A stretch of DNA of 64,000 bases from Verrucomicrobiota bacterium (GTDB lineage Bacteria; Verrucomicrobiota; Verrucomicrobiia; Limisphaerales; AAA164-E04): contig CP170459.1 in assembly GCA_047947115.1 (NCBI GenBank), positions 3,264,001 to 3,328,000 of the forward strand. The letters are read 5' to 3'. A model generated the notes under the pieces. That model saw nothing but the letters and a program-made list of their open reading frames with translations. It did not search any database and had not been told where the DNA came from. Below are positions 1 through 64,000 of the stretch, in pieces (the stretch's first letter is position 1; each line of letters opens with the position of its first letter). The position numbers were made by a program, and so were the translations under genes.

Positions 1-327
1 GGTCGGCGGCTCCCGGCGGAAACTCTGGTGGCAGAGAATCCGGTGGACCCTGCTGATGAGCTGCGTCGTATTGTAACCCGTGAGGGCATTGTCAAACGAA
101 GTCGCAGTATTCAATCCCCAACCTACCACCGCCTCGAGGATCCGGATACACATCGCACCATGAATTATCTTTACACGGGACGCCTTCACTTGGAGACCAG
201 CGCCAGCAGCGCTGATTTGGTTCCTTATGAGGGATACAAGATTCGGGTGACCGGACAAGAATCCGTTGATCCACGCTGGCCCAGGATTCCCGTGATTGAA
301 ATCGAAAAGCTGGACTTGGCAGACTAA
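1..327 (+). CDS. Hypothetical protein, 3' part (frame open from window start)
   Basis: Frame 1 is open from base 1 to TAA at 325-327; the stop overlaps the folD ATG (TAATG). Confidence 0.7.
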   Translation, partial: GRRLPAETLVAENPVDPADELRRIVTREGIVKRSRSIQSPTYHRLEDPDTHRTMNYLYTGRLHLETSASSADLVPYEGYKIRVTGQESVDPRWPRIPVIEIEKLDLAD

Positions 328-1217
328 TGTCGGACATGGAAAACTTGATTGATGGCCGTCGCATCGCAGCGACCATACACGATGAGACTGCTGTAAGGGT
401 GGCGCAGTTGAAGGACAAAGGCATCACTCCCGGATTGATTTTTATCCGAGTCGGTGAAGACCCTGCGTCGAAGGTTTATGTCGGCATGAAGGAACGTAAG
501 AGCCAGGAGTTGGGCATTGCGTCGTCCACACAGGTGTTGGATGAGCAGACCAGCCAGGATCAATTGCTTGCCATCATTCGTCAGCACAATGCCGATCCTT
601 CGATCCATGGTATCCTTGTTCAGGCGCCTCTGCCTAATCACATCGATGAAACCGTGATTTATTCCGCCGTGGATCCAGCCAAGGACGTGGATGGTTTCCA
701 TCCTGTGAATGTGGGCAAATTGATGCTCCATCAGCCCGGGGGATTCCTGCCTTGCACACCCGCCGGCGTGCATGAACTGCTGATTCGAAGCAACATCAAG
801 CTCGAAGGCGCGGAAGTGGTCGTGCTGGGGCGGGGGAACATCGTAGGCAAACCGATGGCTGCGATCCTCATTCAAAAAGCCGAACACGCCAACGCCACCG
901 TGACCGTGTGCCATTCAAGGTCCAGGGATATTGTCGAACATTGTCGGCGTGCCGACGTCATCATTGCGGCGCTGGGAGTGCCGCAGTTTGTGAAGGCGGA
1001 CATGGTGAAGGAAGGGGCTGTCATCATGGATGTCGGAGTCAACCGTATTACGGATCCTTCCGCCAAATCCGGATCAAGGCTCGTGGGAGATGTTGATTTT
1101 GAAACCGTCCAGCCCAAGGCGGGAGCCATTACTCCAAATCCCGGTGGTGTCGGCCCCATGACCATTGCCATGCTTATGAAAAACACCGTGCTGGCCGCCG
1201 AGCAGCAATCCAGATGA
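327..1217 (+). CDS. folD: Bifunctional methylenetetrahydrofolate dehydrogenase/cyclohydrolase
   Basis: KDVDGFHP, PCTPAG, GRGNIVGKP, DVGVNR, GDVDF and TPNPGGVGPMT motifs. Confidence 0.97.
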   Translation: MSDMENLIDGRRIAATIHDETAVRVAQLKDKGITPGLIFIRVGEDPASKVYVGMKERKSQELGIASSTQVLDEQTSQDQLLAIIRQHNADPSIHGILVQAPLPNHIDETVIYSAVDPAKDVDGFHPVNVGKLMLHQPGGFLPCTPAGVHELLIRSNIKLEGAEVVVLGRGNIVGKPMAAILIQKAEHANATVTVCHSRSRDIVEHCRRADVIIAALGVPQFVKADMVKEGAVIMDVGVNRITDPSAKSGSRLVGDVDFETVQPKAGAITPNPGGVGPMTIAMLMKNTVLAAEQQSR

Positions 1218-1368
1218 CAAACTGTCGAAAAATGGTGGAAGTTACGCGGTGCTCAGCGTAAGCAAACGCGTCAAAACCTTTGAAAGCAAAACACCATTTG
1301 ACCGCGCTGCAGGCGAGCGGCAGCCCAGCCCTGCCTTTCAAAAAAACAGAATAATTTTTTAAAAAACT

Positions 1369-1818
1369 ATGGAACCATCAAGAATATTGCCGGACCTGCA
1401 GACATCATTGCTTTGTGAAGATGTCCGCCAGGAATCCAATGGAAATTTTATGCTCATCGGGGTGTTGGGGTTGGTGCGGGTGCCGCGCCTGCCTGTGACC
1501 GCCCTCAAACTTTGCGTGTTCAATCGCTGGACCGCTGGATTTGGACAGTTCACGGAAGAAGTGCGCCTGATTTCGCCCGATCAAACCTCGGTGATTCGTA
1601 AGAGCACGGTTAAGTTTGCATTGAAGGATGTGAACACCCACGCGACCAACGTGTCATTGTTCGGTCAGGTTGAGTTCAAGGAAGCAGGAGTTCATTACAT
1701 TGAAGTTCTGGTAGATGAAGTCATGAAATTGCGTTACCCTCTGAATGTGGTTGTGGCCCCGCAGCAGCAACAGGGCGGCCAGCAGCAAGCACCCCAGAAT
1801 CCACCGCAGCAATCCTGA
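1369..1818 (+). CDS. Hypothetical protein (DUF6941-like) with Gln-rich C-terminal tail
   Basis: LLCEDVRQESNGNFMLIGV N-terminus and F..AG.HYIEV pattern; AT-rich upstream region. Confidence 0.7.
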   Translation: MEPSRILPDLQTSLLCEDVRQESNGNFMLIGVLGLVRVPRLPVTALKLCVFNRWTAGFGQFTEEVRLISPDQTSVIRKSTVKFALKDVNTHATNVSLFGQVEFKEAGVHYIEVLVDEVMKLRYPLNVVVAPQQQQGGQQQAPQNPPQQS

Positions 1819-1863
1819 TCGTTCCAACGTGATCCAAGGATCGCCGTTGGCGGGAGCACGAGC

Positions 1864-2721
1864 ATGACTCTTCCCTGCACACCTCGAGGTATCGCGGATT
1901 GGGCTTCACGGCGCAAAACCGCGGTCCTCGTCTATGTGCTTGGCATGGGCTGCCTGGTGGCCACGGTCATGGGGTGGTTTGTCTGGACGCGCTGGCTTCC
2001 GGTCTGGGAGGAAGCTATCGTCTCCTTTCCTCCCGGGAGCCGCATCGAAAAAGAGCAGTTGATGCTCGCATCCGATGCCGGGCAACCCTTGACCGATAAT
2101 CTGTTTTTGTCCTTTGAGTGGATCTCCGATCCGGATGAGGAAAGTGCTTCCACCTCGGACATACGCATCATTTTTCGGTCGAATGAATGCCGGATAGGGT
2201 CGCTGCTCGGATATGTTTCACTACCTTATCCGTATGGATATATCATTGATCTTGATCCGGACAAACTCCAGCCATGGTGGCTGACACGCAGATATTTCTT
2301 CTATCTTGGCGGATGGGGTTTGTTGTGGCTTGGAATGCTGGGCTGTTGGTGGGGCCTGGCAATTGCCTATGCCATTCCGGTTTTTTTGCTGGCCTATTTT
2401 CTGGGTCGGGAAACCGGAGTAAGAACCGTTTTCAGATTGAACCTTATGAGCTTGATGCTGCCTGCTCTGTTTATGTCCACCGCGTTCGTGCTCTACGCCT
2501 TTCGGCGGCTGAATCTGCAGGAATTCCTCACCGCCGGGGTGGTGCACATTCCGATGGCATGGGGTTTGATCTTTCTGTCGACCTTGCGCCTTGATCGCAA
2601 AAAGTCCCTCTCAGATCATTCAACCCCTGCCGGGACGCTTTCTTCCAATCCATTCGGGCATTCCGAATCGGGAGGAAAATCTTCCAGCTACAATCCTTTT
2701 GGAGGAGGGGATAAACACTAA
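1864..2721 (+). CDS. Hypothetical integral membrane protein
   Basis: 285-aa ORF with one N-terminal and several C-terminal hydrophobic segments. Confidence 0.7.
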   Translation: MTLPCTPRGIADWASRRKTAVLVYVLGMGCLVATVMGWFVWTRWLPVWEEAIVSFPPGSRIEKEQLMLASDAGQPLTDNLFLSFEWISDPDEESASTSDIRIIFRSNECRIGSLLGYVSLPYPYGYIIDLDPDKLQPWWLTRRYFFYLGGWGLLWLGMLGCWWGLAIAYAIPVFLLAYFLGRETGVRTVFRLNLMSLMLPALFMSTAFVLYAFRRLNLQEFLTAGVVHIPMAWGLIFLSTLRLDRKKSLSDHSTPAGTLSSNPFGHSESGGKSSSYNPFGGGDKH

Positions 2722-2728
2722 TCCAGAT

Positions 2729-3874
2729 TCAATGCTGATCTGCCAGGTAAAAGGACCGGAGCCCGACCGCTTCGTTCACTTCCGTCAATGCCATCTTCAG
2801 AATATTTAAATCCTCTGGTTGATGCTCTGAGGAAATAGCCAATCGAATGGGGAATCCTTCGCTGATTCCCGGATAACGAACAATACTAGGATAGACCCCG
2901 TGCTGAATGAATGTGTGTTCGATTTCTGCCCGCTTATCGGGATCTTTCATTCGGTCGCCTGCAAATGAAAAGACCGGAAATGAAAGTTTGGCGCCAGGCA
3001 ACTCCTTGGATTGCCTCAACAGCCCATCCATCACCGTCAGGTTATCCTTCAGACGTTGGTGGCGTTCCTGATCCTCGATCAACACCTTCAGTCCGGCAGA
3101 ACAAGCCTCACCTAATCCAACCGGGAAAGGGGTGTGTCCGGACCAGACAGGCGACTTGGATTTGACCGCCTCGATCACCCGATGGCCGCCTACAACCGCA
3201 CCCCCGTGACAACCCAATGCCTTGGCCAGTGAGATGGTTCTGATGATGTTTCTCTCTCCCCAGTCAATCTCCGAACCGGTTCCTTTCCCCCTCACTCCCA
3301 TGACCCCGAATCCGTGCGCATCGTCAATGACAAATCCGATCTTTTCGGAGAGTGACGTGTGGAGATCGGATAGAGGCGCCACCGTGCCGTCCAATCCAAA
3401 CACTCCATCCGTCAAAAGAAAACACCTCGAAGGAACTTTCAATGTGTTACAAATCTCACTGGCCGCTTTCGCATTGCGGTGTTGGTAAGAATGAATTGGA
3501 ATGCCCGAGAGGCGGGCGGCATCCTTCAGACTTGAATGAGCCATACTGTCGATGATCAAGTGTGAAGCGTGTTCTCGAAAAAACTGAGCCAGACTCAGGT
3601 TGGCCAGGTAGCCGGCTCCTGTGAGCACCGCGGATTCGCCGTCCAGGAACGTGGCGAGTTCGGTCTCCAATGTTTCAAAGACTTTATGATTGCCTGTGGT
3701 GTTGCGGGATGCCCCCACGGAAACATGTCCTGTTTGTTGAATAGAAGAATTCAAGCGGCCAAGCACCTCCAGATGGCTGCTTAATCGAAAATAATCGCAA
3801 CCCCCAAAATACAGCAGCGCCTTTCCCTCGAAATCGACCAGCCGCTCGTTAATATGTGACAGGGCCGGACTCAT
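2729..3874 (-). CDS. 8-amino-7-oxononanoate synthase-like PLP-dependent class II aminotransferase (BioF/Kbl family)
   Basis: CDYFRL, GYLAN, HSSL.D, TDGVFGLDG, DDAHG and SLAKALG (PLP Lys) motifs. Confidence 0.88.
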   Translation of the reverse strand: MSPALSHINERLVDFEGKALLYFGGCDYFRLSSHLEVLGRLNSSIQQTGHVSVGASRNTTGNHKVFETLETELATFLDGESAVLTGAGYLANLSLAQFFREHASHLIIDSMAHSSLKDAARLSGIPIHSYQHRNAKAASEICNTLKVPSRCFLLTDGVFGLDGTVAPLSDLHTSLSEKIGFVIDDAHGFGVMGVRGKGTGSEIDWGERNIIRTISLAKALGCHGGAVVGGHRVIEAVKSKSPVWSGHTPFPVGLGEACSAGLKVLIEDQERHQRLKDNLTVMDGLLRQSKELPGAKLSFPVFSFAGDRMKDPDKRAEIEHTFIQHGVYPSIVRYPGISEGFPIRLAISSEHQPEDLNILKMALTEVNEAVGLRSFYLADQH

Positions 3875-3875
3875 G

Positions 3876-5336
3876 TCATGTTCCGCAGAAAGTTGCCTGC
3901 ACCACTTCTTCCGGTTTTGGGGGTGTCTCGAATGCTTCGTATTGGGGGCGGTCCTCGAAAGGCAATCTCAGCGCTTCGCGCAGAGTATGGAATGGCTGGA
4001 AATCATGACGATAGGCGGCTTGAATGGCCTCTTCGACCCGATGGTTCCTTGGAATCACGACTGGATTGGAACCGCGCATGCGATCCAGCGAAGTTTGCTT
4101 GTTTTCCTGCGTTAAACGCGATTGCCACTCTTCGAACCAGCTCATGAATTGAGGTGCATTGCCAAACAACGACATGAATGGGGCGGTGTTGCCGGTTTCT
4201 GCGGATTTTGTGAGATAACGAAAGGTGAGGGTGAAGTCCGCCTTGTGATCCGCCATGAGGTTCAATAGCGATTGGGCAATCTGCCAATCGTCCTGGCTGA
4301 AACTGTCGAGTCCAATCTTGGTGTTGAATCGCCTGGCGAGTGCTTCGGTATAAAGAGTGGAAAACTCACCCAGTACGGGGGTTGCTTTTTCAATCGCCGT
4401 TTCCTGTTTGAGATCGATCAAGGGCAACAAGGTTTCTGCAAATCGTGCCAGATTCCAGTGAGCCATCGAAGCCTGATTACCATAGGCATAGCGTCCCCCG
4501 TGATCGATGGAACTGAATTTTTTATGCGGGTGATAGGTGTCCATGAACGCGCACGGACCGTAATCGATCGTTTCACCTGAAACATTCATATTGTCCGTGT
4601 TCATCACCCCGTGGATGAAACCAAAGGACATCCACTGCGCGATCAGGTTCGCCTGACGCTTGATAACCGAACCGAGCAGGGCAAGGTAGGGTTCCTTTTC
4701 GTTTGCCACATCGGGATACAGACGGTCGATCACATAATCAGCCAGTTGTTTCAGGTGCAGGTGGTCTTCACGAATGGCAAACCATTGAAACGTGCCCACC
4801 CGGATATGTGATTTCGCCACTCGGGTGAAAACGCCTCCTGGTTGAGGGATTTCTCGAAACACCATTTCACCGGTCGAAACCGCCGCCAAAGCCCGCGTGG
4901 TCGGGACCCCAAGCGCCGCCATGGCCTCTGAAACCAGAAACTCACGCACCACCGGTCCCAGGGCCGACAAACCGTCGCCCCCCCGTGAAAAGGGCGTCCG
5001 CCCCGAACCTTTGAGCTGTATGTCACGCCGGATGCCGTCCCGATCAATGACCTCGCCCAGGAGCAGGGCACGTCCATCGCCCAATTGCGGAACCAGGTTG
5101 CCGAACTGATGTCCGCAGTAAGCCATGGCCAAAGGCTCGGCGCCCTCCGGAATCTGACGGCCTGAAAGAATATCAAGTCCTGCTTGCGATTCCAATTGAT
5201 CAGGATCCAACCGCAGTGTTTCAGCCAGATCACGGTTAACACCCACGAATACAGGCTGCTCAGGCGCGGCAGGTCTGACGGGTTCATAAAATGCCGCCGG
5301 CAATCGAATATAGGAATTATCAAAGTCAAACATCAT
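3876..5336 (-). CDS. selO: Protein adenylyltransferase SelO/YdiU family
   Basis: YCGHQFG, LGDGRA, QLKGSGRTPFSRGGDG, GFIHGVMNTDN, IDYGPCAF and terminal FCGT. Confidence 0.95.
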   Translation of the reverse strand: MMFDFDNSYIRLPAAFYEPVRPAAPEQPVFVGVNRDLAETLRLDPDQLESQAGLDILSGRQIPEGAEPLAMAYCGHQFGNLVPQLGDGRALLLGEVIDRDGIRRDIQLKGSGRTPFSRGGDGLSALGPVVREFLVSEAMAALGVPTTRALAAVSTGEMVFREIPQPGGVFTRVAKSHIRVGTFQWFAIREDHLHLKQLADYVIDRLYPDVANEKEPYLALLGSVIKRQANLIAQWMSFGFIHGVMNTDNMNVSGETIDYGPCAFMDTYHPHKKFSSIDHGGRYAYGNQASMAHWNLARFAETLLPLIDLKQETAIEKATPVLGEFSTLYTEALARRFNTKIGLDSFSQDDWQIAQSLLNLMADHKADFTLTFRYLTKSAETGNTAPFMSLFGNAPQFMSWFEEWQSRLTQENKQTSLDRMRGSNPVVIPRNHRVEEAIQAAYRHDFQPFHTLREALRLPFEDRPQYEAFETPPKPEEVVQATFCGT

Positions 5337-5555
5337 GCATCAGGTCCATCGAATATAGGTGCAATTGAGCGAAACGCAAACGGGATCTTCAGGATAAACA
5401 GGTTTTACAGGATGCCAAGTCAAGGAGTAAACACACTACGAAATCCGCCAGCGGTTCCTTTGCTGCGCGAGACTTGTTGAACGCTTTCCTGGATAGAGTT
5501 TTTATTTTTCCTTGCTTTCAATTTGTTCTTTAACAACAAGTGAGAACCCGCTTCA

Positions 5556-6581
5556 TTGTCCACCGTTATGAGTGAAGATGCCCGAATAGTATTCGTGCTC
5601 CTGGTCACCACCTTTTTGGTTGGTCTTGGAATACGGGAATTGAAAAGTGATGACGTGAACAATCCGGTGGCATCAAAGTATGAGTTGGTTGAACATTGGC
5701 CCCAGCTTCCTGGTGGGTTTGTTCTGGGAAATCCTACGGGAGTTGATGTTGATTCAGAGGGGAGTGTCTGGGTGTTTCACCGAAGAAGCAGGCGATGGTC
5801 GGTTCCCATGCCCCAAGCAAAGATCGTGGATAACACCGTGACTCAACTTGATTCCAGCACAGGGCAATTGTTGAAAAGCTGGGGATCAAATCGATTCATC
5901 ATGCCTCACGGATTGATGGTGGACAAAGCGAATCATGTATGGGTCACAGATGACGGCTTGCATCAGGTTTTCAAGTTTGATTCTAACGGTGAATTGCTCC
6001 TGATTCTCGGAGAAGCTGGCGTTTCGGGCCTGGACGATGCCCATTTCAATCTACCCGCCGATGTGGCTGTCTCTTCGGATGGATCGATATACGTTGCTGA
6101 TGGTTATGGTAACAGTCGGGTGGTCAAATTTTCCGCGGAAGGTCGCTATCTGACAGGGTGGGGAACCAAGGGGCGAGGGGAGGATGAGTTTCGGATACCC
6201 CATTGGATTGATTTGGATCGTGATGGTAACATATATGTCGCCGATCGTGAGAATAACCGCATCAAGAAATACAACGCGGCAGGGAGTCTGCTGTCGATCT
6301 GGCAAAACAAAGAGGCCGACCAGTTGTACTCGGTGTCCATGCACCCCAATCTTCCTCGACTATTCGGCATTGATTACGAAATAAGTGAGCAGGGTGAGAT
6401 TCTTGGTTCGGACATCATTCTGTTTGATTTGGATCTTAATCTGAAAGCTCGGGTTGGACGAAGCGGTGGCTTTAATGGGCCGATTTCAAGGTATCACGAC
6501 ATCGTGGTAGACAAACGAGGCAATGTTTATGTCGGGGATATTTTGGGGAATACCATTCAGAAGTTTAGCGTGACTCCGTGA
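5556..6581 (+). CDS. NHL-repeat protein, peptidyl-alpha-hydroxyglycine alpha-amidating lyase (PAL)-like
   Basis: N-terminal hydrophobic anchor; NHL blades (MPHGL.VD, FNLPADVAV, YVADGYGNSRV, YVADRENNRI). Confidence 0.85.
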   Translation: MSTVMSEDARIVFVLLVTTFLVGLGIRELKSDDVNNPVASKYELVEHWPQLPGGFVLGNPTGVDVDSEGSVWVFHRRSRRWSVPMPQAKIVDNTVTQLDSSTGQLLKSWGSNRFIMPHGLMVDKANHVWVTDDGLHQVFKFDSNGELLLILGEAGVSGLDDAHFNLPADVAVSSDGSIYVADGYGNSRVVKFSAEGRYLTGWGTKGRGEDEFRIPHWIDLDRDGNIYVADRENNRIKKYNAAGSLLSIWQNKEADQLYSVSMHPNLPRLFGIDYEISEQGEILGSDIILFDLDLNLKARVGRSGGFNGPISRYHDIVVDKRGNVYVGDILGNTIQKFSVTP

Positions 6582-6688
6582 CAGAAAAATCTCAATGGGA
6601 CACTATGTCAATTTCCTGAATCCCTCTGTTTTGAGAACGTATTGATGAGAATTCGTAGGGTGGGCGGTCAATCCTGTAGAGGGGACGG

Positions 6689-8389
6689 CTACTTGTCGAA
6701 AAGGCTGTCGTAAACTGAATCTATCTGAAATCCATCAACACCCTCTTCGGTAAGGCGCCGAATGTCAGCCTCTGCCTGCTCGAGATGATTTTCTGCTGAG
6801 TAGCGAAATGTGTTGATGGCTGGGAGGACCAACACTCCCGCTGATTTCAACAAAGCGATGTCGCCTGGTTCAAGTTGCCAGGGTAGTCCGAACCAGAATC
6901 GGTGTGTCAGATTGAGGTTCCTCCCTTGTCGCAGTTGTTTCAGTTCGAGGTCGGTTGTGGTGAACCTGACATGCTTCAGAAATCGTCTGGTCTCGTCATT
7001 TCCGGTGATGGATATCGTCGAGGTGTTCAACTGATGTTTGACAATGAGTTGATCGATTGTTTCAAGAAATGATTGGGAATCCCGATCGGTCTTGATGTCC
7101 AGCATCACGCCGAGTCCAAGTTCATGACATGTTTGCAATGCTGTCTCAAACCGTATGATCGAATCCTTGCTATTCAGGTAGGAGATGGATGTCAACTCGT
7201 TGGCTCTGTAATTCTTGACGCTTCCCGGTTTGCCGCAGGCTTTCTCAAGCATGGCGTCGTGGAACACCATAGGGATACCGTCGCTGCTTCTTTGGATATC
7301 GAGCTCGATCATGTCGTAGTGAGAAGCCCCGGCAAGCCGGATGGCGGTCAGGGAACATTCGTGTGATTCGGGTGTGATGATGCCTCCTCTATGGGCAATC
7401 AGTATGGGATGATGACGCGCAATGGAGGCCGGATCATTCAGGTGAATCAGATCCGGATTCTTCCGAGTAGCCGCCTGTGTGGTGTTGATGGCTGCTATTT
7501 GTTTGATAGCTTCGGGTGTGCGCGTTTCCGGGGTGTGGTGCAGTAGCCTTACTTTTCCACGTTTGTTTTCAGCGAAACATGCTCCCTGGAAGACGATTGT
7601 GTCGCTTAGCCTTACGATGCCATAACTGAAATCCGCAGCAGATACACCGACAAGCCTGAAGCTTTCATCGACCTTCAGCAGTCCAGGGTTATCCGGGCTT
7701 CCGTAGCATCCAAACCACCAATGTCCATCCATGTAGCCCGCGGTCTGAATGCCAAGTCGGGTCTGGCTGGTGGGTAAGTCGTGTCGCGCCTGGAATTGAA
7801 ATTGTTCGTCATATTCGAACAGGTAATTCTTTTGGTGATGGCCGGGCAGACCTCCGACCAGAATGAATTTTTTGTCGTGATAGGCGATTCCCCCGCACCC
7901 ATGCACCAATGCCGGGACTGGATGCCTGGATATCCGGTTGAGTGTTTCTGCATCATAAACGTATACCCAAGGATCGGATTCGCCGGCCGGGCGATTAAAG
8001 GATCCCAGTTCAACCGCCACGAAGACCTTGCCGTCGTGATAGGTCAAATCCCCATGATGACTGGCCACATCTATTTTGTTCAGAACTTTTCCGGTGAGAT
8101 CGGTTTTGACCAGTTGCACTGTGTGCGACCAAAAAATGAAATACCCGTCCGTCGCGACACCTTGAAGGTGCCCGCCATAAGTACCCTCACATTCTATCCA
8201 GGATTCGAAAAGGGGATGGTTGCCTTCTTCAAGCCTGGTGGCGGCATGAGTGGAAAAGGATGTCCCTGGCAAAAAGTTCATGCAGAACGCAATGAACGGC
8301 AGTACGCTGAATTTCAATCCAGCAATGATTGAACAAGGTGAACGTCGGATTCGGTGCCGTTTTATGAGTCGTAAGGTATTGGAATTCAT
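6689..8389 (-). CDS. Secreted fusion: N-terminal beta-propeller-like domain plus glycerophosphodiester phosphodiesterase (GDPD) domain
   Basis: C-terminal IAHRG, IELDIQRSSDG..VFHD, LDIK and GVDGFQID motifs; start codon uncertain. Confidence 0.8.
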   Translation of the reverse strand: MNSNTLRLIKRHRIRRSPCSIIAGLKFSVLPFIAFCMNFLPGTSFSTHAATRLEEGNHPLFESWIECEGTYGGHLQGVATDGYFIFWSHTVQLVKTDLTGKVLNKIDVASHHGDLTYHDGKVFVAVELGSFNRPAGESDPWVYVYDAETLNRISRHPVPALVHGCGGIAYHDKKFILVGGLPGHHQKNYLFEYDEQFQFQARHDLPTSQTRLGIQTAGYMDGHWWFGCYGSPDNPGLLKVDESFRLVGVSAADFSYGIVRLSDTIVFQGACFAENKRGKVRLLHHTPETRTPEAIKQIAAINTTQAATRKNPDLIHLNDPASIARHHPILIAHRGGIITPESHECSLTAIRLAGASHYDMIELDIQRSSDGIPMVFHDAMLEKACGKPGSVKNYRANELTSISYLNSKDSIIRFETALQTCHELGLGVMLDIKTDRDSQSFLETIDQLIVKHQLNTSTISITGNDETRRFLKHVRFTTTDLELKQLRQGRNLNLTHRFWFGLPWQLEPGDIALLKSAGVLVLPAINTFRYSAENHLEQAEADIRRLTEEGVDGFQIDSVYDSLFDK

Positions 8390-8487
8390 GATGGCTGAGA
8401 GATGATCATCCTACGGTTTATGCGATGACTCAAGCATTTGTGATATCTCCGGACTGCTTGCGCTTGATGTATCCCTTTTCCTGATCT

Positions 8488-10197
8488 ATGCATGAAGCCA
8501 TGAAACCAGTCACCTTGTTCCACATTTTGCTTGCTGCATTTCTCCATTCTTGGGTGCAAGCATCCGGTAAACCCAACGTGGTGATCGTTTTAATAGATAA
8601 CCACGGCTATTTTGAACTCAGCAGAAACGGTCATCCCGTGGTTCGAACTCCACACATCGACAGGCTTTCCGAAACGGGAGTCAACTTTACCGATTTCAAC
8701 GCCTCTCCTTTTTGTTCGCCCAGCCGGGGAGAACTCTTGACGGGCCGCTATGCCCTTCGCTATGGAATTCATAATACGGTGGGTGGCGTTTCCATTCTCC
8801 ATCAAAATGAAACCACCATGGCGGACCTGTTGAAATCCGCCGGATATAGAACAGCGGTGTTCGGCAAATGGCACCTTGGCATGTCGCACCCGTATACACC
8901 TGATTGTCGTGGTTTCGACGAACACTACATCCACGGTGGAGGTGGTGTGAGTCAATTGGAGGATTACTTCGGGAACAATCATATGGATGCCACCTACACT
9001 CACAATGGGCAGTATGTGAAATCGAGGGGGTTTTCCACCGACGTGTTGTTCGATCAGGGAATCGACTTCATGAATCGAAATCGTGAGCATCCATTTTTTT
9101 GTCTGATCACCACTCCTGCGGTTCATTTTCCAACACTGCTTCACCCCGAAACAGGCAAACGTCTCAAAGAGCGCGGAGTTTCCGATGAAAAGCAGCTGCC
9201 CATCTGGTCCATGATTGAAAACGTGGATGACAATGTGGGACGTCTTGTGGATTATCTTGAAAAAAGTGGACTGAAGGAGAATACCCTGCTTTTCCTGATG
9301 TCTGATCAGGGTGTGAATGACCGGGGTGTCATACATCGGGCGGGAGAGGGAACACAACGAGGTGTTCAATACGATGAAAAACATCAGGTCTACTGCATGG
9401 TTCAATATCCGCAGTTGACGGACGCAAAACCCGGAGATCGCTCGGAATTGACCGGCATGGTGGATGTGTTGCCCACGGTGCTGGATGTATGCGGATTGGC
9501 TCTGCCGCATAACTTGGATGGGAAAAGCATGAAACCGCTTCTGGCTCACCGTACAGGTTGGAACGACGAACGTAAACTGATCATTCAATGCCCACGGGCG
9601 AGAGATCGTTCAAAATGGGGCAATGTGTCGGTCAAATACAAAAAATGGCGACTGGTCGATGGAAAGGAACTATACAACATCGCAGAGGATTACGGCCAAA
9701 CGAATAATGTCATCCATCAGCATTCGCGATTGACGAAGGAATTGAGTGATGCTTACGAAACGTTTTGGGCTTCACTTCCACCCCAAAGGGAATTGTTGTC
9801 GGCGCATGTGCTCGGAGCCGAGGAAGCAACTTTCGTGAGATTAAACGGAATGGACTGGTATGAAGGCGGCCATCCATGGCCACAACAGGCCCTGGCAAAA
9901 CGCAATCAACAAGGAAAGTGGCGCGTGGAAATCGCAAGGGATGGAAACTACCGGTTTGAACTGCGCCATTATCCGCGTGAAGAACCTCGCCCAGTATTGG
10001 CAATGAAAGCCAGCGTTCAAATCGGGGAGCAGAAAAGGAGTGTTTCTCTTGATTTGACAGCCACGCACGCATTGTTGGAGTTATCGCTGAAGAAGGGAAC
10101 CTTCGATATGATGACAACCTTTCAACATCCGGTTGGACATGATGGAGACCCTGAGTGGGGTTCCTACTATGTTTATGTGGATTACCTGGGGCAATGA
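8488..10197 (+). CDS. Arylsulfatase (FGly-dependent, S1 family)
   Basis: Signal peptide, KPNVVIVLID, CSPSRGELLTGR (CxPxR), GKWHLG. Confidence 0.95.
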   Translation: MHEAMKPVTLFHILLAAFLHSWVQASGKPNVVIVLIDNHGYFELSRNGHPVVRTPHIDRLSETGVNFTDFNASPFCSPSRGELLTGRYALRYGIHNTVGGVSILHQNETTMADLLKSAGYRTAVFGKWHLGMSHPYTPDCRGFDEHYIHGGGGVSQLEDYFGNNHMDATYTHNGQYVKSRGFSTDVLFDQGIDFMNRNREHPFFCLITTPAVHFPTLLHPETGKRLKERGVSDEKQLPIWSMIENVDDNVGRLVDYLEKSGLKENTLLFLMSDQGVNDRGVIHRAGEGTQRGVQYDEKHQVYCMVQYPQLTDAKPGDRSELTGMVDVLPTVLDVCGLALPHNLDGKSMKPLLAHRTGWNDERKLIIQCPRARDRSKWGNVSVKYKKWRLVDGKELYNIAEDYGQTNNVIHQHSRLTKELSDAYETFWASLPPQRELLSAHVLGAEEATFVRLNGMDWYEGGHPWPQQALAKRNQQGKWRVEIARDGNYRFELRHYPREEPRPVLAMKASVQIGEQKRSVSLDLTATHALLELSLKKGTFDMMTTFQHPVGHDGDPEWGSYYVYVDYLGQ

Positions 10198-10395
10198 ATT
10201 ATTCTGACACTCAGTCAAGCCAAGCCACGAAACAGGTGGACTGGCCCCACGCGTTCCGAACTTTGGGTATTTTTTAAATTGTGATCCTCACGTCCGCTGC
10301 GCCAGGATCGCCTTGACACAGAGGTAGTTTTGAAGTCGCGATTGAGCAGTCCTTTTAAAGCCGCTATGTAGCCTGTCACTGAAGAAAGCGAGCCA

Positions 10396-11757
10396 CTATA
10401 CTTCCTCCCAATGCCCAGGTGATGGTACGGGGAAACGACCTTCCTCATCGGGTTTGACAGGAACCTGGCTCTGGAAATCCAATGTTTCCAGTGGACGGCA
10501 TAATTGGAAGCGGGATTGCATCATGTCCTCCCATGTCACCTCTGCCCCTGTGTGTGTGGCGGCACGCCCCATCAATGAGGTCAAGTCGGAGTAAACCGCT
10601 CTTCTCGCTTCGTTGTAGGGTAAATCCTTGCTAATGGCTTCGATGAAATGATTCCATTCGTATTGCCAGGGACTGTGTTCATCCGCAGTGGGTGTCCAGG
10701 AAATGTGGTCGCGGCCAATGCGTTGATCCTTGAATTCATGAACCGTCGCACGGTGTGTTTGCCCGGAGAACTGCGCGGCACGCTGCGTGCCATGAATGAA
10801 GGTGGCAAATTCCGTTCGCGCGTTATGCTGACGGCGGAAACCACAAAGCGCCTTGGTGCCGTCCGCAAAGGTGTATTCCATGGAATAGGTGGCCAGGTTT
10901 TGACCGCAATCCGTGCTTCTGGCGTCCCGACCTCCCATGGCAACGCAGGAAACCGGCCAGGCATCTTTGATCCAACAACATTCGTCTATCTGGTGAATGA
11001 GGTTGTCAACCATGTGTCCGGAACCGACCCAGAACAGGTGGATTCTTCCAAAATTGAGCTGGGAGGCAAAATCAAATGCCTTTTCGCCCTGGGGATTCAA
11101 CCAACCGGCGCTGCCAAGACGATTCGCCCGGATCAACTGGATTTCTCCAAGTGCACCGTCACGAATACGGTCGATCAGAGCCTGTCGAGCGGGGGAATGG
11201 CGACATTGCAGGCCAGCTGCGATCTTGACGCCTTTTTTATCTGCAACCTCGGCGGTCTTTAACAAACGGTGGAGACCGGCCGGATCTGAAGCGAAGGGTT
11301 TTTCCATGAAGACATTGATGCCTCGACTCACGGCGTACTCGACATGGAGGGGCCGGATATACGCACGCGTCGTGCACATGGCGATGTCACCAGGGCGGAG
11401 CGTTTCGATCGCCTGCCGATAAGCATCGAACCCCTGAAATTGACGTTCGATCGGAACATCAATGTCTTTGCCGAAACTTTGCTTCAATGCGGTCAAACGC
11501 TCCCGGATGGGTTCCGAATGAAGGTCTGCTGCGGCCCAGAGTTTGACCGGTCCCCGGTAGGGAACCGACAAGGCGTCCCGAACAGCGCCCGTGCCTCGTC
11601 CGCCACATCCGATCAAGGCGAGACGAATGGTTGGATCATCGGCGGCGAACACATTTCCCGGGACCACAGAGAGAAGGGCTGCGCTTCCGGCCATTTGACC
11701 ACTCCGTTGCATGAACCGCCGACGACTCACCCCGGTGTGGTTAGGAGAACCTGCCAT
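10396..11757 (-). CDS. Tat-exported Gfo/Idh/MocA family oxidoreductase
   Basis: SRRRFM Tat motif, LIGCGGRG, MEKP. Confidence 0.92.
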   Translation of the reverse strand: MAGSPNHTGVSRRRFMQRSGQMAGSAALLSVVPGNVFAADDPTIRLALIGCGGRGTGAVRDALSVPYRGPVKLWAAADLHSEPIRERLTALKQSFGKDIDVPIERQFQGFDAYRQAIETLRPGDIAMCTTRAYIRPLHVEYAVSRGINVFMEKPFASDPAGLHRLLKTAEVADKKGVKIAAGLQCRHSPARQALIDRIRDGALGEIQLIRANRLGSAGWLNPQGEKAFDFASQLNFGRIHLFWVGSGHMVDNLIHQIDECCWIKDAWPVSCVAMGGRDARSTDCGQNLATYSMEYTFADGTKALCGFRRQHNARTEFATFIHGTQRAAQFSGQTHRATVHEFKDQRIGRDHISWTPTADEHSPWQYEWNHFIEAISKDLPYNEARRAVYSDLTSLMGRAATHTGAEVTWEDMMQSRFQLCRPLETLDFQSQVPVKPDEEGRFPVPSPGHWEEV

Positions 11758-11923
11758 GATTCATATCTAGCGCAACTTCCGTCTGTTTGCTTGTCTTCGG
11801 TTGTTATATGTTGGGCGCATTTTGTTGTTCTGTCGTCGTAACCATGTTTCCTGGTTGGATTGCGCCGTTATAAACGGGGCTGTCTGTCTTCAATTCAGAT
11901 GTGGACTTCATGTCACGTGTGTC

Positions 11924-11963
11924 AAAAAAAAGCGGCATCCCATCTGACATGGGACGCCACTTT
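11924..11963 (-). terminator. Probable intrinsic terminator downstream of 11994..13373
   Basis: GCGGCATCCCAT-loop-ATGGGACGCCAC hairpin preceded on + by A8 (a U-tract on the minus strand). Confidence 0.6.
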
Positions 11964-11993
11964 CCACGACATGAGAATACACGTTACTTCTGG

Positions 11994-13373
11994 CTAGACC
12001 CAAGGCTTGGGTGTGCGAACGGGAGCATTTGTGTCATGATCGATCGGTTCGATTTCACGTCCAGTACCGTCGGTAAGCTTACGCGTCTTTTCATCAAACA
12101 GAACCGTCATGCTCAGGCGTTCGGAAATCTCCGACATGGCGATGACTGCATGTGAACGAACAGCCACTTCGATGTTTCCGTTGGGTTGTTCCCCGGATCG
12201 GATGCAGTCAAACCAGTTTTTCTCATGTGCGGGAACACTGCCGACCCGTTCCCCGATACTGAAGTCTTCGGGATCAATCTCGTCCGTGAAAGGTCTTTCC
12301 GGACGCAACTCCACGTTGTTCTGACTGGACGAAAAATTCATCGTGGCCTTGTGCCCGCGAATGGTGTCGGCAACTCCTTTTTCGTTCACCGTACTGCCTG
12401 CCACAAACAGGGTTAATCCGCTTGGAAATTCGGCCAGCAAATGAGTGGTGTCAGTGATTTCACGGTCTGTTGAAATGGCTCTGGTTCCGGTGCAGACAAC
12501 CCGGTGTGGGAATTCAAGTATCGGATTCACCATCAGCAGAGGCGTCACCCGGTGAGGCAGCAGATTGCCCAGAATGCCGTTGTTGTAGGCATAGTATTTG
12601 TGCCAACTGAAGTAATGGTCCGGATTGAAGGGGATCTTCGGGGCTTGTCCCAGCCAGCGGTTCCAGTCCAGATTTTCAGGAGTGGCATCCGGATCATTTT
12701 GATATGTCCATTCGCTGCGGGGATAGTTGTTGCGACAATACGAGGCCTGCATCCAGACAAGCGGTCCTGCCAGACCCTCTTTTACCCATTGGGCTGCTTG
12801 ATGATATTTTTTGTCGGAACAGAACTGGGAACCCAATTGAAACGTCATACCGGTGCGTTTGCAGGTGTCATACACCTCGAAAGCTTCACGCAGGTAACGC
12901 GTCATGGGTTTTTCGCAGTAAACATGTTTGCCGGCTTCCATGGCATCGATGGCACACGGAGCGTGCCAGTTGTCGACCGTGGATATGGTGACCGCGTCGA
13001 TATCTTTTCGCTCAAGCAGCTTGCGGTGATCCGTGTAGGTCGCATCGTCAGGTAACTGCAGTATTTCCTGCGCCTGTTTGAGTCGTTTTTGATAAACGTC
13101 ACATACGGCTGCGGTGGCGATATTGTTGTCGGCGGCATGCCGACTTTGGTAACGCACATGGGCCTGCCCCTGGCTGCCGGTTCCTATAAAACCGACGACG
13201 ATCCTGTCATTGGCTCCAAGGACTTTCCCCGCATATGGCGCCTTTTGTGCTTCGATCGCGGATTGTGCTCCCAGTCCGACTGCCGTGATGCCGGCGGAGA
13301 GGGTGGCGGTTTCTTTGATGAAGGTGCGGCGTGTGCGTCCTTCCCTAGGTTTGTTGGATGTTGAGGTTGGCAT
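11994..13373 (-). CDS. Tat-exported Gfo/Idh/MocA family oxidoreductase
   Basis: TRRTFIK Tat motif, GANDRIVVGFIGTGSQG, HVYCEKP. Confidence 0.93.
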   Translation of the reverse strand: MPTSTSNKPREGRTRRTFIKETATLSAGITAVGLGAQSAIEAQKAPYAGKVLGANDRIVVGFIGTGSQGQAHVRYQSRHAADNNIATAAVCDVYQKRLKQAQEILQLPDDATYTDHRKLLERKDIDAVTISTVDNWHAPCAIDAMEAGKHVYCEKPMTRYLREAFEVYDTCKRTGMTFQLGSQFCSDKKYHQAAQWVKEGLAGPLVWMQASYCRNNYPRSEWTYQNDPDATPENLDWNRWLGQAPKIPFNPDHYFSWHKYYAYNNGILGNLLPHRVTPLLMVNPILEFPHRVVCTGTRAISTDREITDTTHLLAEFPSGLTLFVAGSTVNEKGVADTIRGHKATMNFSSSQNNVELRPERPFTDEIDPEDFSIGERVGSVPAHEKNWFDCIRSGEQPNGNIEVAVRSHAVIAMSEISERLSMTVLFDEKTRKLTDGTGREIEPIDHDTNAPVRTPKPWV

Positions 13374-13475
13374 GGCTATTTAGGAATTTATCCAAAATAT
13401 GACCAACCACGGACAAAAGCTCCACCTGCTTTTTGGTGTTGGCTGTCCCTTTTTTGCTTTGACTTGGGGAGGGGG

Positions 13476-14555
13476 TTAATTGTCCGGTGAGAGAACTTCG
13501 CTTATCATGACTTCGCGTCCGAGTTTGAGAGAGCGTTCAGCTGCTTCCAGTGCAGCGATGACTTCCACTTCTTCGTCGATTGGAACGGATTCGTTGCCTG
13601 TCAACACGTAATCCATAAACGCCTCCAGAAGGTAGGAATATAGGTGGGCAAGATTCGGGATGACATGCCGCCACCCTTTGGTGCCGTGCAGGTTGATTTC
13701 ATATCCTGCACGCATCTTCTCCTGTTCCGCAACGGTGAGAACCACGTCGAGATCGTTGGCAAATCGAATGCGTGCGATGTTGGCTCCGGGTCTGCCCACG
13801 TTGATGGCGCTCACCGCTCCTCTGCCCAAAACCGCATAAATCATTGAGAGTGCATGGATGCCGTAATAGATCAGATCGTTCCCACAGGTTGCACTCGCCA
13901 GGTGGACGTTTCCGAGTTTTGGGAGTTCTTCACGGAGTCGAATGATATCCGGTACAAATCTCAAACTGCTGGCCGACATCAGGGGAGTGCCGGTTTGCTT
14001 GGAAAGTCGGGCAATTCTGGACGCATCACGTGCGTTCATGGCAAGGGGCTTGTCGCAAAAGGTCGGGATACCTTTTTCCAGGGAGTCGAGCGCGTATTTC
14101 CATTGTTCTCCAGTCCCGTCGTCGATCAAGATGACGGCGTCCACGTCGTCGCAGCATTGCTCGGGGGTGTCTGTCACGGTGTCGATGCGACACGCGGCGG
14201 CCATCGCACGTGCGGCCTGGGGATTCGTATCCCAGACTTTGACAACTCTTGCCGAACTCAGACGGCGTTGTGATTTGACAAACACTCCTTCAAACTCCGC
14301 GGCCTTGCCTTCATCCCAGCCATTGAAAGTGGTTGCAAAGGCCGTTCCATGATTGGAACCCGATTTGCGTTCTTCCCCCGGTCGTCCATAGGTCGCTGCT
14401 GAAACCAGTCCCAACCGAAGTTGTCTGCCGGGCGTTTGTCCATGGTTTTGAATGGCCAATCCGGTGGTGGATGCCGCTGCAAGCATGTGCATTGTTTTTT
14501 TACCAAACGTCCGGCGACACATTTTTGTATGATGTTGTTGGGGGTGAGGTTTCAT
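13476..14555 (-). CDS. Gfo/Idh/MocA family oxidoreductase, probably Tat-exported
   Basis: CRRTF motif, TFCDKPLA, SASSLRF, YYGIH. Confidence 0.85.
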   Translation of the reverse strand: MKPHPQQHHTKMCRRTFGKKTMHMLAAASTTGLAIQNHGQTPGRQLRLGLVSAATYGRPGEERKSGSNHGTAFATTFNGWDEGKAAEFEGVFVKSQRRLSSARVVKVWDTNPQAARAMAAACRIDTVTDTPEQCCDDVDAVILIDDGTGEQWKYALDSLEKGIPTFCDKPLAMNARDASRIARLSKQTGTPLMSASSLRFVPDIIRLREELPKLGNVHLASATCGNDLIYYGIHALSMIYAVLGRGAVSAINVGRPGANIARIRFANDLDVVLTVAEQEKMRAGYEINLHGTKGWRHVIPNLAHLYSYLLEAFMDYVLTGNESVPIDEEVEVIAALEAAERSLKLGREVMISEVLSPDN

Positions 14556-14559
14556 GATG

Positions 14560-17500
14560 TCAGTTTCTAATGGGTTGGGAGATGCGCAGGTATGCGAAGA
14601 AATCCCTTAGCTGTTGATCACTCAGGTCGTTCAGCAAACCTTCCGGCATCAGACTGCGGCTGTTGGGTTCCATGGATTCGATCTCTGTGTTCGGCAGGGT
14701 CACATCCTGACCGTCCAGTCCTCGCAGCACTGTGACCTGATTGTCACGATCCACCTGAAACCCGGCAAGTGACCTGCCATCCTTGGTCTCAATGTTCACA
14801 TACTGATATCCCTCACGTATCTCTGCGTTGGGGTCCAGAATGCTGGTCAGCAAAGTGCCCAGATCCTTTCGCTGGTAAGCGGTCAGATCAGGTCCGACCT
14901 GACCGCCTTTGAAAAACAATTTGTGACAAACGCCGCATCGTTCGAGGAAAATGGGTTCCCCCTTGTAGGGATCTCCTGAACCACCCTGCAGTATGGTTTG
15001 GATATGACTCTGCTTGATGGGAATGGTTTGCTCGCTCCCGGACTGCTTCAATGGAAACATTTCGGCTGCTCTGTCCCGGATGCTTTGATTGGCATGTGAC
15101 CGGAACAGGTCGGCGATTTCATTTGGTATGAAAGACACACTCAATGCACCGGATTCAATGTTTTCAAACAGTTTCTCGGTCCATCGGGGTCTGTTGGCCA
15201 ACAAATTCAACGCTGCCAGACGAACGTCATCCGGAATGTCGGGTAAAAACTCGAGGATGGCATCGGCAATCGATTCGGACGTGTAGGCACTCAGGGAAGC
15301 GAATGCCGCTTTGCGCAGTTCGGGTGGAGCTTTTGATTTCGCAAGGTTCAGCAACACCGAGAGGTTGGATGTTCGCCGGGCTTCTCCCAAAGTGCGTGTG
15401 TAAAGCAGGCGATCTTCCAAGGCTTGCTCTTCGCTTGCTATGATCACGGCGGCTTCCTCAAATGCTGCATCCTCTCCCTGACGCAGACGAAGCACCAGAG
15501 AACGGGATGTGGCTTGTGCCAGTTCCAACGCGAGTTCGTCCGGAATCACCGGAATGGTGCGTCCGCGGAATGCCTGCTCATATCCTTGCAACAGGGCATC
15601 CGTTTGTTCTTCCGTATCTGCAAACGCCAGCAAGTTTGCCAATAAAACCAAATCCTGCCGCTTTCCGTCCACTGCCAACCTTCGAGCCAGTCTTGGCAGG
15701 ACTTGTTTGCGGATGATGGGCTGCCTCCAAAGGTCTTTGGTCATAAAAGATCTTACGATGCTCTGTATGTTCTCGGGAATATGGGCTTCCAATACCCACC
15801 AACTGAGCAGAGGGATGAACGGATCCTCCAGATCTTCGTCATGGTGCATGATGACCTTGATCAGTGAGAGGCCCTGTGCGAGTTCCAACCTGCGTGCGGT
15901 GGAGGCCATTTGCGACCTTGTCTCGGGATTGTTTTCAATACGTGCCTGATCCATAAGCGCTTTCATAAGCGCATCGGGTAGGGGAAGCGCCTTCAAACGT
16001 TTGCCGGGCAAACCAAGATTGCGATGGATCCCGTAGGTGTCTCCAATAAAGCGCACCGCCCAGTTACGCACCGCCGCTTCTGAATGTTGAAGCGCTTGAA
16101 TCGCTGTGCCGGAATCCAAACCTCCTGCCTGATACAAAGCCCAAAGCGCGTTCCATGCCGTCGGGCCCGTTGAATCAATGATTTTTCTGCGCAAGGTTTG
16201 AAAGGTGGAAGGGCTTCGTCGTTCTCCCAGAAGTCGGACAGCAGTCTGGCGATGCCATTTGTTCGGATGTCCCAGCAGGTCCATTAATTCAGAGTCGGAT
16301 TTGGCGGCCAGGTTCAGATCCGACTCGCGCGGTAAATCCTTGCCGGCTATGCGAAAGATACGGCCGGTGGTGGGATCAATCTGGTTCTGATAATGCTGAC
16401 CGTGCGCGATGTAAAACTCATACATGTCTGAAACCATGATGGAACCGTCCGGAGCGTTTGCGATATGGACTGGTCGAAACGCGGGATCGAAACTCTTCAC
16501 CACCACACCTTGATCCTTCGTTCTAAAGGTGGCTCCGCGTTCTTCCCGATGGGAGGCAATCACCTCGTTGTGCAGGGGGTCAATCGCAAATAACATGCCG
16601 TGCCATTGGGGCGGAATGGCGGAACCTTCCGCAAAAGCTCCAAAGTGGGTGAATCGTACCACGCGATCCGGTGTTGCCATCATGGGCAATTCCCCGAATG
16701 CATACGGGTTTCTTGGAGGTCCAAACTTGCCGGGATTGACTCCCTGCATCTGGTAAAAACCTCCCTGAACAAAATGCCATCCTCTGGTGCTTCCTCCGTT
16801 GTGCCCCGAGTACAAGCGACCTTCTGCGTCAAATTCCAAACCGTAGGTGTTACCGCCACCCTCGGCAAAGAGTTCAAATGCCCGGGTCTCCGGATGATAA
16901 CGCCACACCATGCATCCTTCAAAATAAACACCGGTTGCACCCTTCGCATCAATGCCTGGACGCGTGACTCGACATGAACAGGTGCTGCCCTGACCTCCAT
17001 AAAGCCAGCCGTCCGGCCCCCAGACCAGTCCATTGGAAATTGAATGAGAATCCTCGAAACCAAATCCGGTTAAATGCACTTCCGGATCTCCGTCAGGAAT
17101 GTCGTCGTTGTTGGCGTCTGGGTAGAACAGCAGGTGAGGTGTATGCATGATCCAGACACCCCCGTGTCCGCGAATGGCGGAGTTGGCCATGTTCAGACCA
17201 TCCACAAATGTCTTGTGCGTGTCGTAGGTGCCGTCACCATTGGTATCTTCGTGAATGGTGATCCGATCGGCTCCCGGCGTGTGATTGGGCGGAGCAGGGG
17301 GGATGGCATTGTAATGCGAGCGGTAATATTTGTCCCGGCTCAGCATTTCAATTCCGGCCGGGTAGGGATATTGTCTGGATTGAGCCACCCACATCCTTCC
17401 TCGTTCATCAAAAGTGAAATGGAACGGTTGGGTGACGGTTGGTTCGTAAAGCAGCAACTCCGTTTCCAATCCTTCGCTGGCAGTCATCCTCGCCGCCGAT

Positions 17501-18156
17501 TCATGGGGTGCCAGACGGGGACCGTGGACCTGCTCTGTTCGCGCCAGAACACGCTGTGACTCCCTGAACTGGTCAAAAGCCGCCCGCTGAGGTTGTACAT
17601 CGATGGCTGGCCCCGGTACGTAAGTGTCCTCTTTTAGAAACTCCCATTCGCCTTCAAACACACATTCAAGAAAGTAATCCATGATAAAAGGAGACTCTCC
17701 CAGGAACCCTCCCAGGCTGGCCGGGGCTTGTAAACGCAAGGTAAGCTCATTCCACTTACCTTTCTCAAGCGTGCCCGCCGGGATTTTATGTCGGAAGGTC
17801 GTGTTTGTTGATTCCTTGTTTTCGGGAGTCGAAACTTGGCCGGAGCCGACCTTGGTGCCATTCACCCACAAGGCGTGATTGCCCACCAGACCCCTTATAT
17901 GCATCCCCACTGATTCTTCAAAGAGGTTGCGTTCGTGTCGGCTGAAATAACTGTCCGGAACCTTCACCCAACACCGATACCAGCCTGTGGCGGTGCTGAT
18001 GGATGAATCAGGAAACGCTTGTGCCCAGTTTCCCGGGACCGAAAGGGTCTGCCAATCCGCCGAGTAGGTGAACGTGGCACTGGAGATCCAGGCTAAGGCA
18101 ATCCACGATACGTTGAAAAAACGATGAATGAACTTCATTCCATACGACTGGGACAT
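14560..18156 (-). CDS. PVC-type membrane-bound dehydrogenase / heme-binding CxxCH protein with N-terminal jelly-roll sugar-binding-like domain
   Basis: FDERGRMWV..YP propeller, GPDGWLYG, HEAT-like repeats, CGVCH, VGPDL, SLMPEGL. Confidence 0.9.
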   Translation of the reverse strand: MSQSYGMKFIHRFFNVSWIALAWISSATFTYSADWQTLSVPGNWAQAFPDSSISTATGWYRCWVKVPDSYFSRHERNLFEESVGMHIRGLVGNHALWVNGTKVGSGQVSTPENKESTNTTFRHKIPAGTLEKGKWNELTLRLQAPASLGGFLGESPFIMDYFLECVFEGEWEFLKEDTYVPGPAIDVQPQRAAFDQFRESQRVLARTEQVHGPRLAPHESAARMTASEGLETELLLYEPTVTQPFHFTFDERGRMWVAQSRQYPYPAGIEMLSRDKYYRSHYNAIPPAPPNHTPGADRITIHEDTNGDGTYDTHKTFVDGLNMANSAIRGHGGVWIMHTPHLLFYPDANNDDIPDGDPEVHLTGFGFEDSHSISNGLVWGPDGWLYGGQGSTCSCRVTRPGIDAKGATGVYFEGCMVWRYHPETRAFELFAEGGGNTYGLEFDAEGRLYSGHNGGSTRGWHFVQGGFYQMQGVNPGKFGPPRNPYAFGELPMMATPDRVVRFTHFGAFAEGSAIPPQWHGMLFAIDPLHNEVIASHREERGATFRTKDQGVVVKSFDPAFRPVHIANAPDGSIMVSDMYEFYIAHGQHYQNQIDPTTGRIFRIAGKDLPRESDLNLAAKSDSELMDLLGHPNKWHRQTAVRLLGERRSPSTFQTLRRKIIDSTGPTAWNALWALYQAGGLDSGTAIQALQHSEAAVRNWAVRFIGDTYGIHRNLGLPGKRLKALPLPDALMKALMDQARIENNPETRSQMASTARRLELAQGLSLIKVIMHHDEDLEDPFIPLLSWWVLEAHIPENIQSIVRSFMTKDLWRQPIIRKQVLPRLARRLAVDGKRQDLVLLANLLAFADTEEQTDALLQGYEQAFRGRTIPVIPDELALELAQATSRSLVLRLRQGEDAAFEEAAVIIASEEQALEDRLLYTRTLGEARRTSNLSVLLNLAKSKAPPELRKAAFASLSAYTSESIADAILEFLPDIPDDVRLAALNLLANRPRWTEKLFENIESGALSVSFIPNEIADLFRSHANQSIRDRAAEMFPLKQSGSEQTIPIKQSHIQTILQGGSGDPYKGEPIFLERCGVCHKLFFKGGQVGPDLTAYQRKDLGTLLTSILDPNAEIREGYQYVNIETKDGRSLAGFQVDRDNQVTVLRGLDGQDVTLPNTEIESMEPNSRSLMPEGLLNDLSDQQLRDFFAYLRISQPIRN

Positions 18157-18247
18157 GTCCTACCTTTACAGTAATCATGGGCTCCAAGTCGAGCGGAGAC
18201 TCGAGGACTGATTCTTAATCTCTCGCCAAGGAGTCCTGATCAATCAT

Positions 18248-19534
18248 ATGATCAGGATTATGAGTGTTCTGAGGAATAGATTTTGCATGGAAGTGATGAA
18301 CCTCACATGCCTGCTTTTGATGACATCAGGTGTGTGCAGAGTTTTTGCACAGGAGGAAATACCCTGGTCAGCCAGACATGATCTGATCGAGCAGCTTTCC
18401 AAGAGACCTGGATTCAATTACGATGAATCCAAAGTGCCCGAGTATGTTCTTCCTGATCCATTGATTGCCGAAGATGGAACCCCTGTTTTGAGCGCGCGTC
18501 AGTGGAATGAATCACGCCGTCAGGAAATCCTGAATCTGTTTCGGGATCAGGTATATGGTCGACGTCCGACCACAGAGTATCAACTGACATTCGAGCAGAC
18601 AGCCGAAGAGAACGACGCACTCGAAGGAAAAGCGATCGGACGTAGCATGATTGCGAAAGTTTCAATACGGAATCGCTCTTTCTCATGGCCCTTTGTCCTG
18701 TTTCTGCCCAAGAAAACCAAAGAGCCGGTGCCAGCCATCATTCTCATCAACAATCGATACTTCATTCCGTTGGACAAGGCAGCCAAGGAGCATGATCCTT
18801 TCTGGTCCGTCAAGCAGATCATTGACCGGGGATATGCAACCGCATCCTTTCACACATCCGATGTCGATCCTGACAGAAAAGAAGGTTATGGCGAGGGTAT
18901 ACGATCCTTTTTTGCGGATGGCACTCCACCTGAAGACAACGCCTGGCGCAGTCTCTCCGCCTGGGGCTGGGCAGCAAGCAGGGTTTTGGATTACATGGAA
19001 ACCGTGGATGCGATCGATGCCGGACGCGTCGCGGTTGTCGGACATTCCCGTGGGGGGAAAACATCTCTTTGGGCTGCGGCCGAGGATGCTCGTTTTGCCA
19101 TCGCTTACAGCAATAATTCCGGCTGTGGCGGTGCGGCTCTTTCACGAAGAGCTTACGGAGAGACGGTCGCTATCATTACCAGAGGCTTCCCTCATTGGTT
19201 CTGTCCGCCATTTGCGGCGTTTGGCGGAAAAGAATCTGAACTGCCTGTAGATCAACACCAATTGATTGCGCTGATTGCTCCGCGAGGCGTTTACGTTACC
19301 AGCGCGGACGAAGATCTCTGGGCGGATCCGAAAGGTGAATACAGTTCCATTGTCGCGGCGTCTCCGGTCTTTCGCCTGTTGGACAAAACTTCGATTATCG
19401 AACCGCAAATGCCCTCATTGAATTCACCCAGAGTTTCAGGGCAAACCGGATATCACATACGAACCGGCGAACATAATCTGAAGGACCAGGACTGGACTTG
19501 GTTTCTGGACTATGCAGACGGTTTGCTTAAATAG
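18248..19534 (+). CDS. CE15 family glucuronoyl esterase-like alpha/beta hydrolase
   Basis: NYDESKVPEY.LPDPL, AWGWAASR.LD, GHSRGGK nucleophile motif, SGCGG, LPVDQH.L.ALIAPR. Confidence 0.9.
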   Translation: MIRIMSVLRNRFCMEVMNLTCLLLMTSGVCRVFAQEEIPWSARHDLIEQLSKRPGFNYDESKVPEYVLPDPLIAEDGTPVLSARQWNESRRQEILNLFRDQVYGRRPTTEYQLTFEQTAEENDALEGKAIGRSMIAKVSIRNRSFSWPFVLFLPKKTKEPVPAIILINNRYFIPLDKAAKEHDPFWSVKQIIDRGYATASFHTSDVDPDRKEGYGEGIRSFFADGTPPEDNAWRSLSAWGWAASRVLDYMETVDAIDAGRVAVVGHSRGGKTSLWAAAEDARFAIAYSNNSGCGGAALSRRAYGETVAIITRGFPHWFCPPFAAFGGKESELPVDQHQLIALIAPRGVYVTSADEDLWADPKGEYSSIVAASPVFRLLDKTSIIEPQMPSLNSPRVSGQTGYHIRTGEHNLKDQDWTWFLDYADGLLK

Positions 19535-19900
19535 CATTGTTTCGGCCATTATTGGAAAACTGCGAGTGTTGATCTTGCCAATGCTTTCTTCATTTCGAGG
19601 GGCAATTTGGAATGATTCTCGGAAACCCGCAAACCATCAATGAACAAGGCGTCACCATCGTGCCCTTCGACGTTCGATGACTCGAGAGCGACAACGTTTA
19701 TATTCAGGCCAAAGACCTGCTCCCGGAAGGCATGAACCATGCATTCATCGAACAAAGGAAGGAGACATTCCATGATAAATCTTCCTGACACATACAAGAC
19801 GAACGGTCGGGAACATTTCCAGGCGCAGATTTGGGAGCCTGTTTTCCAGTATGCAAATTCTGAACAGCAGCGGTGACATTTCCAATTGGAATAAAAAGGT

Positions 19901-19915
19901 TGCGATATACTCTCA
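19901..19915. promoter_or_regulatory. Putative Fur/Zur-family operator overlapping the promoter of the RAPP leader
   Basis: TGCGA-TATAC-TCTCA, a 15-bp imperfect palindrome of the TGAGA-N5-TCTCA type, 25 bp upstream of ATG 19941; overlaps a TTGCGA -35-like hexamer. Confidence 0.45.
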
Positions 19916-19940
19916 GATGCATTAACTCCTATTTCAGAAA

Positions 19941-20309
19941 ATGAAATCCGTTCGCCACATCATCACTTTTTGGATGACAGCGAGTATCCTCGTTGCAGGA
20001 TTCCTCGCTCGTAGTGAGCAGTTTCATTCGTGGCTCCACGAGGGGGAGGAACATTGTCACGTCGAAGCATCCCATTGCCAAGATAAAGGACAAACGGGCC
20101 ACCACCACGAGGGTGAAAAAACGGAAGAACACCCGCATGGCCTTCTGACCTTGATGGCTGGAGCAGCCATGGAAAGTTCTTTTGTTCCGTGCGTCTGTCC
20201 CGAACCTGTTTTTTCTCAATACTCCTTTGTTGCCTGGAATCTCCAGGAAATTCCATGCGTTCGAACATGGAAGGCGACCCAGGGTCGCGCCCCTCCCATT
20301 CTTTCCTGA
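19941..20309 (+). CDS. His-rich secreted leader peptide with C-terminal RAPP arrest motif (DUF2946/CruR-like)
   Basis: Signal-like N-terminus; His cluster FHSWLHEGEEHCHVEASHC...GHHHEGEKTEEHPH; ends QGRAPPILS*. Confidence 0.8.
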   Translation: MKSVRHIITFWMTASILVAGFLARSEQFHSWLHEGEEHCHVEASHCQDKGQTGHHHEGEKTEEHPHGLLTLMAGAAMESSFVPCVCPEPVFSQYSFVAWNLQEIPCVRTWKATQGRAPPILS

Positions 20310-20417
20310 TCCTTTCTCTTATTTTTCGAACCAAGGCGTTTCACTTGTGGACAAACATGCTTTCCTGCGAAGCATGCCCTTTGGAATGCCGCTCATTAAA
20401 TCTTTTATATTATTGTT

Positions 20418-21179
20418 ATGTCAGAATCCTGTGAGCCCCCTCAAGTTGGCGCCAGGTTGCGTGGTATCCATCATTTTGGGTTCACGTTGATTGAATTGCT
20501 GGTGGTGATCGCCATCATAGGCTTGTTGGCATCGATGCTTTTTCCGGCTCTGGGAAAAGCTTCGGCAAAAGCCAAACAGGTCCGGTGTGCTTCGAATATG
20601 AGGCAGATCGGTCTCGGTATATCCATGTATGCCGATGACTTTGACGGTAAACTACCCCAAACAGCTCATGAAACGTTGAGCACCAATAAAATTTGGATAC
20701 GCCAGATTCACTCTTATGTGGGAAATTCAGACGACATCCGCCTTTGCCCGGCGGATCCGACCCGTATGGACCGTCGTGAGAGTGGTGGAACAAGTTATAT
20801 TTTGAACGATTTCATTTCGTTGCCGATCGTGGATTCTTTCGGACAGGTTCTAGTGCCTGTCCCAAAACTGGATCAACTGCGGCAACCTTCGGAAAGCATC
20901 CTTCTTTTTGAAGTGGCGGATGAATATGGGCCATCGATATTTTCCGATCACACCCACTCCCGCGCCTGGCTGAGAAGCGGCTGGGAAGGTGTGGTGTCGG
21001 ACATTCAACCCGATCGACATCGGGGAGGTGCTCCCAACGAGGATCGCACCAAGGGCAGGGCTAATTACCTGTTTGTGGATGGTCATGTTGAGTCCATCGA
21101 TGCAGCCGATTTGAAACGCCAGTTCGATCAAGGTATCAACTTCGCGCAACCACCTGAATTCCGCCAGCCTGTGCCATAG
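20418..21179 (+). CDS. Prepilin-type N-terminal cleavage/methylation protein with H-X9-DG-type C-terminal motif
   Basis: GFTLIELLVVIAIIGLLASML.PAL, CASNMRQIG, LCPAD, DHTH, RH...ANYLFVDGH. Confidence 0.92.
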   Translation: MSESCEPPQVGARLRGIHHFGFTLIELLVVIAIIGLLASMLFPALGKASAKAKQVRCASNMRQIGLGISMYADDFDGKLPQTAHETLSTNKIWIRQIHSYVGNSDDIRLCPADPTRMDRRESGGTSYILNDFISLPIVDSFGQVLVPVPKLDQLRQPSESILLFEVADEYGPSIFSDHTHSRAWLRSGWEGVVSDIQPDRHRGGAPNEDRTKGRANYLFVDGHVESIDAADLKRQFDQGINFAQPPEFRQPVP

Positions 21180-21320
21180 GATTGTTTGACGACTCATCAC
21201 GTTTTCGAACCTGGATCATTTTTATCATGTGTCATCCACGACGGCTCTTTGTGCCCGGTATGGGGTTGGCAATCTTTCATCAAAATCAATTTTAAACTTT
21301 TATTTTGCTCATTTCTTTCA

Positions 21321-24300
21321 ATGAAACGATTTGTTTTTAAAAATCTTATCCTGCCTGTATGGGGCATGGTGGCAATGGCGGCATTCGCCGGTGAACGACA
21401 AATGTGGACAGATGGTCATGGTGATCTCCAAGTCGGATACCAAGGCGGTGAATGGAACTGGGGAGTATGGACAGGCAACGAGGTGGATGAAGTCATCATC
21501 GCGCTGGATCACTCTTCAAAGGCCTTGATTCCCGACCATCCTAATTTTGAATTTCTGGGTGCGGTGGATGATCCGGTCTGGATTGCTCCTCAAGTTGACA
21601 AACAAGGTGTGGTGTTTCTTGGTGCAAACACTTCTTCCACACCACAAGGAACGTTCGTTGGCAATCGAATTGATTTGAAACTGACAAGTGTCCGGGGACC
21701 AGGTGATTTCTTCGTGTGGACCACGGGCGGTGCTGGTTCGGTCGAAGTCCCCATGAATTCACGTGACGGCATTGATGCAAAGGATGTCATCAACGCACCG
21801 GCTCCCGGACATTGGCATCAGAACTGGGGGTTCAGTTCTCCCGGAACCTACCTTGTGGGATTCACGGCTGAAGGAAGGCTCGCTGGACAATCCAGTGTCA
21901 TCACCAGTGAAGAGGAAGTTTATCGGTTTGCGGTCAATGTTTTTGACCGGGGTGAACTGGACTTGGAAGTCGCCTATGAAGACGGTGAATGGGAATTGGT
22001 TCTACTGGATGAAGCAAACGAGATGGAAATAGAGGCAGGTGAAGCCGCATTGCACGCAAGTCCCGGTACCTGGCAAGCGGTGCCATCCGATCCTGCTTAC
22101 GGTTTTCTTGGACGTCCTGGAGACAGTATCCACATCCTTCCACAGGAGGAAAAGGAAGGAATCTTGTTTTTAGGGATTGCCGGTGACGAGATTGAAGCAG
22201 GTGTTTTTGAGAATGATCAGGTATCTCTCAATCTGGCATCCGTGGACGGACCCGGCGCTGTTTATCTTTATTCGACCGATTCATTTGGAACTCCAACCAA
22301 GTACTTTGATTCCGGCGACGGCATCTCCGAATCGGATCAGTTTCCGGTAAGCGTTGGTGGGCATTCTCACCAGAACTGGGCTTTTTCAGCTCCTGGTATC
22401 TACCGTGTCGGACTGAACGCCTCAGGCGTGTTGACGGACGGTACACCTACCAGGAGTGAAGATACGGTTTTTCTATTTGAGGTATTCGGCCCCACCATTA
22501 TCGGAGAAGGGGAACTTGATCTCGAAGTCGCCTATGAAAACGGCGAATGGGAACTGGTGGGGTTGGACGAAGCCAATGAACGGGAGATTTTTGCCGATGA
22601 GTTGGTGATTTTAGGCACGGATGCCTCGAAGGTGGTCGTTCCGGAGGATCCAGCCTTTGGATTCCTGGGGGCTCCTGGTGACTCGGTCAACGTGCTGCCT
22701 CAGGAAGAAAAAGAAGGCGTTTTGTTCCTGGGGATCGCCGGAGATGAAATTGAAGCAGGTGTGTTCGAGAACGACTTGGTCGGACTCAATCTTTCCAGCG
22801 TGGACGGACCTGGAGCCGTGTATCTCTATTCAACAGACGCCTTTGGTTCACCTACCGTATATTTTGATTCTGCCAATGGAATCAGCGAAGAAGACGTATT
22901 TCCGGTGAGCGTGGGGGGACACTCTCATCAGAACTGGGGTTTTACACAACCAGGTGTTTACCGGGTTGGATTGCAGGCTTCCGGTCAACTGGCTGGATCA
23001 GCTGATACACCCCAGAGTGATGTCGCGGTGTTTACATTTCATATTCAGTCCGATGGAGGCTCCCCGGCTATGCCTTCCGTTTTCGCAGACGGTGAAATTG
23101 ATCTTGAAGTCGCTTTTGAGGAGGGTGAATTCGAACTTGTCCTGCTCGACGAGGTCAACGAACGAGAAATAGAGGCTGCCGATGGTCTTTTGACGTGTGT
23201 GGCTGCCACATTGGAACCTGTCCCGAATGATACTTCCTTTGGCTTCCTTGGCAATCCGGGTGATCGAATCTTCGTCCTGCCACAAGACGAGCAGGAAGGA
23301 GTTCTGTTCCTGGGAATTGCCGGTGATGAAATTCCTGCCGGTGAATTCCTGGACGATTCGGTCGGGTTGAATCTGGTGGAGGTTGACGGGCCTGGAAATG
23401 TGTTTCTTTATTCGACGGATGAATTCGGAATCCCGATGAAATATTACGATTCCGCCGATGGTATCACTTCAGAGGACCTGTTCCCGGTCAGTGTGGGCGG
23501 TCATTCACATCAAAACTGGGGATTCTCAGCCGCCGGTCATTATGAAGTCAAACTCCAAGCCTCAGGTGTGAAAGCCGCTAATGGTGAAACCGTCACCAGC
23601 GAGGCCGTATCCTTCTTCTTCGAAGTGATCGAACCTGAGGTCTTCAATGCCGGTGAATTGGATATGGAAGTCGTCTATGAAGATGGCGAATGGGAGCTGG
23701 CATTGCTGGATGAAGCCAACGAACGCGAAGTGGAACCGAACGAGGCACTGCTTCAAGGAGCACGAGGAACAAGGCAAACCGTCCCTGGAAATCCCGACTT
23801 CAGCTTCCTGGGTGAAGCCGGAAATGTCGTCTGGGTGTTGCCTCAGGACGAAACCGAAGGTGTTCTGTTTCTCGGGATTGCCGGAGACGAAATAGCATCC
23901 GGCGTTTTTGAGAATGACTCCGTGGATCTCCAACTCGTTGGGGTGCGCGGACCCGGTGATGTTTGTCTTTACGCGGTGGATGCATTTGGATCGCCACAGG
24001 TGTTCTTCAACTCCGGTGATGGTTTTGATGAAACCGACTCTTTTCCTGTAAGCGTCGGTGGGCATTCACATCAAAATTGGGGATTCACAGCTCCTGGTGT
24101 CTACAAGGTATCACTGCAGGCTTCCGGGACCTTGACGGGAGCCGCGAACCCGATCCAAAGCGAAGTGGTGGAGTTTACTTTCGAACTGCTTTCGGAAGCC
24201 CCATCCATGCTGACGGTTTCACGAACGGAAGATCAAAGCATCCTGATTCAATGGCCTTCCGTAGCAGGTTTGAATTATCAGCTTCAATCCATTCCATCAT

Positions 24301-24437
24301 TTGGAGACGGAGACTGGGTGAATGATGGAGATGTCATCCCGGGAACCGGCGAACCCATCGTCATGGAAGCGCCGATCAACAGCGAGGTGGCCTCCCGATT
24401 TTACCGGTTGATGATGGTTCAAAACAACAATCCTTAA
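21321..24437 (+). CDS. Large secreted acidic protein with five His-motif repeats (choice-of-anchor M / TIGR03769-like) and a C-terminal verrucomicrobial-type domain
   Basis: ATG at 21321 gives signal peptide MKRFVFK...AAFA; five roughly 180-aa repeats each end GH[SW]HQNWxF...GxY; C-terminus YQLQ...W...SRFYRL. Confidence 0.85.
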   Translation: MKRFVFKNLILPVWGMVAMAAFAGERQMWTDGHGDLQVGYQGGEWNWGVWTGNEVDEVIIALDHSSKALIPDHPNFEFLGAVDDPVWIAPQVDKQGVVFLGANTSSTPQGTFVGNRIDLKLTSVRGPGDFFVWTTGGAGSVEVPMNSRDGIDAKDVINAPAPGHWHQNWGFSSPGTYLVGFTAEGRLAGQSSVITSEEEVYRFAVNVFDRGELDLEVAYEDGEWELVLLDEANEMEIEAGEAALHASPGTWQAVPSDPAYGFLGRPGDSIHILPQEEKEGILFLGIAGDEIEAGVFENDQVSLNLASVDGPGAVYLYSTDSFGTPTKYFDSGDGISESDQFPVSVGGHSHQNWAFSAPGIYRVGLNASGVLTDGTPTRSEDTVFLFEVFGPTIIGEGELDLEVAYENGEWELVGLDEANEREIFADELVILGTDASKVVVPEDPAFGFLGAPGDSVNVLPQEEKEGVLFLGIAGDEIEAGVFENDLVGLNLSSVDGPGAVYLYSTDAFGSPTVYFDSANGISEEDVFPVSVGGHSHQNWGFTQPGVYRVGLQASGQLAGSADTPQSDVAVFTFHIQSDGGSPAMPSVFADGEIDLEVAFEEGEFELVLLDEVNEREIEAADGLLTCVAATLEPVPNDTSFGFLGNPGDRIFVLPQDEQEGVLFLGIAGDEIPAGEFLDDSVGLNLVEVDGPGNVFLYSTDEFGIPMKYYDSADGITSEDLFPVSVGGHSHQNWGFSAAGHYEVKLQASGVKAANGETVTSEAVSFFFEVIEPEVFNAGELDMEVVYEDGEWELALLDEANEREVEPNEALLQGARGTRQTVPGNPDFSFLGEAGNVVWVLPQDETEGVLFLGIAGDEIASGVFENDSVDLQLVGVRGPGDVCLYAVDAFGSPQVFFNSGDGFDETDSFPVSVGGHSHQNWGFTAPGVYKVSLQASGTLTGAANPIQSEVVEFTFELLSEAPSMLTVSRTEDQSILIQWPSVAGLNYQLQSIPSFGDGDWVNDGDVIPGTGEPIVMEAPINSEVASRFYRLMMVQNNNP

Positions 24438-24452
24438 TAGTTGCTTGGGATC

Positions 24453-24497
24453 GCATAGCGGCGCTCCAGCGCTTGTGCGTTTTGAGCGCCGCTATGC
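24453..24497. terminator. Strong hairpin between convergent genes (probable terminator)
   Basis: Perfect 14-bp inverted repeat GCATAGCGGCGCTC / GAGCGCCGCTATGC. Confidence 0.65.
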
Positions 24498-24607
24498 ATG
24501 GGGTTTTGTGGTTTGTGGACAACCACCACGGTTCCGGATAAAAGAAGAGAGCTGATCGAATCACGATTATGCACAAAAGCTCGTCCAGTCACTTTGAAAG
24601 GTGTGAG

Positions 24608-24994
24608 CTAAACCAAGACGGGAGGAGCGCGGGAAGGAGTCGAAGTGCGGAAGCGTTTTGTCTCGATCAGGTTGACCGTGAGTGAGGTTAGTTCAGTAAA
24701 ATGGAAGGATTCTCAACAAACTTTGACAGGCTCGATTTTAAGATCAACTCCCGATTGACAGAAGGGTTGCAGTGGATCTGGCGCTTTGGGTGTCTGATCG
24801 TTTGATGTGTGACCGCTTTCCTCCTCTTCACAAGCAGTACATACATGCTGTTAAACACACTGAACTTCCTCGCCACAAATCCAATGATGGAACGCATGAC
24901 TCCCAGCTCCAAGCGATACCAACCATACAAGCGCAATCACCATCAATGCTGACAGGATTTGGTGGATTCCGGTGGTGCGGAGATATTGCCTCAA
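24608..24994 (-). pseudogene. Second DUF2946-like CxxC/RAPP leader interrupted by two in-frame stops
   Basis: One frame reads ...[49 protein letters not shown]...KVC*ESF...TSTPSRAPPVLV*; stops at 24851-53 (TAA) and 24713-15 (TGA); start is TTG 24994 or ATG 24943. Confidence 0.65.
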
Positions 24995-25282
24995 CGGGGT
25001 GTATGCATTATCCCCGACATTTTTCTGAATGCTGGAGGTGTCACCGTCTCCCACTTCGAATGGCCGAAGAACCGTGCCGGTGTCAGTTTTGACAGCATGA
25101 TTTCCTGCCTCCGAAGGCAAGAATGATCAGCCATTGCTTATATATCACCGAGTATGGGGGGCATAGTTCATTGCAGATGCTGGCCGGAATCCTTCGCATT
25201 GTTTCAGGGGTTTGTTGATTTGTTCTGATGCTCATCTTTGAAGTTGATTCTTGAGCCTGATCGTGAAGAATTTCGTCAAATT

Positions 25283-27316
25283 ATGACCATGCTAACTTGT
25301 TACTTACACAAACCCTGGATGCTGCTTCTTGCTGCATGCTTTGGATTTGATTGGTGTGCGAACGGCAGTCAACTTGAGATTGCCGGATTGTCAGTGACCC
25401 CACATGTTCAATCCAAATCCATGCGTTACCGGCGTGATCCTGATCCCGAGCTGGGGGCACGGGTGGAACTTTTTTTGCGGAATCAAGATCAGGTGCCGCT
25501 GACCATGGCGCCTGAGTTTCCAGCGACCTTCGATGGTCAGAGTGCAGGGCATTGGCTCGCCTCCGGGGATTGGGCCTGGCACGACACCCCGTCGGCATGG
25601 AGCAACGAAACCCTTTCTTTGGCTCCGGGCGCGATGACGGTTTGGAGCTTTAACTCAAAAGTGTCCAAGTGGGGGGAGGGGAGTCACCATCAACTCGTGC
25701 TCGGCAATGATTCCTCGACTCCACTCGGATTTTACCTTGAAAAGCCCACTGTTTGGCTTTCGGCGGTGACGTTTGTGGGTGAGGGGGACTCGGTTCACCC
25801 TGTCCGGATTGTTATTCATATCGCCAATGAATCAGGGCACTCTGTCACACCGCAAGCTTGTCGCTTGTGGTTGCCCACCGGTCACTCCAACTATCGTGTG
25901 CTTTATCCCCAGGACTGGCTTCGAAACGTTCATCGTTTTCCAATAGGCACCGGCATTCAGTCTGGTGGGAAGGGGGGATTTGTGGTTGAGACCGGACCGT
26001 TGCCCTTGACTTACTGTGCTGTCGAGGTGGAAACCTCAACCCAGGAGGGAGTAGTGTCTTCCCTGTGGGCGCATCTCCGCATCAAACGCGAGATGTTTGA
26101 CATGGGTGGTGGTTGGGTTGCGGATCGTGTCGGTGACAGCAACACACTACAGGCTGTGCTCTATTTGAAAACCCTGCGTCGGATGCACATCAACAGCGGT
26201 ATGCATCAAGACGTCACAGGTTATTCCGACACTTCCCTGTTTGATCAGTATCCGCTGAAGTATATGAACCGACTGGAACCTTTCGAGCGATATGATACCG
26301 ACCTCATGCTGCCGCGGATTCACGCTGTGGAATTTCAGGGCGAACCGCAGTATGGCGGGGGGCGTCCGGTTCCGCCTCAGGAGGTGCTGACCCGTTTTTT
26401 ACCTTATGGTCCCACCCGGCTGCCCACATCAGTCACTCACAGTGAAGAACGCATCTGGAGGTATTACGCAGGTCTTTCCGACTATCCCCATTATGATGCC
26501 TATCGTGTGTGTGCTCCGGCACCCGATTCCTGGACGCGTTATGATCGTTGGGGTGGGGAACGGCTTCGTTGGGCGGCACCTCTCGAGACGATTGCAGACA
26601 TGACCCGCAGCCTGCGCGAACTCAATCGACCGCGTCCCATCGCCTACTGGTCTCAGGGGGCGCACGATGGCTGGGGACAATACGGAGGCCGACAGCGTAC
26701 TTCGCCTACGCCGGATGAACTGCGCGCACAGGCATATCATGCCCTTTCCCAAAGAATCACTTCACTTTATTGGTTTAATCTGAGTTTGAAGTCGTTGTTG
26801 AAGTTTCGCGATCTGATCGAACCGATCACGCGTGTGAACCGAGAGATCCGCTTGATGGAAGACCTGCTACTCGAGGGGGATGCTTTCGAATATCGTCGGG
26901 AGATCGAGGAAGGGCAACTCTCCTGGGACTTGGCCTCGGTGATGGGGCCCTCCGGCGGTCTTTTGTTTGCGCATGATTTGGCTTATGTTCCTGACCTTGA
27001 TGAAAAGGTGTTCAAATTCCGGCCTCGTGATGGCCTCTTTGTTTTCAAACTCCCCGCCTACTTGAGTCAGCCCACACAAGTGTTCCGACTGGATGCCGAC
27101 GGGCTGCATGATGTGACATTCACGGTGGAGGAAAATCGAATCATCCTGCGCGACCGGGTGAAGGTTGCCGGCATTTATGTTGTGTCACAGAACGATCATT
27201 TGCGGGCATCATTGGAGGCGCGTCATGCCAGCCTCATTGCTTTTGAACGAGGCTTTGGATTTGATCCAGCACACTCTGATTCCGACTTTGAAGCTCTCAA
27301 GCAAATACTCCCATGA
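25283..27316 (+). CDS. Hypothetical secreted protein (possible TIM-barrel glycoside-hydrolase-like C-terminal half)
   Basis: Long ORF with signal-like N-terminus; GEPQ, YDAY and PTPDELRAQAYHAL...YW pattern; start uncertain (25238 or 25283). Confidence 0.7.
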   Translation: MTMLTCYLHKPWMLLLAACFGFDWCANGSQLEIAGLSVTPHVQSKSMRYRRDPDPELGARVELFLRNQDQVPLTMAPEFPATFDGQSAGHWLASGDWAWHDTPSAWSNETLSLAPGAMTVWSFNSKVSKWGEGSHHQLVLGNDSSTPLGFYLEKPTVWLSAVTFVGEGDSVHPVRIVIHIANESGHSVTPQACRLWLPTGHSNYRVLYPQDWLRNVHRFPIGTGIQSGGKGGFVVETGPLPLTYCAVEVETSTQEGVVSSLWAHLRIKREMFDMGGGWVADRVGDSNTLQAVLYLKTLRRMHINSGMHQDVTGYSDTSLFDQYPLKYMNRLEPFERYDTDLMLPRIHAVEFQGEPQYGGGRPVPPQEVLTRFLPYGPTRLPTSVTHSEERIWRYYAGLSDYPHYDAYRVCAPAPDSWTRYDRWGGERLRWAAPLETIADMTRSLRELNRPRPIAYWSQGAHDGWGQYGGRQRTSPTPDELRAQAYHALSQRITSLYWFNLSLKSLLKFRDLIEPITRVNREIRLMEDLLLEGDAFEYRREIEEGQLSWDLASVMGPSGGLLFAHDLAYVPDLDEKVFKFRPRDGLFVFKLPAYLSQPTQVFRLDADGLHDVTFTVEENRIILRDRVKVAGIYVVSQNDHLRASLEARHASLIAFERGFGFDPAHSDSDFEALKQILP

Positions 27317-27349
27317 AACGTAAACGCCGCCCATTTTAATGTTTTTACG

Positions 27350-27421
27350 AAGCGGTAGCCACGCTTTTCAAAGCGTGGCTACCGCTTGTTGACGGGCGTA
27401 GACGCCTTCGCCAGAAGGTGT
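27350..27421. repeat. REP-like palindromes with GTAG heads between convergent genes
   Basis: AAGCGGTAGCCACGCTTT-TC-AAAGCGTGGCTACCGCTT (18-bp perfect stem), then GTAGACGCCTTCGCCAGAAGGTGT. Confidence 0.6.
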
Positions 27422-27439
27422 AGCGTCCCGAACGTTTAC

Positions 27440-28747
27440 TTACCTCAAAGGGCTCGATTCGGTGAGCGATCTTGGTCGTTTGTCATCGAAGTTTTGGGTC
27501 GCTTTGATGGTGTTGGTTTCCAGAGTGATGTCTTTTGCCTTGCTTCCGATACGGATTCCAGTGTGTTGCCTTCCGCTGCCTGTGTCTTCGATGCTGTTGT
27601 TTCGAATCACGGTTCCTCGGGTGGCTCCATCAACGAACAAGCCCCAACCCTTATTGTCGCGAACAGTGTTTTCCTCAAAAGTAATCCTATGTGCTGCCAT
27701 GGGCTCTGTTTCCGCACGCCAATAGACACCTCCACGTTGATTGCCCACAATGGTGTTTTGTCGGACCATATTTCCGCTGTCTTTGTGACCGATCGACATG
27801 CCGTAACCGCCATTTCCCTCAAGCCAGTTTCCTTCCGCAATCCCTCCTCTGACTCTCCAGCAAAAGAAGAAACCGTCCTCGTCGTTCTGGATGGCCCGAC
27901 AATGGGACACAGTAGGGCGTTGGGAACCGCTGCCCGGATGCAATCCAAATCCGGCGCAATGTTGGACCACACATTGTGTGACGGTGACGTCGTTGGACTG
28001 CTGAAAACTGATGCCGTCACCCTGGTAGTTGATGACTTCACAATCGGTGATCACGCAATGATCGCCTCGGTAAAGGTAGATGCCTGCCGTGCGGCAACCG
28101 TCTACCTTGGTGGGGTTGTTTTGCCGGTTGCCGTCCACGATCAGGTGTTCCACCCGGGCATCCTGAATTTCATAACCGCTGATCACCGGGTAAATGGTGG
28201 CGGCAAAGCCGCCGTCGGCTACCATGATATCGGCATTCATGGGGCGGGTGAGTGTGAAATGGTTTTCTTTGCCATTGAGGATGGTGGCGCAGACTCCGTG
28301 AAAATTGCGTTGTGTTCTGGAGGCGACATAAACACCTCTTCCAAGTTTGAAGCCATCTGTGTTTTCCACGGTGATGGCGGCTTCGCCATAGTCGCCGTCC
28401 GCAACCAGCGGGGATCTGTATTCCTTGGTCTTTTTCAAGATGGTTCGTCCGGGTGTTCCCCTGACAGTCACGCGGCTGCGCAGGTGAAGGGAATCATGCA
28501 TTGTAAACTCGCCGGGCCCAATCCTGACCAGGCCTCCCCCCAGGTTGCCCACGTAGTCCACCGCTGCCTGCAGGACGCGGTTGTCGTTGCCGATCATGTC
28601 CGCATCCTGCAATCCCACGGTGACCTCAATGGCCGGCTGGGCGTGCAGATCGTTTTCGGCATATTGACGTCCTGCCTGGTCTGCCGGTGATTGCCGGCTG
28701 AACAGGACCACCAAGCCCAACATCAAATGGAATTGTATGGATTTCAT
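27440..28747 (-). CDS. Secreted right-handed parallel beta-helix protein (pectin lyase-like fold)
   Basis: Signal peptide, LQAAVD...GGG.V.I.PG, repeated N..dGi PbH1-type coils. Confidence 0.85.
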   Translation of the reverse strand: MKSIQFHLMLGLVVLFSRQSPADQAGRQYAENDLHAQPAIEVTVGLQDADMIGNDNRVLQAAVDYVGNLGGGLVRIGPGEFTMHDSLHLRSRVTVRGTPGRTILKKTKEYRSPLVADGDYGEAAITVENTDGFKLGRGVYVASRTQRNFHGVCATILNGKENHFTLTRPMNADIMVADGGFAATIYPVISGYEIQDARVEHLIVDGNRQNNPTKVDGCRTAGIYLYRGDHCVITDCEVINYQGDGISFQQSNDVTVTQCVVQHCAGFGLHPGSGSQRPTVSHCRAIQNDEDGFFFCWRVRGGIAEGNWLEGNGGYGMSIGHKDSGNMVRQNTIVGNQRGGVYWRAETEPMAAHRITFEENTVRDNKGWGLFVDGATRGTVIRNNSIEDTGSGRQHTGIRIGSKAKDITLETNTIKATQNFDDKRPRSLTESSPLR

Positions 28748-28866
28748 AAGGAAAGCATTATTTCCGCTTTTTGTTAAGACGGCGAGTATAAATTCGCTTT
28801 TACATCAAACCCAAATCCTGTTTGAACCTTGCCTTTATCCTCAAACATATTCAAGATTTCCGGGTC

Positions 28867-31634
28867 ATGATTTGATCAACCATCGCTCAATACACGATCA
28901 CCGCCAAATTGGGGAAAGGCGGCATGGGCGAGGTGTATCGCGCCACTGACACCAAGTTGAATCGTGATGTGGCGATCAAGGTTCTTCCTGAAGAGTTTGC
29001 AAAGGACAATGAGCGTTTGGCGCGATTCGAGCGTGAGGCGAAGGTGCTGGCTCAATTGAATCATCCGAACATCGCGGCTGTTTACGGGCTGGAGCAATTC
29101 GGCGATTCTCAGGCCTTGATTCTGGAGTTGGTCGAAGGGGATGATTTATCTCTGAGGCTGAAGGAAGGGGCCTTGTCGGTGGATGAAACGATGGAGATCT
29201 GCAAGCAGATTGCGGAAGCATTGGACAACGCCCATCAGAAGGGGATCGTACATCGCGATCTCAAACCCGGTAACATCAAACTGACCGAAGAAGGGCAGGT
29301 GAAGGTGTTGGATTTCGGTCTTGCCAAAGCTTTGTCGGAAGAATCGGATGTTGCAAATGTCTCCAATACCGAAGATTCCCCTACCATCACCGATGCTTTT
29401 ACCAAACCGGGGACCATCCTTGGAACCGCTGCTTACATGTCTCCGGAACAGGCCCGTGGAAAGGCCCTGGATAAACGGACGGATATTTGGTCATTTGGTT
29501 GTGTCTTTTATGAATGCCTTACCGGAAGGAGAGCTTTCAAAGGCGAGGATGTCGCAGAGACCCTGGCTAAAATCATTCAAGGTCAGCCTGATTGGGATCA
29601 ACTGCCCGCTGCCTTGCCTCCCATCATCCAGTTGCTCATACGGAAATGTCTGGCCAAGAAAAGGCACCAGCGGCTCAGGGATATGGGCGATGCTGTCGTG
29701 GATATCGATCAGGCTATTGCGGACCCGACAGGTTCTTCTCTTTCATTATCCAAAGCCGTTTTTGCAAACGATGCAGACATCGCCCCCGCCGGATCCGGTA
29801 TTCTGAAATGGGCTGCGATGTTGACCTTATTGATCCTGGGCGCTGCGCTTGGGTGGATTGGGAAAACGAATCCGCCAGCATCCACTGAATCACGGCCGAT
29901 CTATTCTGATATCATCCTTCCTGGCGAAGGGGCCTACACCTTGTTCATTTCGCCGGACGCGTCTCACATTGGATTTGATTCGGCCGGAAGGAGAGACGGT
30001 ATCCGTCTTCGCAATCTTGGTCAAAGCAGAGAGGTGAAGCTTTTTGATGTTGAAGAAAGTTATCTGATGGACTTCTCACCCGACTCTCGGGAAATCGTAT
30101 GGGTTTCAAAGACTCGGATCTGGAAAGCCAATGTGGATGGTTCTTCAATTGTGCCGCTTGTTGTTTTTTCTGACAATACATTTGGATTTACGCACGGAGT
30201 TTCCTGGTCTGATCGTGATGAAATCGTTTTTCCCCCCAACTATTATGCGCCATTGATGAAGGTCGCGGCAGTCGGAGGAAAGCCCGAGCCTTTGACGCGT
30301 TTGAAGGAGAATGAAAAGGCCCATTCTTGGCCGCACTGCCTGCCGGGAGGTCGGCATGTTCTATTCCTGGCAACCGTAACGGATGCGAGGCCCTCCGGTG
30401 TGTCTATTAGAAAGATGGCCATTGCCGATATGGATACCGGGGAACATTGGCTTCTCCCTGTGGATCAGAATTGTTCTGGTCCGCGGTATGCCCGCTCCGG
30501 ACATCTGCTTTATTTGGATGATGGAGTATTGTTTGCTTTGCCTTTTGATTTGGAGACGCTTCGGATCACTGGGGACAAAGTGGATGTCCTCCATGGAATT
30601 GCCGCTCGTGAGCATGGGCTTGGCATGTATGACCTGTCTGATGATGGTACTCTGGTATACCGGGAAAAAAAGTCTTTCAACAGGAGGAAATAAAATCTTC
30701 CCTCAAATGGCTATATTATGATGGCAAGGTCGAAGATGTTGGAATTGTCGATGGAAGTATCAAGAAAATGCTCATTTCCCCCGATGGAACCCATGTGCTC
30801 ATTGTAAAGAATACTGTTTTGAGGGGGGAGAAACAGGAGGACTTGTGGTTGTATGATTTGAAAAATCTGGTCCCCATGCGATTGACTCGTTTTGAGGGAA
30901 ATGATCAGACACCCGTTTGGTCTCGTGATGGAGAGTGGATTTACTTCAGATCGGATCGCACTCCAGGGCAGAAAGGTATTTGGAAGAAAAGTGCGCGATC
31001 AGCAGAAAGACCAGGTGAACTGGTGAAAGATTTTACTCCGTATAATGTTTATCCCGTCAGTGTGACCAATGGAGATGAACTCTTGAGCTTTGTTCGGGGA
31101 ATCAATACAACTCAGTATGACATCTATGCCTTGGACCTGACAACTTCCTCCGCTGAGGAACGGGTGCTGAAGGGGACTCCGTATAATGAACTTTGGCATG
31201 AAATTTCTCCCGATGGCAAATGGCTCGCTTATAGTTCGGACATTTCCGGGGAGTTCAACATATACATTGCCCCTATGTCGGTGCCGGACACCGATGTTCG
31301 ACCGGTGAGTGGCAGCGGTGGAAGGGAGCTGTTCTGGTCAGCATCCGGGGATCGGTTTTTTTACCGGGTGCCCGGGCTGGCGGCAGACTCTATTATGTTC
31401 GTAGAAGTGAGTGGGAGTGACGCCGACATCACGATTTCAACCCCGGAAAAGCTCTTGGATGTTCCATTTACTTTTTCAAAATGGACTCCAGATGTTCAGA
31501 ATGACAGGTTGCTCGTGGTCTATAATCAGGATACTGAAGATTCTGAAGACAAGGCGGTGGAACAAGAGCAAAACGTCGTCCGTCTGGTTTCAAACTTCTT
31601 CACCGAACTGAATAAAAAAGCTCCTACACATTAG
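28867..31634 (+). pseudogene. Hanks-type Ser/Thr protein kinase with TM helix and TolB/PD40 propeller, disrupted
   Basis: ATG ATT TGA TCA ACC (MI*STIAQY..LGKGGMGEVY); VAIK, HRDLKPGN, DFG, YMSPEQ; frame change at the A7 run 30665-71 joins 28909..30693 to the frame of 30768..31634. Confidence 0.8.
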
Positions 31635-31690
31635 CTTGATCTGACCACCATTTTACGCAGATGCCCATCTGCCACCATTTAAGGTCTAAC

Positions 31691-32782
31691 CTAAAACCCG
31701 GGCATCCCAACGTAAACCCTCCCATTCGGCCCCGCCGTAATGATCACATGGCTTCCTGGTGTCAAGGCAATCGCATTGGTAGTGATATCGGATATTCGTT
31801 TCCAGGATAGACCGTTGTCCATTGTGATATCGATCCCGTTGGTTCCGGCGGCGATCAACATTCCTGTTTTCACCTTGGATGCCGTAACCGCGGACCGAAA
31901 TCCGCTGGGTGACTCCACGGTAACGGGTTTCCAAGACTGACCGTTGTTGAATGAAATGGCGCAGTTTTGAGAAGTTTCCTCTGGCTGCGTATAGTTTCCT
32001 CCAACGACGATCATGTGCTTGTCCTGGGGCGTGATTAATGAAAAAATACCACTGCTTTGATTGCGCTGGATAGGCACGTGTCGATCCAACCATGTTCTTC
32101 CTCGATCGTGTGAAACCAGCAAGCGACTGGTGGTATGTGATTGACCATCCAGAGCACCGCCTGTTCCGATCAGTATGGTTTCCTTTCCTGCAGCGGCGAT
32201 GCATGTGCCACTGGCCGCAAAACCGGCTTCACCAGGTAGCATATTCGGTTGCAACTCCCGATCCAGCTCTTTCCATGATTGGCCTCCATTATCAGTCAAT
32301 AGTACGACTAATCGACCATCGATAGGGTCCCCGAATGCGACCCCATGCCGATTATCCCAGAAATCCATGGCGTCGAAGAAAATGTCTTCGCGCAGATCGT
32401 TGTAGACACGTGACCAATTTTTCCCCCCGTCCGAAGTTCGAAAGAACACACCTGGCGACCCTGCGTTCATGACGATGGCCGTGTTGGCGTCAAAGGCATG
32501 AACATCACGAAAATCCCGTTCTGTCGCATCGGGGACAGAGGCATTCGCGAACGTTTTCCCTCCGTCAATGGTTCTGAGAACTGTTCCGTTTGAACCGCTG
32601 ATCCAGAATACCTCGTCACTGACAACACACAGTCCACGAAAACTCGCCTCTGTGTTTGTTGACAACTTTTTCCAGGTGAAAGTTGGGGGTGAATTTCTCT
32701 CTATGGAGGATTCGGATCGCACCGTTGAGACAAAACAGGTCAACAGCAATGCGATGGTGATTAGGCAATTTCTGATATACAT
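31691..32782 (-). CDS. Secreted BNR/Asp-box (WD40/YVTN/Ycf48-like) beta-propeller protein
   Basis: Repeated T.DGG..W Asp boxes, SFRGL, GEAGFAASGT. Confidence 0.88.
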   Translation of the reverse strand: MYIRNCLITIALLLTCFVSTVRSESSIERNSPPTFTWKKLSTNTEASFRGLCVVSDEVFWISGSNGTVLRTIDGGKTFANASVPDATERDFRDVHAFDANTAIVMNAGSPGVFFRTSDGGKNWSRVYNDLREDIFFDAMDFWDNRHGVAFGDPIDGRLVVLLTDNGGQSWKELDRELQPNMLPGEAGFAASGTCIAAAGKETILIGTGGALDGQSHTTSRLLVSHDRGRTWLDRHVPIQRNQSSGIFSLITPQDKHMIVVGGNYTQPEETSQNCAISFNNGQSWKPVTVESPSGFRSAVTASKVKTGMLIAAGTNGIDITMDNGLSWKRISDITTNAIALTPGSHVIITAGPNGRVYVGMPGF

Positions 32783-33037
32783 GTCACATTTGCAATTGGA
32801 TCCTGTCGGGCACTTTTGTCATAGGGCTGTCATCTGGAACAGATTTTTAATCCACCACGAAGCCAAGCGCACGAAGATTCGATGTTTTCTTCTTCTCCGT
32901 GTTCTATGGAGTTTGCTGTTTATGAGCTCGCTTTGTAAAGTCTGGCTTGCCGTCGATGCATGGCTGCGCTTAACCTTACCGTTGTTAATGATCTCAAAAT
33001 TGAGACGGTAATAGTAATCCAAAATCAAGAACACACC

Positions 33038-33400
33038 ATGGCGACCCAAGATACCTGCTGCACCATTGTTCCTTACTTCAAAATCCATGAAGGACAACTC
33101 GACCATTTCAAAAACCTCTGTGAGGCATTTGTCGAGCGCACCTCCACCGAAACAAAATGCTTATACTATGGTTTCAGTTTCGAAAAAGATCAGGCGCATT
33201 GCAGGGAAGGATATGAAGACGCGGAGGGGGTTTTGGCCCATCTCAAGAATGTTGAAGCTTTACTAGGTGAGGCTTTGAAGATTTCCGATATCATTCGTCT
33301 CGAGATTCACGGCCCTGAAGGAGAAGTGGCTAAACTTCGCCAACCCCTTTCAGCATTAAAGCCTCAGTTCTTTGTCCTGGAATACGGTTTTCGGCGTTAG
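33038..33400 (+). CDS. ABM/putative quinol monooxygenase-like dimeric alpha-beta barrel protein
   Basis: MATQDTCCTIVPYF, CLYYGF, CREGY.DAEGVLAHL, LEIHGP. Confidence 0.75.
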   Translation: MATQDTCCTIVPYFKIHEGQLDHFKNLCEAFVERTSTETKCLYYGFSFEKDQAHCREGYEDAEGVLAHLKNVEALLGEALKISDIIRLEIHGPEGEVAKLRQPLSALKPQFFVLEYGFRR

Positions 33401-33439
33401 ACGGAACCCGTGCCGGCATTGCAGCGACGCACTCCGCGG

Positions 33440-34246
33440 TTATTCCATCGACTTAAGAAATTCATCCAGGGCTTCATCCTTCATCTCGACCAGGTGTTCA
33501 TTGGATGGGAATGCGCCTTCGTTGACGTCCTGGACGTATTCCTTGAATGCGGCGATGCGCTCTTGCTGCAGTCTATCATGCTCGGCCTTGAAGTTACGGT
33601 AGGCTTTTGCATGTCGGGGCAGGCGTTCATCGTAATCACCGAGAATGTCATCCGAGAACAGGAATTGGGTATCGCAACCGGAGCCCGATCCGAGGGACAT
33701 CAGGATCATCGGAGTCCTGGAGGACAGCCAGCTTGCGAGTTGGTGAGGTACGCATTCCAGTTCCGCCGCATAGGCGCCCGCGTTCTCAAGCTCCTTCATT
33801 TGAGTGTATAGTTTCTTTGCCTCCTCTGCCGTTTTCCCTATCGCTCGATAGTTGGTCCAGGTGACATGCCGTGGAATCATTCCAAGATGGCCGACCACCG
33901 GGATTCTCTCACGCGCCATGCCTTCTATGATATGAGGGCTCGCCGAGCAGTAGACGGAGCTTGCGCCCATCTCAAGCGCTTTGAATGCGATGCGTATGGC
34001 TTCTTCCTGCGTGGCCATTCCGTGGGGCGTGGCACAGGACAGAAAACTATTGGGAGCGGCGGCGACCAGTCGAGGCAATCTTGCCTGTGCCTCTGGAGAG
34101 TCGAAACTGCAACTCATCAGATCAATTCCCGCCTCTTCGGCCGCAGCGGCTTCTTCCGGAGATTTGACATGAATATGGGTCAGGCAACGTTTGCCCTTGA
34201 GTTTTTGCAGTTCGTAGACCGTGTATTTCTTTCGAGGACGGAGCAT
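33440..34246 (-). CDS. PanB-like (ketopantoate hydroxymethyltransferase family) protein, divergent
   Basis: IPVVGHLG..P, LENAGA.A.ELECVP, LGSG..CD.Q, RHAKAY, GAFP; canonical LVGDS motif absent. Confidence 0.8.
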   Translation of the reverse strand: MLRPRKKYTVYELQKLKGKRCLTHIHVKSPEEAAAAEEAGIDLMSCSFDSPEAQARLPRLVAAAPNSFLSCATPHGMATQEEAIRIAFKALEMGASSVYCSASPHIIEGMARERIPVVGHLGMIPRHVTWTNYRAIGKTAEEAKKLYTQMKELENAGAYAAELECVPHQLASWLSSRTPMILMSLGSGSGCDTQFLFSDDILGDYDERLPRHAKAYRNFKAEHDRLQQERIAAFKEYVQDVNEGAFPSNEHLVEMKDEALDEFLKSME

Positions 34247-34364
34247 GGGGGGCAGCGTAATGATCTCCGGTCATCATTCAAGTCCGATTAGGAAAATATC
34301 GAGTATTGCCAGGAATCTCCTTGGGAATCTGGATTCCAGTTTTGAGCTGAAACTTTCTAATTGA

Positions 34365-35672
34365 TTAATATTTAGGGAAGATGTCAGGTGTCGGGAATCG
34401 GTCTTCGTAGCTGGAATTGAACAGGTATTCTTCGCGGGGTATCTGCATCTTGGGCCAGTTCTGCGGTCGGATACGGATGACTCTTCCGGGACGAATGCCT
34501 TCGATGATCAGATCGGTGTCAAACTGGATCTGAATGCCGCTGCTGCCGATGGGGACTTTACCCGTAGCACGTGTGATATTCAGAATGGTGCCATTGGAAG
34601 CCAAGTGCCCCGGACCGTAGTGGCCGGCTGTGTGCTTCAGGGTGTTTTCAGCTCCGTTCATTTGTGCTGCGACTCCTTTGCGGAAGTCGTCGTACAGCGT
34701 GGGATCCATTCCTCCGAAGAGCGTGGCGCTGACGGTGGCGCGTCCGAATTTGCCATACTCGACGGCATCGACCCAGCCCGGCATCCAACGGCTGCGGATG
34801 AAGGTTTTGTGTGTTTCGGTCTGAAATTCGGCGGCGTTATGGATGGCTGCTTCGTCCAGCCAGATATCCGAAATGTGGAAGCGCGTGAAGGCTCCACTCA
34901 GTCCATCACCCGGCGCCGGTCTCCAGGTGATCCCTAGTAAGACTGCTTGCCCGTCGAGATCCCTTATGCCAGTGGCTGGCCATGTGCCTTCGGAGATCAT
35001 GTCCCTGACCCGAATTCGCTCTCGTCCCCGCCAAATACGAGTGGCGGCGTCGAAGGTCAAATTTTCCTCGTCTACGTTGTTGTCACCTCCGGTTTTCCGT
35101 TCACGGCGGGCGATGATCTTGCCCGCGTTGTTCTCGATCTCCAATGTTTTCAACTTCCAAACTTTGCCTTCGCGTAGGCAGTGACTGGGCTCGTCTTCAA
35201 GAAGGAGTAGGTGGTTCTCGGCCGGCGCGGTTCCTGTTCCACGATAATGTCCGACGTCTTTATCTTTGTGGTCGACCGGTAATACGGGAACGACGGAGAT
35301 CTTCGGGTCCGGTGGGAGAAATCCCCGGACGTGCATCACGGTGCCGAGCGGGACGTCGCGCAGATCCGCCGGTGCACCGTGATACCGGATGATGCCGTAG
35401 GGGAGCATGGCGAAGGGTTGCGGATCATTTCGGTAGAACTTTCCATCGCCCGCCACACGGAGGCTTCCTCGGCGGTTGGGGTGATCCACGAATACCAGTT
35501 CACCGCGGTAGGCGTGTGCTTTTTCCATCGGAGGGAAGACTCCGGTTTTGGGGCGAAAAATCTCCGGTTTTGGCTCCGTGACCGGCTCGGCCGCGGTGGT
35601 GTTCACTTGGAGGATGACCGAAAAGGCGAGGGCGATTCGCCATCGATTCAAAAGTGATGGAATTGGATTCAT
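34365..35672 (-). CDS. Hypothetical secreted protein, paralog B
   Basis: Signal peptide; aligns end to end with 35687..36937 ([16 protein letters not shown]...DRFP.P..FPKY). Confidence 0.85.
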
Positions 35673-35686
35673 GAGCATTTAATGCA

Positions 35687-36937
35687 TTAGTATTTCGGAA
35701 AGACGGCTGGGGAGGGGAAGCGGTCCTCAAGTTTGCTGCCGTCGCCGATGTATTCTTCGCGGGGAATGTTGACCTGAGGCCAACTGGCGGGGCAGATGCG
35801 AATGACTCGTCCGGGACGAATGCCTTCGATGATCAGATCGGTTGAAATGGTAACCTGGATGCCGCTGCTGCCCATAGGCGGCTCTCCCTCGGTTCTTGTC
35901 ACTTCGAGGATGGTTCCACGTGAAGCCATATGGGCTGGACCGTAATCTCCACCCGCGTGCTTCAGGGTGTTTTCGACGCCGTTCATCATGGCGGAAATAT
36001 CCTTGTTGAAATCGGCGTAAAGTGAGCCGTCCATGCCGCCAAACAAGGTAGCTGTGACGGTGGCTTGACCAAATTTGCCGTAATCGACCGCATCGACCCA
36101 GGCAGGCATCCAGCGACTGCGGATGAAGGCGTTGTGGGTTTCGGTCTGGACTTGCGTGGCGCGCTGCATGGCCACGTCATCCAGCCAGATATCCGAGATG
36201 TGAAAACGGGTGAAGACTCCATCCGGTGTGGGTTTCCAGGTGATCCCGAGCAGGACGGGTTGGTCTTCCAGGGATTTCTTGCCGCTGGCGGGCCAGGTTC
36301 CCTCGGCGATCAGATCCGCGACGACAAGGCGTTCACGTCCGCGCCAGAAAAGTGTGGCCGCGTCAAAGGTCAGTTTTTCCTCTTCGCTCTCGTCGCCGCC
36401 TCCTTGTATGGTTGAACGGCTGGCGATGATCATTCCCTTGTTGTTTTGGATGTCCACTTCCTTCAGTTTCCATACCTTGCCTTCGCGCAGGCAGTGACTC
36501 GGTTCGTCTTCCAGAAGCAAGACATGGTTTTCGGCGGGGAAAATGCCCGCGCCTCGGTTGTGGTCGGCATCCTTCTTTCCACTGTCCACCGGCAACACCG
36601 GCACGGCGGAGATGCTTGGGTCCGGTGGAAGAAAGGCGCGGACGTGCAGCACTGTGCCCAGGGGGATATCCCTAAGATCGGCCGGTGCTCCGTGATAGTG
36701 AATGATACCATAAGGCAACATGGCGAAGGGATGCGGGTCGTTGCGGAAGAACATGCCGTTGCCTTGCACCCGGATGCTACCACGACGGTTGGGGTGATCC
36801 ACGAAGATCAGTTCGCCCCGGTAGGCGTGTGCTTTTTCCAGTAGGGGAAATTCTCCTGCCTTGGGGCGGAATGGAGATTCCGCGGTGAGGGTGAGGGTTG
36901 TTAGGAGGGTTAAAATCTGAATCTTACTCTTAATCAT
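35687..36937 (-). CDS. Hypothetical secreted protein, paralog A
   Basis: Signal peptide; tandem paralog of 34365..35672; downstream of the DUF1552 gene. Confidence 0.85.
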
Positions 36938-36941
36938 AATC

Positions 36942-37102
36942 CTAATCGCTAACTACTAACTACTAAATACTAAATACTAATAGATAAATACTAACTACTA
37001 AATACTAATAGATAAATACTAAATACTAAATACTAATATCTAACTACTAACTGCTAATAACTAATAGCTAATAAATAATAACTAATAGCTAAAAACTAAA
37101 TT
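36942..37102. repeat. Degenerate 7-bp tandem array (CTAAnnn), about 23 units
   Basis: CTAACTA/CTAAATA/CTAATAG/ATAAATA/CTAATAA units in strict 7-bp phase fill essentially the whole intergenic space. Confidence 0.95.
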
Positions 37103-38474
37103 AAACCCCAACCACCCCATTACTATCCCCAAACCGATCCGCCTCAACCCCCATGCGTTGCGCCATCAAAAGCAGAAGATTGCTCATATGGGCACCCGTA
37201 TTCACAGGCCGACCGCAGATCTGATAATGTGCGGAGGTGAGCGCACCGTCAGGATCCAGGGAATAACCCTTGAAGTCCTTGGCCTCACGGTTGAAGTCGA
37301 GATGGCTGCCATGCTTCAGACCGAGATCCGAACCACCTGCGAGCACCAAGGGGAGATTGGCATTGCCATGGCTGTGACCGTAGCACATGCCACTTCCGAA
37401 GAGTGACATGGTGGTGTCGAGCAGCGGTTTGCCGTTGAGATCCTTTGTTTCGCTGAGTCGCGAGAGGAAGTAGCTGAACTGCTCGACCGCAAAGGTGTCG
37501 TAATTCGTGAGCTTTTCCATGTAACCGGCATCGCCTCCGTGATGACTCAACTGATGGCGAGACTCCGTGATGCCGATTTCGGGAATGGAGAAAGCATCCC
37601 CTTCGCCGCCCAGACTGAAAGAGGCCACACGGGTCACGTCCGTTTGAAAGGCGAGCACCATGAGATCGTAAACGGTGCGGAAATACTCGCCAGCCTGGGT
37701 TTGGGGAATGTCGCGGTTGGTGCGCTTGCGGTCGGCTTGGGAGATTTCGGGAAGTGGTGTGTCGAGCCAGGCATCGGCGCGTCGGGTTCGGATCTCCGCC
37801 TCACGAACGGAAGTAAGGTATTGCTCAAGGCGACCCTTGTCTTCGACTCCCATCTTTTTCTCCAAGCGACGCACTTCGGCCAGGTTGTCATCGAGTATGC
37901 TGGCTTTGCGACGCAGCGATTTCCTTTGGGCTTCGACACCGCCTTTCGGTTCTTCAAATAAAGTGGCAAAGATCTGACTGCAACGCCGCAGAGCGGGTAA
38001 TTGCACCCCATCTGCGGTCCAGGCAAGAGATCCCTGTGTGAGGGCGATCTCCATGGATGGATAACGGGTGTGTGGCGCGGTGACTTCGGCCATTTTTTGG
38101 TCCACTGAGATGGTGTTGCGATCCGAGGGACCTAGTTTTCCTCCAGTGAGAAAGACATCGATGCAGTTGTGATGATGCCCCAGGGCGCCGGGATGATGCA
38201 GGCCGCTGATGGGGGTGATGACATCACGGTGCTTTTCCAGAGGTTTGAGTGACCTGGAAAACTGGTAGTCCTTCCCTGGTGTCAGGATCTGGTAGTTCAG
38301 CGAATGAACCCCATTGGCCAGGTAGACGAAGGCGCTGCGTTTAGGGGAAGCCGTGTCTAGCTCAGCCGCCCGGAGCGGAATCATGCATTCCAACATGGGG
38401 AGGGAGATGCAGGCGCCCATGGCGCGCAAGGCGTGACGGCGGTCGATCCGCCAGGATTGGGAGAGGATATTCAT
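37101..38474 (-). CDS. DUF1552 domain protein
   Basis: [48 protein letters not shown]. Confidence 0.92.
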
Positions 38475-38478
38475 GGGG

Positions 38479-38527
38479 TTAGTTGTTAGCTTTTAGTTGT
38501 TAGTTGTTAGTTGTTAGTTGTTAGTGG
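38479..38527. repeat. 7-bp tandem array (TTAGTTG), 7 units
   Basis: TTAGTTG TTAGCTT TTAGTTG x4 TTAGTGG. Confidence 0.95.
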
Positions 38528-38887
38528 TTGGGTTTTGGCTCTTAGTTTTTGGATGTAGGTGTTGAGCATGCGTTTGATTTGGATGAGTTCATTGTTTGTT
38601 GTTTTGTATGCGTTTGGTGGAAGATAATTCAGGTCGTTTGCCAGGAGGAGCTGATATTCCAGTTCGGAGGCGGAACCCATGGCGTTGTCGAGGAATCTGG
38701 CGAAGTCCTTTTCCGTGTTCCGACCGCTACCTTCCGCGATATTGGTTGGAATCGAAGAAGCGGACCGACGCATCTGACGGACAAGTCCATAGCATTCGGC
38801 TTCGGGAAAGCTTTGTGTGATCCGGTAAATATCCAGAGTAAGCCCATGCGACCGAACCCAAATCTGCAATTTCCTAAAATCTCTCAT
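38507..38887 (-). CDS. Four-helix bundle protein (23S rRNA intervening-sequence protein / TIGR02436-like)
   Basis: FRKLQIW.RSH.L...IY..T..FP..E.YGL..QMRRSASSIPTNIAEG.GR...DF.RFL..A.GSASEL.YQL.LA.DL.Y. Confidence 0.95.
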   Translation of the reverse strand: MRDFRKLQIWVRSHGLTLDIYRITQSFPEAECYGLVRQMRRSASSIPTNIAEGSGRNTEKDFARFLDNAMGSASELEYQLLLANDLNYLPPNAYKTTNNELIQIKRMLNTYIQKLRAKTQPLTTNN

Positions 38888-38900
38888 CCAACAAAACAAA

Positions 38901-38984
38901 CTAAAACCTAAAACCTAAAAGCTAACAGCTAACAGCTAAAACCTAAAAGCTAACAGCTAACAGCTAAAACCTAAAAGCTAACAG
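38901..38984. repeat. 7-bp tandem array (CTAAAAC/CTAAAAG/CTAACAG), 12 units with 28-bp higher-order period
   Basis: Direct reading of the sequence. Confidence 0.95.
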
Positions 38985-38992
38985 CCACCCCC

Positions 38993-41422
38993 TCACCGCC
39001 TCCTCATCAATTCCGATACAGCCACCACCCGAATGATATCCTTCACACGGTAATTGTTCTTTTCCGCTTCGGCCTGGATGTCTTTGAGGTCGTCCTGATC
39101 GTCCACTGTCAGCACACGGCGCAATGCATAGGTGCACAGGTGCTCGATAAAGGCTTGGGCGATCCGATCGCGATCATTGAGCAGGATCTGTTTGAACTCG
39201 TTGGCGCCATTGAAGGCACGTCCATCCGGCATAACGCCGGTTGCATCAACCAGGGGATCCTCGCCTTTGCCCTTGGGAACCCGCTCGCGTTCGCGCCATT
39301 GACCGATGGCATCGTAGTTGTCCCAGGCAAAGCCCAGTGGATCGATGTTTGCATGGCATGAGGCACAATTCACATCGGTTGCATGCACCTCCAGTCTTTG
39401 GCGGACGGTTACTTTGTCACCATCAGGCGGAACGGGTTCGATTGGATTGACATTTGCCGGTGGTGGTGGCGGTGTTTTATTGAAAATCACTTCGCTGAGC
39501 CAGACTCCTCGGTGGACCGGACGGTGGCGGGTGCCGTCCGAGGTTAATCCGAGCACAGCGCCCATCGTCAGGAGGCCGCCGCGACGGTGTTCTGGTTGGA
39601 GCGATAGGCGTTGGAAGTCGCCGGTCTGTGGCTCGGGCAGTCCGTAGAAATCACACAGCCGGGCGTTGACCACGGTCCAGTCGGAATCAATAAAATGGTC
39701 GATCGACAGATTCTTCGCGATCATCTCGCGAAAAAACTCCACCGGCTCGGCCCGCATGCTCGTCTCGAGCCAGTCGTCGTAGACCGGGTAGAGTCCCCGG
39801 TCAGGCGGGAACATGCCGACTCGGTGCAGTTGCAGCCATTGGCGGGAGAAGTCGTCGATGAAACGGTTGATTCGATCGTCCGTCAACATTCGATCCACTT
39901 CCTGCAGGAGTCCGTCGTTGTTCAAGGTTCCTTCTCTTGCCGAGGCGAAGAGTTCATCATCCGGCATGGAACTCCAAAGAAAATAAGAAAGCCGTGAGGC
40001 AAGTTCCCATTCCGTGAGATGCTCACGCGTGACGGGGGCTCCTTCGACCAGATAGATGAAATGTCTCGATGTCAGGACACGCAGCATCGCTCCGCGCCAG
40101 GCATCGCCCATTGTCTCACCTGCTTTGCGGTCGGAGCGATACGAATCCAGGTATCCTTGCAGTTCCTGCATCTGGACCGGTCGCCGCCAGGCGCGTTCGG
40201 CGAAGCGCTGCAGATGTTCGGTGACCACTTCGTCGCTTGCGTTATCAGCCGGGATCACGCCTTCGCGCCGGGCTTGTTCTGATTGCGACACCAGTGGGCC
40301 TTCCCATTCAATCCAGTCGAGAAGCACCGTGGAAAAAATTCCATTCCCGTTGCCATCGAACATTTGTGGTGCGTTGGGATTGAGGAGCAGGGTTTCGCTG
40401 CTGTGTGTAAAAGTGTAGCCACGTCCGAACGCATTGCGAAAGGCGGCACCACCTCTACGGTCAACGACATCCGTTGCTACCACGGCGAAATGCAATCCGG
40501 TCGGCATCTCGAGAAACACTTCGAACTCGTAGACACTGGGATCATCCTCCGGCGCGGTGATGTCAAACTCAATCAACCCATCCACGGTTTCCTCACTGGT
40601 TCTCAAACCGATGCTGAGATGGGCCGGTTGACCGCCGGGCGGACGGATGCCACTGGCTTGCAGTCGGAGACGGTAGAGGCCGCTTTGTTCCGGACCTGGT
40701 CTTCCAAACCAGTGGGCCTGGAAGGCACTCTGAACACGACCGGGAAAAAGAAGATACCGCAATGGACGCTTGATGCCAAAACGCTCCAGAGCTTCTATCT
40801 CCTCCTTTCCACCACCATAGCCCAACTCCGCCGCCGTCTTCCGAACCTTGCGTGATTCGCCAGAAACGGCGGGAAAGGCGCGATCCAAAACCAGTTTGGC
40901 GGCCCTGTAGTATCGATCCACATGCGATGGCGAGAGAGACAATTCCGAACCAATGCGCTCGAATCCGTGCCAAAGCGTGTCCTCATTCAATTCGCCCGGT
41001 TTGGTGGGGTCGTATCGTACGCCGAGCAGGTCGTAGACCGTGTTCTGGTATTCTTTCCGGCTCAGACGGTAATGTGCCACCGGTGGCCGAGCCGCCATGC
41101 GCGCCGCTTTGCCTGCTTTTAATTTCGTGTCGAGATCTGTAACGAATTTGGTGATTTCGTCTTGCTTGGGTTGAGGTTCTCCTTCAGGGGGCATCTCGCC
41201 GCTATTGATCTTCTCGATGACCTCCGCCCAGATATGTGAGTCCTCACCCAAGCGAAAATTGCGAGAGATCTGATCGATCCGAAGGTCGCCTTTCATCTTA
41301 TCCGGGCCGTGACAGCTCAAGCAATGCGTTTGTAGAAAAGGTTCAAACGGTTCAGATGCTGGTAGTACCGTGGCTACAGCCAAGGATGCAAGCATGACAA
41401 AACAATGACGCTCAATAATCAT
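38993..41422 (-). CDS. DUF1592-family protein with planctomycete-type cytochrome c domain (DUF1587/1595/1592/1588/1585)
   Basis: [63 protein letters not shown]. Confidence 0.93.
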
Positions 41423-41632
41423 AGCGGAATGAGAAAGGGATATACTGCGCGATTTTTAGCAACGGCTCAAGCCTGCTATTTCGGGTTGGATGCTTGATAG
41501 ATGAGAGAAAAATGGAAATTTACTTTGCAATGCAAAGTTGGAATGTTACTTTGTGTTGCAAAGCGAGTGAGGTTATCTAACCCGGAACTTTGGTGTTCAT
41601 CATTTTCGCATTGAAATAATTTCCAAATAACA

Positions 41633-42733
41633 ATGAAAGACAACAGTCGAATCCGTAAAAATCTACTCCTGATGTTGACCATGACCCTGTTCATGATCTC
41701 CATCTTGCTGGAACCGCAAGCTCAGGACAAAGGACCTGAAACTTCGCTGACTTGGAACGATCTGGGTTTAGGTGGCGTACCTGAAGGAGTTTCAACCGAC
41801 GAGCTTGTCATGATCGAAAGCCTTGAGGAAGGGCGGGGGACATGGGAATTTGAAGGCAGGATCATGCAGGACCGGGGCCCGATTCCGATTCAGGGAAAAA
41901 TGGATATCACGGGCTCTCTAAAGGGCGGTATGCTTCCTATGTGGGCGCTGACCTTGAATTGGCCGCGAGAGGATCCCGAGCATGCCATTTTTTATTCGAT
42001 CATGGTCGCGCCTGAAAACAAACAGATCGAATTGATGCTTTTCCGCATAGGCCCCGTCAGAGTCGGTGCTGAAGGCAAACCTACCAAAGATGACTTGGTG
42101 AAAGCACAACGCATCCCGTTCAAGGGGGACTGGGATTTGGAACACAGAAGAATCCTTTGGAAACAGAGCAGGTTGCCCGGAAAAATGGGTGTAAAAGATG
42201 AGCCTGATCAGTTAAAATCTCAAACTTTGGAGATGGAATCTTTCGAAATGATCCTGGCAGACAACGGATCGGTAACCATTCAAAATACAAAGAGTGACGT
42301 TGGAGGATTCGAAATTTCAGGAAAAACAACAGCCCGCATGGGCGACCCGGTGGTAAAGGAAACCCTGGCTTATAACAGAGACATGCGCTTTGCGACCAGA
42401 GACGATGTTTCGGAAGCTCATATCAAGCCGTACATTCCTGGCGCGGCAGTGGACATTACTCTCAACCTGCAGAGGAACGGTCATTACGCTCTTTACAAAA
42501 TCGGCGAAAAGGATTTTCTCAAATTTTTGGATGACCTGTGGCAAGGAAAAGAAAGAGAAAAGGGCGTGGCCGTCAACCAACGAGAAATGGCCAAGCACTT
42601 TGAGCGACTCGGATGGGAACCTTTTGAAAACGCCATCTCATACAACAGCCCCAGCAAGCCTAATGGCGCTATGAGTAACTATTACTACAATGCGAAGACT
42701 GGCATGGTTTTTGAAAATACTGGATACTGGTAG
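41633..42733 (+). CDS. Hypothetical secreted protein
   Basis: 366-aa ORF with signal peptide; no recognised motif. Confidence 0.7.
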   Translation: MKDNSRIRKNLLLMLTMTLFMISILLEPQAQDKGPETSLTWNDLGLGGVPEGVSTDELVMIESLEEGRGTWEFEGRIMQDRGPIPIQGKMDITGSLKGGMLPMWALTLNWPREDPEHAIFYSIMVAPENKQIELMLFRIGPVRVGAEGKPTKDDLVKAQRIPFKGDWDLEHRRILWKQSRLPGKMGVKDEPDQLKSQTLEMESFEMILADNGSVTIQNTKSDVGGFEISGKTTARMGDPVVKETLAYNRDMRFATRDDVSEAHIKPYIPGAAVDITLNLQRNGHYALYKIGEKDFLKFLDDLWQGKEREKGVAVNQREMAKHFERLGWEPFENAISYNSPSKPNGAMSNYYYNAKTGMVFENTGYW

Positions 42734-42759
42734 AATGATTCCGGAGGCTTGCTTTTTTG

Positions 42760-42866
42760 GTAGCTGTTAGCTGTTAGCTGTTAGTGGTTAGTGGTTAGTG
42801 GTTAGCTAATGGCTGATGGCTAATGGCTAATGGCTAATGGCTAATGGCTAATGGCTAATGGCTAAC
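42760..42866. repeat. Head-to-head inverted 7-bp arrays, (TTAGnnn)7 then (CTAAnnn)9, with no cargo
   Basis: TTAGCTG/TTAGTGG units, centre TTAGCTAA at 42802-09, then CTAATGG units; lies between convergent stop codons. Confidence 0.95.
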
Positions 42867-42876
42867 CTCTTTTAGC

Positions 42877-44280
42877 TTACCCGATGATCTCATTTATGGG
42901 CCCGTTGCCTTCTTCGACCAAAAGTGAGACGGGCCCGAGTTCGGGGAGGAACATTTTGGTGTGATCGATGCCGAGTTGGTGGAGGATGGTGGCATGGAGG
43001 TCGCTGTAGTAGTGACGGTTTTCGACCGCCTCATAACCCACTTCGTCGGTGGCTCCGTGGACCACGCCACCTTTGATGCCGCCACCTGCCATCCATGAGG
43101 TGTAGCCTTTGGGGTTATGATCGCGGCCGGTGGTGTTTTGCGACCAGGGCGTGCGTCCGAATTCACTCGTCCAGACGACCAGTGTGTCGTTCAGCATTCC
43201 ACGCTGCTTGAGGTCTTTGATCAGTCCTGCGATCGGCTTGTCCGTGGCTCGGCAATGTGGCGCGTGTTCCTTCATGTCGCCATGGGCATCCCATCCACCG
43301 TTGCCGCCGCCTGCGTGGCAGATTTGAATGAACCGCACGCCTCGCTCGGCCAGGCGGCGCGCGAGCAGTAATTGTTTTCCAAATGACTGCGTGTGATCTT
43401 GGTCAATGCCGTAGAGTGATTGTATATGCGCCGGTTCACCGTTGAGATCGACCGCCTCGGGTGCGGATAATTGCATGCTGGCTGCGAGTTCGTATGCTTT
43501 GATTCTGGCTTGGATATTCGAGTCAATCGAGTAGCGGCGGTGAAAATCGGCGTTCATCTTTTCCAGCACTTGCATTTGACGGTCACGTTCGGTTGCCGAT
43601 CCTGTCTTGGGAGGGTGAAGGTTTGGTATGGGCGTTTCATTGGCCTGAAAAGGCGTCGCGGAAACGGAAGCACCCAGGTAGCCTCCGGTGAGCTGCACTG
43701 GTGACGAGGGGCGTCCGATGTTGACGAAGCTCGGCAGGTTCTTGTTCGCGCTGCCAAGTGCATGGGTTACCCAACTACCGAAGGATGGGTGATCAAATGC
43801 TCGGCCTCGGTGACCGGTGGTGGTTTCGATCACGGCAGGAAAATGATTACCTTCGTGGCCCCACATGGACCTGACAACCGCAATCTCATCGATGACGCTT
43901 CCGACATGTGGGAACCAATCCGAAACGGGCGTTCCGGACTGACCGTAGCGCGTAAAAGTGCGAAGACAGGGGATGACGGGACGCCGCATCTCGGCAAGGT
44001 TGTCCCCAAATCCGATGGCGTCGATGAATTTGCCGGCGTGTTCGTTGCCTTTCGGATCAAATGTGTCGATATGGCTGACGCCACCGCACATGAATAGAAA
44101 AATAACCGATTTGGCTTTCGGTTGAAAATGGGGGCCCAGCATGGCGTCCTTGATGTCCCCTCCTTCCGCCCAGATGCCGCCCAGTGCTGCACCGAGAAAA
44201 CCGCCACCCGCGCGATGGAGAAAATGACGTCGTGAAATTCGCCTGTGTGGAAGTGAGTATGGATTCAAATCAGCGGACAT
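42877..44280 (-). CDS. DUF1501 domain protein (Tat-exported)
   Basis: SRRHFL, AKSVIFLFM.GG.SH.DTFDPK, LLARRL.ERGVRF, WD.H, EFGRTP, GRDH; ATG 44280 overlaps the upstream stop. Confidence 0.93.
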   Translation of the reverse strand: MSADLNPYSLPHRRISRRHFLHRAGGGFLGAALGGIWAEGGDIKDAMLGPHFQPKAKSVIFLFMCGGVSHIDTFDPKGNEHAGKFIDAIGFGDNLAEMRRPVIPCLRTFTRYGQSGTPVSDWFPHVGSVIDEIAVVRSMWGHEGNHFPAVIETTTGHRGRAFDHPSFGSWVTHALGSANKNLPSFVNIGRPSSPVQLTGGYLGASVSATPFQANETPIPNLHPPKTGSATERDRQMQVLEKMNADFHRRYSIDSNIQARIKAYELAASMQLSAPEAVDLNGEPAHIQSLYGIDQDHTQSFGKQLLLARRLAERGVRFIQICHAGGGNGGWDAHGDMKEHAPHCRATDKPIAGLIKDLKQRGMLNDTLVVWTSEFGRTPWSQNTTGRDHNPKGYTSWMAGGGIKGGVVHGATDEVGYEAVENRHYYSDLHATILHQLGIDHTKMFLPELGPVSLLVEEGNGPINEIIG

Positions 44281-46477
44281 AGATGAATTCGTCGAGGTTG
44301 AAGAGGAGCCAGGCAAGCTGCTTGAGGCGCTTGGAATCGTTTTCGAGATAATGCATTGCCACTCTTGTTTCCGTTTCCGTTGGTGGCCTTGCGACGGTCA
44401 GCCGATAGCCGAGTTCTACCGCTTTGTTCAGGTCGCCATCCGCCATTCCGTGGACCCGGTCGGCGAACTGGATGGAAGCGTCTTCGATTTCCGGACTGTT
44501 CATCAGGAACAGGGACTGCGGTGCAGTGACTGTTTGCGTTCGGATGGGGCAGGGCTCTCGTCCGTCGTCCACATCGAAGGTTTGCAGGAAATTGGGTGTT
44601 ACGTCCCGACTCGCCGAATAACCACGCGTGATATAAACGCCTCGCCGTTGCTTCGCTGTGTCATCGCTCGGGGTAAAAGACGAGCCGCCCACGGTCAGGT
44701 CAAGATGGTCCGCCGCAGAGTGGATGGAATCCCAGATTACTTCGGCTTCAAGTCGTTGCAGCGGGAAGTGCCAAAGGTGATCATTGCCCGGATCGATTGC
44801 CTGCGAATCAGCGAATTCAGGTCCAGTATCCGACGCCATTTGGTATGCCTCTGAAGTCACTATGAGTCGGTGCATGTGTTTCATGCTGTATCCGCTGCTT
44901 ACGAATTCCGCGGCCAGCCAGTCGAGCAATCCCGGATGCGTTGGTCTGCCTGCTTGATTCCCGAAATCGCTGGTCTGCTTGTGTAATCCCTTGCCAAAAT
45001 GCCACTGCCATATTCGGTTTACAGCGACACGGGCGAAAAGTGGATTATCTGGGGCGGTGAGCCAGTCTGCAAAAGCCTCGATACGGCCTTCGCGAAAGTC
45101 AATATCGCCTTCTGCAAAAGGCCAGCCGGGCTTTACCTCGTTCTTCAATTCAGGGCGCGCCGGATCAGCACTGGTTAGAACGTAGCTGGGTTGCCTTTCG
45201 CGAATACGATCCGTTTCCACGGTATAAAAGACCGGAATGCGCGGGGCGGGACGACGATTTTTGTTTGCTTCACTAAGACGCTCTTGCAGCGCGCGGGATT
45301 GATTGCGCACCTCTTCGGGGAGAATCTCGTTGATTTTGCCGCCGTCGATTCGGAGGATCGGGAAGTAGTCGTCGGCGATCTTCTGTTCTTCGATGGTGCG
45401 CTTGCTTTCGGGCTTGAGAATCACAGTACGCACTTCCGGCGGCAGCATCTCGACGCGTTCATCATAGAGACGTTTCTTGAAGGGGGCCAGGAGCTCCTCT
45501 AATTCCCTTTCCAATGGAGCGCGCGCCTTTTGCGATTCTGCAATGACCTTGCCGGCTTCGAGCAGCGTTTCCGCGCTTGCCAACGTCACCTTTCTTAAAA
45601 CCAGAGGATCAAACAACGCCTTCATGGAGTAGTAGTCTCTCATTGAAATGGGGTCAAACATGTGATCGTGGCATTTGGCGCAGGCAACGGTCATCCCCAT
45701 GAACGCGGAAGAAATGGTGTCTACTGCGTTGATCGCCAGATTGCCCCCACTGCCTCGTGCAAGAAATCCCAGCGCGAACATGTCGCCGGGCCGTGGTTCC
45801 TTTTCCGAGCGATAGCCGGTTGCCGACATGCGTGTACGTTCGTTAGCACGCCTTCCTGTCAACTGGATCTGAACAAAATCGTCGTAAGGAAGATCGTCGT
45901 GTAACGCGCCGATGATCCAGTCCCTCCATAGGTAAATTCCAGGGGCGGCCGTCATGCCAGTATCCGTATCTGCATATCGTAACACATCCAACCAATGACG
46001 CGCATAACGCACGGCGTGTTGTTCGCTGTCGAGCAGTTTGGTGACGACTTTTTCGTAGGCATTCTCCGATGTGTCCGCGAGGAATGCCTGCTGCTCTGCT
46101 GGAGATGGCGGTAGCCCCACCAGATCAAGATAAACCCGGCGCAAAAGAATCAGTTTATCGGCCGGATCAACGGTTTTCAGTTCAAGGGCTCGACGGCTTT
46201 CCGCAAGGAACCGATCGACCGGATGCTTGGAACCCCCGTCGCCCTGAGGGATTTTCGGAGTGACAATGGGTCGTAACGACCATAAAAGCTCCGTTGAAAT
46301 CTTGCTTTGACGTTCCTGCGCTTGGGCGACGAGCAAAAACCATGAGTTGAAATAGGCACAGGAGACAAACAGCAACAGGCTCGAAACCATGTTTCGTCTT
46401 CGGTTGCTCCTTCGAACGTTCCTGGGATTCCTGTTGAATGGCCTCATCATTTCGAGTGGACAAATCCAGATCGTCAT
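44270..46477 (-). CDS. DUF1549/DUF1553 (PSD1) domain protein
   Basis: LLRRVYLDLVGLPP, RHWLDVLRYADT, CAKCHDH.FDP, NPLFARV.VNR.WQWHFG.G, PTHP.LLDWLA; start uncertain. Confidence 0.92.
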   Translation of the reverse strand: MTIWICPLEMMRPFNRNPRNVRRSNRRRNMVSSLLLFVSCAYFNSWFLLVAQAQERQSKISTELLWSLRPIVTPKIPQGDGGSKHPVDRFLAESRRALELKTVDPADKLILLRRVYLDLVGLPPSPAEQQAFLADTSENAYEKVVTKLLDSEQHAVRYARHWLDVLRYADTDTGMTAAPGIYLWRDWIIGALHDDLPYDDFVQIQLTGRRANERTRMSATGYRSEKEPRPGDMFALGFLARGSGGNLAINAVDTISSAFMGMTVACAKCHDHMFDPISMRDYYSMKALFDPLVLRKVTLASAETLLEAGKVIAESQKARAPLERELEELLAPFKKRLYDERVEMLPPEVRTVILKPESKRTIEEQKIADDYFPILRIDGGKINEILPEEVRNQSRALQERLSEANKNRRPAPRIPVFYTVETDRIRERQPSYVLTSADPARPELKNEVKPGWPFAEGDIDFREGRIEAFADWLTAPDNPLFARVAVNRIWQWHFGKGLHKQTSDFGNQAGRPTHPGLLDWLAAEFVSSGYSMKHMHRLIVTSEAYQMASDTGPEFADSQAIDPGNDHLWHFPLQRLEAEVIWDSIHSAADHLDLTVGGSSFTPSDDTAKQRRGVYITRGYSASRDVTPNFLQTFDVDDGREPCPIRTQTVTAPQSLFLMNSPEIEDASIQFADRVHGMADGDLNKAVELGYRLTVARPPTETETRVAMHYLENDSKRLKQLAWLLFNLDEFIYVR

Positions 46478-46709
46478 CGACCTCCGGTTGAATTCCGAAT
46501 GCTAATGAGCCCATTTTGATTGTCGAGTAGATTTCCATATCACACTTCATGGCTAACAAGGGTATGCGGGGCAGGGTGATGGTATCTGGGATTTGGAAAT
46601 CACATTCAGTTGGGTAACGTGAGCAATGAGCACGTTTATAGCAGTTCCATATTGTTGAACCAGGATAATGGAGCTTGCTTAATTATGCATAGGAAGACTA
46701 CTGTGATGG

Positions 46710-47285
46710 ATGTTGAATGCCGTGTTGGTTGTAATTCGCCCTGAGATTGGATGGGCAAGAGTCGCTAGGAGAGAAGAAAACTTTTTGGTGGTCGCGTTGA
46801 TCGAGTGGGTGCTACTTGCCTTAGTGACGATGGGGTTTGAAAGTTGGGGCATGATTGAGCTGGGGGCGGGGAAAAACAGCATTGGAGGCGCTTACAACTT
46901 GTCGTTAGGCAGGATTCTTAATTATCAGATTGTCTACCTCTTATTATTCTCTTTGTTTGTTTGTGTTGCATCTGTGTTGATATATTTTTCAGTTAAGAAA
47001 GATATTATTCAATGTGGTTTTTATTACTTGGCTGGTGTGGTTGTCTATCTTTCATGTCCTGTGCTGCTCATGAAAATGCTGGATGCTTTTCCTGGGGTAA
47101 ATACCTGGGTTTGTTTTATGATGGCGATAGTTTTGATTGTGGTTTCCACGTATGCTGCAATACCTAAGATTCTGTTTCCGAACGTAACGGATGGCTTTTC
47201 AATATTTATTATAATATCATTAATTTTATGTGGAATGCTTTTTTGTTGTCACTTCATTAATGTTATTAAATTGAAAATTGGATGA
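46710..47285 (+). CDS. Yip1-like multi-pass membrane protein (AT-rich gene)
   Basis: N-terminal VIRPEIGW motif and about five hydrophobic helices. Confidence 0.6.
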   Translation: MLNAVLVVIRPEIGWARVARREENFLVVALIEWVLLALVTMGFESWGMIELGAGKNSIGGAYNLSLGRILNYQIVYLLLFSLFVCVASVLIYFSVKKDIIQCGFYYLAGVVVYLSCPVLLMKMLDAFPGVNTWVCFMMAIVLIVVSTYAAIPKILFPNVTDGFSIFIIISLILCGMLFCCHFINVIKLKIG

Positions 47286-47312
47286 AGAAATATAAAAATT
47301 CAATTTAATTAT

Positions 47313-47660
47313 TTAATGGCATACAACCATCTGTTTTAATTTTTTTAATTTTTTTTCCGAAAGTCGTATATTTAATATTCGCTTTATAAAGTTGGCATCC
47401 CTGTGGTGCAGATAGTTCAAACTGCATAATTCCGAGTGAAATTCTCTGTCGCTATTTGTATTGGCAATTGAAAGGAGTGCGTTCTTCTCAGCTCTGACAA
47501 AATTCGGGTGGATCAACGCTATTATCTTGAAAAAGAGCGTCAAAGGAAAAAACCACCAATGGCAATTCCACAAGACTTGTTCATAAAATTTCGTTTCATT
47601 GCATTTGTAATATTTGCAATATGCATCTATAAAAGAATCGTTCCATGATGTAGTGAACAT
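47313..47660 (-). CDS. Hypothetical protein (AT-rich gene)
   Basis: 115-aa ORF in an AT-rich tract where long ORFs are unlikely by chance. Confidence 0.6.
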   Translation of the reverse strand: MFTTSWNDSFIDAYCKYYKCNETKFYEQVLWNCHWWFFPLTLFFKIIALIHPNFVRAEKNALLSIANTNSDREFHSELCSLNYLHHRDANFIKRILNIRLSEKKLKKLKQMVVCH

Positions 47661-47989
47661 ATTAATTATTTATTTTTGTTATGCTTCTGTCAGGCCTGTG
47701 ATGCCCGGTCGCGCGGGTAAGGTGAAACTGAGTTCTTTTGAACATGCATTGGAGAAAACCAGCCTTATCGGATAGTCGCACGCGTGGCGAATAATGCAAG
47801 TTGTATTATTTTTTGATTGTTCCGGGCGGGAGATGTTCCATCTTGAATGTCTTCTCAAGCTGTTGGTAAGCTAACGCCCGCATGGGGGCGGTCTCGTCAA
47901 TCAATGAGTGTATCCGTTTAAGGTCGTGTGAGTCTCGAAGGTTTGAATGCCAAGGTTTACCTGATCATTGGTATCTCCACAACCCTTCG

Positions 47990-49177
47990 TGTGGTGCTTC
48001 TGTCATCAAGTGTGAATTCGATCAGCGATGCCTAAGAAATCCAGTTCATTTTTCAGTCTTGAGTCCAGTTGCTTCATCCAGGTTAAGACGAAAAGAAAGG
48101 TAAACACATCTCGGAATGAAAGTCTGCGTTTTGCCAGCCCGGCTTGCATGGCAGGGGTGCGAGTTTCTGGACCAAACTTCAAAGCTCGATGTGGTCTCAG
48201 AAAGTTGTAATGACACCGAAGAATGTCCAATTGCTTTTCGAGGAATTCCTCAAACCGAGCGAAGCAGGTTGTTCGTATGGTCAGGAATGAAGTTGATTGC
48301 CGGATGGTCAAATTAAGCCTTTCGATAAAGGAGGTGTTGAGGATTTCTGAGTCTTCTGAATTCTGCAGCGCTTTTTCAAAACCCCGTTTGTCACCAATGA
48401 TCATTCTTCGGTCGACTTTGGTGACGCGATCATTCCTGCGAGTCTTGATCACTTGTCCATACAGGCATTTACCAAAGCACTTGCGAATAGCGCGCTCATA
48501 AAATTTATATCCATCGGTGGTAATGAGCGGAATTCGTTGTGGATCTGTTAGTTTGGATATCGATCGTATGACGAATTTGGTGTTTTCGTAATTCCTGGAT
48601 CCAATGACTGTTCCAGGCCAAAAGCGCGACCAGACATCCATTGTGGCAAAAATCCAAGAGGCCTTCCTTTTGTTTCCAGTGAAAGATCGGATTTCATCAG
48701 CTTGGATCTCCCTGATATCCATATCCCGAGTATTGTCCCTATTAAATTGTCGGCAGGATTTTGCGGCCTTTTACAACCATCGATGAACCGAATTCCAGCC
48801 GATGGATTGGACTCTGGAGATAGCTGATTTGTTTACACCTTCGACGCTCAAGCTGGCCACTTGATCGAACTTGGATCTGGGGTGTTGTATCCGGAAATAA
48901 GGAGTCCCGACAGTCGATGAGAAAGTGGTCCGGCAGACTTGGCATCGAAAACTTCTCCTCTTTCCGGATTTGGTTTTGTAGTACCCATACGGGGAGATTT
49001 GGGCAGCGGAATTGCCTTTACGGCTCTGACAATTATGGTTGGGGCAAGTTCGATTCATCTTAAGAGATGTTGACAATAGATCTGTTTTTCGTTTGATCAA
49101 TGTCCAACCTCCTCAAGTGGAGTAGGGTGCGTTGCCAAAATTGGGCTGTTTTCACAGTCGATGGCAGAAGCATCACA
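47990..49177 (-). mobile_element. IS1-family insertion sequence
   Basis: 27-bp terminal inverted repeats (47990-48016 TGTGGTGCTTCTGTCATCAAGTGTGAA; 49151-49177) with 4 mismatches; no target duplication seen. Confidence 0.85.
48006..49058 (-). pseudogene. IS1-family transposase with in-frame TAA
   Basis: CP..C...C.VC zinc finger plus HTH, in frame with the DDE part (QADE, TTDG, IER.NLT.R); TAA at 48771-73 in RWL*KAA. Confidence 0.85.
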
Positions 49178-49189
49178 ACGAGTTAGTAG

Positions 49190-49278
49190 TGGTACCGGTG
49201 GTCGGACTCGAACCGACACGAGGTTTAACCCTCCCAAGATTTTAAGTCTTGTGCGTCTGCCAATTTCGCCACACCGGC
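49190..49278 (-). tRNA. tRNA-Leu (anticodon TAA)
   Basis: GCCGGTG acceptor stem, TGGCGAAATTGGCAGACGC D arm, CAAGA-CTTAAAA-TCTTG anticodon arm, long variable arm, GGTTCGAGTCC, encoded CCA. Confidence 0.97.
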
Positions 49279-49510
49279 TTGTGTGTGTCTAAGAGTGCTG
49301 TTGGCTGCAGCGGGGAAACGCTAGCAGATTAAAAAACGATGAGGCAAGCTCCCTTTTGAACTGAATGTAGGGTGGGATTTTCGAAGCTGTTGGCTGGCCT
49401 TTTTGAGCTTACAATCACGGCTGGTAGCCCTGAGGGGCGCCTCGGGGACGACACGATCTACCTATTTCCTCTTGGAACGCCTCAAAGTTCCCTTCAAATG
49501 CCCCGCTGAT

Positions 49511-49864
49511 TCAGACATCGAAGGATTTGCCACATCCGCAGGAGTGTTTGGCGCGGGGGTTGGTCAGTTTGAATCCTCCCTGGTTGAGGCTGTCGGAGAA
49601 GTCAATGACGGATCCCTGGAGGTATTCAGCACTGATTTGGTCGATGATCAGGTCCACGTTGTGCATGTTCCATTGGGTGTCTCCGTCGCGGACTTCGTCA
49701 AAGACCAGCCCATATTGCATGCCCGAGCATCCGCCTTTCTCTATGTACACACGCAATGGTTTGCCCTGATTTTCGGGTTGGTTTTGTTGCATGTCCCGAA
49801 TTTCGTCGGCCGCTTGTTCGGTGATGGTCAGTATGGGGCGTTCGGTTGAAACTGTCTCACTCAT
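49511..49864 (-). CDS. Iron-sulfur cluster assembly accessory protein (HesB/IscA/ErpA family)
   Basis: GGCSGMQY, NP.A..SCGCGKSF. Confidence 0.95.
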   Translation of the reverse strand: MSETVSTERPILTITEQAADEIRDMQQNQPENQGKPLRVYIEKGGCSGMQYGLVFDEVRDGDTQWNMHNVDLIIDQISAEYLQGSVIDFSDSLNQGGFKLTNPRAKHSCGCGKSFDV

Positions 49865-50089
49865 AATTTTGGGGTGAAGCTATCGTGACTTTGGCTGGGT
49901 GTCAAATGTCGTAAACTCACCTTGACGATAGCGATGGTGGAATGCTTGCCGAAAGCAAGTTCGATTTCCTCAATCCAGGTTTTCGCAAATAGAAGATCGC
50001 CAAGGACGCAAAGTCTATTTTTCTGAACTTTTGATTGTTGATCTGTCCGCTGACGAAGTAGGGGCTAAGCCTTTGAGGGTTCGAATGAT

Positions 50090-51511
50090 TCAGGGTTGTG
50101 AATAGTTTGCAATGTCGGGAATGCTCTTGATGCCGAAGGGTGCTTGGTTGATGGTTCGGGTGGAAATGAGACCGTCTTCAATGCGCAGTGTCGGCCATCC
50201 CTGGGGGGCGGGGTGATAGACATCGCCATGATGTCGCAGCATTTGTTCCCGGACATTTTCGGGGTGGCTTGAGAGTCCGGCGCAGTAGTGGTGTCCGTTG
50301 CGTTCCACTGATTCGATGCCAAGTGCGGCGGTAACGCATAGGTCCTGCATCACGGCCACAGGGCCTTGATTGCATAAATCTTCTCCACTCATGATGCAGG
50401 GTGCGGTGGGATTGGAACGAGATAGACTGTGGAACAAGGCCCGATTGGCGATGCTTTTGATGACTCCTTTGCAGTTTTTGTGACTTGTTCCAGCGTATCC
50501 CATCCGGATGGCATCTGCTGCACTGGTCAAGGTGCCATCGCTTTCGTCGATGATGATCCGAGGTTTATCGTTCCAGGCATGAAGTTCGCTCGACACTGTC
50601 TGGTCGAGCGCCACATCCCGCTTGATTGGTTGTTCCGTAAACAGGAGGTGTTTCATGAACGATTGCAACTCCTTGGTGGTTATTAAACGGTTCCAAAAGT
50701 CTCTGAATTGTTCGATGGATTCAAACTGTTCGTTGCCATCCAGTGTGAAAGCAAATCTGTTCGCCGTGGTCTGTGAGACGATTTGGGAGATGTCCAGAAG
50801 GCGTTGACGGTCGGTGGCGAAATCGCCGCAGATTTTGATTTTAAGATGCCTGATACCATAAACATTCATGCAAGCATCGAGCGATTGGGGAAGCCCGTCC
50901 TGTAATCGATCGTTCGGATCAATGTCGGATTCTGTGAGAGGATCTGACAGACCGACAGTGTGTCTGGAGATGATGCTTTTTAACGGGGCCTTTGGCAGCG
51001 CGGTTATCAAGGACGAATCATTCAGTCCGGGATGAATCGCATCCAGGTGCAGTCCCAAGGCGTTTGCTTTCAGTGCGTGGAAAAAGGTCATTTGGGAGTG
51101 GCGGCAAAAGCCATCGATCAAGGCGCGTTCGACGAGTGATGATCCAAAATGAGTGAGCAGGGGAGGGTGGGACTGGCTGTGTCCCCATGCATCTTGTTCA
51201 TTGTAGATTTGCTGCCAGCATTCGAAAACGGTCTTTCCTTTGATTCCGCAGCTGATGTTGCAGGCATGTTCGATGATGTCCCTTAGTTCCCTCAATTCTG
51301 CATCCGGCGTCTGGTCCGGATTTTTCTTGAACCATTTGGGGGGGAGTAAATCCGAGGATATTCCCATTGCTTGTTGTCCGTTGATTTCACAATCCAAGGT
51401 GACGAAGACCAAAGGGAAGGCGGTCATCGTGGCGATGCCATATTTGAAGGGCATGCGCGTCTTCAGGTCGACAGATGAGATCCGGGCTGAATGGAGCTTT
51501 ATATTTTGCAT
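50090..51511 (-). CDS. Enolase-superfamily (mandelate racemase-like) hypothetical protein
   Basis: TRMPFKYG, KIK, TLDGNEQ, EQP, IIDESD, SHKNCKG, SGEDL. Confidence 0.75.
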   Translation of the reverse strand: MQNIKLHSARISSVDLKTRMPFKYGIATMTAFPLVFVTLDCEINGQQAMGISSDLLPPKWFKKNPDQTPDAELRELRDIIEHACNISCGIKGKTVFECWQQIYNEQDAWGHSQSHPPLLTHFGSSLVERALIDGFCRHSQMTFFHALKANALGLHLDAIHPGLNDSSLITALPKAPLKSIISRHTVGLSDPLTESDIDPNDRLQDGLPQSLDACMNVYGIRHLKIKICGDFATDRQRLLDISQIVSQTTANRFAFTLDGNEQFESIEQFRDFWNRLITTKELQSFMKHLLFTEQPIKRDVALDQTVSSELHAWNDKPRIIIDESDGTLTSAADAIRMGYAGTSHKNCKGVIKSIANRALFHSLSRSNPTAPCIMSGEDLCNQGPVAVMQDLCVTAALGIESVERNGHHYCAGLSSHPENVREQMLRHHGDVYHPAPQGWPTLRIEDGLISTRTINQAPFGIKSIPDIANYSQP

Positions 51512-51668
51512 TTGGAATAAGGATATGAAGGTCGATTGATTTGCTCGCAAGGTTCGGCGGGCTATCCTGAGAGAAAAACGCTGCGAAAGCCACATCAATC
51601 AGGAGAGTTTTCTTGGTTTATTTACTTGATCGCTGGCATGAATTTCTTAACCATGCTTCGCATCGCGA

Positions 51669-52727
51669 ATGTCTACGGAAAAACCCACATCGGATTCTAT
51701 TGTGCCCGTTCCTGAGGAGTTGAAGTCTCAGGAACTGGATTCGCATGTCCTGGATGATGATGAAACCGGCACGGAGGCCTTTCGTGATGATACTGAGGAA
51801 TGCTATTCGGATGAAGATGAGATTGATCCGTTGGATGATTTCGAAGAAGCCTCTGTTCCTCGGGATGATTCAGCTGCCGAAAGCAGTGTTCCCACGCGTG
51901 AACGCTATGACGGGGATACGGCTTTCAAACTGTACCTGCGTGAAATCGGGCAGGTTGCCTTGTTGAAACCGGAAGAGGAGATCGAGTTGGCCGTCCGGAT
52001 CCAGCAGGGTGATGATGAGGCGCGTGACCAGATGATCAAAGCCAATCTTCGACTGGTGGTTAAAATTGCGCATGATTACGAAGGTCTGGGATTGCCCTTG
52101 CTTGACCTGATCAATGAGGGAAACATCGGCTTGATGAAGGCGGTGGAGCGTTTTGATCCTACGAAAGGAAGCAAGTTGTCCACCTACAGTGCATGGTGGA
52201 TCAAGCAATCGATCAAGCGTTCCCTGGCCAATCAGGCCAAGACCATCCGTTTGCCGGTGCATTTGGTGGACAAGATTTCCAAATTGAAACGCACGGCACT
52301 CAAGCTTCAGGAAGCCATGGGGCGTGAGCCCACTGATGAGGAGTTGGCAGAAGAACTTGAGATGGCCCCGGCCAAAGTCGCCCGATTGCGGCGTGCGGCT
52401 ATTCGGCCTGCTTCTCTGGACTCTCCCATTGGTGAAGATCACAGCACCTTTGCTGAAATCGTCAGTGATGAGAAGGCTGAAAATCCTTACAAACAGCTGG
52501 AGGATAAAACGGTCAATGACATGTTGTTTGATCTGATCAAATCATTGCCCCACCGTGAGGCCACTATTCTCGAATATCGATTTGGTCTGGATGGGGGACC
52601 GGAAAGGACACTGGAAGAAGTCGGCGAACATTTCGGTGTCACACGTGAACGTGTCCGGCAGATTCAAAATCTTGCACTCTCCAAACTGCGCAAGATGATC
52701 GAAAAGCTGGAATCAGTGAAGAAATAG
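51669..52727 (+). CDS. RNA polymerase sigma-70 factor, RpoD/SigA family
   Basis: LYLREIG, ANLRLVV.IA, DLINEGNIGLMKAVERFD, STYSAWWIKQ, TIRLPVH, TLEEVG..FGVTRERVRQI. Confidence 0.95.
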   Translation: MSTEKPTSDSIVPVPEELKSQELDSHVLDDDETGTEAFRDDTEECYSDEDEIDPLDDFEEASVPRDDSAAESSVPTRERYDGDTAFKLYLREIGQVALLKPEEEIELAVRIQQGDDEARDQMIKANLRLVVKIAHDYEGLGLPLLDLINEGNIGLMKAVERFDPTKGSKLSTYSAWWIKQSIKRSLANQAKTIRLPVHLVDKISKLKRTALKLQEAMGREPTDEELAEELEMAPAKVARLRRAAIRPASLDSPIGEDHSTFAEIVSDEKAENPYKQLEDKTVNDMLFDLIKSLPHREATILEYRFGLDGGPERTLEEVGEHFGVTRERVRQIQNLALSKLRKMIEKLESVKK

Positions 52728-52741
52728 GGCGTTTTGCTTTT

Positions 52742-53272
52742 ATGGTGACCTCTACGGAAACATTGGCGGCGGCGGTCCGCAATATTCCTGACTTTCCAAA
52801 GCCCGGGATTCAGTTCAAGGACATCACCCCCATTCTGGCAAATCCAAAGCTTTTTGAGGCTGCCATCCATCATTTGACCGCACCTTATCAACCGGGAGAT
52901 GTGGACGTGATCGTGGGAGTGGACGCGCGCGGATTCATCTTTGCCGCGGCAGCAGCGCTTCATTTGAAAGCCGGGTTTGTTCCCGTTCGTAAGAAGGGAA
53001 AGCTTCCCTTTGACACACATGAGGAAAGCTATGACCTGGAGTATGGATCCAACACAGTGGCGATCCACACCGATGCCATTCACAAAGGCAGCAGGACATT
53101 GTTGATTGATGATTTGCTTGCAACCGGAGGGACGGCAGTAGCCGCGTTGAATTTGTTGAACAAGCTGGAAGCAAACATCCTTGAAGCTGCCTTTTTGATC
53201 GAGTTGGAATTTTTGAATGGTCGTTCGCTGCTGGGAAACGTCCCTGTTCGCTCCATCATTTCCTATTCCTAA
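52742..53272 (+). CDS. apt: Adenine phosphoribosyltransferase
   Basis: IPDFPKPGIQFKDI, ARGF, RKKGKLP, YDLEYG, IDDLLATGGT. Confidence 0.97.
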   Translation: MVTSTETLAAAVRNIPDFPKPGIQFKDITPILANPKLFEAAIHHLTAPYQPGDVDVIVGVDARGFIFAAAAALHLKAGFVPVRKKGKLPFDTHEESYDLEYGSNTVAIHTDAIHKGSRTLLIDDLLATGGTAVAALNLLNKLEANILEAAFLIELEFLNGRSLLGNVPVRSIISYS

Positions 53273-53290
53273 TGTCTCGCCAACCATCCC

Positions 53291-54187
53291 GTGAAGGCTC
53301 TTCATTTTTCGGTTCATGATTATGACCTGAGGAAAACCTTGGAATCGGGCCAGACCTTTCATTGGGATCAGGTGTCTGCAAATAGTTGGGAGGGAATGAT
53401 AGCAGGACGTTGGGTTCGGTTATCGCAATTTCGACCTGATCGGATCACAGCACAAGGAGTTCATGGCATCGGTGAGGTAAAAGAAGAAATCGTTCAGTTT
53501 CTGCAATTGGATGTCGATATTCGTTCCGTTATCAAAGGTTTTCCTGATGATCCACTGATGAGAGCCGCCGTTCAGGCTCGTACTGGACTGAGATTGCTTC
53601 GGCAGGACCCTTGGGTTTGCCTTGCCTCTTTTCTATTGTCTTCCAATAAACGCATTCCCCAGATCATGGAAATTGTCCGACATTTATCGAAGCGGTTGGG
53701 GGCGCTTGTCGAGCATCCCGAATCCGGCTTGACTCTTCATGCGTTTCCAGGTCCCGAATCCATTGCTGCTAGTAGTGAAACATTGCTGAGAGAATGCAAG
53801 GCGGGCTACAGAGCCAAGTATTTATATCAGAGCGCTTCATTGATTGCTTCGGGGGCTTTTTGTTTGGATGCGGTTCATGATCTTGAGCTGGACGAAGCCC
53901 GGGCCAAACTGACGGAACTGCCCGGTGTGGGCAACAAAATCGCAGACTGCGTGTTGTTATTTGCCTATGGATTTTCAAGAGCATTTCCGGTAGATGTATG
54001 GGTGTATAGAGTTTTGAGTGACTATTATCTCAAAGGTAGGAAAACCTCGCCCCGGGCTCTTGGAATGTGGGTTCAAGACTATTTCGGGGAGCAGGCCGGA
54101 TTTGCGCAGCAGTACTTGTTTGATTATATCCGGCACCTGAAGCCCGTTGAGTGGAACGAATGGGTCACCTTGGGGCGGCCAGGGTGA
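53291..54187 (+). CDS. 8-oxoguanine DNA glycosylase (OGG1/AlkA HhH-GPD family)
   Basis: TLESGQTF.W, GLRLLRQDPW, GYRAKY, LPGVGNKIADC, FPVDVW, GFAQQYLF. Confidence 0.92.
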   Translation: MKALHFSVHDYDLRKTLESGQTFHWDQVSANSWEGMIAGRWVRLSQFRPDRITAQGVHGIGEVKEEIVQFLQLDVDIRSVIKGFPDDPLMRAAVQARTGLRLLRQDPWVCLASFLLSSNKRIPQIMEIVRHLSKRLGALVEHPESGLTLHAFPGPESIAASSETLLRECKAGYRAKYLYQSASLIASGAFCLDAVHDLELDEARAKLTELPGVGNKIADCVLLFAYGFSRAFPVDVWVYRVLSDYYLKGRKTSPRALGMWVQDYFGEQAGFAQQYLFDYIRHLKPVEWNEWVTLGRPG

Positions 54188-54214
54188 TTTCATTGGAACA
54201 AATCGTATATTTGT

Positions 54215-54556
54215 ATGGATCGAAGCATGCTTGTTTATAGCGGGCCGGGAGGGGGCACTGTTGGGGTGGTGATGCATGGGCCGCCCTGCAAGCCATCATT
54301 CGAACGCGCATTGCACGTGGCTCAAACAGCTTTGGAAGTCTCGTGCGAAGTTTATGTGTATTTGTTGGACGATGCAGTTGATGGGGTCATGCAGCCTTCG
54401 CTTCTCGCTTTGATTGCGAAAGGTGCAAAAGTTTCCGCTTGTGGTTATGCAATGGAAAAACGGGGCTTGGATTGCCCGGAAGACGTTTGTCCTGCGGGTT
54501 TGACGACTTTATCGGATATCCTTTTTTATTCGAACTGTGTTTCGGTTTACAACTAA
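54215..54556 (+). CDS. DsrE/TusD-like sulfur relay protein
   Basis: VYVYLLDDAV, ACGYA..KRG, AGL..L.D. Confidence 0.75.
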   Translation: MDRSMLVYSGPGGGTVGVVMHGPPCKPSFERALHVAQTALEVSCEVYVYLLDDAVDGVMQPSLLALIAKGAKVSACGYAMEKRGLDCPEDVCPAGLTTLSDILFYSNCVSVYN

Positions 54557-54577
54557 ACAATTCAACGGAACCGTGTC

Positions 54578-54946
54578 ATGCTTACAAAAGGAGTGATGGA
54601 CCAGGAAAAGACCAAATCGCTACTTCTGAAAATCTGCGGGAACCCGGCGACGGATCCAGGGGCCCGTGAAGGACTGAGATGTGCTCGGGGTTTTGCCGTT
54701 GACGGACGTTGGGAGGTTGCGGTCCAGTTGTGCGGGGAAGGGGCTAATTGCCTCCATGGGTGCACGGGGTTCGATCCTGAGGCTGATGTGGCTGCTTCTC
54801 TGGAGGAATTGGCTGCAAAGGCGCAAATAATCGTGGCTCTGGAAGATTCAAATCCCGGGAATTCTTTTCCTGAGTGGATACTGATAGTATCTTCCGATGA
54901 AATGGTGGAACGTGGTTTGTCTGCCGAGGTGGTGCTCGTTTTCTGA
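54578..54946 (+). CDS. DsrF/TusC-like protein
   Basis: AREGLR.A.G, follows the DsrE-like gene, ends VLVF. Confidence 0.55.
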   Translation: MLTKGVMDQEKTKSLLLKICGNPATDPGAREGLRCARGFAVDGRWEVAVQLCGEGANCLHGCTGFDPEADVAASLEELAAKAQIIVALEDSNPGNSFPEWILIVSSDEMVERGLSAEVVLVF

Positions 54947-54983
54947 CCCATTATATGGACAAGGCGTTGTGCCCTACGCAGGA

Positions 54984-55691
54984 TTACCTTTGGTTGAGCA
55001 TTTCCTCCAGAGTTCCCTTGCTTCCGATCATCATGATTTTACCGTCTTTCACGGTAAGGTTGCGCAAATTACCAAATTGCTTTTTCACCTGTCCTGCAAA
55101 ACGGGCATCCTTCAGCAGGTCCACATTCTTCAATCGATTCAAGTATTCGTCCGGAATTTTCTTGTCACCGGCCATATCCAGCGACATCAAGTAGATGGCC
55201 AGTTCATTCCTGACCAATCTCAACTCCACAACGGCACTTGCATTGAAATACCGGTTCTGAATCATACCAACGTTCGGTATGTTGGGGAAAACCTCTTTTA
55301 CCATGCTGGCAGGAATACTGATGTCGGTTCTCACGGTGGTGTCCTCAATCTGAACATGCACTTTGTCTTTCAAGGCTGAAAAATCCGGGTCGGTTCGAAT
55401 CAAATGATTGAGCTGATCCGCATCGAGTTCCATGGGGTCGGTGGGGAGCTCCAAACTTTTCTGGACTTTGAAATTGGACCACTTTTCCTTCAGTGTTACT
55501 TCCTCCTCCGTGGATAACAAAGTTTCATTGAAAACGATGGGTTTTGAATCAGTGAAATCGTCCAGATAGGAATTGATCAGGAAGTATCCGCCGACAAGTG
55601 CGACCACCACAACCAGGACAAGTGCTGCAACTGCTCCGAGGCAACCCGTGAAGAAGCAACCGAATTTTGACTGTGATTTTTTTTCGCTCAT
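54984..55691 (-). CDS. Hypothetical membrane-anchored protein
   Basis: MSEKKSQSKFGCFFTGCLG plus TM helix. Confidence 0.75.
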   Translation of the reverse strand: MSEKKSQSKFGCFFTGCLGAVAALVLVVVVALVGGYFLINSYLDDFTDSKPIVFNETLLSTEEEVTLKEKWSNFKVQKSLELPTDPMELDADQLNHLIRTDPDFSALKDKVHVQIEDTTVRTDISIPASMVKEVFPNIPNVGMIQNRYFNASAVVELRLVRNELAIYLMSLDMAGDKKIPDEYLNRLKNVDLLKDARFAGQVKKQFGNLRNLTVKDGKIMMIGSKGTLEEMLNQR

Positions 55692-55811
55692 GGTTCTCCC
55701 GGTGGTTTGTTGTGGAATAGATGCAAATATGCGTATGTTTCCTCCTAATGGCAATGCTGTTTTATAATTATTATTTTAAAATAATTGATATCAGTGACTC
55801 CCGTTCACTTG

Positions 55812-57542
55812 TCATGGAGCGGTCTTTATCCAGTCCAACACACTGCTGACCGCCTCTTCCGCCTTCACTTTGAACATCTCGCCTTTTCTAGGTTTGATTT
55901 CAACTTCTCCTTCAGCCAGGGAGCGGTCTCCTATACCGATGCGGATAGGGAATCCTATCAGCTCTGAATCCTTGAATTTGACACCCGGTCGTTCATCTCG
56001 GTCGTCCAGAATCACGTCCACTCCCGCTTCCGTCAGTTGCTGGTAAATGGACTCTGCCGTTTTCATGACGGGACTGTCCGGTTTGTTGCCCAGTGGCGTG
56101 ATGCATACCACGTAAGGGGCGACTGATACAGGCCAGGCGATGCCTTGTTCGTCGTGACATTGTTCAATCACGGCCTGGAGAGTGCGTGTCACACCGATTC
56201 CGTAACATCCCATCACGCAAGGATTTGATTTGCCGGATTCGTCCAGGAACATGGCGTTCATGGCTTCACTGTATTTGGTGCCCAGCTTGAAAACATGTCC
56301 CACTTCGATGGCCGTCTGGATTTTTAAAGGTTTGCCGGTCACCGGGCAGGGTTCGCCTTCCTGGACGGTGCGGAGGTCGACAAAGGATTTGACGTTGATA
56401 TCACGTTCCACGCAAACATTCCGCAAGTGAAACCCATTTTCGTTGGCACCTGTGGTCAAATCATAACCGCCTTCCAAAAATGAATCTGCATATACGGGGA
56501 TATCTTTGACTCCGACAGCTCCCAAGCTTCCTGGGTGCGCACCAAGCACGCGGTGGATTTCCTCCGCTTCGGCGGGCCGCAATTGCATTGTTCCCAGGAA
56601 GCCCGCCATCTTGGATTCATTCAACTGGTCACTACCGAGAAGCAGCAGGATGACCGGTTTTTCATTGATCATGTACACCAGGGTTTTGATCTGGCGATGG
56701 GCGGGGACATTGTATGGATCCTTGGTCAATGCTTCGATGGTTTTGACCCCGGGGGTTTCGAATTTCTCGGGAGCTGGCAACTGACTCAGGTCCGGATTGG
56801 GCATCTCCGCGAGTGGGCTTTTCAACGCACTCGTGGCCTTTTCGACGTTGGCCGCGTATTCGCCCGTCTCCACGTAAACAACATCATTTTCTCCCACTTC
56901 AGCCGGAACCATGAATTCGTGCGAGTATTTTCCGCCGATAACACCTGTATCCGCCTCAACCGGAAGCGCTTTGAGGCCGCAGCGTTCAAAAATGCGCACA
57001 TATGCGTCAAACATCCCCTGGTAGCTTGCCTGGGATGACTCGTCGGATACGTCGAAACTGTAGGCATCTTTCATGATGAATTCGCGAGCCCGCATGAGTC
57101 CGAATCTGGGGCGAATCTCATCTCTGAATTTGGTTTGGATCTGGTAAAAATTCTTGGGTAATTGACGGTAGGAACTCACCTCAGACGCCGCCAGGGTGGT
57201 GACGACTTCTTCGTGGGTGGGGCCCAACACCCATTCACGATTGGCTCGATCCTTGGCCTTGAACAAAACGTCGCTGGCCGTTTCATATCGACCGCTCTCC
57301 TTCCATATTTCCGGTGGTTGGAGGGCTGGCATGAGGATTTCCAACGCGCCGGCCCGATCCATTTCTTCGCGAATGATGCGGGAAATTTTTTGCAGGGACC
57401 GTAATCCCATCGGCAGGAAGGAGTAAAGGCCGCCCGCCAGTTTTCGGATGAGTCCAGCCCTGAGCAACAGTTTGTGAGAAGCGATTTCAGCTTCGGCTGG
57501 AGTTTCTTTGAGTGTGGGTACAAACGCTTGAGACCAACGCAT
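55812..57542 (-). CDS. proS: Proline--tRNA ligase (bacterial type with editing domain)
   Basis: SHKLLLRAG.I, LGPTHEE, KFRDEIRPRFGLMRAREF.MKD.YSF, IEVGH.FKLG, MGCYGIG. Confidence 0.98.
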   Translation of the reverse strand: MRWSQAFVPTLKETPAEAEIASHKLLLRAGLIRKLAGGLYSFLPMGLRSLQKISRIIREEMDRAGALEILMPALQPPEIWKESGRYETASDVLFKAKDRANREWVLGPTHEEVVTTLAASEVSSYRQLPKNFYQIQTKFRDEIRPRFGLMRAREFIMKDAYSFDVSDESSQASYQGMFDAYVRIFERCGLKALPVEADTGVIGGKYSHEFMVPAEVGENDVVYVETGEYAANVEKATSALKSPLAEMPNPDLSQLPAPEKFETPGVKTIEALTKDPYNVPAHRQIKTLVYMINEKPVILLLLGSDQLNESKMAGFLGTMQLRPAEAEEIHRVLGAHPGSLGAVGVKDIPVYADSFLEGGYDLTTGANENGFHLRNVCVERDINVKSFVDLRTVQEGEPCPVTGKPLKIQTAIEVGHVFKLGTKYSEAMNAMFLDESGKSNPCVMGCYGIGVTRTLQAVIEQCHDEQGIAWPVSVAPYVVCITPLGNKPDSPVMKTAESIYQQLTEAGVDVILDDRDERPGVKFKDSELIGFPIRIGIGDRSLAEGEVEIKPRKGEMFKVKAEEAVSSVLDWIKTAP

Positions 57543-57581
57543 AAGTGTGTCGTTTAAAAAAATGATGGGCAGGTTCAGCCC

Positions 57582-58337
57582 TTATTTGACGGTGTTGACC
57601 AAGGGGGCCATGCCTTGAATCCGCACTTCCAGTTTGTCGCCCGATTCGATAGGGCCTACGCCACTGGGGGTGCCGGTCAGGATGACGTCTCCTGGCAGAA
57701 GAGTGATGTTGGTAGAGATGAAGCTCACCAGCTCGAAACAATTGAAGATCAATTGCCCGGTCAGTGAATTTTGCCTCAATTGGCCGTTTTGAAACAATTG
57801 AATGGTGAGCTTGTGTGGGTCGATTTTGGTTTCTACATAGGGCCCGAGTGGGGTGAAGGTGTCAAATGATTTGGCGCGAGCCCATTGGCTTTCGGAATTC
57901 TGGATGGTGCGATCACTGATATCCTGCGCCGATGTGTAGCCAAATATGTAACGCGCAGCGGCGTTGGGAGTCACATTACGTACTCGGCGACCAATAACGA
58001 CAGCCAACTCCGCCTCGTAATCCACCCGATGATCCTGAAAGGGAATTTCTATTTTACCGCCATCCGGAATGAGGGACGTCGGGGCTTTTAACCAGAATAA
58101 CGGGGTCTTGGGCAATGGTTTGCCTGATTCCCTGGCATGATCTGCGTAGTTTAATCCAACCGCAATCACCTTGGAAGGGGCCACCGGGGTTAGCGTTTTG
58201 ATGCCCTTTGGGTTGGTGGCACGTTTTTGGAATGAAGGAGAGCCGAAGACATCGCCCTTCAGCTTGTAAAGTTCGCCATCAACTACTTTTGCATAGAAAA
58301 TGTCGTCACCCTTCTGGAATCTTCCGATTGCTGCCAT
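57582..58337 (-). CDS. Fumarylacetoacetate hydrolase family protein
   Basis: KVIAVGLNYADH, DYEAELAVVIG, AKSFDTF.PLGP, L.PGDVILTGTP.GVG. Confidence 0.95.
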   Translation of the reverse strand: MAAIGRFQKGDDIFYAKVVDGELYKLKGDVFGSPSFQKRATNPKGIKTLTPVAPSKVIAVGLNYADHARESGKPLPKTPLFWLKAPTSLIPDGGKIEIPFQDHRVDYEAELAVVIGRRVRNVTPNAAARYIFGYTSAQDISDRTIQNSESQWARAKSFDTFTPLGPYVETKIDPHKLTIQLFQNGQLRQNSLTGQLIFNCFELVSFISTNITLLPGDVILTGTPSGVGPIESGDKLEVRIQGMAPLVNTVK

Positions 58338-58625
58338 AAAGCCTGAAGACGTGATCCTAAATGGAATCCCGATCAGACCGCAAGACGAAAGTCTAAATCC
58401 ATCAACAGATCAATGAGTTTTGACGTCAACCCGCATCCTTTTTTGGAAAAATAAACTCATTTTGAAAAATTTTTTACATTCATGTGTCCCCTGGAAACGT
58501 CCATCCTCGCAATGAAGGTCAAAGTCTGAAACGGATTGGATCGTCTGAAACAAATCAAAGAGTTGATTTTGATCGCCAAAGACAGACATTGAGTGAGACA
58601 TTAACCATCAAGTAAAGCGAACATC

Positions 58626-60902
58626 ATGAAAACGTTGATGCATGCCATGCGAGCCCCGATATTTGTCGGTCTGTTGATTATTCCGACGCTGGCCGGGTGC
58701 CAAACCAGAACGCAGCGCAGTGTTGTCCATCATCATTCCACACAACCATATGTGGTGCGTGAGGTGACGACCACGACCACCAAAAAGTCCGTGCCGGTTG
58801 ACCCTGCGCCCGTTACGAAGCCTGCCGTTGTGACGGAGTCTTCCGCTTTTTCTACTCCGGAGCCTGTCAAACTGACGCCGGCGGCCAACGATGTTGTTAA
58901 ATTATATGAATCGATGGTGAGTGAGGATGTGTTGATATCATTTGCCGAACATTCTCATTATCCGTTCAAACTGACCGCTGATCAAATTGTTTACATGCAG
59001 GATATTGGGGTAAGTGATGCGGTTTTGAACGCCATGATTGAACGGGATGCCTTATTGACCGGGCAACCGGCGCCGCAGATGCTGGTTCAAAACGATGACG
59101 TTGCTCAGGAAATGCAGGTGGCCGCCGCAGCATCAGAAGTTCAGGCCCCGGTATATGCGGGTAATCCGCCGCCTGCCACCGAACCTGTTCCCCAGACAAC
59201 CGTAACCGAAACGCGCGTGGTGACCCGGGAATACTTCCATGATCAACTTGCACCCTACGGAAGTTGGGTGCATGTGGACAATTACGGCTGGTGCTGGCGT
59301 CCGACGGTTGCCGTGACGAATATGCACTGGCAACCATACAGTGACAACGGGCGATGGGTTTACACCGACAATGGCTGGTACTGGCATTCTTACTACAGCT
59401 GGGGTTGGGCTCCTTTCCATTATGGTCGTTGGTCTCGTCATGGGAATTATGGATGGGTTTGGGTTCCGGACACGGTTTGGGGTCCCTCCTGGGTCACCTG
59501 GCGCTATTCCGATGCCTACTGCGGATGGGCGCCTTTGCCTCCGGCTGCCGTTTATCGTTCCGGATTTGGTTTCACTTACCACGGTAAAAACGTCTCCGTC
59601 GGATTCGGATTCGGCCTGACTTATGATCATTTCCATTTTGTTTCCCGCCGCAATTTCACGCATCATCACGTGGGACACCATCGACTGGGCAGGGATCAGG
59701 CAAGAAGTATCTACAATAGAACCACCATCGTGAATAATTACAATATCACCAACAACAACGTCGTGGTGAACAATGGGATCAGTCCGGAACGTATCGCGAC
59801 CGGAACCAGCCAGGAAATCAAACGGGTACCCCTGCAGGATGTTGATTCGGTGGAGGGTGTCAAACTGGCCAGTGGTGATGCCAGACAGCCCCGTTCGCTG
59901 CCTGTTTATCGTCCCAAATTGCCCGAACAATCCAGGGATGTGCCTCAAAGAATCCTGAGCAAGCAACAAAGCCGCCCGGCTTTGACCCGCCCCAATCGAG
60001 GTTCGGAAAACATTGCGTTGGCTCGAAGCGAGGAAAGCGCATCCAGACTGCAGACCTCATCTGCCAATACACAACGTCCAGGCACAAGCAGGTCCACCCG
60101 TACGTCAGGGAATCGATCCGGTGAAGCGAATTTGAAACGACCATCCGCTTCCAATTCATCGAGCGCCCAGGTGCGATCCAGTTCCCGTCCCGGACGGACG
60201 ACTGAGAGCAGTTCTCTATCGGCCAGGCCTTCGACGTCAAACCAGTCTCGATCCGTGACCGGCAGCGCCTCTGCTGCCAGACCGTCAACAACGAACAGTT
60301 CCCGTTCCGTTAGCAGCAATTCGAATCGAAACGAGCCGCGACGCCCGACTTATGCTCAACCGTCCGCTTCGACGAGGTCCAACACACGGTCACGAGATTC
60401 GATCTCCTACACACCGCGTCCCCGGACATCCTCCAGCAGAGTGAGCTCAAGTCCCAGGACCGTTTCTCCGAATACAATCAATCGACCCGACATCCAGAGT
60501 CAAACCAGTTCAAATATCAGGAGTCGTACCCCGGAGTCATCTGTGACCACCAGTCGTCCATCCATGAACACACGCAGCCGGCAAATGCCATCGACCACCT
60601 CAAGACCGACCTATTCGGTGCCCAGCACCAGGAACATGGCACCGCGTTCAACCCCGCAAGTGCGTAGTCGAAGCATTCCCGCTCCGCGCTCAACGCCATC
60701 TCGGAGTGTGACGCGTCCGGCTCCTCCGACCCGGAGCAGTTCAGGATCAGTCAGCCAAAGTCCCTCGTCGACGCCTTCGCGTTCGGTGCCGAGCTTCAGG
60801 TCTTCCGCTCCGGCCACGCGGAGTCAGTCTTCGAGTTCAAGTTCCGGATCCAGTTCCAGCTCTAGCTCCGGATCCAGTCGCCCAAGTCGTCCAGGACGTT
60901 GA
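58626..60902 (+). CDS. Lipoprotein with DUF6600-like aromatic repeat domain and long Ser/Arg/Pro/Thr-rich tail
   Basis: LAGC lipobox; LAPYGSW, W.PY..G.W..T..GW.W, WGWAPFHYGRW, WGP.WV.W, GWAPLPP. Confidence 0.85.
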   Translation: MKTLMHAMRAPIFVGLLIIPTLAGCQTRTQRSVVHHHSTQPYVVREVTTTTTKKSVPVDPAPVTKPAVVTESSAFSTPEPVKLTPAANDVVKLYESMVSEDVLISFAEHSHYPFKLTADQIVYMQDIGVSDAVLNAMIERDALLTGQPAPQMLVQNDDVAQEMQVAAAASEVQAPVYAGNPPPATEPVPQTTVTETRVVTREYFHDQLAPYGSWVHVDNYGWCWRPTVAVTNMHWQPYSDNGRWVYTDNGWYWHSYYSWGWAPFHYGRWSRHGNYGWVWVPDTVWGPSWVTWRYSDAYCGWAPLPPAAVYRSGFGFTYHGKNVSVGFGFGLTYDHFHFVSRRNFTHHHVGHHRLGRDQARSIYNRTTIVNNYNITNNNVVVNNGISPERIATGTSQEIKRVPLQDVDSVEGVKLASGDARQPRSLPVYRPKLPEQSRDVPQRILSKQQSRPALTRPNRGSENIALARSEESASRLQTSSANTQRPGTSRSTRTSGNRSGEANLKRPSASNSSSAQVRSSSRPGRTTESSSLSARPSTSNQSRSVTGSASAARPSTTNSSRSVSSNSNRNEPRRPTYAQPSASTRSNTRSRDSISYTPRPRTSSSRVSSSPRTVSPNTINRPDIQSQTSSNIRSRTPESSVTTSRPSMNTRSRQMPSTTSRPTYSVPSTRNMAPRSTPQVRSRSIPAPRSTPSRSVTRPAPPTRSSSGSVSQSPSSTPSRSVPSFRSSAPATRSQSSSSSSGSSSSSSSGSSRPSRPGR

Positions 60903-60923
60903 ACATCTAAGAAGGGGACCGTT

Positions 60924-61922
60924 ATGCTCGAAAAAAGGAAATGGGTGGCTCTGTTGGGATGCCTTGCAACGATTGGTCACATGCAGGCCCAGACCGATAC
61001 GAAGACGGCAAAGTTGATATACGAAACTCATTTTGAGGAGGATGAGGGTTATTCGTTCGATGTCGACCTGATCGGGCAGAACGGCTGGATTGGATTCGGT
61101 GGTGGGGATTCGTTCCTAGAGCAGTCCAATGACGGTTCCACCGGGTTGGTGACCGATTTCCTGGAAGGGCAGGGACAGCAGGCGTATATCGGGTTTGTGA
61201 AACCAGAGCATGAAACGGACATCGAGTTCCTGAGTTTGCTGCAACCACTCGATTATGCTCCGGCTGACGGAAGCGGAGACATCCTTCGATTCACAGTGAG
61301 CATGGGGATCATCGATTCCACTAACGGTGAACGAGATAATTTCCGATGGAGTGTTTACAACACGGAAGGATTTCGTTTGTTTTCGCTGGATTTTGACAAT
61401 GAAACAAAAGTCATCTCCTATGCGCTGGACGATGCGGAGCCCTTGCAACCAACAGGGTTTGAGTTTGATAATGACACTTTCTATCGGATTCGATTGGATA
61501 TCGATTTTGAAAACAACAAATGGTCGGCTTACGCCGGAGAAGTGGTGTTGGTAAAGGATTTGCCGGTCAGTACCCAGAATCTAAAGCGTGATCTGAGCGA
61601 TATAGATGCCGTATGGGCCATCTTCAATCCGGAAGCGCCGGGCGACAATTACATGGTCTTTGACAACTATCGCATCGAAACCTGGGGTGATCCGCCTGCG
61701 CCACCGTCACTGCGTCCATTGGGACGGCTTCCCAATGGAGATTTCGTGATTCGAATTGAAGGCCCTGCGGGAGGACAATATCAGGTGGAAGCTACTACAG
61801 ACTTTCGACAGTGGGTTGTGGTTCAAGACAAATTGGAACTGAATCAAACTGGTAAACTGGATTGGGTGGACGATTCCGCGTCCGCCGATACGGCCCGGTT
61901 TTATCGTCTCAAGAGCCTTTGA
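60924..61922 (+). CDS. Hypothetical secreted protein (beta-sandwich-like) with C-terminal RFYR domain
   Basis: Signal peptide, L.GQNGW motif, C-terminus YQVEATTDF.QW...ARFYRL. Confidence 0.8.
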   Translation: MLEKRKWVALLGCLATIGHMQAQTDTKTAKLIYETHFEEDEGYSFDVDLIGQNGWIGFGGGDSFLEQSNDGSTGLVTDFLEGQGQQAYIGFVKPEHETDIEFLSLLQPLDYAPADGSGDILRFTVSMGIIDSTNGERDNFRWSVYNTEGFRLFSLDFDNETKVISYALDDAEPLQPTGFEFDNDTFYRIRLDIDFENNKWSAYAGEVVLVKDLPVSTQNLKRDLSDIDAVWAIFNPEAPGDNYMVFDNYRIETWGDPPAPPSLRPLGRLPNGDFVIRIEGPAGGQYQVEATTDFRQWVVVQDKLELNQTGKLDWVDDSASADTARFYRLKSL

Positions 61923-61999
61923 TTGCTTGTGGATCTGGTTTTAGGCCACAGCGCCTGCAGACTGGAGTGATTTCGAGGATGGAAGCAGACAAAAGGCAA

Positions 62000-64000
62000 T
62001 CATTGAGGATGGGAAAAGCTCCATTCGTTGTTACGGTCAAACATTTCAACCTTTTGCCCATCGGGCCATTCAATGAGAACGCCTTTTACTTCCGGTCCAT
62101 GTCCCAGGATCTGACGATTCGGGGATTGCGACCAGTAACCGTCGCCGAGGTGTAATTCTCGAGCGGGGCCTTTGGAATCGTCTGCATAGATGAGCCTCAT
62201 CTTGGTTCCGATGGCTTGAAGGTTGTGAGGAGATCCAGTCAGGCGAATGGCGATTCCCGGTTTTCCGCTTTGGTTTTGATAGAGCAAGGTGGAAGCGTTG
62301 TTTTGAACAGCCACAAAATCAGGACGACGGTCGTGATTGAAATCAGCCACCGCCAGGCCTCGACCTTCTCCTCGAAGACGGATGCCGCTCGTTTGGGCGT
62401 CCTGGTATTTGAATGAACCGTCACCCTGACCGAACAACAATGCCCCTTGACCTGCGTCCTGCCGGCTGTCGAGTGCTGATACATCGAAGAAGTTTTGACT
62501 TAAAATCAAGTCTTCGCAGCCGTCTCCGTTGAAATCGCCCACTCCGAGTCCAAACACGGGCGCATATTGCGCCTCTTTGGGTAGAGGCTTGATGATAAAG
62601 CTTTCGCCACGGTTCAGGAGAAGGGTTGATTCGAAAAAACCTGCCTGAACAGATTCGAGTTTGAAGGGGAAAACGCTCAAAATCTCCTCCAGCGATGCAT
62701 CAGCAAATGCGCCAAAGGATGTGTAGGATTGCGAAAGCCAGGGCATCCAGGCTGAAAGGGTACCCCAATCGCGTATCGGCACCTGTTGCCCGGATGGTGG
62801 ATCAAAGCATGATTCCAAGACCGTCATTCCCCCTGGTCCTGAAGGTCCTCCGAAATGGATTTGTAACGGCTGCCGCTCGCGGGCGGCGTGTTCGTGATTG
62901 CAGCCCCAGTTTCCCGCGACAATGTCCATGCGCCCATCCCCGTCCGCATCCATGGTCGTCAGACTGGTCCACCATCCGGTTAATGCATCCAATGTGTGGG
63001 CATGATTCAAAGGAGATGTGTCATGGGGCCATTGGACGGTGATGTTGCTGGTTTTGTAAACTCCCTGTTCGTTTTCGAAAACATGGATGGTTCCCCAGTC
63101 ACACGCCACGATTAATTCAGGCAAATGGTCTCCCAATAGATCACTGAACCCAGCGGCGCTGACTTGTCCCAATCCTTTTAAAAGTTCGCTGGTGGAACGA
63201 TCCAAGATCCAATTGCCACCGTCATTGCGATAAAGAAAACTGTCAGGTGGGTCGGGAAAACGTCCGGGTTGCATCCTGCCTCCCACAAACAAATCCAGGT
63301 CTCCATCTCCATCAACATCCGCCATGCTCATCGGTCCAATACTTGTCTGATCATTGCCATTGATGGTTTTTGTTTTCCCGGTAACCATGGAAAAATGAGT
63401 GAAAGCCGGAATGCCGAGTTGTGTTGCTTCGGTTGAAGATTGTCCCATGATCAGAGCGATGTTGTCTTTATCATGTTTCCACGCGAGAACGGTGGTTTGA
63501 TCGTGAGCCAAGGGAGTTTCGAAGGCCTTGGCCCGCTGTCGTACAAACCGTTGCCCGCTGTCGTTTCTGTATACGCCCAGTTTCCCGCCCTTGCTGCCAC
63601 CGATAAACAGATCTTCCCATCCATCCTGATTGAAATCAAACCAGGCGATCCCGGGCCCCAGTCGACTCATTTTTCGAGGCTGCAATGCCTGGCGTTGAAA
63701 GTCATCATGGGGAGCTTCGACATGTTGATGATTCAGTTGGCTGGAGACATCTTCAAAAAAGGGTGCAGGTTCGGAGGACGGGTTGGTGTTGTGTGGTCCT
63801 TGATGGCTGCCCGATGCCTGTATGATGTTGTAAATGCGGTTGGCGGCGAGGTTTTCGATGCGCTGGGAAACTCCATTGGGCCAGAGCACCTCGATCGAGG
63901 CCCGGGCCGAAGAGGATTGTATCGCAAAAGTTCGGGTGGCTTGATCGCTCGATAAATAGCGTCCTCCTGCCATGATGGTTTGAGTTTGGATTGGGAGCCC
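62000..64000 (-). CDS. FG-GAP/VCBS repeat, CRTAC1/ASPIC-UnbV family protein, 3' part
   Basis: DxDGDGDxD repeats (DFNQDGWED, DVDGDGDLD, DADGDGRMD, DFNGDGCED), AIG...GY.SQ...I.WP.G; frame open to window end. Confidence 0.9.
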   Translation of the reverse strand, partial: GLPIQTQTIMAGGRYLSSDQATRTFAIQSSSARASIEVLWPNGVSQRIENLAANRIYNIIQASGSHQGPHNTNPSSEPAPFFEDVSSQLNHQHVEAPHDDFQRQALQPRKMSRLGPGIAWFDFNQDGWEDLFIGGSKGGKLGVYRNDSGQRFVRQRAKAFETPLAHDQTTVLAWKHDKDNIALIMGQSSTEATQLGIPAFTHFSMVTGKTKTINGNDQTSIGPMSMADVDGDGDLDLFVGGRMQPGRFPDPPDSFLYRNDGGNWILDRSTSELLKGLGQVSAAGFSDLLGDHLPELIVACDWGTIHVFENEQGVYKTSNITVQWPHDTSPLNHAHTLDALTGWWTSLTTMDADGDGRMDIVAGNWGCNHEHAARERQPLQIHFGGPSGPGGMTVLESCFDPPSGQQVPIRDWGTLSAWMPWLSQSYTSFGAFADASLEEILSVFPFKLESVQAGFFESTLLLNRGESFIIKPLPKEAQYAPVFGLGVGDFNGDGCEDLILSQNFFDVSALDSRQDAGQGALLFGQGDGSFKYQDAQTSGIRLRGEGRGLAVADFNHDRRPDFVAVQNNASTLLYQNQSGKPGIAIRLTGSPHNLQAIGTKMRLIYADDSKGPARELHLGDGYWSQSPNRQILGHGPEVKGVLIEWPDGQKVEMFDRNNEWSFSHPQ

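Follow-up and report, generated by a model that had tools for sequence, protein, structure and literature searches.

Three co-oriented genes, encoding a RAPP-type leader, an H-X9-DG prepilin-like protein and a secreted protein with choice-of-anchor M (CAM) domains, are real and conserved, and the near-complete mutual exclusion of this prepilin and ZnuD-like receptors suggests that the prepilin likely replaces ZnuD, in a pattern confounded by lineage. We give somewhat better than even chances to the reading that the unit scavenges zinc: the CAM protein would capture zinc outside the cell, and the DHxH prepilin, taking the role of ZnuD, would bring it through the outer membrane. The features of the locus within the window, i.e. 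the whole analyzed stretch of 64,000 nucleotides, are the following.

19892-19925, + strand: promoter-like region, an A-tract and the -35-like hexamer TTGCGA (19900-19905); presumed promoter
19941-20309, + strand: RAPP leader (uORF), 122 aa, recognized by dN/dS, invariant residues and RAPP three residues before the stop
20289-20417, + strand: pyrimidine-rich leader end and 108-nt spacer, C>G; weak candidate for a Rho loading region
20418-21179, + strand: H-X9-DG prepilin-like protein, DHxH subfamily, 253 aa (TIGR02532, TIGR04294, PF07596)
21321-24437, + strand: secreted 1038-aa protein with a signal peptide, five CAM domains and a C-terminal FYRL domain of ~80 aa
24453-24497, + strand: strong hairpin (-38.4 kcal/mol, z -3.86), putative terminator with a poor U-tract
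24608-24964, - strand: remnant second RAPP leader, interrupted by two in-frame stops (24853, 24715), convergent on the hairpin

The RAPP leader, DHTH prepilin, five-repeat His-motif protein and closing hairpin named in the preliminary description are all present, and comparison across Verrucomicrobiota revealed a conserved order of leader, prepilin and CAM genes. Of 79 related loci, 38 have the leader ahead of the pilin unit; across the class, only about 8 of 53 pilin loci have it. In metatranscriptomes from four estuary runs, contigs span the leader and the pilin gene, and one extends into the CAM gene; these contigs indicate presence only, the flanking genes being covered too and level, strand and a single transcript not being readable from them. 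Rfam yielded one tRNA and nothing else across the window. The host is an aquatic Verrucomicrobium; among cultured hosts, Verrucomicrobium sp. BvORR034 and BvORR106 have the pilin-CAM pair with znuA nearby, and L073, a related locus labelled Bifidobacterium, is probably misbinned, as it clusters with Verrucomicrobiota. A literature search of mostly open-access main texts found nothing published on the pilin-CAM unit, its operator or a zinc RAPP leader.

The CAM protein exceeds the cut-offs of NF038134 (597 bits, cut-off 55), TIGR03769 (184, cut-off 30.9) and TIGR03773 (422, cut-off 190.3), and falls slightly below that of TIGR03772 (344.6, cut-off 350.45). Five stretches match NF038134 and five match TIGR03769, which bears out the repeat family proposed earlier. 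Five GHxHQNW motifs lie at residues 163, 347, 533, 727 and 914; the N-terminal HxD half is present in repeat 1 only (GHGD), repeats 2-5 having GELD or GEID, and the same change from HxD to ExD occurs in 32 later repeats of relatives. Repeat 1 is 33-40% identical to the rest, and repeats 2-5 are 56-70% identical to each other. The C-terminal domain of ~80 aa, ending with FYRL, is common to 24 proteins of this genome and may have a sorting role. A search for solved relatives of a CAM repeat by sequence yielded none, with one chance match (E 0.26).

The closest described proteins are ZnuE, ZnuF, ZnuG, CmrA and CmrA2 of C. diphtheriae, for which the accessible part of PMC12445094 reports exported proteins with the same HxD-~150 aa-HxH domains in variable copy number and, for the znu cluster, a zinc-regulated setting; membership in TIGR03769, TIGR03773 and NF038134 is shared. 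By homology to ZnuE/F/G, the CAM domains would bind zinc via HxD/HxH, or ExD/HxH in repeats 2-5; the same source reports that the shift with zinc persists in C. diphtheriae His-to-Ala mutants. As far as that text describes the C. diphtheriae proteins, the protein studied here differs in (i) its Gram-negative host, (ii) its five copies, four of them with E for the first His, (iii) its FYRL-type C-terminus (PEP-CTERM in many relatives) without a sortase or membrane anchor, and (iv) its pilin partner and, in this genome, an unlinked ABC transporter.

The prepilin carries a class III signal, G|FTLIE, with predicted cleavage at G|F (G codon at 20478). As anticipated in the preliminary description, it passes the cut-offs of TIGR02532 (30 bits, cut-off 16.3) and TIGR04294 (20.7, cut-off 19), and also that of PF07596 (24.8, cut-off 23.3); the GspG and PilA equivalog models score far below theirs. 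DHxH occurs in only 2 of the 92 prepilin ORFs of this genome, and [DE]HxH in 136 of 150 unselected homologues; conservation points to H84, D177, H178 and H180 as candidate metal ligands. The AlphaFold2 (AF2) model has a pLDDT of 96.6 and a long N-terminal helix, and a run on a 15-sequence input gave a pLDDT of 40. Foldseek found nothing in PDB at E<=0.001, with weak matches only, to the type IVb pilin CofA (E 1.7-2.4, TM ~0.25); no solved relative was found by sequence, and the ESM Atlas returned generic prepilin/DUF1559 clusters only.

The proposal that the prepilin is the uptake component is supported, inferentially, by its distribution. Among 74 genomes chosen by CAM presence alone, 57 have the pilin only, 15 the ZnuD-like receptor only, one both (G588) and one neither. 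At 72 CAM loci the pilin is adjacent in 53, the receptor in 13, both in none and neither in 6; at one locus, in G211, a divergent EHIH pilin accompanies an unrelated TonB-dependent receptor (TBDR). The exclusion is significant by Fisher's test at 1.4e-13 by genome and 3.2e-4 by family, kin not being independent. ZnuD is the best family for 14 of 14 receptors and 4RDR, a ZnuD, their best solved relative (E 6e-111); since the first member scores 235.7 bits against NF038289, under the cut-off of 950, we call them ZnuD-like. No such receptor was found in this genome, where the best TBDR scores 80.8 bits versus 514-1088 for orthologues. The base rate of this receptor in the phylum is 26 of 251 genomes; among the 16 CAM genomes that lack the pilin, 15 have it. 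ZnuD (Neisseria; NF038289, PDB 4RDR) is unrelated to the pilin in sequence and fold; its counterparts take the same slot beside CAM genes in other Verrucomicrobiota and share control elements with the pilin loci: the TGCAAA-n3-TTTGCA operator, present at 6 of 13 receptor-type loci, and, once (L137), a leader of the same type heading the ZnuD-like gene.

Lineage complicates this pattern. The CAM proteins next to a receptor cluster in a single clade (support 99). The receptor module may thus have arisen once, and independent contrasts are few, with 7 families carrying the receptor. The median number of TBDRs per genome is 1 in the pilin type and 11 in the receptor type; being TBDR-poor overall, pilin genomes have a lower chance of ZnuD. 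Genomes with at least 5 TBDRs still divide into 8 with the pilin, 14 with the receptor, one with both and one with neither. PilT, present in 74 of 74 CAM genomes, does not discriminate the two types.

No TonB receptor or ABC transporter was seen by eye in the ORFs between 12 and 32 kb (the family scan covered only the two genes flanking the unit), in agreement with the preliminary description. The argument that it drew from the lack of an ABC transporter fails, because znuA is found no more than 8 kb away at 13 of 79 related loci and ZnuA-family, ABC-3 and ZIP genes occur elsewhere in this genome. What the pilin replaces is likely the outer-membrane step and not the ABC transporter. In the proposed mechanism, the prepilin would be cut at G|F and become a minor subunit in a type IV filament machine encoded by this genome; borne on the filament, it would be exposed through a secretin and loaded with zinc at the four candidate ligands; PilT would then retract the filament, and zinc would pass to the ZnuA-family/ABC-3 or ZIP importers. 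The genome encodes a prepilin peptidase, 2 PilT, 10 PilB/GspE/PilT-family ATPases and about 8 secretins.

Several GspE-like ATPases and secretins would also suit a pilin that acts as an export or display adaptor for the CAM protein, i.e. a type II secretion pseudopilin, with zinc entering otherwise. We regard this as unlikely, although it is the strongest of the alternatives. The pilin is strictly dependent on CAM, which occurs in all 8 of the 251 phylum genomes that have the pilin, and one protein, P0089, is a single in-frame CAM-PEP-CTERM-prepilin fusion, two facts that count for the uptake reading as well; in addition, 7 of 79 prepilins of this genome lie beside C-terminal-domain/PEP-CTERM proteins versus 2.0 expected (p 0.0025). 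However, the other 72 have no such neighbour, the CAM partners of pilins carry either PEP-CTERM or FYRL-type ends, and CAM proteins at receptor-type loci need export too, yet no such pilin occurs anywhere in those genomes. An adaptor would also leave the exclusion with ZnuD unexplained. Counting against the main reading, CAM genes are missing beside three pilin paralogues (L030, L032, L033) and beside a sister clade of 7 members, the latter defined by a quick pilin tree in which L083_11976 has a very long branch.

It is improbable that the pilin stays unpolymerised, as a periplasmic metal binder anchored in the inner membrane and feeding ZnuABC/ZIP, with zinc passing a porin passively. Such a role would suit the match to DUF1559 (Pfam short name SBP_bac_10), the frequent co-location of znuABC, a His-rich porin-like gene in 5 of 79 loci and the pilin head without a solved pilin match at E<=0.001. 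Yet the porin-like gene is also found at receptor-type loci, the class III cleavage signal is retained throughout, and the gene excluded by the pilin encodes an outer-membrane receptor; moreover, ZnuA is often at the same loci (13 of 79), so the binding protein is not what the pilin replaces.

The neighbours of the 79 related loci include Fur-family (19), ZnuA (13), COG0523 (10, one of which passes the ZigA cut-off) and HisI (5) genes. The presence of znuABC, ZigA, a HisI paralogue and a Fur-family gene suggests zinc as the metal, and this neighbourhood, with the zinc-linked CAM family, upholds the metal scavenging proposed earlier. We consider the same architecture serving Ni, Co, Mn, Fe or Cu quite improbable. 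His-rich sites are promiscuous, adjacent Fur-family proteins fit Fur models better than Zur, one pilin locus (L143) adjoins a FeoB-like gene, the sister pilin clade adjoins copper-type neighbours (YtkA and an MbnH-like gene), and the characterised DUF2946 leaders, in the accessible parts of PMC9426467 and bioRxiv 10.1101/2025.02.05.636593, are copper sensors. Against this stand the ZigA, ZnuA/ZnuB and HisI-paralogue neighbours, the ZnuD-like alternative partner, the loss of the copper-type CxxC from the leader, and the CAM family of Corynebacterium, Zur-repressed and zinc-linked as reported in the available text of PMC12445094. Very improbably, the complementary pattern is a lineage by-product, TBDR-rich lineages having gained ZnuD-CAM and TBDR-poor ones having inherited pilin-CAM with an unrelated role, e.g. 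adhesion: the single receptor-adjacent clade, the 24 of 26 ZnuD-like genes of the phylum sample that belong to just two families and the tenfold difference in TBDR number fit it, but a mixed family (f31: receptor in G490, pilin in G163 and G460, with 10 and 17 other TBDRs), two genomes of the window's order with multi-repeat CAM and the receptor without the pilin (G540, G451), 8 pilin-type genomes with 5-17 TBDRs still lacking the receptor, and at least one of the two in 73 of 74 CAM genomes speak against it.

Uptake of zinc through a prepilin would be a possible answer to how exported zinc scavengers hand over metal in receptor-less cells. In Anabaena, the PEP-CTERM exoprotein ZepA, likened here by description, is such a Gram-negative scavenger; according to the accessible text of PMC10957091, its locus has Fur-family, COG0523, ZnuA and TBDT genes nearby, as at CAM loci, an outer-membrane receptor is proposed for delivery, the route being unsettled, and the text searched gave 0 matches for pilin or TIGR03769. 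The MUL2 pilus locus of Akkermansia, likewise in Verrucomicrobiota, ties a pilin-type protein to substrate acquisition; as far as PMC13174399 could be accessed, it differs in its proposed glycan attachment and its own assembly genes, the present protein being a solitary H-X9-DG prepilin that has a candidate metal site and depends on machines in trans.

Competence pili serve DNA uptake. In Verrucomicrobiota and Planctomycetota, H-X9-DG/DUF1559 prepilin-like genes of unclear purpose number in the tens to hundreds. That one subfamily behaves as a genetic counterpart of a zinc TonB receptor gives this family a testable role, nutrient entry via a type IV filament. A broader and distinctly more tentative proposal is that TonB-independent import in the PVC group uses interchangeable H-X9-DG prepilin heads on a retractile filament, DHxH being the zinc head, loaded from surface CAM and controlled in the genus solely by a His-based leader that senses zinc and stalls the ribosome. 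If true, the orphan prepilins, dozens in each genome, would constitute a set of importers akin to the TonB receptors; over the 74 genomes, the densities per Mb of prepilin candidates and of TBDRs correlate negatively (Spearman -0.42, rough counts).

In relatives, the operator TGCAAA-n3-TTTGCA directly follows the -35-like hexamer; visual inspection of 20 orthologous upstream regions showed an A-tract with TTGCNN in 13. In the window the operator is decayed: the 21 motif sites score 17.7-27.2 bits (21.5-23.6 in four relatives with an adjacent Fur-family gene) versus 0.2 bits here, a score equalled or exceeded at 24,634 positions of this genome, and no 15-27-nt stretch within 19881-19945 reaches 70% self-complementarity. 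The Fur/Zur box previously placed at 19901 is thus rejected. The operator is not enriched upstream of the metal genes of this genome (best 1.0-8.3 bits at 12 candidates), and the locus-linked Fur-family regulator has no match here at E<=1e-8; one of two other Fur-family genes may exert control. Motif 3 of ZepA may correspond to the operator of these loci. Two-tier control, as proposed earlier, does exist in relatives, but with a decayed operator and no cognate regulator found, control in this genome is probably by the leader alone, the ancestral repressor tier presumably having been lost. Leaders of all 7 genus members have 9-11 His and the four Fur-linked ones 5-11, at most a hint, from a single clade, that operator loss may accompany a His-richer leader.

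The leader is a real gene under purifying selection: of six pairwise comparisons, four give a dN/dS of 0.06-0.15 and two have a saturated dS, and H29, R116, P118 and P119 are invariant across 39 leaders. Its 122 residues, 11 of them His, comprise a weak N-terminal hydrophobic segment, the invariant H29, a His-rich linker, H64-P-H66 (51 and 49 residues before RAPP) and RAPP-ILS at the C-terminus (RAPP at 116-119). It is the only credible RAPP uORF among the 13 RAPP-ending ORFs of the genome. The earlier assignment to DUF2946/CruR-type leaders stands in architecture and not in family membership: the C-terminal RAPP, first-gene position and 108-nt spacer are CruR-like, but PF11162 (DUF2946) gives no match at E<=0.1, and no Cys occurs 35-60 residues before RAPP, where His stand instead at 49, 51, 59 and 60. 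PF11162 matches 9 of 39 related leaders at E<=0.1 (best 7e-6), and 6 of 40 retain CxxC, 44-46 residues before RAPP; for CruR, the available text of PMC9426467 puts CxxC ~45 residues before RAPP and lists a few Planctomycetes homologues (Table S1). As partly accessible sources describe CruR (Bordetella bp2923, PMC9426467) and CutF (Rhodobacter), they share with our leader the first-gene position, an N-terminus of export type, RAPP three residues short of the C-terminus, a long spacer and metal ligands ~45-50 residues before RAPP; unlike them, it has no CxxC or PF11162 match, has an invariant post-hydrophobic His and HPH near the CruR position, and heads a zinc-type, not a copper, operon whose next gene encodes a pilin, not a TBDT.

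By analogy with CruR, the leader would stall at RAPP when zinc is scarce and transcription would continue; zinc on the nascent histidines would release the stall and Rho, encoded in this genome, would terminate. The leader is thus a candidate zinc version of copper-sensing arrest peptides. The spacer is a possible Rho loading region, with a weak and unspecific bias: C exceeds G over the final 40 nt in 39 of 40 leaders, partly owing to Pro codons, and just past the leader stop in 33 of 40, yet also past 64 of 92 pilin stops. No significant fold was predicted for the spacer (z -0.64).

The hairpin past the CAM gene occurs as a single copy in the genome, and 0 of 200 shuffles were equally stable. 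The leader relic beyond it shares 44% identity with the L032/L033 leaders across 115 aa (E 4e-35) and is, judged by this similarity, a remnant of a paralogous Fur-linked locus.

The three ORFs proposed in the preliminary description are present where it had placed them, its five GHxHQNW motifs in the 1038-aa protein were confirmed, and a hairpin follows the last ORF:

19941-20309, + strand: ORF, RAPP leader, 122 aa
20418-21179, + strand: ORF, prepilin-like protein (hereafter the pilin), 253 aa
21321-24437, + strand: ORF, choice-of-anchor M (CAM) protein, 1038 aa, five GHxHQNW motifs
24453-24497, + strand: hairpin 3' of the CAM gene (z -3.86; 0/200 shuffles), unique in the genome (G000)

In the profile scan, the CAM protein exceeded the cut-offs for NF038134 (choice_anch_M; 597 bits, five stretches), TIGR03769 and TIGR03773, and the pilin passed TIGR02532, TIGR04294 and DUF1559; the leader had no family match, including PF11162 (DUF2946). 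Among the repeats of the window CAM protein, only repeat 1 carries the HxD part of HxD/HxH; repeats 2-5 have ExD, a change common to 32 later CAM repeats of relatives. In Corynebacterium diphtheriae, HxD/HxH proteins bind zinc and ZnuE is needed for uptake, the study leaving open the motif's role in binding (PMC12445094); ZepA is an exported zinc scavenger, its delivery route being left open in the published account (PMC10957091). We conclude that the module is real, conserved and likely zinc-scavenging, with parts of known kinds; what is new and testable is that a prepilin probably stands in for ZnuD. No description of the pilin-CAM unit was found in the literature searched. A C-terminal domain of ~70-80 aa ending in F[FY]R, without Pfam match, occurs in the window (24195-24434) and in 23 other G000 proteins; alternating with PEP-CTERM on CAM proteins, it is a candidate sorting signal.

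The named loci nearest to the window's belong to Verrucomicrobiota, several being labelled Limisphaerales, and a protein search gave matches in 27 of 41 related genomes and 20 of 21 within the family, some via a sister paralogue. A RAPP/RGPP leader precedes the pilin cleavage motif by 145-266 nt in 18 of 20 fetched loci; the remaining two have an RSPP variant and a broken leader. A GTDB scan using patterns without DHxH, of which the best 80 of 325 were kept, yielded 79 loci from Verrucomicrobiota, Planctomycetota and Armatimonadota. The synteny expected from the preliminary description was borne out in this set (best 80 of 325): a CAM gene lies near the pilin in 67/79 loci and a leader in 38/79. 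Other neighbours in the same best 80 of 325 are genes for Fur-family proteins (19/79), ZnuA (13/79), COG0523 proteins (10/79, one passing the ZigA cut-off), ZnuB (9/79) and HisI paralogues (5/79). ZigA, HisI paralogues and znuABC are markers of zinc-starvation regulons.

The 12 loci without CAM (best 80 of 325) comprise (i) a seven-locus sister clade (support 100) lacking leader and operator, with YtkA and MbnH-like neighbours in three, (ii) three pilin paralogues adjoining COG0523 genes, two of them also MerC, and (iii) two loci at contig edges. Sister DHxH prepilins without CAM, leader or operator are found at G000:C1:418369-423048 and in loci L063, L066 and L072, followed by a protein of 720-750 aa, YtkA and a di-haem enzyme resembling MbnH; this clade is possibly a copper counterpart. 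A family of ~200-270 aa with a motif like QMxxWGxDxxHxxGNLL and no Pfam match lies near 8/79 loci among the best 80 of 325 (L077:1033-1830, L084, L087, L091, L093, L097, L099, L104), and is fused to the pilin in protein P0020. A His-rich porin-like protein without Pfam or NCBIfam match is encoded at L099:6939-8309 and four other loci, and at L136 and L168; its gene sits upstream of znuA at pilin-type loci and is preceded by its own RAPP leader in L050 and L073.

DHxH occurs in 2 of the 92 prepilin ORFs of G000, and [DE]HxH in 136/150 pilin homologues found without a DHxH filter. H84 is conserved in 69/79 sequences (best 80 of 325) of an alignment whose DHxH columns are invariant by selection. 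The pilin head was modelled confidently (pLDDT 96.6), and a search of solved structures with this model gave nothing beyond weak type IVb pilin matches. In P0089, a single sequence possibly reflecting a lost stop, CAM, PEP-CTERM and prepilin are fused in frame; the PEP-CTERM basic tail would act as the prepilin leader. Tandem pilin paralogues at L053:8565-9299 and L061:8560-9294 carry SACVACS (CxxC) instead of DHTHS, hinting at a retuned metal specificity.

In the phylum sample, CAM was found in 15/251 genomes and the pilin in eight, all of which have CAM, adjacent in seven; TonB receptors occur at CAM loci without the pilin. For the test set, every genome with CAM in a class sample of 401 genomes (70 genomes) was taken, together with four from the phylum sample. 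Of 72 CAM loci scored, 53 carry a pilin within 3 kb and lack a receptor, 13 carry a receptor within 5 kb and lack a pilin, none has both and six have neither. The six comprise contig edges, one spurious match, one genome's second locus and one pilin just beyond the fetched sequence; if only loci flanked by 3 kb or more on both sides are counted, the numbers become 39, 12, 0 and 2. One locus (in G211), with a divergent pilin and an unrelated receptor, was left out of the 72, its CAM being missed by the profile. Genome-wide, 57 of the 74 genomes have the pilin only, 15 the receptor only, one both and one neither, where at most 43 and 14 candidates were scored per genome and kin, which are not independent, count as separate. 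The receptors of this comparison are ZnuD-like, a type present in 26/251 genomes of the phylum sample. G000 has no ZnuD-like receptor by genome search, and 4-5 other TonB-dependent receptor (TBDR) matches. At locus L137, the receptor gene is headed by the same leader type as the pilin unit.

Two genes that alternate in a single genetic slot are a classic sign of non-orthologous replacement. Since pilin and receptor alternate in this way, the outer-membrane step is most likely supplied by the pilin, which backs the earlier proposal of a prepilin-like uptake component. Against a lineage effect as the source of the pattern stand the family f31, which contains both types, two receptor-type genomes of the window's order (G540 and G451, with multi-repeat CAM and no pilin), and eight pilin-type genomes with 5-17 TBDRs, none ZnuD-like; on the other hand, receptor-adjacent CAM proteins form one clade, kin are not independent, and pilin-type genomes have few TBDRs (median 1, against 11 in receptor-type genomes; at least one in 44/57). 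As a separate observation, genomes with more prepilin candidates per Mb tend to have fewer TonB receptors per Mb (Spearman -0.42 in 74 genomes; loose counts, kin not independent). The pilin could also be an export adaptor, which has some support from G000 prepilin genes adjoining proteins with the C-terminal domain or PEP-CTERM. The remaining rivals are a membrane-anchored binding protein and a metal other than zinc.

If the pilin supplies the outer-membrane step, both it and the CAM protein would bind metal, the CAM protein would hand it over, and the pilin would assemble into a retractile filament. G000 encodes filament machinery in trans: a prepilin peptidase, PilB/GspE-type ATPases, two PilT and ~8 secretins; PilT is universal in the sample and thus only permissive. 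Inner-membrane importers are encoded elsewhere in G000, namely two proteins of the ZnuA family, an ABC-3 set and a ZIP rich in His. In Akkermansiaceae, a pilus locus has been tied to glycan acquisition (PMC13174399).

The leader, which is under purifying selection, would stall ribosomes; no other RAPP uORF in G000 is credible. Across 39 leaders selected for RAPP, H29 and R-x-PP never vary, and at least 90% retain a Cys; nine match DUF2946 at E<=0.1, the window's not among them. As in CruR, where CxxC lies 45 residues from RAPP (PMC9426467), CxxC ends 44-46 residues ahead of RAPP in 6/40 leaders. Most of the 40 have one Cys only; in the window's genus this position lacks Cys, with His at 49 and 51 instead. 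In Bordetella without copper, RAPP stalling shields the operon from Rho (PMC9426467), whereas CutF acts in the opposite sense, via a PPP motif (bioRxiv 10.1101/2025.02.05.636593). For a unit serving uptake, the CruR logic is the one that the leader would, by analogy, follow. Rho is encoded in G000; the C>G bias towards the end of the leader is weak evidence. Of two Rho-like genes, G000:C1:4133302 and 5683551, one exceeds the TIGR00767 cut-off and the other falls slightly short of it.

In the regions upstream of 38 leaders, motif sampling gave the palindrome AnTGCAAAnnnTTTGCAnT (21 sites, 17.7-27.2 bits). This operator scores at least 17 bits in 31/70 upstream stretches (training sites included) versus 1/39 controls, reaches 17 bits at 6/13 receptor-type loci outside the training set, and scores 21.5-23.6 bits in four genomes with an adjacent Fur-family gene. 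In relatives it stands directly behind an A-tract and a TTGCNN hexamer, inside which the box of the preliminary description starts. That Fur/Zur-like box was rejected for G000: at 0.2 bits, the window site is equalled or surpassed by 24,634 positions of the genome, and no counterpart of the locus-linked Fur-family regulator was found in G000, which has two other Fur-family genes. The CAM-linked copy lacks the operator in 7/7 genomes of the window's genus (best 8.3 bits). In the tree, the window's clade falls among relatives that carry the operator, and two further features lie beyond the hairpin:

24608-24964, - strand: relic second RAPP leader with two in-frame stops, 44% identical to leaders of a Fur-linked paralogous locus
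24956-25123, + strand: Glu/Leu/Phe/Val dehydrogenase fragment (PF00208, E 2.8e-9), in place of the relic leader's 5' end

The relic leader is what remains of this paralogous locus. RNA contigs from related strains diverge from the reference at 24608-24611, the stop codon of the relic leader, suggesting a rearrangement junction. The operator-bearing relatives and the relic together indicate that two control tiers are ancestral; two-tier control stands for the relatives; in G000 the leader is probably the only tier left. At L041 (genome G011), the leader-pilin pair is in tandem duplicate with an operator-like site ahead of each copy. Upstream of the window's unit, 18248-19534 (+) encodes a hydrolase resembling glucuronoyl esterases, which is not conserved as a neighbour of the unit, and the window has one tRNA gene at 49193-49278 (-).

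What the first reader, a model, noticed from the sequence alone, without database searches (positions are those of the whole stretch)
38475..38992. Four-helix-bundle gene enclosed by inverted heptamer arrays, inserted exactly at a stop/start junction
Seen: the 518 bp between the DUF1592 stop (38993-95) and the DUF1552 ATG (38472-74) hold only a four-helix-bundle ORF and two 7-bp arrays in opposite orientation. The arms align in register from the very ends: 38475-38524 versus the reverse complement of 38943-38992 gives 41/50 identities by hand, including a terminal G-run and the same CTTTTAG variant at the same position. On the coding strand the flanks read ...CG-GTGA | element | ATGA-AT..., as expected if a translationally coupled RTGA overlap had been duplicated on insertion. 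The array also supplies the ORF's own stop codon. Known: DUF1592 and DUF1552 genes are usually adjacent, and this protein family occurs in 23S rRNA intervening sequences and is related to the DGR accessory protein Avd. Inference: a transposase-less element whose arms fold into a long stem that loops the cargo out of the mRNA (or ssDNA), so insertion in operons is tolerated; the protein may bind the repeats.
Basis: partly seen in the sequence, partly recalled or inferred. Interest (0 to 1): 0.85.

Follow-up and report, generated by a model that had tools for sequence, protein, structure and literature searches.

The report
Heptamer-armed gene cassette swapping at junctions
A small gene of unknown function, wrapped in mirror-image runs of a 7-base repeat, sits between two operon genes at a spot that in relatives is empty or holds one of five other repeat-bracketed genes, so it is likely a transposase-less mobile cassette whose ring-shaped protein is predicted to bind its own repeats.

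Summary
In detail: a TIGR02436/PF05635 gene (38507-38887, minus strand) lies between inverted TTAG/CTAA heptamer arrays that fill the DUF1592-stop to DUF1552-start gap. The proposed duplicated RTGA target site is not supported (0 of 48 unoccupied alleles overlap), and the 41/50 register is no better than other arrays give.

Locus-matched inverted arms flank 70 of 88 family genes (6% for cross-locus pairs), and a 23S rRNA intervening sequence shows the same design. Among 90 orthologous junctions, 48 are unoccupied; the rest hold four divergent four-helix lineages, a RAYT-like or a GxxExxY gene, scattered over the host tree. Some near-identical cassettes sit in divergent alleles. The genome's two commonest heptamer families match its two such genes.

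Best reading: a cassette that spreads by homing-like allele replacement, rarely reaches new junctions, and leaves solo arms, with an Avd-like pentamer binding the arms. Binding and movement chemistry are untested; no selection for an mRNA stem was seen. This scan has noted the arm design on other DNA (810 notes); eight literature searches did not find it described outside rRNA.

The parts
38993..41422 (-). Upstream host gene, 809 aa, PSCyt1 + DUF1587/1595/1592/1588/1585; its TGA (38993-38995) is the left boundary of the insert
38901..38992 (-). 5' arm: about 12 heptamers with a TTAG core (TTAGCTG, TTAGCTT, TTAGGTT), starting a few bases after the upstream stop
38507..38887 (-). Four-helix-bundle gene (TIGR02436 / PF05635), 126 aa from ATG; the last residues and the TAA are read from the 3' arm; model matches pentameric Xcc0516 and, more distantly, Avd
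38475..38550 (-). 3' arm: about 7 heptamers with a CTAA core (CTAACAA, CTAAAAG), degenerate towards 38550, ending 4 nt before the next ATG
37101..38474 (-). Downstream host gene DUF1552 (PF07586), 457 aa; its ATG is the right boundary
36949..37099 (-). Solo TTAG-core array (about 21 units) directly after the DUF1552 stop; length varies by 49-56 nt in related metagenome contigs
42761..42865 (.). Cargo-less inverted pair of TTAG-core arrays between two convergent stop codons

Best explanation
This is one copy of a widespread cassette, a four-helix-bundle gene inside its own inverted heptamer arrays, that sits between a stop codon and the next gene's start and likely spreads without a transposase, mainly by homing-like replacement of the same junction in other alleles, with its predicted five-subunit protein likely binding the repeats.

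Shown: the architecture, its family-wide recurrence, locus-matched arms, turnover of occupants at this junction, purifying selection on the protein, and solo arrays of the same units elsewhere in the genome. Inferred steps: (1) lying after a stop and in the operon's direction, the cassette is co-transcribed and breaks no reading frame; (2) the Avd-like pentamer offers five equivalent sites that would grip successive 7-nt units of single-stranded arm RNA or DNA; (3) the protected, arm-closed cassette is copied into an empty or differently occupied allele by host recombination, sometimes with about 60-100 nt of flank; (4) rarely it reaches a new junction; (5) loss of the gene leaves solo arms and cargo-less hairpins, a likely source of the genome's intergenic heptamer arrays. 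ORF-bearing 23S rRNA intervening sequences are the same cassette in rRNA. The strand-transfer chemistry is not identified.
For: Arms are family-wide and locus-specific: 70 of 88 loci have a 5' flank complementary to their own 3' flank against 6% of 2200 cross-locus pairs; period 7 in 59%/70% of flanks, other periods at most 5%, control windows 1-5%. Leaving out the 15 same-junction rows gives 58 of 73.

One junction, many occupants: of 90 orthologous junctions, 48 unoccupied, 20 TTAG-type, 7 TTCTTGG-type, 7 AAATG-type (2 fragments), 2 GGAGT-type four-helix genes, 2 Y1/RAYT-like, 3 GxxExxY, 1 extra paralogue. On the host tree (70 distinct rows) the states need 25 changes (minimum 6, shuffled 30.7); TTAG alone 10, at least 6 forced by well-supported branches.

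Lateral exchange: synonymous differences in the cassette gene are 7/106, 9/106, 12/104 and 14/105 where flanking genes differ at 0.41-0.46; 6 of 91 TTAG pairs have the cassette at least 0.25 below the flanks, 0 the reverse. Sharp identity steps about 60-75 nt before the stop in L102/L108 and L108/L110.

Gene and unit travel together to new sites: the two closest cyanobacterial homologues (64% and 55% identity; between cas6 and cas4, and between secretion genes) carry the same TTAGC/CTAA arms. Unit similarity at different sites rises with protein identity (3-6% of pairs below 45%, 40% at 55-70%, 80% above 70%).

Solo arrays track the gene: GAAT and TTAG, the cores of G000's two copies, are its two commonest 7-period cores. 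One of three patterns occurs in 14 of 21 genomes with the gene and 3 of 20 without; in the genus only G000 and G001 of 8 genomes have either. Median dN/dS 0.078 and 0.054. Fold: TM 0.95 to 2GSC, 0.81 to Avd 4DWL; Avd's five protomers bind flipped-out RNA bases (10.1101/2023.10.23.563531, passages). rRNA case: L267 is an insert in 23S rRNA with a 39% identical protein and inverted heptamer arms.
Against: No binding, cutting or movement was shown, and the cassette encodes no known nuclease, recombinase or reverse transcriptase. Four metagenome contig sets showed no joint skipping 38475-38992 (contigs cannot show absence). Between G000 and G001 the cassette is not clearly more alike than its surroundings (0.87-0.94 against 0.79-0.96), so this copy needs no recent transfer, and the G001 gene has an internal stop. 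Co-conversion is weak: near-identical last 60 nt in 3 of 99 TTAG pairs, 3 of 466 TTAG-unoccupied pairs, 2 of 455 unoccupied pairs, 0 of 14 in the other two lineages. Patchiness could also come from ordinary recombination in a repeatedly transferred operon, or from chimeric assembly at the arrays. Protein-unit coupling over 50 independent sites is weak (Mantel rho 0.02-0.10, p 0.02-0.3) and co-inheritance alone can explain it. Genome co-occurrence uses related genomes, and one of the three patterns was the tool's reversed control, taken after seeing it.
Confidence: 0.5

Rival explanations
1. mRNA intervening sequence: the arms pair in the transcript, RNase III cuts the stem as in rRNA, and the stem is what makes the insert tolerable; the protein is secondary.
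For: In Coxiella the IVS has this ORF, tandem heptamers, a 28-bp terminal stem and RNase III cleavage at the first repeat (PMC4990558, passages). L267 shows the design in 23S rRNA. The window's coding strand folds at z -3.6. Arms stay complementary while units differ between loci.
Against: No G.U excess on the coding strand (60 against 86 of 334 mismatches; duplex better on the coding strand in 29 loci, on the other in 41). This locus folds better on the non-coding strand. Cleavage without ligation would split an operon mRNA (inference). Solo arms are common and cannot form the stem. dN/dS below 0.1 says the protein matters.
Confidence: 0.2
2. Host regulatory module: the pentamer is a TRAP-like RNA-binding regulator of its own gene and of the other genes that carry cognate arrays at their ends; mobility is incidental.
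For: Arrays are polarised to gene ends: the 5'-arm strand begins just after a stop in 31 of 43 G000 arrays, the complementary strand precedes a start in 7, with no leading/lagging bias (8/16, 14/27) (crude ORF set). MacGregor proposed translational control by TAACTGA arrays before start codons (PMC4679880, abstract and two sections). Purifying selection.
Against: The gene is absent from 20 of 41 related genomes searched, broken in G001 while arrays persist, and replaced at one junction by unrelated cassettes. Copies sit in unrelated operons, including cas and rRNA operons.
Confidence: 0.13
3. Non-autonomous retro- or ssDNA element: the Avd-like ring presents the arm RNA or DNA to an enzyme encoded elsewhere (a reverse transcriptase, RAYT or GxxExxY nuclease), which inserts it after stop codons.
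For: Avd fold; orientation follows transcription, not replication; RAYT-like and GxxExxY genes with their own inverted repeats use the same junction; G000 has five Y1 matches and REP-like repeats beside 7 of 27 GAAT arrays.
Against: G000's only RVT_1 match is a 551-aa ORF that I read as a group II intron type, 1.9 Mb away; Avd model score 26 bits against a cut-off of 80; no target duplication, no fixed ends; no REP-like motif beside 0 of 16 TTAG arrays; multi-copy genomes hold divergent copies, not bursts of identical ones.
Confidence: 0.12
4. Passive: heptamer arrays arise by polymerase slippage in intergenic DNA and the gene is an ordinary horizontally moved passenger.
For: Array length does vary by multiples of 7; slippage was proposed for bacterial heptamer repeats (Mrazek 2007 as summarised in PMC4679880).
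Against: Slippage does not explain complementary arms of a locus-specific unit on both sides of one gene family, the same unit around homologues in another phylum and site, or the genome-level co-occurrence.
Confidence: 0.05

Closest known systems
ORF-bearing intervening sequences (IVS) of 23S rRNA, S23p / PF05635 (Coxiella, PMC4990558; Leptospira, Ralph and McClelland 1993 as cited there)
   Same: Same protein family, about 0.45-0.55 kb, terminal inverted repeats, tandem heptamers before the ORF, sporadic presence; L267 is a direct example with both arms.
   Different: Here it lies between protein genes, not in rRNA; arms are long heptamer arrays with solo copies genome-wide; the ORF is under purifying selection; RNase III excision untested.
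REP/REPIN-RAYT systems (10.1101/2021.07.10.451892, passages)
   Same: Single-copy gene flanked by inverted cognate repeats, with solo and doublet repeats dispersed in intergenic DNA; each gene has its own repeat family; a RAYT-like gene occupies this very junction in two relatives.
   Different: No HUH/Y1 transposase; units are tandem 7-mers, not palindromes; the cassette is patchy on the host tree and exchanged between alleles, whereas RAYTs are described as vertically inherited.
DGR accessory protein Avd (4DWL, 8UB7; 10.1101/2023.10.23.563531, passages)
   Same: Same four-helix fold (TM 0.81-0.84); closest solved homologues 2GSC and 2RLD have five chains.
   Different: 15% identity, below the Avd cut-off; no DGR reverse transcriptase beside it; template and variable repeats were not searched for.
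Intergenic heptamer arrays of Beggiatoaceae, Cyanobacteria and Bacteroidetes (TAACTGA, PMC4679880; cyanobacterial STRR, name recalled)
   Same: Period 7, intergenic, polarised to start and stop codons, length changes in steps of 7.
   Different: That paper names no mechanism of spread and does not mention this protein family; here arrays are tied to a cognate gene.
Homing of introns, inteins and free-standing endonuclease genes (recalled)
   Same: Occupied and empty alleles of one site, exchange between alleles, occasional shared flank tracts.
   Different: No recognisable endonuclease; co-conversion signal weak.

Membership tests
TIGR02436 / PF05635 four-helix-bundle protein | HMM score above curated cut-off and four-helix fold | tested here: met
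   130.8 and 132.6 bits; model pLDDT 97, TM 0.95 to 2GSC
23S rRNA IVS | Located inside an rRNA gene | tested here: not met
   No Rfam match in 34000-45000; flanks are protein genes
23S rRNA IVS | S23p ORF with heptamer repeats inside complementary ends | tested here: met
   compare
23S rRNA IVS | Excised from the transcript by RNase III | not testable with these tools
   No RNA data obtained; indirect test (G.U bias) gave no support
23S rRNA IVS | Sporadic presence among relatives | tested here: met
   48 of 90 orthologous junctions unoccupied
REP/RAYT | HUH (Y1) transposase in the element | tested here: not met
   Only PF05635 and a sub-threshold bAvd match
REP/RAYT | Gene flanked by inverted cognate repeats, with dispersed solo and doublet copies | tested here: met
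REP/RAYT | Gene tree congruent with host, vertical inheritance | tested here: not met
   vertical between G000 and G001 only
DGR Avd | Avd model above cut-off and a neighbouring DGR reverse transcriptase | tested here: not met
   26 bits against 80; sole RT match 1.9 Mb away
Insertion sequence / MITE | Target-site duplication and fixed terminal repeats | tested here: not met
Homing element | Transfer into cognate alleles with co-conversion of flanks | tested here: inconclusive
   Cassette younger than flanks in 6 of 91 pairs; shared 60-nt tracts 3 of 99 against 2 of 455
Homing element | Element-encoded site-specific endonuclease | not testable with these tools
   No nuclease fold found; invariant polar residues Q38 R41 S45 N49 E52 E75 of unknown role

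The most novel reading that the evidence does not exclude
A distinct class of transposase-less mobile element in which an Avd-like pentamer is the cognate factor of bacterial heptamer repeats: it binds, and with its invariant Q/R/S/N/E/E residues may itself nick, its own arms to home into stop-start junctions, competes there with RAYT and GxxExxY cassettes, and seeds the intergenic heptamer arrays whose origin is unexplained. rRNA intervening sequences would be one landing site of this class.
Probability: 0.3. Interest if true: 0.9.

Novelty: new variant of a known kind. Interest (0 to 1): 0.72.

Why it matters
It ties together two old puzzles: what the very common S23p / four-helix-bundle family does (found in 110 of 151 genomes of this phylum) and where bacterial intergenic 7-base repeats come from. 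Each gene comes with a named candidate ligand, and this genome carries two copies with different units, so specificity can be tested by a simple swap. It also suggests that the family's reported association with cas operons (PMC3936711, passages) reflects insertion rather than a CRISPR role, and it identifies a junction where six kinds of repeat-bracketed cassette alternate.

Tried and rejected
RTGA target duplication: rejected. In-register ends and terminal G/C symmetry: not special, not conserved. Selection for an mRNA stem by G.U bias: no support. Universal motif in the units, or stop codons enriched in them: none for the 5' arm (25 of 50 against 25.5 shuffled); 3' arm 16 against 11 +/- 2.7, suggestive only. 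Lagging-strand bias as in IS200/IS605: none. Promoter or intrinsic terminator in 36800-39300: 1 and 0, at chance level. Structured RNA families: none. Phage records: no match; plasmid collection 34 of 72,556 records. Empty allele in close strains: no skipping joint in 4 DNA contig sets, which shows nothing about absence. Expression and RNA ends: no RNA data obtained, left open. Recent transfer of this very copy: not needed. The neighbour-orientation tally used a crude ORF finder and is not relied on. The careful protein tree did not finish; the quick tree was used. No complex prediction was run, since the oligomer is known from 2GSC and nucleic acid cannot be the partner.

Full report
Observation. 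The window's minus strand carries an 809-aa PSCyt1/DUF1587/1595/1592/1588/1585 gene, then 518 nt, then DUF1552. The gap holds a 126-aa TIGR02436/PF05635 ORF between a TTAG-core array (38901-38985) and a CTAA-core array (38478-38529); the ORF's stop is inside the second array. The 41/50 match is right but ordinary for this repeat family: other registers give 31-41, and 4 of 9 other arrays of the genome give 41-46. Nearest named records point to Verrucomicrobiota.

The genome. G000 has two TIGR02436 genes. The second also starts just after a stop and has inverted arms, but with a GAAT core. GAAT and TTAG are the two commonest period-7 cores of the genome, and period 7 outnumbers periods 5-10 (131 against 0, 31, 4, 50, 5). 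Solo arms and cargo-less inverted pairs occur, some filling a stop-to-ATG gap. The 5'-arm strand begins just after a stop in 31 of 43 arrays and the complement precedes a start in 7, using a crude ORF set; there is no replichore bias.

The family. I collected 100 loci (the 59 best-scoring matches laid by two genome searches, and 41 from a scan seeded with this protein) and kept 88 with full flanks and a good score, dropping one duplicate. Period 7 appears in 59% of 5' and 70% of 3' flanks, against at most 5% for other periods and 1-5% for control windows; 70 of 88 have arms complementary to each other, against 6% of 2200 cross-locus pairs and 12.5% in direct orientation. Fifteen rows are this same junction; without them 58 of 73. 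Forty further copies from six multi-copy genomes and G018 were read by eye: copies within a genome are divergent, each with its own unit. Units cluster on the quick protein tree, and unit similarity at different sites rises with protein identity, but a Mantel test on 50 sites is weak. As a fresh check I fetched 8 of 34 plasmid-collection matches: 7 show inverted arms by eye, and the two closest homologues, both cyanobacterial and at unrelated sites, carry this window's units. One of the 8 lies inside 23S rRNA. Across 41 related genomes, 21 have the gene; arrays of at least one of three cores occur in 14 of these and in 3 of the 20 without (Fisher p 0.0013, overstated by kinship and by one pattern chosen afterwards).

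This junction. G001 (DUF1552 96% identical) has the same insert with different array lengths and an internal stop in the gene. Eighty metagenome loci (the best 80 of 418) plus 18 earlier loci gave 90 with both host genes. Forty-eight are unoccupied (gap 6-172 nt, none overlapping), one holds an extra paralogue, and 41 hold a cassette: 20 TTAG-type (15 of them selected by the protein search, so not a frequency), 7 TTCTTGG-type, 7 AAATG-type, 2 GGAGT-type, all PF05635 where scanned (5 proteins), plus 2 Y1/RAYT-like and 3 GxxExxY genes with their own inverted repeats. Several unoccupied alleles keep short arm-like remnants. On a quick host tree of 70 distinct rows the states need 25 changes. The cassette gene is far more alike than its flanks in 6 of 91 TTAG pairs, about three independent events, and never the reverse by the same margin; shared flank tracts are few. 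Between G000 and G001 vertical descent suffices. Median dN/dS is 0.078 (74 pairs) and 0.054 (19 pairs).

No RTGA duplication. No excess of G.U pairs on the coding strand, and this locus pairs better on the other strand. Four DNA contig sets showed array-length changes but no excision joint. No RNA data were obtained.

The protein. The model (pLDDT 97) matches Xcc0516 (2GSC, TM 0.95), BT_0352 (2RLD) and Avd (4DWL, TM 0.81). Q38, R41, S45, N49, E52 and E75 are nearly invariant in 94 sequences; the first five fall on one face of helix 2 by spacing (inference). In the DGR structure all five Avd protomers contact one RNA stem-loop through flipped-out bases. A pentamer reading successive heptamers is therefore plausible; comparison with TRAP is recalled, not tested.

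Mechanism. Best supported (0.5): a cassette that moves with its arms, mostly by homing-like replacement at a cognate junction and rarely to new ones, whose protein binds the arms and whose decay leaves solo arrays. That it is a mobile cassette at all I put near 0.8; the binding step and the chemistry are inferred. Rivals are an RNase III-cut mRNA intervening sequence (0.2), a host regulator (0.13), an element moved by an RT or nuclease in trans (0.12), and passive slippage (0.05).

Literature. Read: PMC4990558 (passages; heptamers, terminal stem and RNase III cleavage in the Coxiella IVS), PMC4679880 (abstract, introduction, one results section, passages), 10.1101/2023.10.23.563531, 10.1101/2021.07.10.451892 and PMC3936711 (passages). 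Ralph and McClelland 1993, Lin 2006 and Mrazek 2007 were seen only as cited. No supplements were read; they could bear on novelty. Eight searches found no paper tying this family to inverted heptamer arms at protein-gene junctions; the library lacks most subscription papers. The scan's own notes hold 810 similar entries on other DNA (looked up after my reading was formed); none matched the words homing and co-conversion. They are not independent support.

Verdict. New variant of a known kind (ORF-bearing IVS outside rRNA, organised like REP/RAYT). Interest 0.72; most novel reading 0.3 likely, 0.9 if true.

Noticed in passing
L228, L232, L254 (junction gap): A GxxExxY (PF13366) gene bracketed by its own inverted repeats of about 28 nt occupies the same DUF1592|DUF1552 junction; it may be another REP/RAYT-like pairing.
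   Followed up: partly
L201, L221 (junction gap): A Y1 transposase gene (PF01797 27.5 bits; RAYT model 72.5, cut-off 80) between inverted palindromic repeats at the same junction.
   Followed up: partly
G000:C1:2824218-2824635; L068, L069: The genome's second four-helix gene has GAAT-type arms; against G001 the gene region is 66-82% identical while flanks are mostly 82-98%, suggesting replacement in one lineage.
   Followed up: partly
G000:C1:4443157-4443451, 5216575-5216630, 3537741-3537950: Cargo-less inverted heptamer pairs; the first two fill the gap between a stop and the next ATG.
   Followed up: partly
G000:C1:2801384-2801704, 2815613-2816070: GAAT arms bracket a non-coding REP-like element; 80 copies of the REP-like motif in the genome, beside 7 of 27 GAAT arrays and 0 of 16 TTAG arrays.
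   Followed up: partly
window 34365-35678 and 35687-36937: Two tandem paralogous genes (about 70% DNA identity) follow DUF1552; the second had no Pfam or NCBIfam match, the first was not scanned.
   Followed up: no
L003, L004, L033, downstream of DUF1552: TTCTTGG heptamers lie inside the 5' end (probable signal peptide) of the next gene, which overlaps the DUF1552 stop.
   Followed up: no
L262 (NZ_CP112875.1 46052-46733): A 64% identical homologue with the same TTAG/CTAA arms sits between cas6 and cas4; the family has been listed among genes of cas loci.
   Followed up: partly
L078, L085: Two loci have heptamer arrays in direct rather than inverted orientation around the gene; L052-L054 have period 8.
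   Followed up: no
G018:C2: A small contig rich in TTTAGGG runs, like a plant or algal telomere; probably contamination, counted as negative.
   Followed up: no
L141 (G000:C1:1376821-1380486): The genome's only RVT_1 match, a 551-aa ORF of group II intron type, overlaps a transposase-like ORF.
   Followed up: no
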